From: Nemertoderma westbladi
Taxonomy: Eukaryota; Animalia; Xenacoelomorpha
Assembly: GCA_032718475.1 (NCBI GenBank)
Contig: JAUCBJ010005476.1
Span: forward strand, 1 to 56,552
Direction: 5' to 3'
Length of the DNA stretch: 56,552 nucleotides
Below the pieces are notes generated by a model that made no database searches, had not been told where the DNA came from, and saw only the letters and a list, made by a program, of their open reading frames with translations. Positions 1 through 56,552 of the stretch are shown here, one piece after another (position 1 is the first letter of the stretch; every line of letters starts with the position of its first letter). The position numbers were made by a program, and so were the translations under genes.

Positions 1-254
1 TTTGTCTTACCATGTCCGCTAAAACACGTATATAGCAGAATGATTTTTATGTCCGTTAAAACACCTGTAAAGGTACCTTGCGGGCGAGGGGAATATATAT
101 ACAGTTAGAAAACCTTTTTTAGAGTATTCCAGCGCCTGGGGGGGAACTGGCCAGCAAAGGCAAACGTATCAGTTATCCCACAAAAGCTTTTACACCTCCA
201 TTGCCGGTAAATCCACTACAGAAACTCCCACCATGTATGAAATACATAATATGT

Positions 255-350
255 TACGTTATTTAAGTTTACTACGTACGTTATTTATGTTTACTATGTA
301 CGTTATTTATGTTTACTATGTACGTTATTTATGTTTACTACGTACATCAT
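255..350. repeat. 22-bp minisatellite (tacgttatttatgtttactatg), about 4 copies
   Basis: Tandem unit read directly from the sequence. Confidence 0.85.
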
Positions 351-1575
351 TTATTTAAGACACATTTATGAACTGCGACATATCCCAGTTGAATCATTTG
401 ATGTGAGTTCAGACACTATTTCATTCATAAATGGTGCACCAGACAGAATCCTCCACTCCACCAAAGTTTGCTTTGCGACTTCTTGAGCAGGTGTTTTAAA
501 AGGATTTATTGTCTAACAATGTCTGCCTCGGTAAGTCCATCTCTAATAAAGCGAAACTCGATCAAAAAAGGTAGCTTGGGTTAAGAAAGTAATATTTGAG
601 TGTCGGGGGATTGGACGTGGTGAGGACGCAAAGAAAGTGTGAGCTGAAATTCAAAATACTGTTAATGTGCAACTCCGCAAACGATATCTAGACAATTTAA
701 AGAAGTCACAATAACGCCGAAAAATACTGTATATTTAATGGATAACGTTAATTAAAAGTAACAGTTAATTATTCAAGACTGTATGATTAAGTTACTTTAT
801 TTTAATGTCGCGTATATTTCGCTAATGTTTCTAATGATTAACTGTAATGTTTTACTAATGTTTAATTATCTGTTAGTATTACATCGTCAATGTTGTTGAT
901 GTTGATTGTTTCTAATGTTTAACTTTAATGTTTTACTAATGTTTAATTCTCTATTACATCATCAACACAATTATTCGTAATACATCCGGGTGTTGGTATA
1001 CTGGGCAAAGGGGCCAGAGCAAAGCTCTCTAATTATAGACAGGGCCATATTTATGGGGGGGGGGGGGGGGGGGTGGTAGGGAATGGTGGTGGTGCATGGT
1101 CACACATGTACTAATGATTCTTAATTAACCATTATATTTTTAAACTGATATGTCTTGTAAGGCACCAATTGACATACAGACAACAAACAGAGCACCAATT
1201 TCCCCAACAATATTCACAGAATTAAAACTTTCTCTACAAACAGACCGAGCCAGTGTGGTTTAGTTAACAACATACATTTAGTAAAGCTCACAAAGGAACT
1301 GCGTGATTGACATCTTATGTCATGCCAGCTTATGTAATTCAACCCATTAACTCAAGAGCCCAAGCAACAGACAGAGGCCCCTTCTTGTGGTGCCTCACTC
1401 AACCAGAGTAATTATCCATTCTGTACTGGAACAGTAATGCTGAGTATGACACAGTTGGAGGTCAACCTATCTCAAACCATGGCGCCAGACTCTAGTTTGA
1501 GTTAGATAGAGCTGGCTGCATCTTTCGGATTTCTCAACTCTTACCCCACTCTTCTGAATTTCTCCGTTGACTATC

Positions 1576-3690
1576 ATTAGTAAAACGTTTGAGAAATGAT
1601 ATTCAGAATGAGATAGGGACTGTAGGCGTTCAAATATTGCAAGAATTATCGTTCGCTGCAGGCCATTTATTCTATTTTATAAATATACAAAATTCTAGAA
1701 TGTGTTATTTATTTTATAAGTTGGTTGGCAACAGCGGAATTCCTATCCAATATCTATATTTAAAAAAATTAACGTTGATTATATTGCGAGGCTATTCATA
1801 CTTAAACAAAATGTTCCAGAGCATCCTTAAGTGGTAGCTAAATGAGTACTGGAGTTTCCTCTGGGGAGTAAAGTTCTGGGGGGACCGCACTGGAAATAAG
1901 TCGTCAGACTTTGTGCGTATTCCCTGGCCTAGCGGCCGAAGAAAATTTACTTTTACTTTAAAAGGAAACCAACCAGCAATACATGTCACATTTATAATTT
2001 GAAGGTTCAGTATCTTGTCTCCAAGTATCTACCCATTCTAAAGGCAAGTGCCTTGGATCTGCCTTCCAGCATAGCAGCAGTGTTTAACAAAGAACGTAAA
2101 CATTTCATTATGGCAGGGAAAATCGAATGTTATCTATATATACTACTTATATATGAATTCTCTCTAAGTAAAAATGTTTCACAGTGAAGTTCATCAATTT
2201 ATTCCATCTTAATTATGATAGAAATATATTAAACGAAATAATATAATAAAATTTATTAAAAATAAATTTCCATCTGCCCCATCTAATAAAGTAACTAAAT
2301 GTGTTACAAAGTTTCTTTCTGCTTATAAATCTCGCTGGCAAGTACAGTATCTAATAGAACAGTATCTCGATTTGAGAGAAATATTGCAGTTTGGTTAGAA
2401 CAAACTGTTTTTAAAGATTCTGACATAATAGCGTCACCAATAACTCCCCAGTCTCAACCAACCCTGTCTACAGTCTACACTGTGCGTCCAAGTACATCTC
2501 ACAGTAGTAGGACACGTAAATCACAAGTAAGTGAAGTAATAATAGTGAAGTAATTCACTCAATCATCACAAATACGGGCGATATTTGCCGAATGGTGTTG
2601 CGAAGCAAGGTGGGTTTTGATGGGAGTACTGGACAGTCATACAAACAAACAACTTCCAAGTTCTGGAGCAAACTTTCTTGCAGCCCACATCATAAGGTTG
2701 TATGGCGAAACCACTCCTTCTTCTACCTTACACTGTAGAACACAATTCGCTTTGAGTATAATAAAGAAACCACTCAGCGAATCAACGATGAGCAAGGAAG
2801 GCTATTGAAAGAGCTATTGACATGTGTATTTTCTTTCGCTTTGAAATCATATATTATGTAATTATATTTCTGAATACTGTACATATGGAAAATGATTCAA
2901 AATCTATATTGGCGGCATTAGACTGGAAGGGAAACCTGACCAGTAATGCTGGTGGTAGCACGATTAATGGGCCCGTTACTGTTCCAACCAATGCAATGAT
3001 GTTGTTTAAACAACACTTTGAAAAGTTACTGGATACTGGCAGCATAGGCGGTTTAGACTACATGTACGTACATATACCTTCCTTATACAATCTCATTCTA
3101 GATACCGTTTCTCAAACTGGGTACCTTTTCTTTTACCCAACTTTTATTATTATTAATAATAATAATAATGCATTTTTGTATAGCGCCAAATTTACAACAA
3201 TAGAAGTACGCTAAGGCGCTTACATCACAAGCAATATAACATTAAAACTAGCAGTGCAAGTAGTACAGAAATTAAAATTATAGTCGTCACTAACGATAAA
3301 ACGTGCAGTTCAAAATGACTAAGAGTTATTACAATCGTTAAAAAGTGAAACATACAGTACAAATTGATATATATACTCGCCGTAAATGAAACGTACAGTA
3401 AAAAATATGTAATAAAAAAAATTAATTAGCATAGTTAAAAAGTGTAGTTGACGGACGTACTGAAACAATAAAAACGAGCAATGGGGTAATAAAATGAACA
3501 CAAACACTAAAAAACGTATGAAGAACAAATTGAAAGAAGATTATTATTATTAAACACAGTGAAATATTATAAAATTAATTAAAATTGTCCACGGAGAAAA
3601 ATAACTAGGTGGTACACTTACGTATAGAGCCAATCTCATTCTGAATATCATTTCTCAAACTGGGTATCATTTCTCAAACCTTTTACTAAT
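1576..3690. mobile_element. Putative non-autonomous DNA element bounded by inverted repeats
   Basis: 1587-1614 gtttgagaaatgatattcagaatgagat is the exact reverse complement of 3633-3660. Outer attagtaaaa(c/g)gtttgagaaatgata matches 3665-3690. A further diverged copy lies at ~3090-3120. No clear TSD. Confidence 0.5.
2592..2820 (+). pseudogene. Transib (RAG1-core-like) transposase relic
   Basis: Frameshifted translation gives KVGFDGSTGQS-YKQ ... VWRN..PSSTLHCR..IRFEYNKETT..E, matching Transib motifs around the first catalytic Asp (KxGxDGxxGxSxYKQ; WxNxxPSSxxxCRPI; KE). Confidence 0.7.
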
Positions 3691-3759
3691 TGAATAGGAT
3701 ATATATTGTTCCAAAACATTTGGAAATAAAATGGCATGCCCAATATAAATAAAATTATT

Positions 3760-4720
3760 AGTCTAAAAGGTCGCGCGTAAAATTAATTAAATACATGGCG
3801 TAACGCAGGTCGGAGGTGCAGCTAGGGATGGCTGGGCACGAGGTGTAATGGTCGGCGGAGTTGGCTGGCTGGTCGCACGCCCAGCAGGTACACGTTCTCG
3901 TAGGGCGCCAACCTTTATTTGTCCCTCAAAGTTTGTGATGGAACCCGTTGCTTAGCAACTGGGCTGCCGCACGCTGTCTGACTCCTGTCAGGCGGGACAG
4001 ATTTATGTCGCACATCTGTGGATTTTCAACGGCGTTTAGTATTGCCGAAGATGAAGCAAATTTGCTGACACCGCACCAGACCTTCCAATAGAAAGCTCTG
4101 GTGCGGCGGATGTGATCCAAACTTGCGATGTCATCGGCGGCGGTGAATGTTAGACAACCATATATGATTGCCGGGTACACCACAGCACTCCAGAGACGTT
4201 TCGCGCTGTCCATATAGATTACAGAGAAGTTGATTTTCGATGCGAGTCCTATCGAACTGACAATACCTTTTTTATAAAGATGGTTGTAGTGAGCTGTTGA
4301 GTGGTTTTTAGTTGGTAATACAACACCTAAATAGTTGAAGGAGTTTACAAATTCTAGTGGATGTCCATCGTACATAAGTTTATCATTACGTGAAAGGCGA
4401 AACTTTACAACTTTCGTTTTTGCAATATTTACGGTGAGGTCGTTTTCTTTACAATAGGTCTCCAGGTTCTCCAGTGCTGTCTGAACCTCCTGTAAGGATT
4501 TTCCGCATATGACAAGGTCATCGGCGTACATAATCACCAGGCAACCAGCAGCGATGATAACGAGTGGTAGATCAACCACATATAAAATAAACAATAAGAG
4601 GGGATAATGTATCCCCCTGGAGAACCCCAATTGTTTGAGTTATCGGCTCTAATGTGTATGAACCGATGCAAACACATACATAATTTATAGCCATAATTGC
4701 CCATAGACTAGCAATAAATC
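3760..4720 (-). mobile_element. 5'-truncated non-LTR retrotransposon (RT C-terminal half)
   Basis: ORF 3926-4630 has PLLLFILYVVDL, YADDL, NIAKTK and FNYLG. After a stop comes a CxCxxC...H..C tail. Confidence 0.85.
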
Positions 4721-4809
4721 ATCTACTAACCCCTAGACCAGACAGTTTCGTACAAAGCATTGTTCTATTTATAGAGTCAAATTTTACTAATGATAGTCTA
4801 CAGAGAATT

Positions 4810-6987
4810 TCAGGAGGTAAGAGTTCAGAAATCAGAGCGAGCCAGCCAGCTCAAACTTACTCAAACTAAACACTGGGGCCGCGGCAAATCTGTTCTCCGA
4901 GGTGATGGAATCTCAAAAAGTAGTTGTGAGAAGTAGGTGGATGAAGATTCTATCAGAGATCGTTGCTGTTGTTGAGAAATTGGCGCTTGGGAATTCGAGA
5001 AATGAAGGGAAGAAATTGGGGGAAAGAATGGCAGCCAATGACTGCAAAACTTCAAATTCGTCGGTATATAATGTGGCAGTGACATTGATGCCACATGGCA
5101 GAAGCGTGGCCACACTTCCTTGTATTGTGTGGCATATGTATGATGCCACATGCAGAAGCGTGGCCACACTTCCTTGTATTGTGTGGCCTATGTAATGTCA
5201 GCAGAAACGGGTTCTGTACTGGACACTTATATAGTATCGAAATCGTGCAATGTTTGCCGCAAATATAATAAAATGAAAGTAAAACCGAAACACGACTGCG
5301 ATATAATTTACTCCGGTAGTAGTGCCGGAATGGAAACGTTTGCTGCTAGGCAGAAGTGGGCACGATCTGTAGCCCGGCACCAGCTACGATACACTGAACT
5401 TCTCAGTGATGGCGACAGTTCTGTCTATCTGTCACTATGTGACAATCCGCCTTATGAACCAGAGTTCCCAGTTCAGAAGTACGAATGTATTAACCATGTT
5501 GCAAAGCGTGTCACCCATGGTTTAGACAATGTCCGTCAAACGAAGAAAATTGGAGGAGTCCACGGAATATCACAGAAGAAAATCCATAAACTCAGCAGCT
5601 ACTATCGGAATACTATTGTATCTCCTGTGAGTGGTATTGACTACAAGCTGCTTTCTGCCGCGGAATTAGAACAACTGATCGACAAGATCATAATTGAGAT
5701 CAAAGCAGCCATCCACCACTACACCCACTATCAAGATCCGAACATTCAGCACAAAGACTGTCCAAAAACGTGGTGTAAATACAAGCAGAAGGACGCCAGT
5801 TATATAAGCAAGCCGTTCATCAAACTAGACACAACTTTATCATGCCTGTGTATGATCGTTTGACAGATCGGGAACTGATCAAGAGATTCCTACCGGCGAT
5901 GACTCAGAATCAGAATGAGTCAATTCATTCTCATTTGTGGGGTCGGATTGGGAAGGATAAATTCCAAGGACTGAAAACTCTCAAGTTCCACTCCCATCTC
6001 ACTTCACTTCTCCATAATCGCGGTGTGTCAGCTCTTCAGATGTTGACCCTTGCACTGAAACTTACTCCCGGGTCCACCATGGCCACTGGCTGTCGAGTTA
6101 GGGATTGTAAACGATCCCATAAGAGGCTGAACTTCAAAATTTCTAAAAAGGCAAAAACTACCTCAGATAAATCCTCCTACCAATCAGGGGCATTCTAAAA
6201 TTTTATATAGATTTGAGCTTTTTTTAGATTTGTGTCCAATAAATTTATATATAGTGTAAATGTGTTGTCATGGTAACAATTTCGATTTTTTCTCTGAAAT
6301 CGACTGTTCACTTAATTTTTGACTATTGAGAGTGCCAAAAACGGTTTCGCCATGTGCCATTTAGTATATAAACATGTTCCATAACGTTGATAATTCCTGT
6401 TTTCTTGAGTTATATATTATTTTGCTCTATTTTGAACTTTAAAGCCATTTTTCTCAAAACTATGTTTTTAGACACATAAATTGCATCTACTTTTTTATTC
6501 TTCAACGGATTTTTATTTTGTTTGCGGCGATATGCTGACCATTTATGGCTCAATAAACTGAATAGACAGAATTTTGATATCTACGTTTAAAAAAAAGTTA
6601 CAGCAGATCTTAATTCGCGAAAAGTGGAAAAAATCAAATTTTCTTTAAAAATATATATATGACGTCATAACTTGAGAACCAAGCCAGATATTAAAATTCT
6701 GTCTATTCAGATTAAAGAACACATGATTGCAGTCAAAATAAAAAAAAAAATTTTAAAATCCATCAAGGCATAAAAATGTAGATGCAATTTATCTTTTGCG
6801 GAAAAATTTGCTAATTAACATAATTAGCTTAATTATGCTAATTAATTAATTATGAAAATTGAAAAAGTCCCTTTTTTTATTCCGATCAGGATGAGCCATA
6901 AATGAAATCATTGCGATCAATTGTTCAAAAGTTATGATACATAATGTATATACATAGAAAAATCTTACCAAAGGGGTGAACCCCCCC
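4810..6987 (+). mobile_element. Kolobok-type DNA transposon, 5'-truncated, frameshifted transposase
   Basis: Motifs DATWQKRGH, LSDGDSS, KYECINHVAKR, H..CP..WC and TQNQNESIH lie in ORFs 4902-6198. The 3' end is aaaggggtgaaccccccc followed by TTAA (6988-6991). A ~55-bp internal tandem duplication sits at ~5086-5195. Confidence 0.8.
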
Positions 6988-7299
6988 TTAAGTTAAGTTA
7001 AGTGCATATTTATACAGTAGATATTGCACTTAATAATTAGACTGCATTAGGCCAGGGGATTGGATCCATGTACCGTGTGTACGGAATTGCGTAATTTTTA
7101 CAGTAAATAATCCGGATGGTAAATATTACTAAAAAAAAAAATATCCAAGTAAACATAATTTATACAGTAGGTAGTTAATTGCGGGTGAGTGGCTTGAGAA
7201 ACTTAATAATAGACCGAATAGTTAAACATTAAAGAAATTAATCATTTATCCTTCATTAATCCTTAATTAATCCTTCATTAATCCTTTAATTATGAATAC

Positions 7300-8380
7300 C
7301 CCACGAAAAACGTCGTTCCGGTTAATCCAAAACCTACATATAATTTGTAATACCCAAAGACCATTTGGAGGAAAGTTATTTATTGGCTGTTGAGATCTTA
7401 AACAGCTAGAACCAGTGTTGAGGGTAGAGTTGTCTGGCTGGCTTAGTACACAAAATGTACACACTTTTTCACAACCTTTTCAGTTTCTAGACAATTTGTT
7501 TGTAGTGCTAATGATCGAGAATTGCAGCTTGTAATAAATACCTTGCACTCAACAAATCCATCTCAAATGAGATTGATCAAATGATTAATATCTAAAGAGG
7601 CGTTGCTATTTTTTTGATAGCTGGCAAGATGTTCGAGATGATGTGTTAAAGGTTGTAGGTACTAGAGCTGGTGAACAGAACGTATTAATGAATTATCTAG
7701 ACCAGCAGAGCAATGAAGGTGGTATTGTTATTATTGATAGTATTGATCAGGTCAATAATGGTAACCCAGCAGAGGAGCAATTTTGGAAAGATACCCAAGA
7801 TACTAGCATTATTACTTCAATATCAAAGGCTTGTCGTGAACCAAAACAATTGGTATTATTTCTTAATTATTAATCATTATTCTGTGAGACCGCAATTCTC
7901 AAATGGTCAACTACTCTTTGTTACAAGAGTACCAACTGATAGAACAGATTCCTTTAATGGGGGTATTGTCCCTAAATGTAGTCAGCTGCCTTGTAAATTC
8001 AGAGGTTGCAGGAACCTGCCCAATTGAGAAACTAGATCAGCATAAAATGGCGCTCCTCCTACTACTGTTGGTTATGGTAGGAATACTATCACAGGGAGGT
8101 GAATACAATATCCTGTACACTGTTCACTGATCACTATTCATGGTGTTCAAGGTAAGGTTCTACTTCCATAGATACCCACATTACAATGGACAAAAAGAGT
8201 ATATTAAAATCTGGCTTAAAACCCAAGTAACAACATCAATTTCAAGAGTATATTTCCTTCACCATTTTATGGTGATAGCCAGGTTAACTATTCACCAGAA
8301 TAAGACCGATTCTGAATTCACAAGTAATCCAGCCTACCACCCCCAGGCTCTTTATGTTGTAAGTGGCTTTCCTGGTGAAG
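7300..8380 (+). pseudogene. Helitron PIF1-family helicase relic
   Basis: RPFGGKLFIGC*DLKQLEPV at ~7358, FSNGQ at ~7895, QYP......TIHGVQG at ~8105-8153 and QALYV at ~8345, in PIF1 motif order with many stops. Confidence 0.7.
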
Positions 8381-8535
8381 CAGAGGGTATACTCAATTCT
8401 CAAAGCTGGAAGGAATTTGAGACTCAATGGCACCACGCCACGATACTGATACCAACAGAAGTGGTGTTAATACTAGTTATAGCAGAGAATATATATGTTG
8501 GATTTGAGATTGTTCGCCAGTATACTGCTGGTAAT

Positions 8536-8853
8536 GGAGTCTGGACAATAGCGACCTGGACAATTGCGACCCGGAGAATTGCGACCCATGTTTTTAAACA
8601 AAAATTATGGGTCGCAATTGTCCGGGTCGCAATTGTCAATGATATGCAATGATTTCTCAATGATATATAGATTACATCTTTTTTCTGGATCCGGTCAATT
8701 GCGATCCGGACAATTGCGACCCGGACAATTGTGACCCGGACAATTGTGCCAGTCAATTGCGACCCAGTCAATTGAGACCCATCAATTTTTCCCAAAATCA
8801 TGGGTCGCAATTGTCTGGGTCGCAATTTTCAAGGTCGCAATTGTCCTAACATC
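8536..8853. mobile_element. MITE built of 15-bp ggacaattgcgaccc units in both orientations (MuDR/foldback-like)
   Basis: Imperfect terminal inverted repeats gga..ggacaat / attgtcc..tcc, flanked by direct repeat ctggtaat at 8528-8535 and 8854-8861. Confidence 0.75.
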
Positions 8854-9019
8854 CTGGTAATATATCAATTTAGTAAGTAAGATGTGCCCTTGCCACTGCG
8901 TTAATCATTATAAACTAGTTTCGGAAACAGAGACCAATTAAGGTGACAGAAAAAATATAGGTTTACTGAGTAATAGCAGTAGTAGTGTAGATTTGTACAA
9001 AGAATTACCGATTGCGAGG

Positions 9020-9720
9020 ATGATTTACAGGTAGATAGATGCGATGCTAATCTCAGAGTATTGGGCTGAAATGCATTTAATTGAGAGCAGATCAAGTGCA
9101 TTGTCGCCACAGAGACGGCACACACCGGATTCAGACGGCCGTCAGCAGTTTGCTGAACAAACCTTGTGATGGAAGCTGTTTGAAAAGAACCGGGCTGCCA
9201 TTCTACGGCGTTTTCCCTTGAGGTACCTTAAGTCTAACTGGGAGTGGCCGGGGTTGTCTACTGCATGAGCAACTTTGTGGAATAGGCCCTGGATTATTAT
9301 GACATGTGGAAGTTCCAAAAGTTGCTCCCGTGTTAAATTGTTGTAGTTGAACTCAGAATGAGATTTCACAGTTTGAGTGCCGAGACGAGCGATATTGCAC
9401 TCATATTAGTTAGAGTTGATAGTCGCAATACTGATGCTATACCTCGGTTGTATAAGTGCATGTTGTGACCCAAGTCAACATTCTTTGTAATAAAGACAAT
9501 TCCCAGGTAGTTAAACCTATTCACAAATTCTACTGGCTGACCCTTGTGGAAGAGTCTATCATACTGGGAGAGACGGCCTCCATGGCGGAATTGTATGCTT
9601 TTGTCTTAAGCGAACGAGGTCATTTTTGTCACAATGCAAGTTTGTTTAACCCAGATTGGACCTCCTGAATTGAGTTACCATAGATAGCGTGGTCGTCAGC
9701 GTCTAACAAAACATATGGAT
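9020..9720 (-). mobile_element. Second degraded copy of the LINE family seen at 3760-4720
   Basis: Minus strand reads DADDHAIYG, EFVNRFNYLG and RRRMAARFFSNSFHHKVC, parallel to RQRAAAQLLSNGFHHKL in the first copy. Confidence 0.75.
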
Positions 9721-10349
9721 GGTGTTATGCAGAAACCAGTTAAGCCACACAAACCTCATTTTAAGAAATTCGAGTTTAAAGTTTTTCAACTTCAATCAAT
9801 TCGCAATGGCAACTAGTGACGCATATCAGTTTAAATAATGTTTTTCCAAATATTATAGTGCAACAGCTAAATAAATAAAACGCAAAGAAGTAGGATTTAT
9901 ATTGTTATTTCCGAAAAAAAAACCATTTTAAATTTAACTGGTTTCTACAAATTACAAATAAAATGATTTTTATTTTGCAATAAGCAGTTATCTCACATTT
10001 TTATTCAAAATGATGATATTTTTGAAAGAAATAAACATATTTTATCAATAAACATCGTAGACAAGCAAGTATAAATAAGCAATAGAAATAACTTATGTTA
10101 TTTCCATTATTAATTCCAAGATTTTACATTGATAATTAATTGGCCCTTATAATATGCTACGTTTGTCTGAATTCTGGGAAGGGGATAAACTGACTGAAGA
10201 CCAAAAGTAAATGCCCAGGTTATTTGGTCCCTATTTTTCAGATCATTTTTCATCTCATTTTCATTTTTCAGATCATTTCTGCAAAGGCTAGGTGGGTTTT
10301 GCGTACCTGTACTGTAGGGCCTGTTTGGTTTAAAACAAATTATTCGAGA

Positions 10350-13048
10350 TTCTACCAGAATTACCAGTAAAACTTCTACTTTACTAGATCACATCCTTTG
10401 TAATAATACCGATATTATTTCTCAATCTGGGGTTTTACCTATAGGTCTAAACGATCATTTTATAGTTTTTTGCACAAGAAAGACACAAAAATCTTTTTTC
10501 GGGGATAATAAAACAGTAACAGTTAGGTCTATGAAAAATTACAGCAAGGAACGCTCTTTAAGTTTGTTAGTTAATTCTGACTGGGAACCCTGTTTTAAGG
10601 CCGCTGACATTAACCATGCATACACTGTTTTTAAAGATATATTTTTTTAAAGGCACTTAATACTGTAGCACCAATTAAAGAAATTAGTCTTAAACAACGC
10701 ACTGAGCCCTGGATGACCTCGGGTATTCTTAGTAATATCAGAGAAAGAGATAACTTTTGTATAAATTTAGGATATTTATTTAAATACCGTGTTTTAGCTG
10801 ATTATAATAATTACTGCAAATATAGAAACCTTGTCCAACGGGAAATAAAAAAAGCGAAATCTGAATATTTGTACAACAAAATAAGTGAGAATAAAGATAA
10901 TCCTAAAAGTCTATGGTCTACCCTTAAATCTTTAGGTTATAAAAACCTTAAATCTAAATCGAATATTGTTCTGCAAGATAACGGTGAGCTGATTCATGAT
11001 CATACTCTAGTTAGTAATTTATTTAATAATTATTTTACTAATGTTGCCTCTAATTTAGTTAAGAAGTTACCGTTATCAAGTAATAAATATAGTATAGGGT
11101 CCGAAACTCTAAATAATTTGTATTTAGAAAAGTTACAAAATTCAGAAAAGTTATTTTTAAAACCCGTTTCTGAGGATTTCGTTTTTCAAAATCTACTTAG
11201 CCTATCAGCCTCAAAAAGTACCGGTCTAGACCTAATACCTGCCCGTTTTCTTAAGGATGGTACTGAAGTACTTAAAGTGCCTGTTACTCTATCGTAGATA
11301 ATGTAGTACCAGACGAACTGAAATCAGCTAAGGTTGTTCCTCTGTATAAAAAGATAGTAAAGTAGAACCCTGTAATTACAGACCTGTTAGTATCTTAAGT
11401 ATTGTATCTAAAATTCTAGAACGTTCTGTTTTTCTACAGCTGGAAGCACATCTTAGTAGGCTAATTCTGATCTATGAACTTCAGTCCGGTTTTCGTAAAT
11501 CATATTCTACAGACACCTGCCTTATTAACTTAACTGATACAATTATATGTAATAACGCAAAGGGTTTATATACTGGTATGGTAATGTTGGACCTACAAAA
11601 GGCTTTTGATACTGTAGATCACGAAATTCTGATTGGTAAGTTAGGCCTGATGGGTGTAGGTTCTATAGACTGCTCCAAGTCCTACCTGTCAGACAGAGGT
11701 CAATCTGTAGTCATTAGCAAATCGCAGTCTACTGTACAAGAGATTACCTGTGGTGTACCGTAAGGTAGTATATTAGGTCCTCTGCTTTTTGTATGCTATG
11801 TAAATGATATGCTAAGTAGTATAGATCCCGATTTTAAACTCATTTTATATGCTGACGACAGTGCTCTTATTTTCTCTCATAAAGATCCTATCCATATTTC
11901 CCAAAAGTTAAGTACAGTTCTAGAATCCTGTAATGAGTGGTTGGTTGATAATAAGCTATCCATTCACTACGTACGGTAAGACTGAAAGTATTTTGTTTGG
12001 TTCCAAAAGAAAGTTAAAGAAGGTAACTAAGTTTGAAGTCACTAGTAATGGACATAAGATTGAAAATAAAAAGGAAGTTAAATATTTAGGCGCCACATTT
12101 GATAACTGCTTATCAGGAGAAAGCACAGTGAAAAATATTTTCTCGAAAGTTAATAGTAGGCTTAGGTTTCTATACAGAAATAAAAATAGTTTGAACACCG
12201 ACTCCCGCAAGTTACTTTGCACTTCTTTAATACAGTGTCACATGGACTATGCGTGCTCTTCTTGGTATGAAGGCTTAACCAAACAGCTTAAATGTAAATT
12301 ACAAGTAGCTCAGAATAAAGTAGTACGATTTATTAAAGGCTACAAACCTAGGCACCACCTAACTCCGGATGACTTTTGTGAATCTGGACTACTTAACTTA
12401 GATAGTAGAGTTAAGCAGCTACGCCTTAACCATGTGCATAAAGTGTATAATGGTAAATGTCCCAATTACCTAAAACAAAAATTCAACAGAGTATGCGATA
12501 CACACTCTTCAGTACCAGAGCTAGTGCTTCAAACTTTTACCTCCCGAATTGTAAATCCTTTGAATCTGATACTTTATTTTTTAACGGCATTAAAAATTGG
12601 AACGCTCTGCCTAATGAAATTAAAAACCTAGATAATCAACATTCTTTTAAATCTGCAGTTAAATCTCACCTCCGTGTGCAATGTAAAAATAGGTACAATA
12701 GTCCTACAGTAAGTTATTAGTTTATTAATTATTTACTATTTATACTGTAATTACGTTTTATAATAAATTGTTCTGTACATTACATCTTTATCGTTGAGTC
12801 GGGCATTGTCACGCTCTCGGTAAAGTTGTACATGTACATAGTGTAATTACGTTTTATATTGGTTTTAGGTTAGCATAGTGTAATATTGTATTTGTAACCA
12901 AGTAACATAAAGGACCCCCTTGGAAATAAGCTGCAAAGCTTTAGGGGTAATCCTATATGTTATGTTGAACAATACTTTTATACCGGTACATTGTTTGGTG
13001 TATTTGTTATTGTTTTTACATAATGTATAAACAAATCTATCTATGTCT
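10350..13048 (+). mobile_element. CR1/L2-group (Crack-like) LINE, 5'-truncated, degraded ORF2
   Basis: Endonuclease end (LLDHI...GLNDH), then NYRPVS, DLQKAFDTVDH, GVP*GSILGP, YADD and KYLG. The 3' UTR has a hairpin (aaggacccc...ggggtaatcct) and a (CTAT)n-like tail. Confidence 0.9.
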
Positions 13049-13556
13049 GTGAAGTAGATAATGTTAAACATTGTTGTTAGCAGCTATAATCATATCCCTA
13101 CTATAAATTTCGTATTCTCATCACCGAAAAAGATTTCATTTTCCATCATCACAAAATCTAGCGCCTCATCTGCATTATAAAATATCTGTTTATGAGCCAT
13201 AGTCCAGTAATGTTCAACCATATGATGCTGTAAAAGCAAAAAAATATGTAAAATGTAACAAATGTAATTTTAAAAATCCCACTACACCTAGTTAATATCA
13301 ATTTAACTGTATACCCAATAGGAAAGAATAAACTAATTTCTGAGGATGTGGGTTAACTGGTTTTTGTAAAATGCCACTACATATGTTTCAGTATAGTCTA
13401 TCCAACAACATGTGGGATAACTGGTTTCTGCAAAATAGAAAACTTAGTTATTGCAATATGTGGGTTAACTTTTTCTTCAATTTCTAGGCCTTTACGTTGT
13501 TGTATGGTCTCCAAAATTCACATGCTCATACTTAATGGCTAAGTATAAGCTGTTAC

Positions 13557-13930
13557 ATCTCTGGATATCACCAGATGGAGAAAACAGCCTCGAAATAGTG
13601 TGAACCCGAAAAGAAGTTGCAGACCTGAATACTCAGCTTGAATACGTTCCTCGCACACATCGCGGATTTTACATTGATTTGATTGAATGCAACTCTTTGA
13701 GTGATAATACTGATATAGACTAAGCACCTAAACTAAACACCAATGTATACTCTACTGCTGGCGAATCGACTAACTCTCCCATTTATTTTATACATGTTTG
13801 TGTAATTTTATTAAAACTGGGTAAAACTATATTGGTAAGAAATTTAAAATTAAAACTGTGTTGTTTTAACAATATAATACAGACTAGCTGAATGAAAAAT
13901 AATTTTGTTCTGATGATAATGATGGTGATC
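13557..13930 (+). mobile_element. DNA-transposon 3' fragment (Sola-like C-terminus), copy 1
   Basis: Near-identical to 15083-15457. Encodes NP..K.ADL..QLEYVP..HRGFYIDL. Nearby tgtggg(t/a)taactggttt repeats at 13347-13472. Confidence 0.45.
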
Positions 13931-14254
13931 GGTTTGCACTGGTAACATAGCACCCCAAGATCTCCTGGTCAGCACAATTTCAACATATTTAAAGCTTCTA
14001 TACTGAAACTATATAGAACATTAACTATACATAGTTATAGATGCTGTGATGCTTTCTATCTATCCACTGAGAAGTCCAAAGTGATAAAAAAAGCCTTATA
14101 TCTTTTTACACGCCATCTTATGTGCATATTAGGTTACATAACTTTTGTAAAGCAATTCCACACACATCTGCCAAAGATTGTTACATTAAATTCGAATTAT
14201 TAATCTTCGTTCTATATCCCTCAATGAGTTTGACATAATGTTTCTGTACACAAA

Positions 14255-14498
14255 ACATTCCCTGTGAGGACCAGCCATGCATAATCTTGTGCTTTGTTTG
14301 GCAGCCTCGCGGAGGTGAATGAGTATGGCAACCCATGACTTTCTTGAGACGCATCTTAAAGGACACTGGCCTCAAAGATGCGGATGATCTAGCACATGTC
14401 ATGGGTGATAGGGAGTTCTGGCAGCACAATTTTGTCGACAGCTGGCACAGCATTCTTGAAAATGCAGCTGGAATGCAGCATGCCAATCCTAGTAGTAT
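14255..14498 (+). mobile_element. RTE-clade LINE 3' fragment
   Basis: QPMTFLRRILKDTGLKDADDL..MGDRE.W with a tagtagta tail; same family as the insertions at 34648 and 34976. Confidence 0.85.
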
Positions 14499-15082
14499 AT
14501 TGCTTATAAAGAAACTGTTGCGATCATATAAAAGCCCATTACAAAAGGGAGAGAGGTGGGTACATGAAATGGGAGGCAAAATTATAGGGGCTTCTAAAAT
14601 ATGATAGTGTTCTGTCCTCTTGTCTGTTCAGTTCATATTCTAAGAAATCTGCAGACTCAATTGTTATATTGTCTAATTCTAATGGTCAAATCGGAATAAT
14701 CGAACAGATTGATTCTGATGACAAAATAATAACTTTTCATTCATTTTCAATCAAAAGCGAGTTGTTCACCCAGCCAGTAAACTCGAGATACTCAAGTGGA
14801 TTAAATTTCGCCTCTCACGGCTATCATTGACAACATTGATAACAGTTTCAGCATTTCAATGGGCCTTCTCAAAGGAACGCTTCTTCCCAAGTAGATGATG
14901 TTAGTTTGATGGAAATATAATATAGCTGGGAAACAAGTTAGATTTAGAGACAGTTCATATTCAGGAGGTTTCATATTGTGGAATTTGGCTCATATAAGTA
15001 TAAACACAGCCGGTGGGAAGATGCATCATTCCAGGAAATTAAAAATAAGGAGGAAAATAAATTTTGAACCAGAAGCTATTTC

Positions 15083-15457
15083 GTCTCTGGATATCACCAT
15101 AGGGAGGAAACAGCCTCGAAATGGTGTGAACCCGAAGAATTTGGCAGACCTGAAAACTCAGCTTGAATACGTTCCTCGCATACATCGCGGATTTTACATT
15201 GATTTGATTGAAAGCAACTCTATGAGTGATAATACTGATATAGACTAAGCACCTAAACTAAACACCAATTTATACTGTACTGCTGGAGAATTGACTAACT
15301 CTCCCATTTATTTTATACATGTTTGTGTAATTTTATTAAAACTGGGTAAAACTGTATTGGTAAGAAATTTAAAATTAAAACTGTGTTGTTTTAACAACAT
15401 AATACAGACTAGCTGAATGAAAAATAATTTTGTTCTGATGATAAGGATGATGATCGG
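15083..15457 (+). mobile_element. DNA-transposon 3' fragment (Sola-like C-terminus), copy 2
   Basis: Direct repeat of 13557-13930. ORF 14976-15248 ends KNLADLKTQLEYVPRIHRGFYIDLI. Confidence 0.45.
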
Positions 15458-15875
15458 ATAATACTCATATGATCGGACTACATAGTAATATCAGGTATTC
15501 ATTGTGAAAAGTAGAATATAAAAATCTTAAAAAAAAAATCTTTAAAGTCGATTTAATCAAAACGTCATTTTGTATATAACATGTTGTTGCTCCGAGGGCT
15601 GAATTGGAGAACTGTAACATTAATTAATAAATATAAACAGATTGTATGAGTTTTACTACAGTATCACTACAGTATAAAACTTAAGTGCAGAACATAAAAA
15701 TAAAAATTAAGAAAGTTTTAAAATAGTGCAGAAAAAAAAATGTGTTTATCGGAAATTTTTCTATAGGTAAAAAGCCAGTGAGTGAATCATGATGTGGCTC
15801 AGGTTTAGATATATTGGCCAAACTTTATTGAGTTTTGGATTCGGGTGGATTTCAGGGTTAAAAGTATCATTATCT

Positions 15876-17669
15876 CAGTGCTCCCAGTTGCTACTTTTTT
15901 ACCTTTTTTACCTTTTTTCTAGCCATTTACCTTTTTTACCTTTTTTTTAACAACCCCAGATGATATTGATATATCAATATGTAAAGTCGTGTTATACAAT
16001 CTTAATGGTACAGGCGCATTTCCAATTTATATTATTTATCCAAATATTACTAGTAGGACTACAGTTGTATGGCCAATAGGCCTACTCATTCTGTTTTTCT
16101 GTTTGGTACACAGTACTGCAGTACACACTCAAACTCAGTCTGTCAATACTCAATAGGCGTACAGAAACTGAAAGATATCAGTGAGTCTGTTCTGTAGGCT
16201 GTATAATGTTTTGATTTGATTTGATGTATTCATACTGTATTAGGCAGCACTACCGTCTACTGTCACACTGTACAGTTGTACTGCATTCTGGCATTATCTG
16301 GCATTATAATTATAAGTTTATAATATTAAATATTATGACTACAGTTGTATGGCCAATAGGCCTACTCATTCTGTTTTTCTGTTTGGTACACAGTACTGCA
16401 GTACACACTCAGACTCAGTCTGTCAATACTCAATAGGCGTACAGAAACTGAAAGATATCAGTGAGTCTGTTCTGTAGGCTGTATAATGTTTTGATTTGAT
16501 TTGATGTATTCATACTGTATTAGGCAGCACTACCGTCTACTGTCACACTGTACAGTTGTACTGCATTCTGGCATTATCTGGCATTATAATTATAACTTTA
16601 TAATATTAAATATTATGACTACAGTTGTATGGCCAATAGGCCTACTCATTCTGTTTTTCTGTTTGGTACACAGTACTGCACTACACACTCAGACTCAGTC
16701 TGTCAATACTCAATAGGCGTACAGAAACTGAAAGATATCAGTGAGTCTGTTCTGTAGGCTGTATAATGTTTTGATTTGATTTGATGTATTCATACTGTAT
16801 TAGGCAGCAGCACTACCGTCTACTGTCACACTGTACAGTTGTACTGCATTCTGGCATTATCTGGCATTATAATTATAACTTTATAATATCCATCATCCAT
16901 GAAGAGGTCAACAATCATTGGATTGCGACACTGCCAAGAGGCAGTGAAATGGGGGGGGGGGGGGGGGGGGGGGGGTGCACACAATGTCGCTTTCACCAGC
17001 GACCTTCTTGCATCTGCCTCTAAGGCATGGGCTGCCTATAATGTTGAGCGTCTACAAGAAGCAGCGTATAAATTTGAAACTAAAAAAGCTGCCGAAACAA
17101 AGCGGCTTTTAGATGAAGAAAGCGAGCGTGAACTGCAAGTAAGAGCGGAGCTTAAACTCCGCAAATCATCTCTGACAAAGAAGCATAATACTATCACGAA
17201 CCTGTGTGTCTCTGTATAAACGATGATTAGAGTCGCTGATAGTCAACTGGCTTCTGCTCTGGCCAGTTGCGACTTGACCTCAGCTTCAATTGCGAATAAA
17301 TCCCGTGCGTCAGCAGATACTCAACTCAAAGACCATCAAAATGTATTGTGCTCTATTGCAAAGGAACTTTCTGATATAGATGTGAAGCTGGCTACTTCGA
17401 GCAGCAGGAAAAGGCAACGAGTTGATAAGGATTAGTTTAGTTAGGTGCCCTAATAAACTGATATGTTAACATAATGAATGATTATATTGGATTTGTTAAT
17501 ATGATATATAACATCTATCTCAAAATGTAATATTTGTTTTCTGGATACGGTTTGGATATGGATACTGGGTATAGGTTTGATTTTTAACCACCTTTTTTTT
17601 ACCTTTTTTTATGACCCATGTTTACATTTTCACCTTTTTTTTTGGTGGAAATTCTCCCTGGGAGGGCTG
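15876..17669 (+). mobile_element. Internally deleted hAT-like transposon with 6-bp TSD
   Basis: TIRs cagtgctcccag / ctgggagggctg. TSD ttatct at 15870-15875 and 17670-17675. Subterminal ttttacctttttt repeats at both ends. C-terminal transposase remnant STIIGLR..EAV..GG.HNVAFTSDLL..A..Y plus coiled coil at 16899-17435. Confidence 0.7.
16057..16888. repeat. 280-bp tandem repeat, 3 near-identical copies
   Basis: Units start at 16057, 16337 and 16617 (gactacagttgtatggcc...). Confidence 0.95.
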
Positions 17670-17851
17670 TTATCTGTAAAATTAAGATTTTTAATCAAAG
17701 CCTTGAAATGCTTTATAAGCATACAGTCTTTAAAAATCGGGGTAGCTACCACCGGATGTTTTGTCCAGTACATCCAATAGTCCTGTTTATTTATAATGCC
17801 TAAAAGCATTGTAAGCCTTCCTTCCTTCCTTCCTTCCACTGCATAGGGCCT

Positions 17852-19870
17852 AGCAATAGCAAGAGTCACCCATAATGGCATCAAATCAAGAAGTTAATAC
17901 ATCCCCTACGGTTGATCCGGATGTTTGTATGGTGGAGAAAGATGAGCCGATGCAAGGAACATCGTCGGAGAAAAGACCCAGTTCAAACGGAGCGTCCAAC
18001 TCCTCAGGGAAGAAAATGTTTCAACCGAGCCGCATGGCTCCTATGACTATTCTGCTGGACATTAATCAAGCGACGCCTATCGATGAAATACTGGAAATGA
18101 TAGTTACGGTTGACGATGCAGCCCTAGTGCATACTCATCTAACTAACAACATGCCTGGATGGCCGCAGAGTGACAAAGATAAACGTGTAACAGGGTATGA
18201 GCTGTTGATGAGCATCTCAAAGAGCATGATGGCGCTGATAAGCAATCGGCAAATTCTGGGGACGATCTTTGAAACCGGGATTGACGTTATGATGCTTGTA
18301 AAAAGGGCATGGGGCCTAGTTAGAATGGTGGAAGGCAATCTACAGGTAATTGTCCCCGAAAATAAAATGAAGGTCGAGGATGCCAAATCAAAATGGCAAC
18401 GGAACGGTGTGAGTGCTGAAGAAAGAACTGATAAAAAGTGGGATGAGTACTTGACCAATTACCCAGGAGAGGCTCTTTACGAGGACTCTGAAGACATTTT
18501 CTACCAGACCATAAGGCTTATTTCAGCTGATAGCAAAGTGACCATTCGCAAACTGAACATAAGTTCGGTTGCCAAGGTTATATTATCGGTGATCAAATCT
18601 CCCCGAGATTTTCGGTTCGGCGACTATGGTCCCAACGCCACAGAGGCGGAGTATTTAAAGAAAAGGTTGGAGACATTAGACAAAGGACTAGGGCTCTTTT
18701 CAGAAATTGCAACAAGATACCGGGCATTAGTAAACCCGACAAGGATGAATCTAACAAACGACTCAGCTATGAAGGTGAGAGACGCCCTGAGAGTGTTTGG
18801 TATAAAGGGCTGTGCCCTCGGCAAGAACGATCAAATAAAATACCAAAAGAACCTTGGTTTAGTCTACAAGCTTAAAGCCTTAAGCTCCCATCGAGGGAAG
18901 GTAAATCTTAAAAGACTGAACAACAACTCAGTGGGGAAAAAGGGGGGGCGTCGGGTACTAGGTAAAGACACCGCAAAAACTCAGGTGGCTGCAGTGAACA
19001 AAGCAGGGGCTACCAAGGCAGCCAAGGTGATAAGCGGGCTTATGGACTGCTCGGTGAGAGCTGAGCAAAAAGAGTTGATAAGAACATTCGGGCAGGAAAT
19101 GCCAAAAATGGAAAACGATGACTTTAAAAATGGCTTATCATTCATCCTTCAATCCTTTGCTACGTTCCTACCAAAGTCCCAAGAAAGAGGTTGTCCTACT
19201 CTGGATGTTAGATGCATGTATGGACAATCTTAATGTAATTGGAGATTTAGTCGGGTTCGAAAAGGGCGCTTTCAGATGTCGGGCAGAACTTCCAGTAAAG
19301 TCGAAGTTGGATCTCGGAAGGATCAATAATCAACCGGCAACGTTGCATGAACACCCATTCATACATAAGTGGGCAGCCCCGTTGAAGGGGTCCGCGACCA
19401 AATCGCAAACTGTTTCAAGGGACTTTATTGTCATCCCTTCTTGCCACTTTCCACGTATAAATTCCAATAAAATCAAAGGAAATCAGCATTGCTCACGTCT
19501 TTCAGTACCTGCAAGGCACGGGTTGCAGATCTCGTCGACAAAGAAATGCAAGACATTCGCAGCAGGAAAGTAACGGACGCCCAGTTCGATGGCGACAAGA
19601 TGTATACCTTTAATGTTGACAAACCGACTGGGAACATTGAAATTACTACCGGACCAATGCCGACTGCAAAAAAGTGGGCGATCAAAACCTGGCTATCTGG
19701 ACTGGAGCCTGAGGAAGAGGCGAAATAGACTTTTGCACGAATTAACTGCTATCTGTGCTTTATTTACGGTCGAACTTATCATAAACTTTATTATGCAATG
19801 TATATCTATGCAGTAATATGTAAAATGGCGTTAAGAGCCAAATATATTAATTTAAAAAAAAAAAAAAAAA
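17852..19870 (+). other. Endogenous viral element: retrocopied orthomyxovirus-like nucleoprotein (NP) mRNA
   Basis: Starts AGCAATAGCAAG, with ATG 23 nt later. Intronless NP-like frame 17875-19728, 125-nt 3' UTR, then A17 at 19854-19870. Composition is purine-rich and more GC-rich than the flanks. Confidence 0.75.
17875..19728 (+). pseudogene. Articulavirales-like nucleoprotein, ~617 codons, two frameshifts (~19190, ~19470)
   Basis: By-eye colinear similarity to influenza A / ISAV NP as recalled: ATRYRALV~ATYQRTRALV; CSVRAEQKELI~FQTAAQRAMM / CRTEEQRLL; LSFILQSF~LIFLARSA; LLWMLDACMDNLNV~LVWMACHSAAFEDLRV; KWAAPLKG..FIVIPSC~YWAIRTRS..ISIQPTF; DAQFDG~DVSFQG; acidic C-terminus. Confidence 0.75.
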
Positions 19871-21119
19871 GTGGTGGGCTGCTGGGAGACCAACCGGAAC
19901 CAGCGCAGTGGTTCTTCTGGGGCCCGTAGCCCTCCCCTCAGGGTCACCACCGTCAACTTCAAGCAAATCGGGCAGCTGTGCTTGGGCTGCCCGACTATGC
20001 TGAGGTCGACGGTGGACGCTGACACATCCATCTTCTTCTTTGATTAACCCATATCAGCGTTTAAACTAGTTAATTAATTAATTAAAGAAGGTTGGTTGGT
20101 TGTAGCAGAGTCAGTCAGTCCAGCAGTCAGTTGCAAAGTTTTCTGCAGTAATGCACGCAATGCAAAGACTGAAATAATTATTTATTCATTGAATGAATAA
20201 ATAAATTCGATTTAAATTAAATGAATAAACAAAACCATTTACATTACATCATTAATTACAGTTGCAACAGCTCATCTCCAAATTATTTAATTAATATCAC
20301 CTGGCAGCAATACCCAAGCTGAATATTTATTTATTTGTACTTCCCTCCTATTAATTTCCTAATTGATTTTGTATATCATTACCCTTAATTAAGATATAAA
20401 CTTGCATGCAGCTCATCTGCCAGGTCACTTATATACATGATGTAGAGAGAGGGTGTGCTAGGGCGTCTGCTTGTTTAGCTCCTCTGTGCTGTCGTATAGC
20501 GTCTAGTAATATTCCACCATCCGATATACAGAGATTCTATGATATACAGACATTCCATGCCATGGGGCTTATAATTATAACCAAGAATATTACCATAGTC
20601 ATACTATTCTATTTCAGTATTGTATCTGATTAAGATTGGATAATTGATTCAATACTAAAGTTAATATACATCCTCTATTTGATCCAAATAGATTAGGATT
20701 TTCATCACTTGTTGTTCCTATGATGGATTCGAAATCACCCCTTTCCCCACCAAGCAGCCAAGTACACTCCTTGTGGCACCTGTGTCAGAAGGTGAATATT
20801 TGATCTAGAACAAATTGAAACAAATTGGATACCCAAGGCGGACCGTTATATTATAATGCCCAAAACGTGTGAAATATCTTTTAAAATATGTGAAATAGCA
20901 TCTCAGGTACATTATAGCCAAAACTAAACCTTTTTGAACTCTGGGAGTGAGAAAATCGAACAGTTGTCCGAATACCGTATGGGAGGGAGGGAGGTGTTAA
21001 ATAAATTGCATTTTTTTTGTTTTTTTTTAGGGACCTATCATCAGCATTTACATTCGTTATAATGCAATGGCGAGAAAATGGCGTTATAATGCGATGCCAA
21101 GAAGTTCCTTTATTAATGG

Positions 21120-21650
21120 TCATAGTGGCATAGTGGCAAAGATACCGAAAGATCTTATGACACGAATAAAGTTAAGAAAGACGTAAGTAAACCCAAGGTG
21201 CGAACTAGTGGCAAGGGAGAACAGATAAAAACTACCCCTACGTCTCCCAAGAGAATTCCTGGTAGGAAGCCCGAAGAAAGAGCTAGTGACACTAGAGACA
21301 CTGACCATAGTTCGGAGATGGAAGGATTCTATACAGATGAACTTTCTGATGAAAATGAATCTTGTTATATGATCAACACAACCATATATCGAGCCCTTAC
21401 ATATGAGACAGAAACGGAGGGAGAAGAACACCAACTATCCATTCCGGATCGACAGCATTCATGGAAAGTTTCGACACCATCTGTCGGCATCCGAGAGTTT
21501 CCAGTGGTGCACCTCAGAGTACATGGACAAGGCAAGAGCTTAATAGTAAATGCACTCCTTGACTCCGGTAGTACGTGGGGTCATTTATCGCACTCCTGGA
21601 GCCGGGATTCCATTGGGGGTGGAGTCGACCCACCTCCACATTATGACTTC
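21120..21650 (+). mobile_element. LTR-retrotransposon gag/protease fragment
   Basis: FPVVHLRV...IVNALLDSGST retropepsin active-site motif in the N-terminal part of ORF 21198-22478. Confidence 0.6.
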
Positions 21651-24600
21651 GCGCCACACCACCAATTTAAACCATTTGAAGTTATACCGGTACCAGAAGT
21701 TGTAATGGGGAGAAAGAACAGACAGAAAGCTGCTGCGCTCCAACGGTCGAGAGGCAGAGGAGGATTCATTCGATCGATCAGCGAGGAAGAGGAACTGGCA
21801 GAAATTCTTAGTAGTACAGCGTCGGAGCGGAAAATTGGAGAAATGGCGGACTACTTGAAGGAGGAATATTCGGAGTTATCCGGGTATCGTATCCAGAGTG
21901 CGCGTAACATATCCAAGCTTATTAATTTAGCTTCGGTACACGGCAGGCATTGCACAGGCATTCTTTCGGGCTGCCAAAATAACTTTCTTACACTGGGGAT
22001 TGATTCCATAATGGAGTTTTCGTGCTCGGAATGTTCCTGGACCGAATGTTTGCAAGCTGCTGAAGCGGGGGACGACTCATCTCAATACGACAGAAATAGG
22101 GCGGTTATCCTGAACCAGCGGGCAGTTTATGCTATGAGCGAAATCGGATCTGGCCTTGAGGATTTATTTAGTATTTGTGAGATCCTCGGTATCCCATGCG
22201 TTATGGCTACAACAACCTGGTCCAAGCATCTCGATAAGATAAGCTCTGTGGTAACTAAGATAGCAGAAAGCAACTTAGTCGAGAACAGGAAGAGTTTGAG
22301 GGGCGATTCTGGGACAGAACCTGTGGCTGTACCGGTATCCTACCATGGTACGTGGGGGACTAGAGGCCACACTGCCAATTTTGGAGTTGGAATATGTATT
22401 TCAATGGAGTCCGGTTTAGTACTGGACTATGGTGTATGGTCTAAATTGTGTAAATTGTGCTTTTGCACCTTTCCCTAAAAAATCCATAGAATATGCGGAA
22501 TTTCTTGAGAGACATTCCCCTGATTGCCCGGGAAATTACAGTTCATCGAGTGGGCAAATGGAAGTGGATATAGCTACAGATATTTTCGGTAGGTCTGCCA
22601 CTCAACTTTTTTCACCCGACCATGGACTTTTATATTCAGAACTGATATGTGATGGTGACAGTGCGGCCTATAATAAAATCGCAAATGTAAATGGGGTCTG
22701 TGGCGGTTGCGAAAAATATCAGTCCATGTCTAGCAAGGAAAAAATAGAATTCAATGAGAACAATGTAGAACATTGGGAGAAACAAGAACTTGGGGAAGTA
22801 GACTGTAAGCGAGTTGTGAAAATGGATTGTGTGAACCACGTAGCAAAGCAACTGGGAAAGGGTTTACGTGATCTCAAATCTGGAACTAAGGGTAGATTGT
22901 CTGATGGAGGCTTTATAGGAGGGAAAAAACACCGACTGACACAAACGACAATAGTGAAGTTGACTGGTTATTATGCGAAGGCAATACTGAGTGCTGTTGA
23001 TAGGGGTGCCCAAACTGAAAGTGAAATAGAATCAGCTGTTCACAAAATGAAGCGAAATATTCTTGCTTCATTTCGACACGGGTGGCTCAAATGAAAAGCG
23101 CCACTTCTATTGTCCAGAGGGTAGTGACAGCTGGTGTCCATACAAAAGAGATGGGAAACCGGTGGTAGACAAGGACCACCACCTAGATGCTGTTTTCTTG
23201 TCCCTCTTATTACCCTTGTATCGTTGCCTTTCTAGTAATCTACTTCTCCGGCGCTGCCTACCAGGCTACACGCAGAACGCAAATGAATCCATAAACTCGT
23301 TGATCTGGGCTAGGGCACCAAAACAAATGTTCTGGGGTCCTGTGCGATCGAAGCTTGCTGCAGTGTCTGCTATATTGCAGTTCAACAAAGGTGCTTCTTG
23401 TTGCTCGGAAATCTTGCATGAACTGGGATATGGGGAACCGACTTATATCACATCAGAGCTACAGGCAAGGAGGGATACACGTAGACTGAGCAACTCTGTG
23501 GAGAAGGTGAAGGTAAAGCGTCAGCGATACGAGGCGAAGGTGAAAAAAGCAAAGCTTGACAATGATGGAGAAGTAAGTGATGAAGATGGCTACTGTCCCG
23601 GAAAGTTTGGAGACACTATGTGAGTGAAATCAACTCACAATTGTTTCGCAATATTAGGTGTCTACTGTATATATATATAATACATATATATATATATAAT
23701 ATATATATTTTAGATTTTTGTGCGTGCATCACTGCCTTTATGTCATAATATTGATATTACAATAAAAATAATAATTAAAATATTGATGTCAATAATAATT
23801 TTATAAAAAAATATAAAAAATAGTAAATAAAAAATATTTAGTGTTACTATTTTTAATATTAATTAAATATATTAATTTTTTAATTTATTAACATTATTAA
23901 TGTATTATAAAGCAAAATCTTTTAAAAAGAAATTTTTATGTAATGTAAAAATTATTTCAATCAAAATCAAAGAAAAAATAGCGTGATATTAATAATTGCA
24001 GTATAATTAAATATATTTATATACATATAAATAAATATATATATTATATATATATATATATATATAGAATTATAATAATGCATGTGGAACATTAAAAAAA
24101 TGAAAATCAGATAAGATAAAAAACAGATAAGATTTGGCTATAACAGTTTATTATGTATTTATTCCACACTTCAATAGAGTCCTATACTCTTATAATTAAT
24201 GTTTAACAAACTTTAACCCTTTCGGTACCATGGCTCACCCATGCGAGCCACGTCAATAGGCACCTTGGCTCGCATGTATGAGCCATAGATTTAATATGTA
24301 TCTATGGGTGATTAGTTGCCAATGGCGCATAAGTGGCATAATTCAAATATATCTGGCGCACTCTAAGAAAAATTTCAAAAACCTAAACCATGGTTGGGAC
24401 CTACCATACTGCCTGACTGCAGCCACCAAACTGTAGCTAACATACAATACATTTCTGCAGTCTGCATATTACATAATATAGGTACTGTACACATGTTTTA
24501 TAACCACTTCTTCACATTATTAATTAGAGATGTCTGGCTCACTTTAGGGTACTGTAACATTCAGAACTTATATTATTTTAGATAGCCGTTTAGTGTTTTG

Positions 24601-25187
24601 GTTATATTTAGTGGCCAAAGCGAAATGAACTGAAACGATGTGATTTTTATTTATGATGAAGGTTTTTTTTAACCACGTCTGCATTTATCAATTAGATAGG
24701 TCTGGCTCGCTCTAGGGTACCGTAACATTCAGAACTTATATGATTTTAGATGTCCGTTTAGTGTTTTGGTTATATTTGATGGCCAAAGCGAAATTAACTG
24801 AAACAAGGCGATTATTTTTGATGAAGGTTTTTTAACCACGTCTGCACTTTATCAATTAGATAGGTCTGGCTCGCTATAGGGTACCGTAACATTCAGAACC
24901 TATATGATTTAGATGGCCGTTTAGTGTTTTGGTTATAGATTGAGTAAACAATGTAATGTTCCTTTTGGAATGCCTAACCATGTAAGCATGCAGGCGTGTG
25001 ACCCTAACCCTAAGTTAATTTTTCCCAATTACATATAATTATTATAATTTCAGTCTGGCAGTGCTGTACCATATATGCTTTCACTCTGGTAGTTTTAGAT
25101 ACAGTAGGCCTATAGGCCTACTGATATACACTACGCACTAGATTTACTTATTTAGATATACACTGTACACTGTTAGTTGGCCATGTC

Positions 25188-27023
25188 ATGTCACCATTAT
25201 TTATACTGGTCCTGTTGACTATGGGGGAAAGATTGCCGGTACAGCGACCAACAAGGACTACAGCACCACCGCGTTATTATGGATTTGATCCGGAAGGTGA
25301 TGTCGGAGCGGATTTAGCTGAAGTTGGAAGCGATTATGATTGTAATTCTACGACAACTAGTAGTGGAGAGAGTTCTTTCGGTACTGATAGTGAAACTGAT
25401 GATGACAATCTATCGAGTACCGGTACCGTTACCGGTACAGATGATGATGATGGGTTATACTCCTTACCAGAAGAACCATGGACTTTTGTAAATCCCGGAG
25501 ACGATAGTTATAACGCCACCCATCCAATGACTTTTACAGGTACGCCAGGGTGGACCAACGGCATAACTATCGGAAACGATTTCAATGAAATAGACTATGC
25601 AAAGTTGTTTCTAACTGATGAATTATTTACAAACATTACAGACTGGACTAATAAGAGAGGCGAAATGTATATGCAGGCAGATATTTCCAAATCCTGGAAA
25701 CCTGTGTCTTTAGAGGAAATGAAGAAATTTATTGGACTTACAATCCATATGGGTATCCTAAAGAAGCCTGACATTCGCTCATATTGGGCCACTGATGAAC
25801 TCATGGAGACACCGTTTTTTTTTAAATTTGACTCTATGAGTAGAAACCGTTACATTAGAATATTGAAATGTATTCGTTTTTCAGATCCAGACCAAGTTCT
25901 ACACAACGATAAAGAGTCACGAATTCGAGGATTAGCTGAAATTACAAACAAAATCTGCAAGCAGTATATTCCGGACCGAAATTTATCCATCGATGAATCT
26001 CTGATGTTACACAAAGGAAGACTTGCATTCAAAATGTTCATAAAAACTAAACGGGCGCGTTTTGGAATAAAACAGTTTATTGTGTGTGATCATCGTGGTT
26101 ACATGGTACAAGTACGTGTTTATTTCGGTAAGAAAGTCCTTATACCCCAAGTTCCTACAACTGAGTATATTTCCATGAGCGAAAATATAGTTGCATTGTT
26201 GTTAGCAGAATCAGACCTGTTAGATAAAGGATACATTGTCCATATCGATAACTGGTATTGTAGTGTTAGATTGGCAGAATTTCTTTATAACCGCACTACT
26301 GCTCTACGAGGAACAATTCTAACTAAACGCGGAATTCCATCAATGTTGAAATTATTTCAACAAATCCCAATATCTGCGAAATTTATGAGATTGAATTACA
26401 TGCTTGCGGTCAAGTATACTGACAAGCGCGATGTATATGTATTGTCAACAATAGATGATGCCGGGTTGGTTCCAAAATCCCGCATAGAGCGAGGTGGCGA
26501 CACTCGTGACTACAATAAACCACTCTCAATTGAATTATATAATAAAAACATGGGCGGGGTTGATGTACAGGACCAGTTATTGGATTATTATAACCCGATT
26601 CGCCGTAGTCACACATGGTTCAAAAAGATAGGTTTCAATTTTATCGCACGTCTTCTACTAAACGCTTTTATTATCTTCAAGTCGGAAAGGAAATCTGTGA
26701 AAGAAAAACGTAATGCTACTCTCCTTCTATTTGAAAAGAAGGTAGTTATTTGGCTCACTAACATGGAGTGTAAATCACCACGCCGAAAGGGTAAAAGGAA
26801 ACCCCCAATCCCCCCCAGTTCCCAAATATCACCAGTTCCGACAATACATACTCTAATATTGATACCTTCTACTGCTTGTGTAAAGAACCCAAGGAACCGA
26901 TGTAGAGTGTGTTACCAGAAGGGTAAACGTAAGCTTACGCGATACTATTGCCCTCAATGTGAAACGAAGCCTCCCCTGTGTATCGACTGTGTTTCAATAT
27001 GGCAGCATTCAAGTGGATCGTAA
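25188..27023 (+). CDS. piggyBac transposase, intact 611 aa
   Basis: Acidic N-terminus, DDD triad (SIDESL, HIDNWY, GGVDVQDQ) and C-terminal cysteine-rich domain CRVC..YYCPQC..PLCIDC..H. No stops. Confidence 0.93.
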   Translation: MSPLFILVLLTMGERLPVQRPTRTTAPPRYYGFDPEGDVGADLAEVGSDYDCNSTTTSSGESSFGTDSETDDDNLSSTGTVTGTDDDDGLYSLPEEPWTFVNPGDDSYNATHPMTFTGTPGWTNGITIGNDFNEIDYAKLFLTDELFTNITDWTNKRGEMYMQADISKSWKPVSLEEMKKFIGLTIHMGILKKPDIRSYWATDELMETPFFFKFDSMSRNRYIRILKCIRFSDPDQVLHNDKESRIRGLAEITNKICKQYIPDRNLSIDESLMLHKGRLAFKMFIKTKRARFGIKQFIVCDHRGYMVQVRVYFGKKVLIPQVPTTEYISMSENIVALLLAESDLLDKGYIVHIDNWYCSVRLAEFLYNRTTALRGTILTKRGIPSMLKLFQQIPISAKFMRLNYMLAVKYTDKRDVYVLSTIDDAGLVPKSRIERGGDTRDYNKPLSIELYNKNMGGVDVQDQLLDYYNPIRRSHTWFKKIGFNFIARLLLNAFIIFKSERKSVKEKRNATLLLFEKKVVIWLTNMECKSPRRKGKRKPPIPPSSQISPVPTIHTLILIPSTACVKNPRNRCRVCYQKGKRKLTRYYCPQCETKPPLCIDCVSIWQHSSGS

Positions 27024-27258
27024 CTAAATAATTATTATATTATAAATAATTATTATTATAGATGGATACATGTATTATTGTCATCATACATCCGTGGTTT
27101 GTATTATTGTCATTATACATCTGTTTTTTTGATTAAAATTTTTATAACAATATTCTTCACCATTCAACAAGTCCATGATACTTGACAACTCAAAATTTTA
27201 TAATTTTTTTCATAGAACCTTTATTTGTAAAAATAAAAAATACAAAAAATCCAAACCA

Positions 27259-27325
27259 TGACCTGGCATTGAACACGGTACTAGCACATCTGAATTCTGG
27301 CGCTTTACCAAGTGAGCTATCTGAC
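27259..27325 (-). pseudogene. tRNA-like / SINE-head remnant inside the piggyBac 3' region
   Basis: Minus strand gtcagaTAGCTCACTTGGTAAAGCg...gtGTTCAATGCCaggtca has A-box and B-box at tRNA spacing. The anticodon stem pairs poorly. Confidence 0.55.
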
Positions 27326-30300
27326 ATGGAGGAAGCCTTATCAAGATTTAAAAAAAACTAATAATATAGAAATTTGAAATTAATTACCAGAACTTTGAGG
27401 ATCCATCTGTCGTACACCAACTAAAACCTACCCCTATAAAGATACAGATTCATTCTAAATAAATTAGTTATAAATAAATAAAATTGAATTTTTTTTCTAC
27501 CATTCGACTAAATATATGATTCTCCACAACTTTGACTTTCATCATTTTTGCATAGGACTTACGGTTTTCTTAAATAGCAAAATTTATTACCTATTTAATT
27601 ATAAATAATATTAGTTATAAATAAAATTAAATTTTTTTTTTACCATTCGACTAAGTATATGATTCTCCACAACTTTGACTTTCATCATTTTAGCATAGGA
27701 CTTACAGTTTTCTTAAATAGCAAAATTTATTACCTATTTAATTATAAATAATATTAGTTATAAATAAAATTAAATTTTTTTTCTACCATTCGACTAAGTA
27801 TATGATTCTCCACAACTTTGACTTTCATCATTTTTTTATAGGACTTACAGTTTTTCTAAATAAAAACCAAATTTTTATTGGCGCATCAATTACGGTTTTT
27901 GAAAAGGCTTGGTACTGAAAGGGTTAAAAGCATTTTTCTCAGTTTTTTGAAATTAGCAATATTTTGGTACAAAAAGGCTATTTTTTCACCAATTTTGGTC
28001 CATTTGTGTTGAAATTTGGAACACATGCCCCTGACTCCCCCCCCACTCATCCAAAATTGTGGTCAAAATTATTATATTTTATTTATTTCGATTTTTATGT
28101 ATTTTTATTTATATTTTTTTATATATATTTTATATTTTAAAATATATAATGCTCTAAAATTTTTCAAAATTGAAAATTTCAAAATTCCACCCAAGCAATA
28201 TCTTACATACATTTCTACCAAATTCCGACGAAAAATAATGATCTTTGCGGCTGTTTTTACATTTTATCCAGGTTAAGGCGAAAATTTTTATATATATATA
28301 TATATAATATATATATAATAAATAATTTTCATAATTTTTTTTTCAAGACGTGTACATATATATCCTTCTGCTTCCTACTCAATTTCAGGAATAATTGATA
28401 TATTTTGCACCATCTAGAGGTCATTTAGTGAATGTTGTATTTTAGGTGGCTACCCCCCCTTAATATTCACATGGTTCCCTTGATAGCACACCCATATGAT
28501 GTCTCATCCAACCATGTCCGCATTTTCCTTATTTAGTGATAAACGATCAGCTGCAAAGCTAGGTGGACACTTCCTTAGGCTAGGAAATGTTTCTATCCAA
28601 ATAATATGTGGATGATATTCTACTTTTCCGTTTGATGGTAAAATACCAATATAATCAATAAGTAGCAGTTTCTAAATTAGATAGTGCTGCTGCATTATCA
28701 TGAGCTCTCATGAACCCATGAACTAAATGCTTTATGTGGGATTCTCCTGAAATCAATATGTGGAATTGGCTGAATGTGTGTTTCTCAGTGCACTACATTT
28801 AACTTTAATATATTATTGCAATTTAAATCAGCTTTCCATTTGTATTTCCTAGGCATTGTGATACTTTTAAGTGTACATTAGTATTTTTATAAATTTGCTA
28901 TAATATTTTCAATATGTTTCTTGCTAAACTTTAACATGCAGTGAACTGTTGAATATAAATAATGGGAATACTTATATTTTAAAGAGTTATATTTTATGAA
29001 CTTCATTCATAAATCATTCACAAATCACAACCTCTCTATCGGTCAGTTAGATAGTGAGTCCCAGTGTCTTCTAAAAATAGTAAATAAAGTTTTTAAATGT
29101 GTTTTATATTCTATATTATACAATCATGGTCAGTGAGGCTCTGATTGAAAGCTTTAAGCTACTTGAAATAGTTTATGATCTCAAAAAAATTAATAATTAA
29201 AAAGTGTAGGGTTCGGAAAGAAAATTCGGGGGGGGGGGGGGGGGGGGTTATATTGACCACCCCCCCCCCCCCTCTTTATCTGATAGCTTTAATATTGCCA
29301 TGAAAATATCTGAATTTGTTTCTTAAAAATTTTGAATTTTCTTTCTGTTACAGAGACACGAACTTTCGCACACCACGCGACTCGTTGTTACATTCGTTAA
29401 GTATCAACTCGAAAGATTTATAAGGAAAATATAAGAAAATGACCCTAATCACTTTACCACCTAGAGGTAGATTTAAGATTAACGATTATTTAACGATTAA
29501 TTAACGATTTAAGAAAAACTCAGTCTGATATATCTGACAATCTAAAATATATGTACCTATATATGTCCTTATTCACTAATTAATTATTTATATATTTGCA
29601 TAGATGTATATAAACTTACTTTTGAAGGCTGTCACAATATTTGGGTATTAATCCGTAATTGAATTTCTATCTGTCCTGTTATGAAAAAATTACTTGCAAT
29701 AGAATTTGTCATCAGGGAATTCACAATAATATTAGCTGCTTTCCTGCAATCCTGCGTCAACGTTCTATCAGAAATCTCCTTGATCTAAAAAAATTACACT
29801 TTATTAAATATTGCATTAATTTATTTAATTTCATTGAATCATTGGTCTAATTAATAGCTACTTAAATTGGCCATTTCTTTTTGCTGGATAATTTAATATA
29901 TCTCAAATTAAGTAGAATATAATTAATTATATTATTAAGAAATATTAAGTAGTAGAATATAAAACGTACCATAGACCTTTTCACTGATTTCTCATTTAAA
30001 GCCCTCTCCCACTTCTCCATGTCCTCTATATTGCGGATTGGCAGCGGGGATGGGCCTATATTATATATATGACTCTGACATGGTGGCATAAGGGTTTGTT
30101 TGTCCTCTCTATGTGATTAAACATTATTGAGTTGAACAACTTTGGTAATTAAAATCTGATATAAAATTAGTTAATAAATTTTCTATCGTCAATTACACAT
30201 AACATTTTTGATATTCTAAGATGTTTAGCCCCCACATGTTTCAGTATGAAATGTGTATAACTACATCGAGCCATAAGTCCACCACCCTTTTAAACGACTT

Positions 30301-30451
30301 TTTATAAAATATCAATGTTAGAATACAAATCTATACTCAATACTCATATGTAATCAACCTTTGGTTGTTTTTAATCTCATCTTATCTGTCAGTTATATTT
30401 TTATATATGTTTTATATAAGTTATAATTTACCTTGACATACTACATTATCA

Positions 30452-31133
30452 TTCCAAATCAGCATGTTTTATTGATATAAAAGGTAGATGAAATGTTTAA
30501 TTCAATGCTTAATAGATATGTACAGGCAGACCAATAAGCTGGGGTGCCGCACCCATATTGTGACGCTCGCCCTATTGGTGAAGGAAAGTTTCCATCAGTT
30601 TTCCTAAATACATAAATGTTCATGTCCAAAAGGATGTTGACTTCACTTCACTGGGCGTGTCTGTCGGTTCTACAGTAGGTGCCATAAAATACAGTAGCTA
30701 ATGGAAGAGACACATTGTTTCCTACCGTCAACGTCATTGTCAACGTTATTGTCATTATCAATGTGAACGTCAACGTCTCTGCCGTCATTGCCCTGCGTGG
30801 TTGTCGATGTCGTCATCAACATAATTGTCGTTCATGTCGTGTTTAACCATAAACTGTAACGGTAACCCGTGAACATGTAAAAAGTGTCATCATTATGAAA
30901 CCACAAACTTCACCTATCGTGTCACCCTTCTATTGTGCTCTAGAAAATAGTGTGCTTTTTTAATTGATTGAAATAACTGATATGTCCATGCCAATCGAAC
31001 TAAACTTTATTTACAATCTGTGAGGTGGGAATGACGCATATGGTTCGTGTGTCTTGATCCACTCCTAACCAACAGAAACGAGACAGTGAAGTCAGAAAGG
31101 GGAAGAGAAGTATCATCACAAAATACCATCACA
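30452..31133 (-). repeat. Diverged partial copy of 39839-40528 (EnSpm-element distal region)
   Basis: Same sequence from ttccaaatcagcatgtttt to aaataccatcacat, with scattered substitutions and indels. Confidence 0.85.
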
Positions 31134-31196
31134 TAAAGGTTTTTTAGGTGTATGTACAATGTTATTGTTTATATGTAATTAAACCTAAAGTTTTTA

Positions 31197-31466
31197 TAAA
31201 CTAAAAATAATAATAATTTCTCAACACAGAATGAATTCATTGTTTGCTACGCAGCTAGTAGGTATCTAGTACTGCTGAACACTGAAATCAAATTCAAAGC
31301 AATTGCTCGTACTAAAAATATAAACTAAAAATAATAATAATTTCTCAACACTAAAAATATAAACTAAAAATAATAATAATTTCTCAACACAGAATGAATT
31401 CATTGTTTGCTACGCAGCTAGAAGGTATCTAGTACTGCTGAACACTGAAATCAAATTCAAAGCAAA
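31197..31466. repeat. ~105-bp local direct duplication
   Basis: taaactaaaaataataataatttctcaacacagaatg...caaagcaa occurs at ~31197 and ~31360. Confidence 0.85.
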
Positions 31467-31499
31467 GCAAAAGCAATTCAATTTGTTGGGTGTAGTTCT

Positions 31500-31695
31500 A
31501 TTAGGTTCCGGACAATTCTATCTTGAACAATAACTTGGTTCCGGACAATATGGAACTGGACAATTCAGTCCTGAACAATAATTTAGTTACGGACAATTTG
31601 GAACCGGAGAATTCATTGCTGGACAATTAGTTTCCGGACATTTTGGTTCCGGAAAATTCGGTTTCGGACAATTTGGTTCCAGACAATTCGTTACC
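31500..31695. repeat. 15-bp periodic array (ggttccggacaatt-like), probable MITE arm
   Basis: About 12 degenerate 15-bp units, same architecture as the 8536-8853 MITE. Confidence 0.65.
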
Positions 31696-34647
31696 AATAC
31701 AAAATATTATAAGAACCGAATAGTTTTTATTCATTTTTGTAGTTTGATAGAAGGGCTGTCACATGGTGACATCGGTTTTCACCACCTCAATGTTTTCACA
31801 TCATACAGAAATTGGTGTTTGAAAAATTATCTAACTAGATAACAATTAATTAAATGACCATTATCTATAGCACGACATATAATTATGGTCGATTGTCTTA
31901 TATTATTCCATTGGAAGGTTAAAATGAACCTAATTGGAAAAATAAGACGCAGCCAGTTTTCTAGTACAGTATACCAAGTTTCAGCTTGAAACGGATTAAT
32001 ATTAAGGAAACTGTGGAAGGTTTTAGCAACAATGCAACGCAACAATGCCATATATGCCATAAGATTCAGCTTAGACACATTAAAATCACAGAGCAGGTTG
32101 GAGAATGTTGATATTGAACCTTTCCGATATTTCGCCCTGTAGTGGTAGACTGGAGAACTGTAGACCAATCACCTTCCTCAAAAAGACGCAATATACGGTC
32201 TAGTACATATATGTCAACATTTATCTTAAATGCAATCAAATTACTGAGATGGTGGAAGCTTTACTCTTTTAGGTTTGCTCTCTAGTGGCAGACAATACAA
32301 TTACCGTCCTCACAAAGATGCAGGCTGCATTCTATTACATTTCTCACAAGTTTCAGCTTTAATGTATTATAAATGACAATATGAGAGAATAATTTCACTA
32401 TCATATTTATATATGATAGGTATAGATAGGATAGATATAACTGCAGGCGGATTATAGCCCCCTTTGAAAGACACACGATGGATGGTACAAGGACGATACA
32501 AATCTGCTATGTTTCAGCTTGAACAGATTAATAAAAGTTATTCAATGGGAGAACATTTAATATTTAGACATGTAGTCCACTAGTGACCGACGGGAGAACT
32601 ACATAATTCTGTGTGGGTGTAAACTTTGTAAACTTTTCAGTCGTCCTACAACGTTTTAGTTTAAGAATAAAGTAGCGAGCTCCTGAGAAATAAGCTTCAA
32701 AGGATGTGCAGGCAATACTGCTTTCTCAAAACGTGGCAGGTGTACACAAAAATTGTTTACTTCTTCAGTTGGTGGTCCAATCATGGTCCACTCTGTGTAT
32801 GATAAGAAGGATATTAATATGACAGATTTTTGGTCTTTGGAAGCAGTGGGCATTACTGACGATCCAACTAGTGAGGATGATACTGCTATGGAGACTCTTC
32901 AAAAGAGTATTACTTTTATAGATGGTCGATATCATGTTAGTTGGCCGTGGAAATATCCAGTCCAAAGTTGCCAAGTAATTATGGTCTTGTACTTGGCAGG
33001 TTAAAGTCATTATCTGGCAGTTTAATAAATAATATTAAACTGTTAAATGACTACTCAAATATAATTAGTGACCAATTAATATGTGCAATGATTGAGAAGG
33101 TTAACATTGGGGATACTATTCATGGGGATAGATTAATCCACTATATACCACATCACCCAGTTTTTAACCCAGGCTCAGAGACTACAAAGGTACGTATTGT
33201 ATTTGATGCTTCTTCCGAAACAAGCAAAAATTTGAACAGTCTCAATGACTGTACTTATTGCGATTTAGAATAGCTAAAATAGCAATTATTGCTGATATAG
33301 AAAATGCCTTTCTCAACATAGGCCTTAACGAACAGGACCAGGATGTTTGTCATTTTCTTTGGTTTAAGGATCCTTCTAACCCTGCTGTTCAGGGTAATGT
33401 GGAATGTTATAGATTTATACGTGTTCCTTTAGGTATAGTAGCAAGTTTGTTTCTGTTAATGGGTATTCTGCTCTATCATCTAAACCAGTATTCACTGAAG
33501 CATTCTAAATATATTCCATTATGTAATGAGATGGCTGATAAAATTTATGTTGATAACATGTTCTTTTCAGCAGATGAGGGTTTTGATAAATACCAGGAAT
33601 CAAAACTTTGTCTCTCACAAGCATCACTCAACTTGAGGCAATGGGTATCTAACTCAAAGGACTTAATGAAACTGATACCAGCAGATGATCATTCTCCTGT
33701 TTCAATTGTCAAATTTGTAGGCTATATGTGGAATATAGAAGATGATACTATTGTTGTGAAGAATGTACATCCTTTTAAGGTTCGAGATGATCTTACTAAG
33801 AGACTTATATTGAATATGGTTGCATTTAATGCATTAATCACAAAATCAGTTATAAATAATATTGTACATCAGCTTGGTTTATTCCTTGATGACTATGGTC
33901 TAGACTATGGTCTAGTGCGTTGTTCTGGTCGTTTCCCTCTATGGGAAGGGTACTTGTGGAGCAAGTTCCCATTATTGTTACCAAAAATGGATTATGTGAC
34001 AAGGCTTATTATTAGTGACATACAAGAGAGAATAATGCATGGGAGGGTTCACACCCTCAGTAATCTTAGGAAAAGGCTTTGGGTTCCTCAAGGGCGCTCT
34101 ATTGTCCATCAGATTCTTAAATCCTGTTTTATATGCAAACGGTATGGTAATGGACCATATCGTCTATCTCTATTTAGTGGTCTGCCAGAGGAACGCCTTG
34201 GAGCTCATAATCCACCCTTTAGTTTAGTAGGACTTAATTATTTTGGATATTTTGTAACTCGTGATGACTCAGTTTCAGAAGGGAATTCTAAGGTATGGGT
34301 GTGCTTATTCACTTGTTCATCTGGAAGCAGTCTATGATATGTCCACAGAGGAATTTATTTTAGCCTTGCAAAGATTCTGTGCTCGGCGTGGATCTCCTCA
34401 ACAAATCCTATCTGATAATGCTTCACAGTTTAAACTGGCAGATGTGGTTCTTAGAAATTTCTGGGATGAACTGCCAACTAACCCCAATATTTCAGCATAT
34501 CTCAATAATGAACGCATTATGTGGAAGTTTATTCCAGCATTATCTTGGCAGGGAGGAATTTATGAGCGAATTGTGGGTCTTGTGAAAGTGGTTCTTCGAA
34601 AAACACTTAGTAATAAATAAACTCTTGTACCCACATCAGTTGTAAAC

Positions 34648-34827
34648 CGGTCTATGGACAGCCCATGACTTTCTTGAGACGCATCTTAAAGGACTCTGGC
34701 CTTAAAGATGCGGATGATCTAGCAAATGTCATGGGTGATAGGGAGTTGTGGCGGTGCAATTTTGTTGACAAGCCGGCACAGCATTCTTAAAAATGCAGCT
34801 GCAATGCAGCATGCCGATCCTAGTAGT
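34648..34827 (+). mobile_element. RTE LINE 3' stub inserted in BEL integrase
   Basis: TSD agttgtaaac at 34638-34647 and 34828-34837; (TAG)n tail. Confidence 0.9.
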
Positions 34828-34975
34828 AGTTGTAAACTGTCTTATGCCAAGTGGAGTATATGATTAACTCCCGACCTTTAACTTATGTCCCAAATGAAGT
34901 TGGAGATATACCTGTAATCTGCCCTAATGATTTTTTAAAGCAGGACATTCCAATTCTATTCAGATACTAGAAGAT

Positions 34976-35881
34976 ACTACTAGGATCGGCATGCTGCATT
35001 GCAGCTGCATTTTTAAGAATGCTGTGCCGGCTTATCGACAAAATTGCACCGCCACAACTCCCTATCACCCATGACATTTGCTAGATCATCCGCATCTTCA
35101 AGGCCAGTGTCCTTTAAGATGCGTCTCAAGAAAGTCATGGGCTGTCCACCATGCTTATTCACTCCATGAGGCTGCCAAAGTACAAGATTATGCACTGGCT
35201 GGTCCTCACGGCGAAAGCAATGTCCTGCAAAGTGGAGGCGATTTTGTTCTAATGTCAAGCTTGGGGGAATCAATGAGCCCCTTCCAATGTTATATAGTGT
35301 CTGGTTGGAGATGTGTGCATTGTACTTGACACAATGAACCCGGTGTAGCATTCTTGTGAATGTGCCATCCAGAGATTTGGTGTCCTCAGCAGTTAGAGCC
35401 CAGCATGGACTCCCATAGAGGAGTACTGGAACTACTGCTGCTCTAAATAATCGGACCTTAAGTTTCCGATTAATCCTCGTTGACTTCCAAATCCTGGTAA
35501 GCCTATTCAAGGTGGCCCATGCCTTTCCCTTACGTATTCGAAGGTCCTCACCTGACTTCCGGATCCATGATCCCAGGTAACATAAGTCATCCACATGCTC
35601 AAGCATACCATCTTTTGAGCTTATGCTCATCCAATCAGAGACTTGCTGAGGACTTTCAAAATTAACTGTCAAAATTTTGGTCTTTCTGGAGTTAATAAAA
35701 AGACCAACACTAGAAGCAGCATGGTCTAATGAGCTGAGGAGCCGTTGGGCTCCCTCTAGTGATTCTGAGAGTACTCCTAAGTCATCAGCAAAGTCTAGAT
35801 CAGTTAGGTACTTGGAAGGATTTCCTCGACTTCTGGAGCCAGTAGGTGGAGTTATCATCACCCCATCATCATTATGATGAT
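34976..35881 (-). mobile_element. 5'-truncated RTE LINE inserted in BEL
   Basis: ORF 35013-35861 has DLDFADD, YLGS, VLLYG and FAGHC. TSD tactagaagat at 34965-34975 and 35882-35892. Confidence 0.92.
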
Positions 35882-37688
35882 TACTAGAAGATGATAGAGT
35901 GATTTGAGTGACCCTACTTATATTCCTCAGGAGTCATCTGTTTCGAATGTTAGAGATTCATTCAAGAAGATGAATCATATGTTGAATTATTTTTGGACAG
36001 TATGGAAAGATGACTATTTAATGGCTCTTTAGGAATGGAAAGATTATTGCCATAAAAGTAGTCGGAGTAGTGTTCATGAGGAACTAAAAGTAGGAGATGT
36101 AGTGTTGTTGAAGGAGGATGGTGTTTCACGGTGTCTATGGGAAACTGTTACAATTTATAAAATTAACAGAAGTAAAGATTCTATGATTCGGACTGTAGAA
36201 GTACTTCTACCTAATAAGGATCTTAATGCAAAAAAGCGATTTTTAACATACCCAATTAATTTACTTTATCCCCTGGAACTTTCGATCCAGGACCCCTTTC
36301 AACTCCAGGTAAAAGACCATAGCTCTGACCTACTCGCTGTAAACCTGTTCGGAAGGCAGCAATTAAATGTCGTCAGCGTATTGGTGAACTTTTAAATAAT
36401 GACATTCTCAACATAATTCTGTGTTTTTTGTTAACCTATGACTCTTTATTATTTGTACCTACCGCCTGACTGTTCGACATGTTTGCTGTTGTCTGATTAC
36501 AGATTAAAGGTTTTTTAGTTGTTTAGTAGCTGATGCTTTTTTCTTGTGATAGATTCGTGACAGTATTTATTTTACAGTTATATTATTTCAAGCTAGGCCT
36601 ATTACAAGATCATCGGATCATGGATTTCCGATTTACTAGTACATCAGAGTTTGTGGAATCGAACGAATCGATGCGAGGAGGTCCTAGTATCTTTGAGGAC
36701 AACATTCAAAAACCTGACTCTGACTCAATCTCACTCCCACCAACATACCAATTACTTGGACAACCTGTTAGCGTAACTAATAATGATTCCATGGAATGTT
36801 CACGATATAGCGATCCTGAATCGGATCATGATTCAGAATCCACTGACTCCCAGCTGGTTTATGTAGAACCATTGGTGGACTCACATTCTGGCGGAGGCGT
36901 ATCCAATATGTCTTTCATCTCGGACGTGTCTGTTGATCTGGGGGTGCTTAAGTCTGATATTAAAAATTATGAAATTGCCAAATAAAAGCATAAGAGTAGA
37001 AAACCCGGCCTTGGTCGGGATTTTAAAGATATTATGTTGCGCCATATATAAAATTTAAAAAGAAGAAAGACTCAAATCACTTCGAAATAGGAATTGAGAT
37101 ATGGTAGTAAAACGAAAAATATAGGTCAGTCACGTCACCGTCACAAAGGGAAAACACCAACTATATTAACAACGCCATCAGCTTATAAGCGTCGTGCTAT
37201 CAAATCTATTGGGAAGAAGGTGAATATACCTTAAATTATTAAGTATACCTACTTATTCACATAGTAATAGTCATAGTAATACAATACTTAATTAGTTACA
37301 AATTATTACCTACAAATTGAGATAATAATCACAAAAAATAATGTAAATATTATCAAGCAGCGTAATATTTGAGACCATTACATACCCATGTTGTATGCGA
37401 TATTTTATACAGTAATTATAAATAATAATCATCATTGTTTATAATAGTGATCAACATATCGTATAGATTTCAGGCACAAAACAAAATTATATGTGATCAT
37501 TTTCCAATGTTCCATCCAGGTCACAAATTAATTCACAAAAACGAATGATAGCATTATGGTAATAATAGCAAAATATGAAGATGGGGCTATTATGATGAGT
37601 AAAGGATCAGGAATTACACCTCTTGTTAATGCTAACTCATGGGATGGTTTAATTCGTGTAATGGTAAGTTTAGTTTGTAAATTTTACA

Positions 37689-37950
37689 TTGTGCAGAATA
37701 AATTTATCTAAGCTAATGGGATTCTTACCCTTCTTAAGTGTTTTTGGAAGTAATCCTAGATTGCCTGTTGTAACCTCAGAGTCACTTCCAATCATTAATG
37801 ATACCGATAACTTTGACAGAGTTCGGCATCACTTAAACTTGCCTCATGATACTGGAAAGGCATGTATCATGGCTGAGTCAGATAACAGGATAAGCCGAGC
37901 ATTAAAACAGAGAGTTTATTCTAGTAAAGGCCCAATACCGTTAGGTCCCC
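37689..37950 (+). mobile_element. Copia-like (GalEa-type) integrase C-terminal relic
   Basis: GF.P...VFG.NP.LP ... A.I.AES..RI.RAL pattern. Confidence 0.5.
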
Positions 37951-38211
37951 ATCACCAGAATTAATAACTATTAACTCTACTTTAAGAGATATACGTTTTT
38001 TTTCCAAATCAATAATATATCTCACAACTTATCAGGGCATTGTATGTACTTACTAAATAAGTTGATGCAATGTCTAGTGATATTTAAGAACATTATAATG
38101 TTCTTAAATAATTAAAAATAATGTCAAGTCTATCCTGATTATAAAAAAGGGTAAGTCAATGCTTATTAGGCTATATTACTAGCAGGCATTACCCAAGGTG
38201 GGCTTACAAGG

Positions 38212-39583
38212 TTTGTCCCTCGAACTTCCAGGGCGTGCAGTAGGCGCTGAGAACAAGCTCAATACCCCCATGCGCTCGTCAATGACAGGCATAGGCATAG
38301 TCATGAGGTTGATGCCCGCCCAAGGTCACGTCTAATCCATGAGGTTGATGCCCGCCCAAGGTCACGTCTTATCCATTTTTGATACCTGGAATTTCCCACT
38401 ACCAGTCAGTATAGGCACACAGTTAGGCCAGTTATACACACATGCCAAGTCCCAGCCAGCGCAATCCCCCCACGTGTCAGCTCCTGCATTACACAGCCAC
38501 TTCTCCATACTATTCTTTATATCTCGGACCCCAACATCCTTGTACCTTCAAATGAATTGATCTAAGGGTATCTGCAATTTAATGTAAATATAGTTGTTGT
38601 TAAATCACTAAATAATACTAAATAATCTTATTAAAAAATGTTGTAATTTTAGACATTATTTTGTAATTTATCTGTATCTTTGAGTGGAATTTGAAGGAAT
38701 TAATAATTTGATAATTAATTGATTGATTAATTATGCTGATTTAATTTTAGCTAGTAGAATAATTTTGTAAGTAATAAACTAAATACTAAACGAACATTTG
38801 ATTAATTATTAATTAATTAATTGTCAATTATATAAAATAATTAATATATTAAATGAGGGAGCGAGGTTTTGCCAGTGTTCTGGGGGGCATACGATGCCGC
38901 ATTCAGTATGTTCTGCTGCGGCCGAGTTCCCTGTGCCTTAGAGGAGGTCACAATTCATGGAAAGGGCTTGGTTTTGGGGACGGAGTAGGGGTCCATGGAA
39001 CGGACATTGTGGCTCAATATAGAGCTTTCGAAAATGAATGCGAATTGTATACTATTATTAAGGTAAATTTTAAACATATTATGCATTTGGTACAATTTAT
39101 GTCATTAACAGTTTATTTTTATTTTTTTTTATAAAATATTTATCTTTAATCGATTACTTTAATTAATAATGAACATTTTCACTAACGGACAACTATCTTC
39201 ATAAAACCAGTAGATTTGAAGCATCACTTCCCTTCCTTTATCCCCGAGAAGGTAAACAAGAGAGCCGCAGGGTTCATCAATCCTGTAGGTCGTGTCGCAA
39301 CTGCCGAATTTGTGTAATGCATGGTCCGATGGTATACTTTGTGGTTTAGCCGAGCCTACCACCCCCTGCCTCATCTCGATTATCATCACCACTGGCTGGT
39401 TCGGCAGCATCATTGTCATCATCTGGTGGGTTCTGTCCCCCGGGTGGGTTCTTGCCACCCTTGTCCCTCGAACTTCCAGGGCGTGCAGTAGGCGCTGAGA
39501 ACAAGCTCAATACCCCCATGCGCTCGTCAATGACAGGCATAGGCATAGTCATGAGGTTGATGCCCGCCCAAGGTCACGTCTAA
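38212..39583. repeat. ~125-bp exact direct repeat pair (38212-38336 and 39461-39583)
   Basis: ttgtccctcgaacttccagggcg...caaggtcacgtctaa present twice, with a further 32-bp tandem copy at 38338-38369. Confidence 0.85.
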
Positions 39584-39838
39584 ATGTGCTTAAGCTTGCA
39601 AACAAGAAAAAGTAATTTAGAAGATGATAAATTGACTCATAAACTTTGATGTTTTATTCAAATCAATGAATTGACTGCATAATATATGTAAATTGTTGCG
39701 GGAGTATATATTGGGAGAGCCAAAGGAATTTGAGTGGTATTTTCCAGAGCACTCTAGCAAAACAAAATCTAGCAATCCCAGCTTAACCATTAATCAAATT
39801 TAATTTAATTTAACTATATGCAACTTACTACATTATAG

Positions 39839-42800
39839 TTCCAAATCAGCATGTTTTATTGATATAAAATGTAGATGAACTGTTTAATTCAATGCTATAG
39901 ATATGTACAGGCAGACCAATAAGCTGGGGTGCTGCACCCATGTTGTGACACAATAGGTGGGAAGCTCGCCCTATTGGTGAAGGGAAGTTTCCATCAGTTT
40001 TCCTAAAAACATAAATGCTCATGTCCAAAAGGATGTTGACTTCACTTCACTGGGCGTGTCTGTAGGTTCTACAGTAGGTGCCATAAAATACAGTAGCTAA
40101 TGGAAGAGACACATTGTTTCCTACCATCAACGTCATTGTCAACGTTATTGTCATTATCAACGTGAACGTCAACGTCTCCATCGTCATTGCCCTGCATGGT
40201 TGTTGATGTCGTCATCACCGTCATTGTCGTCATGTCATATTTAACCATAAACTGTAACCCGTGAACTTGTAAAAAGTGTCATTATTATGAAACCACAAAC
40301 TTCACCTATCGTGTCACCCTTCTATTGTGCTCTAGAAAATAATGTGCAGTTTAAATGATTGAAATAACTGATATGTCCAGTCCATGCCATTCGAACTAAA
40401 CTTTATTTACAATCTGTGAGGCGGGAACGACGCATATGGTTCGTGTGTCTTGATCCACTCCTAACTAACAGGAACGAGACAGTGAAGTCAGAAAGGGGAA
40501 GAAAAGTATCATCAAAAAATACCATCACATTCAAAATTTCAAAATCATTGACAAAAATCATTGAATCACGTTCAAAATCATTGACAAATGTCAATAGACA
40601 CTTCTGATAAATGCTGGTATGAGGTATCATTTTGGTATTCATGTCACTGGCACAGTAATAATACCAGCAACGGGGGAATCTGGCGATATATAACACTCCT
40701 TCCCATTTATCATTGTAATCTTAAAATTCGTTCTGAATTTTTCAATCGAAGTAGCAGACTCGATTTGAAATCGATTTGAACTGGGAGGTTCTACAGGCCC
40801 AGCTGCAGCGTTTAAAGCCTTTGAAAACACCTTGGACACTGTATCCACTGGATTAACCACTTTACCACAACATAGCTCCTCCACAACACTTGCACGGTCT
40901 TTACTTGCCCCACATACAGGACATGCTATAAAGTCCTCTTCAATCTCCTCTTTACAACCATTGACACCGCATATAGGCATTGTTTCAATTTAATGGATTT
41001 CAGTTATTGTTGGAAAACACAATGATGAATTTGTAATTATAAACAAAATATAATATACCACACACAACACAAAATGCACATAAACACACAACACAAAATG
41101 CACACAAACACACAATTATAAACACACAATACACAATTATAAACACACAACATACAATTATAATATAAACACACCATACACTCTTGCCCTCTCCCACACT
41201 CGACTTACAACACAAATTTAAGAAAAGCTCAGAAATCGATAACGGACTACATATGAGGTTTGATATCGGAGTATACGAAGTTCAACAGGTTCACTCAGAG
41301 ATGAATACCATACAGAAACTGAATTTTTAATATTTGGCTCTATTAAAGTATAACAGGCAATATGAGGCAGATAGCTACTAGTAATGAGCTCATTGCAAAT
41401 GATAAGACAATCCCTGCCAGATTCAAACAAATAAATATCACTCACAATCATAAATTTTGGAAGTTCCGTCTCGTTATCAAACGAAACTGGCACTGAGATA
41501 ACGCTGCAGTTTGCAATTAAACTATTACCATAATGTGATATTTTTAAATAGCGTTCGAATCTACAATCTCCAACAAAGGATAACTTTGGTACATGATGTA
41601 CACCAATAATTCGTACATATAAAAAGCCAGTTCTGTTGACAGTGAGTGAATGACCTTGATGGCGTTTGGTTAAATATAATGGTATAATTTAAAATTTTTT
41701 TGAATAACCACCCATTTTTTTAGAACATTATGGTGACCTTCAAATCGCGTTGCCCAGTGACTACTTGGTGGTTCAAAATTCTTAATATATCTAACAATGT
41801 GCATCATGCATACATACATAATGCAGCTTTGGGAAAGTCAGTCCATAGGTAAAGAAAAAAAGTGTGCAATGAGTTTCGATTAAATATTCTAAATATATAA
41901 GTTGATTTGTACTTATTGAATATTGTAAACATAGCTCAATAATCTCTTGTACTTATTGAATATTGTAAACATAGCTCAATAATCTCGTATAGTTTGATGA
42001 AGCAATTCCAATATTGTTCAGATCACTAAAAAATTCGCCTAACAAAACAGGGATAATTCTCATCAAAATTAGCATTTGTATAGCAGTTTGTCTCAGCCGA
42101 TTGCAACTTTGACAGTTCTATTCAACAAGGAATGTCTTTTTTTTCGTTTTCAGAAAAATTGTTTGAAAATATCCATCTGTTCAGATCCTCAATTCCTAGA
42201 AATTTCCATTTGCATATCATGCCTTTAAATCTGCAGTAAAATCCCATCTCCAAGACCAGTGCAAATTCTTATATAGCAGTATTTAGTTTAGTTCAATATT
42301 AAATAGGTGCATGTGCAATAATTAGTAATAATGATCAATATTGTATTTCTTGTATCTTATTTAGTTTAAATTATATAATTATTCTATATACAGTAGTTAG
42401 TTTAGTTTGTATTGGCAACCAAGTAACTTGAAGGACCCCCTTGGAAATAAGCAGCAAAGCTTTAGGGGTTATCCTTTATGTTATGTTGGACAATGCTTAC
42501 TATACATTAATAATTTTACTGAGTTAATGTATTGGTTTCTATTGTTTGCATAATATATAAATAAATCTATCTATCTATCTACAGCATAGTGTAAAAGCAA
42601 CTTAATTTCAGCACTTACAACACCTTCCAACATATCATGATGAAAGTCATGAATGACACAACTTGTAATATTAAAGTGTGGGATATCCGATAATATACTT
42701 GGGAAATTTATACCGTATTTTATGGAATTATCTTTTTGCTTATCAATTGGTAACTTGTGATCTGTGACTGCCATAAGTTGCTCAGTATAATCGGCTTCTG

Positions 42801-45800
42801 TTCTGATATTGAGAGAATCAGCCTCAAAATTTCGCCTTTTTTTTACCTTACAGTTTCTACAAAAGCAATCTGCTGAAGCGCTTGCTTTGAAGCCGCTTAC
42901 TAGAGCTGCAACAGGATTATCTGCTATTAAACAGATTAACGCCCCATAGTACATTTTAGAATCAATAAATATTCCCTGAGATAAAACTTGCATCGCATGT
43001 TTTTTGAAATCGGATAAAATCTCAAAAATATAATTGCGAATATCTGAGGTGTAGCAAAGCGCCGTATGAAAATACACTGAAGTTTTGCTCTATATTTCAG
43101 CCTTATATTTGAAATGGTCCAATAAAATGCGCTGGAACTCAATAAAATAACTGTCATTCTGAGTTAGTGATAATTGAAAAACTGGGTGATTTTTACAAAA
43201 TTCACCATCAGATATATATTGAATCAGATCAGTGTTAGGCTTTGCTGTGTAATTCTTATGAATTTGAAGTTCGTTTGTAACCTCTAAATTTTTTAATAAT
43301 TCAGTGAGTTGTATTAACAATGGCACATAGGAGAATCGTGATATATTTGGAAAGCTTAGTGACACAGGGTCAACCAAACCGTGTGCAGTTTAAATGATTG
43401 AAATAACTGATATGTCCAGTCCATGCCAATCGAACTAAACTTTATTTACAATCTGTGAGGCGGGAACGACGCATATGGTTCGTGTGTCTTGATCCACTCC
43501 TAACTAACAGGAACGAGACAGTGAAGTCAGAAAGGGGAAGAAAAGTATCATCAAAAAATACCATCACATTCAAAATTTCAAAATCATTGACAAAAATCAT
43601 TGAATCACGTTCAAAATCATTGACAAATGTCAATAGACACTTCTGATAAATGCTGGTATGAGGTATCATTTTGGTATTCATGTCACTGGCACAGTAATAA
43701 TACCAGCAACGGGGGAATCTGGCGATATATAACACTCCTTCCCATTTATCATTGTAATCTTAAAATTTGTTCTGAATTTTTCAATCGAAGTAGCAGACTC
43801 GATTTGAAATCGATTTGAACTGGGAGGTTCTACAGGCCCAGCTGCAGCGTTTAAAGCCTTTGAAAACACCTTGGACACTGTATCCACTGGATTAACCACT
43901 TTACCACAACATAGCTCCTCCACAACACTTGCACGGTCTTTACTTGCCCCACATACAGGACATGCTATAAAGTCCTCTTCAATCTCCTCTTTACAACCAT
44001 TGACACCGCATATAGGCATTGTTTCAATTTAATGGATTTCAGTTATTGTTGGAAAACACAATGATGAATTTGTAATTATAAACAAAATATAATATACCAC
44101 ACACAACACAAAATGCACATAAACACACAACACAAAATGCACACAAACACACAATTATAAACACACAACACACAATTATAAACACACAACATACAATTAT
44201 AATATAAACACACCACACACTCTTGCCCTCTCCCACACTCGACTTACAACACAAATTTAAGAAAAGCTCCGAAATCGATAACGGACTACATATGAGGTTT
44301 GATATCGGAGTATACGAAGTTCAACAGGTTCACTCAGAGATGAATACCATACAGAAACTGAATTTTTAATATTTGGCTCTATTAAAGTATAACAGGCAAT
44401 ATGAGGCAGATAGCTACTAGTAATGAGCTCATTGCAAATGATAAGACAATCCCTGCCAGATTCAAACAAATAAATATCACTCACAATCATAAATTTTGGA
44501 AGTTCCGTCTCGTTATCAAACGAAACTGGCACTGAGATAACGCTGCAGTTTGCAATTAAACTATTACCATAATGTGATATTTTTAAATAGCGTTCAAATC
44601 TACAATCTCCAACAAAGGATAACTTTGGTACATGATGTACACCAATAATTCGTACATATAAAAAGCCAGTTCTGTTGACAGTGAGTGAATGACCTTGATG
44701 GCGTTTGGTTAAATATAATGGTATAATTTAAAATTTTTTTGAATAACCACCCATTTTTTTAGAACATTATCTTATGTTACTAACTAAACCTTATCTATAA
44801 TAATCTTATTAATCTTATTAATCTTAATACCTTATCTATATTACTTCAAATCGCGTTGCCCAGTGACAACTTGGTGGTTCAAAATTCTTAATATATCTAA
44901 CAATGTGCATCATGCATACATACATAATGCAGCTTTGGGAAAGTCAGTCCATAGGTTAAGAAAAAAAGTGTGCAATGAGTTTCGATTAAATATTCTAAAT
45001 ATATAAGTTGATTTGTACTTATTGAATATTGTAAACATAGCTCAATAATCTCTTGTACTTATTGAATATTGTAAACATAGCTCAATAATCTCGTATAGTT
45101 TGATGAAGCAATTCCAATATTGTTCAGATCACTAAAAAATTCGCCTAACAAAACAGGGATAATTCTCATCAAAATTAGCATTTGTATAGCAGTTTGTCTC
45201 AGGGAATATGTCTCAGCCGATTGCAACTTTGTCAGTTCTATTCAACAAGGAATGTCTTTTTTTTCGTTTTCAGAACAATTGTTTGAAAATATCCTCAATT
45301 CCTAGAAATTTCCATTTGCATACAGCATAGTGTAAAAGCAACTTAATTTCAGCACTTACAACACCTTCCAACATATCATGATGAAAGTCATGAATGACAC
45401 AACTTGTAATATTAAAGTGTGGGATATCCGATAATATACTTGCAAATTTATACCGTATTTTATGGAATTTTCTTTTTGCTTATCAATTGGTAACTTGGGA
45501 TCTGTGACTGCCATAAGTTGCTCAGTATAATCGGCTTCTGTTCTGATATTGAGAGAATCAGCCTCAAAATTTCGCCTTTTTTTTACCTTACAGTTTCTAC
45601 AAAAGCAATCTGCTGAAGCTCTTTCTTTGAAGCCGCTTACTAGAGCTGCAACAGGATTATCTGCTATTAAGCAGATTAACGCCCCATAGTACATTTTAGA
45701 ATCAATAAATATTCCCTGAGATAAAACTTGCATTCCTTTTTTTTTGAAATCGGATAAAATCTCAAAAATATAATCGCGAATATCTGAGATGTAGCAAAGC

Positions 45801-46260
45801 GCCGTATGAAAATACACTGAAGTTTTGCTCTATATTTCGGCCTTATATTTGAAATGGTCCCATAAAATGCGCTGGAACTCAATAAAATAACTGTCATTCT
45901 GAGTTAGTGATAATTGAAAAACTGGGTGATTTTTACAAAATTTACCATCAGATATATATTGAATCAGATCAGTGTTAGGCTTTGCTGTGTAATTCTTATG
46001 AATTTGAAGTTCGTTTGTAACCTCTAAATTTTTTAATAATTCAGTGAGTTGTATTAACAATGGCACATAGGAGAATCGTAATATATTTGGAAAGCTTAGT
46101 GACACAGGGTCAACCAAACCGCAATGCTGTACAAAAAACTTATGCCGCTGAGATGTTGATGACTGATTGAGAAAAAATGATTCAGCATGCTCATAGCCAC
46201 GTTGTGCTAGTAAATCTTTATAACCATCTTGGTAAAATGAATATCTTTAAAAATATTTTA
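39839..46260 (-). mobile_element. EnSpm/CACTA-like transposon relic, with ~2.7-3 kb tandem duplication (40343-43381; 43382-46121)
   Basis: FYWTISNI..YRAKL..I, LIADNP..A..GF..S....CRNC and HDFHHDMLEGV motifs. A downstream zinc-ribbon ORF MPICG..C...CPVCG (40639-40980, 43678-44019). The ORF track repeats at offset 3039. Confidence 0.75.
42217..42581 (+). mobile_element. 3' stub of the Crack-like LINE family, present only in duplication copy 1
   Basis: Matches 12640-13048 (FKSAVKSHL, gaccccc-ttggaaataagc hairpin, (CTAT)n). The empty site ttgcatacagcatag is at 45316-45330. Confidence 0.9.
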
Positions 46261-46400
46261 ATTATTCTCTGTAACTCAATTCCGAAACATGAACTTTTGT
46301 TTTTCCAAGTATTAATAAATTTTATTTTAATTTATTAATAAAAATGCAGACACCATATAATTAATTTCTGTTCAATCTGCACATTGCTTTAACCTATTTT

Positions 46401-46860
46401 TGTATACTATAACTATATTTTATTATATCATATTATAAAGGAGTGTCAGTATTAATTTATTACTTACAACCAGGGTTCCTCTCTAAAATCTCCCGGGGTC
46501 TCCCTTTGGGGGTGTCAGTTTTCCTGTGGAAAGGGATGTGTGTAGTAGTGGTGCTCCTCGGCCGCCGCTATCTCTGCTTCGAGATATTCTTTATACAGGA
46601 GCTGGTCATACCAGTGGGGTGAGGTCCGGAGGCCTTGCACCCTCACCTCCTCCAATGCTCGAATATCGAGCTCCCGCACAAAGAGCTCTTCCTCCCACCC
46701 CATTTCCTCATCATGGTCCTTCACATACTGGATGTAGGGAGTGACCGCTTCCGGTCTACACTTTATAGTCTGGGTTCCAACAGTTGTGGTTGTAATGCTG
46801 GTGATGGATGCGGCTGACTGGCTGTCGGTGATGGACGCGGCTGTCTGGGTGTTGGTGAAA
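46401..46860 (-). mobile_element. Possible Gypsy-like 3' remnant with purine tract and very short LTR
   Basis: On the minus strand the ORF end is followed by GGGAGATTTTAGAGAGGAACCCTGGT, then a 68-bp TGTA...TACA segment containing AATAAA. Confidence 0.35.
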
Positions 46861-48620
46861 CTACTATTACTACTACTAAGTCGAGCGAACTCGGACAGTG
46901 GAAATGAGATCCTTCCAGGCTTCCTGATTCTCCATAGTTGTCGCAATTTCGTTTCTCCCAAGTTCAGTATCGCTTTCAAGTTGATCTATATATGTTATGG
47001 CCAGTCATCCACGACTATGTTTTCCATGAGTTGGTTGCCAGAAAAGTAGATCTGGTATGACCTCATCTTTACTTCACCAGCAGTGCCCACTGAATCTTAA
47101 TCTGCATTCACGGAGGGTGGTTGATACAGGTGGTATTATACCATAAAGCTCAGCATTTGTCATGTGTTGTCTCCAGCTGATGTTTAGGGCTGCCCTTAGT
47201 AGTCTTGTGTAGCAACCATCAATTCGTTGTTCAAGTGATTTAGTCAGTGTCCAGGTCTCACCCCCGTATAAAAATACACTTTCCACTGTGGCTCGGAAGA
47301 ACTTAGTCTTCAGGTGCCTGGGGAGATCTGATTTCCAGATGGTATCCATTTTTTATAGAGCTACCCAAGCCTTTGCTTTCCTAACTTCTATGTCCTTTTT
47401 GCTACTCTCTATCCATGATCCTAGGTACTGGAAGTCGTCAACCTTCCTTAGTTGATTATTATCAATGGTTGTCAAGTTTCCATCAACATTAAAAGTCATG
47501 AATTTGGTCTTGGTAGCATTTATATGCAATCCAACCTCCTTAGCAGCCCTCTCCACTTTATTCAGTAGAAGGTGTGCATCTGCTAGTGTATTAGAGAGCA
47601 GGGTGATGTCATCCGCAAAGTTGGTGTCTGTGACTGTAGTTGCCGGATATCTACTACTTCTGTCTTCTTGAAGTTTGAATCCCAGATCTTCACCCTTTGT
47701 GGCCATCCTCATTGTGTAATCCAGTACAATTACAAACAGTAATGGTGCTAATGTGTCACCTTGCAGTACGCCAGTCAGGATTGAGAAAAACTCAGTTTCA
47801 CCATCTGGTGAGAGTACCTGTGCTTTTGTGTCACAATATAACAATCGAATGCCAGCAACAATTACTTCTGGTATTCCATAGGCTCTTAGGATTTCAAGCA
47901 TTTTACCTCTATGGATGGAGTCGAATGCCTTCTTGAAGTCCACAAAAGTCATGACTGCGGGGAGATTCTTTGACTTAATTCCTTCAATCAGTCTCCGTAG
48001 TGCAAGTATCTGAGATATTGTTGATCTACTTGGCTGTTTTGGCTCTTACGCAGTAGTATCTCTATGTGAGGCCTAATCCTATATAGAATCATTTTATTTA
48101 TTTATTTATTGTATATTTTGGCAGCTACCACAAGCAGAGAGATCCCACAATAGTTTTTGGTATACCGAGGTCTCCTTTCTTGGGGAGAGGCTTTAGTTTA
48201 CCTTTATTCCAAATTGGTGGAGGTTTTTCCCCTTTTAACATCCGGTTGCAAACATTCAATAATGGTCTGTTTAGCACACCTGTTATTTGACTTGTATTTG
48301 ATTTAACTGGTATTTCATCTAATCCACTTGCTTTATTATTGGACATGCTTTTAATGCTTCTTTGGAGTTCGGCAGGTGTGAAGTTCCCTGTCTCTATAGG
48401 TAGTGTCTTGTCAAATATTTTCCTTGTAGCGCTGACCTCGATGTTTGGTGGCTGCCCAAGCAAGTTGCTGAAGTGATTTTTCCATTTCCCCACACATTCT
48501 TCCGGCCTATCGGCTTTGAGGCGCCCCTTTGCACAACTTTTCATTGTTGCTGTATGTGAGCAGTTGTAATTGCTTCAATTTTATCCTGTATGTACTTTTC
48601 CTGGCTGATGTTGTAGGCCA
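46861..48620 (-). mobile_element. RTE-clade LINE, 5'-truncated and degraded
   Basis: PLPKKGDL, FVDFKKAFDS, GVLQGDTLAP, FADD, YLGS, FSGHC and a (TAG)n tail at ~46861-46878. Confidence 0.92.
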
Positions 48621-49087
48621 ATTTAAGATCAGATGATGGACGTGACTAACTGGGTGGTTATATAACTGGTTATATAAAAAACCCACTAACTCTCATCATG
48701 TCGCCGACTCCAGTCGACACCGTCGTTGCTGTTGACATTCCTGTTTGCAATTATCCTCTGCAAAAACGCGCCTGTTGCTTATTCTGTGTATAGCGGACTT
48801 CATTTCCGTTTCAACACCGTTCAGCTCCACATTTTTTAGTAGCTCATTGAATTCTTCTGATGTCGATGCTGGTTTAATATTAAGTTCACCATCTTCTGAA
48901 ACCATACTTTGAACACCTGTTCTACTACTGGGTATTGACTTTCCTTTCTTCTAGAGACCCATTTGTGTATTTATACTTTGAAGACTGTGCCAAAAATTCA
49001 CATTTAATTGGACATTAACTTCTAATAATTCCTGGTCGCTAAGCTCACTTAGCGCTATAAAACTTACCTTGAAAATTGTTATTTTAA

Positions 49088-51823
49088 CCCTGTATGTCCC
49101 ACTGAGACCTACAGGTAACAACTTCTATTCTTCACTACTACAGCCGCGTTTCAGCATTGTGTGGTTTCTTGATTGGTTGGATGGGTTCATTTGTTATCCA
49201 AGTTACCCAATCAGCGTCATATTGGGTCAGAGGCAATCTCAAACTGAGTATTTTAAATCATTTGTGTCTCGTGGTCAGAGTTATTCCATGTAGTGTTCAA
49301 GTGCTGATTGTGCAATCCAAAAAAGCAAATCGAGTGCAATTATTGGATTCAGAAAAATTATTTTGGTGAAGATTCATCATTATTTTACTTAATTATACCA
49401 AAATTGATGCAAGGTATAGTACTATGAAGAATTCACAGCCAAAATTTCAGTCGTTACTTTTAGGGTAACGGTGGGCCACTCTGACATCACTTTTTGCGCT
49501 AAATGTGAACTGGTCAATAAATTGATATACAATAGTCTCTTATGATTCCACGTTGTTTTGTACACCTAGGTAAAGAATAAGTTAGCTGACTAAACTACTA
49601 AATATATTATTATAAACAGATATTAATAAATAGTCGGAATATTCAATAAATAGATAGAAATGTTCGTATTCTCTGTACAGCTGTGCGTAAGTTACACTGT
49701 AGAAACGTATTTGATGATATGGATACTGGAAAATTTTATGGAACACGTTATAAAAACTCTCATGTTGAGGTGGCCATACCGTCAGATGATAGCGACGATC
49801 AACTGATGACTGATTCTGGCAGCGAGGATGATGCATATGGTGATACAAACTGGAGTGATGAAGGTGATGACTCTGACGAATCAGACGAACGCGATGATGA
49901 TGTCATTATAGAGTTCGAGGAAATAGAGGATGTACTAGCAGATCCAACGATCAATATCGATGATGAGAACATACAGCCAAATCAGATAGAGGTAGATGCG
50001 CCAGGGGAGACAGTACATCATACAGAGGACGAACAGAGTAGTGGTGGCGATGTGCAGGTCGAACCAAAGACAAACAAGAAATCTAAGAAGAATGTAGTCA
50101 ACCGGAAGTATTATAGGACAAAGACGATTTCTGCAGAGCCGAAATGGCTGGGTAGTTTACCTGATGTAGATGATGTTCTAGAACCAATCGGATATTTCAA
50201 GAAGCTTCTCAGAGATGATGTGTTGAAGGAAATAGTTTTCCAGACTAATTTGTACTGTGCAGAAAAACGCCTTGATAAACAAATAAATATAACACGAAAC
50301 GAAATTGAACAGTTCATAGGAATTTGCTACTATATGTCTGTGTACAGTCTTCCTAGATGCAGATCATATTTCAGGCCGGTACAAGAGTTGATAACGTTGT
50401 CAACACAATGATGCGCAATCGCTGGGAGAGTATAAAAAGATATCTACACTTGAATGACAATAGTAAGCAAATCGCTAAGGGGTCTCCTGGGCACGATAAA
50501 ATTTTCAAAATCCGGCCACTGGTTACTGCTCTCCAGACCAGTCTAAGAGACATTCCAAAGGATGAAGAGCTTTGTGTGGATGAACAGATGGTGCCATTCA
50601 AGGGGAAAAATAAAAGCGGAATAAAGCAATATATGCCCAAGAAACCAAAGAAGTGGGGCTATAAGCTGTTTGTTCTTTGTGATAGCCATGCTATGGCTTA
50701 CGATTTCGATATTTACACGGGAAAGATCGAACCGATTGCTGGACGGCCTGACATTGGGGCAAGTAGTAATAAATTCAACTAGTGGTTTGATAACCGTTGT
50801 GTTACTCTCTTATCGACATTCTCTTGCGCAAATCCGACGTCTCTTGTAAAACGGTGGTCTAAACTAACTAAATCATTCATTGAAGTAGATCGCCCACGTA
50901 TTGTTGGCACGTACAATAGCTTCATGGGTGGGGTTGATACACTGGATTCTTTGTTGAGTTTGTATAGGATACGAATACGGTCTAGGAAATGGTACCTTTG
51001 ATTGGTCTTCCATTTCCTCGATTTTGTCTCTGTCATTGCTTGGCTCTTGTACCGACGTGACTTGCGTAGCTGTAATCCAGCACAAAAACCAATAATTCCA
51101 CTCCTTCTATTCAAGACGACATTGGCCGAGACCCTGTGTGCACGTGGAAAGTCTGTCTGCAACAAGCGACGAGGGCGACCAAGTCTAGAAATTGAAAACG
51201 GTATTCTTCAGAAGAAAGCGCGATCAATAACCGTTGGTCTGTTGCCTTCCATGGCAGTTCGACAAGATCAGGTTGGCCACTGACCTGTGTTCGCTGAGAA
51301 AAGGGGACGGTGCAAGAATCCAGACTGTGTTGGGGTTCCTAAGATTATGTGTGAGAAGTGTAGTGCGATGTCTGGAGGAAAGCTATATTTGTGTCTTGGA
51401 CCGGACCGTAACTGTTTCAAATGCTTCCATTGTGATTGATAGCGAATTGGGTATCTATCAATTTTGGTAATTGCTATCGCATTGATGTTGAATTGATGTT
51501 TGGTTTTCGATATTACATACAGTACAGGGATACAATTTTAGTTGAAAATCTATAATTTTGTATATAATGTAGAGTGTGGAGCAGAATAATACAGCTTGTA
51601 CATTTCTGCATATTTTACACATGAACACAAAATGAAAAAAGTTGACGCGTAATATGTTTCCAACTTTTTCACAAAATTTTTTTCAAACTCCTAAATTTCA
51701 TTTCTTAATGGCCCACCGTGACCTCCAGGTCACGTGATTCGAAAATCTTCATAAATTAAATATTTTGAAATTTTTTGATGAAAATCATCTCATTAGGTGC
51801 ATCATAATTCGGGCTATAGAGGG
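49088..51823 (+). mobile_element. Defective piggyBac (PGBD3-like transposase pseudogene 49683-51437)
   Basis: TTAA on both sides, imperfect TIRs ccctgtatgtccc / gggctatagaggg. Motifs CVDEQMVPFKG, YMPKKPKKWGYK and YNSFMGGVD. The segment with the middle catalytic Asp is deleted near 50770, and there are frameshifts and stops. Confidence 0.88.
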
Positions 51824-54380
51824 TTAAGCATCATGGCTATCTAATATACATACATTCACCCATTTTACCTAATTTATGTCTACCTCTAGTAAACCCCTCC
51901 CAGTAAACCCTCTAGGTGACAGAGAAATTATGCTAATTATTATATGAATTAAGTAACTAAGTTAACTATCCCACAATTGCAACAAAGTTTAAAAAGCTTT
52001 CTCATTTGTTTAGAAAGAATCTGACACGGTAGTGTTAGTATAACCATTTAGCCCTAAAGCTGTTGTACACTGAATATCAGTAAACTGCTCTATGCCTGGA
52101 TAAAGTACACTAATTCAGGCAGAACAGCTGATTTCCTACAAAACAATTTGGCACTAATGGGTTTGCTGCTAAACTAGCCACCAAATTACTGCTAACTACA
52201 CCCTTGGCCCCTGTAGGAGTATGAAGGTAAACTGTGGGGATTTCTGCCTGAATCAGAATATATTATCCCTAAAATTATACTCTGAGTAGTATTACGCTAC
52301 CCTTACAGATTATTTAAATAAAACACAAGCCAAACGCTGACAGACTACCGCTAAATCTAAAATAAAAGACAGTAGATGAAGTTTCTGAAATTGTTAGTTA
52401 GTCGCGTTCAAGACTACGTGGTACGACTTATTCTTTTGTGGAGGATTTACCTTATTACATGGAAGCCTCCACTTCCTAACTACACTTATCAGGCAAATAA
52501 CCCACAACACTGTAATTCACCTCAAACCCAAGAACAATCAGACAACAATTTAGCCCAGGAGTTACTTCTACAGTCTGAGCAGGATTATACACCTTCTGCT
52601 CAATACTATACTTACAGATAAACAAAGCTGATAGAAATATGTAAACCATAAAAGAAATAAGGGGTGTACAGGCCCCAGTCTCTTAAATAGCCTACCAGTA
52701 TATAAATGTGTCAAAATCGAATTAATACTGCTTGCTATGCAGTACCGGGCCGGTACCACTAGGCCTAGAGCTACTGCCCAACCGGTGCGGTAGAATCACA
52801 AAATAGAAAATCAAAAAGTCAATTACTGTTCTTATCCTGATATTATTGTTAATCGCAATACAATATATTATTGTTCACGCTTTTAGACCTTTAACGATTT
52901 AACCTGTTAATTTATGTGTCTTATGTTGTCTGACAGCCGCACAAAATATGACCACATTAGTAGCCAGTCTAGTGCGGCATATAACCCAAATGTGTGTGGG
53001 TGACTGAATTCTATTGACGAGAGTGGGGTAGGCTACTTTGTATTATTCGATTGATCTCTACTATATATTCTCCAAAAACTATGTTTACTTTCAGGGCAAT
53101 ATCATCAACAGTTCCTTTAGATGCTGCGCTTTAAATACCAGACAGAGTTATGACTTATACTAATTACAATGGAGGGTTCTAGAATATCACGGTTTTAGAT
53201 TCTTTAGAAATGTAGAATTATTCACTCACACTCACTTTACTGACAATAATACTGAAACACGTTAATTTTACAACTGTTACCAATTTGACTCATATAAGGA
53301 GAAATTTAGCCTGCTTATGTTGGGGTTATGAAATAGCATAGAATTCATACAGACCACTGTTATTTGAGCCAAGCAATTGTTAGTAATGTTCCCTTCTGCT
53401 TACCTCAATAATAAAGAAAGTTAGGGGGAATTATCCGTACGTATTCTCCAAATATAAACATCCATTAACCCTGTTCCACCTGGGGTTGGGCAGAATCTGC
53501 CCAACACTTTTTATTTTTAGAATTTAATTGGCTTTCTGATAGTTACAAAATATTTTTTTCACCATTTATACTTTTTATGCTATGGTGCGTTTTTCATATC
53601 ATAGTCACAATTTTTTATTATAATATCTTTATTAGCTTAACTGGTAGAAAAGATAATCCATGGTTGGATGGATAATTCCCCTGGTCAACAAGCTTGAATA
53701 CAACCAATTACGATCCAGGACATTCATTTGGCTGGGTTGTAAAATTAAATTCAAACATGAGATTGTCTACTGCTTGGATTAGTACACATCAATCACATTA
53801 TTTTTTAATAACAAAATACAGATAAGCAATAGTCTACTAGGATGAAACAACAACCAAAATTGAACCCAGTATATTCCAGGTGATGCTAAATTCACTCCAC
53901 AGACTCAACATAAGCTGAGGGTAAGGTAGAAAGCAGTAACAGCCAATACAATTACAGGAGGTGCTTAGTTGCTAAGATGCACTGTCAAGACAAACAGTAT
54001 AAATAATAACATAAACAGCTGGGATTAAATAGGCTTGCAGTTACACATCACAGACTGATTGCTTACTTACAGACTGTCTTCTGATAAAGTATTATATTTA
54101 GTAATATAGTCATAGTCTTAAATCAATCACAGTGAGCAGTTTTCATTGAGGTTTATATAGCAAACCACTCTGTACCGTACAGTACACGTGTATCATGTCC
54201 GTGTATCTGGTACAAGTATTGTATATCACCTAATCACCATAAATATATATCTGTCATAGGCCTATAAAGTAAGATTTAGTAGAAATATTTTACTGGTACT
54301 AATAAATAGTACTACTAATAGTTCGTAGAGCTGTAGAGCTCTAGAACAAAGAACACTATATAATAATAAAGTTCACATAC

Positions 54381-54571
54381 ATTTCCATGGTAGTCCTTTG
54401 CAAATATGCAAAACCGTCGTTGGCGAGCCACACTGACGAACGGTATGCCGGGACCGACGTGATACGCACGGTGTACTGGAAGCCACCAGCTTCCTCAAAC
54501 GCCAAAATTACGGCCTCGACATGGTCCTTGGAGGCGCAAGGGCAACCCAATCCAGACATAATAACTTTCAA
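54381..54571 (-). CDS. Candidate first coding exon of an unidentified gene
   Basis: ATG-started, CpG-rich open stretch ending at a GTATGT donor-like site, with AT-rich sequence beyond. No recognisable domain and no downstream exon confirmed. Confidence 0.25.
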
Positions 54572-56552
54572 ATACTATATAGGCAACTGGTACCGGTACC
54601 AGTCCTGCAGTCCAGTCAGCGAGTAAGGCAGTATATCAGTATATACCAGGTAGATAGATAGGCCTATAGAACAGTCTTGACCAGTCAGCCAGTTGACAGT
54701 AAAATCTCAATTAATACTGTAATATACTGAAATATTATGAATAGGGCCTACAGATGTACAGGAATTAGCAGTATAGACGAATTAGAATATAGAAGAATTA
54801 GCAGATGAGTTAGGCCCCTAAATATTGCTAATGTCAGAATACATGAACAACAGAATAGGCATATCAGCTCAGCATATGGGCTAAAAGAGGAGTCAACGGC
54901 AGAATGGTTACCGGTAATTAAAAGACTAAAAAAACGACTACCAGCTGACCGGTAGCGTGGTAGGCTATAAATCTGAAATAAATTGATGACTGACTACCGG
55001 CAGACCGGTACTGCGGTAGGCCTACCAGTTCCAGTAAGATCTATATCAGTATATCTATCTGCTGATCTGATACGCAAGTTCCGTTCGGATGGTGGCTGCA
55101 GCACCCTGGCACCTGTACATGCAGGCTAAGTAAGCATCGCGCTCGCTCGCATCTGCAAATATACCTGTATACTAGGAGACTCACTTCATGTTGTAGGCCT
55201 AATTCAGTACGGTAATTGGTAATTGTGTAATCAAATCAAACCTACTGGTAGTACTACATACTACTGCTGTCGAATGAACAAAGAATCAGCTGATTTATGT
55301 TAAGTAGGCGGAGGTAGTTTAGTTTACATGGCAACATCCAATGGATGAAGCCCTAGTGCCTATTGAAGATGTCAAGTCTGTGGAGTGAATTTAGCATCTA
55401 CCGTATATTCCTAATGTAATACTGCAGACATAAACAGAGGTGAATAAATCTATTCAATAACAACACCCCGGAGTGTCTCTAATTGTCTGCTATTAGTTCA
55501 ACTATTAGTGATTAGTGAATCTTACATTAGGGAACTGTCTGCCAAGAGTGTCAACAATCCACACTCTTCCATGGTCTTTGAATTTTCACTTGGAATGTCT
55601 GGCAGAGTTAGGCAGACAGTGGTGTTGGGAGGAGTATATATAGTATTATCTCATATTTTTACTATAATGGGTTATCTTCATGATAATTAATTTATATGGA
55701 TATATTATTTTAAATTGTGAATATATAAAACTCAGAACAGATGCTGTTAAACAAGCGCGATCAGGAGATAGTTATTACAAAAGGTTCTTAAAATGTTTTA
55801 CTATTATTTTCTATACGGCTCCTACAAATCCTTGCTCCTTTCTCTGTTGATCACTCAACAGAGAGCTAACTGTTCGAATCTATGAGCCATGCGGGAATAA
55901 CCAAAACAATAAACCCGAATCGGCTCCCTAAGCTACTTAAAACGAGTGCAGGTGGCCTAACACTCGGAGTTCACTTATCGCAAATACTGGAATTCACTGA
56001 CAGAATCGTTGAATGTGAGAATATTTTAATAATCTACGGGGACAGATCTATTACTTTATTTGTGTTGGCTGGTTTTAGACCAGCAACCTTACTACTGCTG
56101 TACTGTATACTGGACACTGCTGTCAGCCTGTTGCCCCACTATTTTCAAATAACTACCTCGCGTGAATAGTCTACGGTATTCTAAACAATCACTTAAACTA
56201 CTCTCCGCTATGCTGCGTACAAATTCTTATTTTATTTTATATTGCTAAATTAATTACAGTCATAAATACGAATTTGCTTACTAATTACTAGATATTCCAG
56301 AATACGTACTTTAAATTTATTACGTACTGTGTTCCCGGATCAGAAAACTTTGCTAACTTGTAAAATGCGGGATAAGTCGATTGAGAAAAAATGTCGTCAG
56401 CTTTTGTAAGCAATGCTAAGTTTAATAGTTGGAATTAACAAGTTTGCCTGGATTAAAGAATTACCTGGCAAATTTGATATATCTTAGAAGTTTATATATA
56501 ATACGTGTGTGTCAAATTTGCTAAATTATTTCAATTTCTAAGTAAGTCTCAC

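Follow-up and report, generated by a model that had tools for sequence, protein, structure and literature searches.

A polyadenylated, virus-type coding unit in the genome of Nemertoderma westbladi, probably copied from an orthomyxovirus-like nucleoprotein mRNA

The stretch of Nemertoderma westbladi DNA analysed here (the window; contig JAUCBJ010005476.1, 56,552 nt) contains an intronless unit at 17852-19870, made up of a short leader, a 452-codon open reading frame (ORF1), two more open stretches that run to 19728, a 3' tail and a terminal A17 (Table 1). Its longest open frame measures 457 codons from stop to stop, compared with a maximum of 248 and a mean of 110 in 1000 shuffles of the unit, and its GC content is 45%, against mostly 31-44% across the window. 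ORF1 comprises a low-complexity N-terminal tail with two basic clusters (aa 33-47), a predicted helical body and a basic middle, residues 261-438 containing 36 K/R versus 15 D/E. The final 15 aa of the third stretch include four D/E and two K/R. A variable basic N-terminal region and an acidic C-terminal end, as in Articulavirales nucleoprotein (NP), are present, although this is a weak and common feature. The original prediction, made from the letters of the sequence, had described an intronless 2.0-kb unit in which a 452-codon ORF continues through two frame changes to 19728 and is followed by poly(A), and all of this is borne out by the frames and by read contigs. It had also noted an absence of transposable element motifs, and Pfam indeed finds no transposon domain in the three coding stretches. 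No additional piece of the unit was found elsewhere in the window.

Table 1. Coordinates of the unit, its flanks and the blocks compared by eye with orthomyxovirus nucleoproteins
Feature	Position	Strand	Basis or likeness
Left flank, patchwork of low-copy host repeats	17000..17800	.	depth 75-82 vs 19-22 (X1, X2)
14 nt between (CCTT)5.5 array (17816-17837) and virus-like terminus	17838..17851	+	position
5' untranslated leader, 23 nt, orthomyxovirus-like segment terminus at start	17852..17874	+	terminus comparison
ORF1, 452 aa, ATG at 17875	17875..19233	+	open reading frame
Basic N-tail	ORF1 N-terminus	+	like Quaranfil NP, by eye
Block	ORF1 aa 186-197	+	with influenza A 72-83; K187/K188 at influenza A R74/R75 and ISAV K185/R186
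Block	ORF1 aa 281-286	+	with influenza A 150-155, 5/6 identical
Basic pair	ORF1 K322/K325	+	with ISAV K296/R299
Block	ORF1 aa 398-405	+	with Thogoto 220-227, 4/8
Block	ORF1 aa 417-441	+	with ISAV 361-385
First break, frame change	19177..19200	+	by-eye spacing vs reference NPs; in all three read sets
Second coding stretch, W motif and tail-loop-like P..R segment	19180..19470	+	frame open 19082-19573
Block	second frame aa 34-58	+	with influenza A 325-349
Block	second frame aa 64-69	+	with Thogoto 329-334
Block	second frame aa 97-102	+	with Thogoto 357-362, 4/6
Tail-loop-like segment	second frame P119..R125	+	with influenza A P410..R416
Second break, short frame change	19455..19500	+	open-frame ends; also in read contigs
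Third coding stretch, 85 aa, acidic end	19471..19728	+	first frame reopened; by-eye block
C-terminal block, 41 ungapped columns, 9 identities	third stretch	+	with influenza A NP 435-475
3' untranslated tail, 125 nt	19729..19853	+	without AATAAA or ATTAAA in last 40 nt
Poly(A), 17 nt (A17)	19854..19870	+	bridged by X2 contig
Right flank, low-copy host repeat truncated at poly(A)	19871..20127	.	variant contigs, 4-10x unit depth (X1, X2)

The window is rich in transposons of animal type, with Mutator-like, piggyBac-like, Plavaka-like, LTR-integrase and LINE reverse-transcriptase remnants. Pfam matches were obtained for 8 of 14 window ORFs in one scan and 2 of 6 in another, and 3 of 14 scanned ORFs match RVT_1 as LINE reverse transcriptase fragments. 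A Mutator-like transposase lies at 21126-23623 (+) in three overlapping frames (PF20700; ORFs at 21126-23094 Mutator-like), the first ORF of which opens with an unrelated stretch containing the retropepsin-like word LLDSG. An uninterrupted 632-codon piggyBac-like transposase (PF13843, E 1e-58) at 25125-27023 (+) is possibly young. Two copies, 97-100% identical, of a block of about 3 kb that contains Plavaka-like transposase fragments lie at 40343-45829. Upstream of the unit, 280 nt are repeated in three tandem copies, 98% alike, at 16043-16889, followed by a G25 run at 16951-16975.

The presence of the unit in DNA was assessed with Logan contigs from three runs (X1, X2 and X3) of two studies, which the tool guesses to be DNA. 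All three are possibly source data of the assembly itself, X1 and X3 are listed as the same sample, and the holders of the unit amount to two samples. Each run contains 99-100% of the unit's sequence words, with contigs covering 17773-19840 in X1 and 17773-19905 in X2 with no differences, and 17771-19840 in X3 with one. Since contigs of three runs match the unit with no more than one difference, both breaks in its reading frame are genuine in the DNA. At 18737, within ORF1, X3 differs at full depth and X1, the same listed sample, does not; this is possibly an allele. Both junctions are bridged by an X2 contig, which reaches 79 and 35 nt beyond them; X1 and X3 bridge the left junction only. Integration in host DNA with bridged junctions is thus seen via X2, possibly the assembly's own source. 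The depth of the unit against neighbouring unique DNA is 18.6 versus 21.2, 22 versus 22.7 and 174 versus 150, although depth in read contigs does not equal copy number, as the tool warns. An assembly chimera, which the original prediction had raised as a concern, is opposed by the X2 contig, which crosses both junctions with no differences, and by a depth like that of the neighbours. In two further runs under the same species label, X5 and X6, the unit is unseen; X5 also lacks the flanks and X6 is tiny, so that neither run is informative. No run holding the unit among those listed is an RNA run.

The left and right flanks are unrelated in sequence, and no left-to-right joint is found among the read contigs listed; nor is an empty-site joint listed among the contigs of X1-X3. 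The longest word shared by the 80 nt around each end is 5 nt, so that no target-site duplication longer than this is seen. On the minus strand, 19871-20031 carries the start of an ORF (53 codons, with a CxxC pair) that lies in the low-copy repeat, ends at the poly(A) and has no Pfam match. It may represent the 5' part of an element interrupted by the insert. Other copies of this repeat have 8 extra bases at 19922. Further to the right, 20228-20349 is a very high-copy short repeat, with a depth of tens of thousands, that also occurs in X5, a run from which the remainder of the region is missing.

At its 5' end the unit matches 10 of the 12 nt of the influenza A terminus. Such matches occur three times in the window where 4.46 are expected, and for this reason only the place of the terminus, 23 nt before the ATG, is informative; the chance of meeting one in the 50 positions before the ATG is about 0.002 (4.46 per 113 kb; hand arithmetic). 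The first 5 nt, AGCAA, equal the consensus AGCAAAGA given in PMC3003268. In orthomyxovirus mRNAs, stuttering adds the poly(A) at a point 13-18 nt ahead of the end of the segment (PMC3003268, PMC5884886). Here, the A17 directly abuts the host repeat, the segment end is absent and no AATAAA or ATTAAA lies in the 40 nt before the A-run. The short 5' and long 3' non-coding regions, of 23 and 125 nt, resemble those of ISAV, reported as 8-48 and 67-147 nt (PMC3003268). The mRNA anatomy of the unit, with its AGCAA leader, long 3' tail and poly(A) without a host signal, fits orthomyxoviruses. The 14 nt that precede the terminus could be host flank or a putative cap-snatched leader, influenza A leaders of this kind being 10-13 nt long (PMC3893164).

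In addition to the unit, two or more sister copies with a likeness to it of about 83-85% are present in the same runs (contigs at 82% likeness), a finding that goes beyond the original prediction. Known only as short pieces, they are represented over 19348-19473 by contigs of 706, 593 and 379 nt, with 21, 18 and 21 differences and depths of 30, 26 and 177; the differences, 18-21 per contig, fall within 119-126 nt, and X2 holds two variants and X1 three. Further sister pieces lie near 18450-18490 and 18805-18852. Among the 14 differences listed in 19384-19441, a count that leaves five rows and places near contig ends outside, 12 change the third base of a second-frame codon (P=8e-5), against one for each of the other two frames; by our own reading, 11 are silent at the residue level. 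Thus, the second frame is the coding frame, and the copies have diverged under selection at the protein level. Because the window copy is broken, selection would most simply have acted on the progenitors, which would then be several virus strains captured separately.

Searches of protein collections returned no relative. In Pfam, the three stretches match no family at E<=1, and when the first break is read through with X, the only row is DUF6671 (E 0.022). Flu_NP, the Pfam family of the influenza-type nucleoprotein, gives no row at E<=1 or E<=10, and the unit is not filed as an influenza-genus NP. PDB sequence searches, including the read-through of the first break, found no relative; some lectin rows were rejected as arising from the summing of three repeats. 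No relative was found in a collection of 5.8 billion proteins (searched with whole ORF1, with the second frame against longer proteins, and with ORF1 225-445), in the ESM Atlas (ORF1 55-452), or in IMG/VR and the JGI metagenomes. Two matches among 1.84 billion representatives were discarded, both being long tandem-repeat translations. This orphan status among 5.8 and 1.8 billion proteins is unlike a conserved host gene. Single-sequence fold models are mostly helical, with the first 54 residues appearing disordered and the next 80 helical, but at a pLDDT of 35.5 and 34.7 they are too poor to count either way, and the Foldseek and VIA rows obtained from them are uninformative. The top BFVD row, A0A1L3KE82 (448 aa, E 0.015, 16% identity), is non-significant. 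The profile or structural match to an orthomyxoviral NP that the original prediction looked to was thus not obtained: Pfam, PDB sequence and fold searches are blank, and the models cannot be weighed. ISAV and influenza NP have a common fold although their sequences show no significant similarity (PMC3771910). Blank searches are thus no surprise; they do not refute the NP reading but leave it unconfirmed.

A search for natural orthomyxovirus segments through the terminus motif listed 80 of 105 stretches, all internal to contigs of at least 4 kb and none related to the unit (tblastn). As no natural segments were recovered, known NPs were compared by eye. The references were five natural NPs, those of influenza A, ISAV, Thogoto, Dhori and Quaranfil, from the supplement of PMC12277240; closer relatives may exist among the NPs of tunicate influenza-like viruses (10.1101/2024.12.15.628590) and the NP sets of PMC10636315. 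About 11 blocks follow one another in the same order and with similar spacing as in the references (Table 1). The C-terminal block has a hand-summed BLOSUM62 score of 38, a value that 0.3% of 3000 random partners attain when held near the C-terminal register and 4% attain when position is unconstrained. In contrast, the best ORF1 block (score 27) is at chance level, reached by 68% of 600 random partners. As five references were inspected and the blocks were chosen afterwards, the likeness is suggestive only. The colinearity with influenza A and ISAV NP that had been proposed in the original prediction is visible by eye against natural NPs, but only the C-terminal block, in register, beats chance.

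Some of the putative blocks fall on residues of known function. Mutagenesis ties the basic pairs of the RNA groove, R74/R75 and R174/R175 in influenza and K185/R186 and K296/R299 in ISAV, to RNA binding (PMC3771910). Basic residues here appear to match at such positions, although those blocks alone are at chance level. In influenza NP, R416 of the tail loop is partnered by E339 and matters for oligomer formation (PMC6346101). A comparable arginine is seen here six places after a proline, as in influenza A, Thogoto and Dhori, but the partner position holds D and not E, and the loop has no aromatic residue at the conserved site two positions past its proline, the aromatic being displaced.

The likeness appears to be a mosaic, in which the C-terminus and promoter are influenza A-like, the N-terminal length ISAV-like, the loop Thogoto-like and the tail Quaranfil-like, and no genus is therefore named. 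With influenza A NP (P21931) the unit would share five blocks in order, including the C-terminal 41 columns, the R74/R75 region, 150-155 and P410..R416, although it has about 114 more residues before the core, D at the E339 position and no Pfam or PDB sequence match. With ISAV NP (YP_145803) it would share a core starting at nearly the same residue number, K322/K325, the block at 417-441 and an acidic end. The ISAV N-domain, however, has three strands and two helices (PMC3771910), whereas here 54 disordered-looking residues precede 80 predicted to be helical. Likeness to Thogoto is apparent at 398-405, ahead of the tail loop and within it, and likeness to Quaranfil in the basic N-tail; the NPs of Thogoto, Dhori and Quaranfil are 454-527 aa long, and none has a significant pairwise match to the unit in any search.

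The same comparison bears on how the frame was broken. About 9 codons separate the last NP-like block of ORF1 from the E339-like motif, compared with 60-66 residues in influenza A, Thogoto and ISAV, and the first break is for this reason likely to be a loss of some 50-55 codons and not a one-base slip. ORF1's final 10-15 codons would then likely sit beyond it. It had been proposed that two frameshifts interrupt a near-complete NP of ISAV-like length (about 616 aa). Both changes of frame are in the DNA, and the second is a short one near 19455-19500; the first, however, has likely lost a block. Likewise, both ends are present, but some 50-55 internal codons of the reference NPs have no counterpart. 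The length argument would then fail, since with the missing block the protein would exceed 616 aa, and the match of the 618-codon span to the 616 aa of ISAV NP would be coincidental. If the unit is an NP copy, it is unlikely that the block was removed by nuclear splicing of the viral mRNA in the host, ahead of the copying step; a template jump, a defective viral RNA or a later genomic deletion are the alternatives. Some orthomyxovirus mRNAs are indeed spliced (PMC5884886), and the sole AGG word in 19161-19215, at 19188, reads as an exon-exon junction consensus. Nevertheless, such a word is expected by chance in about 1 in 10 windows of 20 nt (hand arithmetic), and by eye the likeness of ORF1 to ISAV and Thogoto NP extends two or three codons beyond it.

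We consider it likely that the unit was made by a LINE from the nucleoprotein mRNA of an undescribed Articulavirales lineage. Of the orthomyxo-like fossil in the original prediction, what stands is a well-preserved, endogenised, polyadenylated, virus-type coding unit; its identity as NP has neither a profile nor a fold match behind it. The mRNA might instead have come from another RNA virus, such as a Mononegavirales or bunya-like nucleocapsid or some other viral gene, with the orthomyxovirus likeness read into it. The unit's orphan status, the selection among sister copies and the poly(A) suit any stuttering negative-strand virus, and the best BFVD row carries no name. This origin is improbable, however, as no Pfam nucleocapsid family of any kind matches, and orthomyxoviruses are favoured by the AGCAA start, by the order of the blocks, by the spacing of the tail loop and by the C-terminal block.

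It is quite improbable that the unit arose as a processed pseudogene, whether from a fast-evolving host gene or from an accessory gene of a transposon, with paralogues as its sister copies: the unit has no relative in any protein collection searched, no transposon domain, no canonical host poly(A) signal, no spliced joints among the DNA contigs listed and no further piece in the window. It is, on the other hand, intronless, poly(A)-tailed and in a transposon-rich region, and paralogues under selection would likewise differ at third positions. An assembly chimera or contamination by viral RNA is hardly credible even though the assembly may have been built from the three runs that contain the unit, given that the tool guesses these runs from two studies to be DNA, that an X2 contig spans both junctions without a difference and that depth equals that of neighbouring unique DNA.

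On the preferred reading, that of a copied nucleoprotein mRNA, a nuclear-replicating orthomyxo-like virus would have reached the germ line of the animal, where the viral polymerase would have made capped NP mRNA in the nucleus and stuttered before reaching the end of the segment to give the poly(A). This abundant mRNA may then have been copied to its 5' end by a LINE reverse transcriptase that primed on the poly(A) at a chromosomal nick. Related virus strains would have been captured more than once. The block of about 50-55 codons may have been lost before, during or after copying, the short frame change presumably following. Of the hallmarks of a retrocopy, the unit is intronless and has a 3' poly(A), while a target-site duplication is absent. 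Some LINE clades leave no target-site duplication. With neither a duplication nor an empty site found, the LINE step rests on the poly(A), and the unit works like a LINE-made retrocopy without being classed as one of L1 type. As a nucleoprotein it is likely dead; its product would be, at most, a predicted stump of 452 aa that lacks the tail loop, or small RNAs.

A more specific proposal is tentative, and we doubt that it holds in full: that the mRNA belonged to a deep Articulavirales lineage known almost only from PB1 ('Cnidenomoviridae' or basal invertebrate clades), caught at least three times from different strains, and in its entirety, from an influenza-like promoter, perhaps preceded by a leader snatched from the host, through to the poly(A). 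Deep lineages of the order in aquatic invertebrates are known mainly from PB1 (PMC10636315, PMC12277240). Petrone et al. report that further polymerase segments went undetected in their divergent invertebrate libraries (PMC10636315), and the table of other segments in the supplement of Leung et al. has NP matches for only three host species (PMC12277240). NP segments are described for tunicate influenza-like viruses (10.1101/2024.12.15.628590). Host assignment from RNA libraries is uncertain, whereas a germ-line fossil shows that a virus replicated in the animal's lineage. If true, the present reading would fix a real host for a deep lineage and provide the first search seed for its missing nucleoproteins. 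An NP so divergent, with its influenza-, isa-, thogoto- and quaranja-like mix, would anchor the history of the order and serve as a query for living relatives, while the sister copies would record strain diversity.

This type of event is already known from mosquitoes and ticks, and the identity of the unit here is not tool-confirmed. Among the literature titles listed, none concerns an Articulavirales NP fossil outside arthropods. In Aedes, orthomyxovirus-derived elements represent single segments, mostly nucleoprotein (180, or 81% of those found); many are frameshifted, 12 are full length among all genes, and many copies occur per genome (PMC10956553). Without exception they resemble Quaranjavirus, with 26-91% identity to viral proteins already known (PMC10956553), whereas the unit described here is invisible to every search run. 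An orthomyxovirus-derived element is also known from the tick Ixodes (PMC2987831). On the insect elements, neither poly(A) nor duplications are reported to have been seen (PMC2987831); the present unit differs from them in its poly(A) and apparently complete 5' end. It also resembles the LINE-made nucleoprotein retrocopies of bornaviruses and filoviruses in mammals (PMC2987831): although these carry target-site duplications and none is seen here, the unit, like them, would place a whole viral mRNA with its poly(A) in a chromosome.
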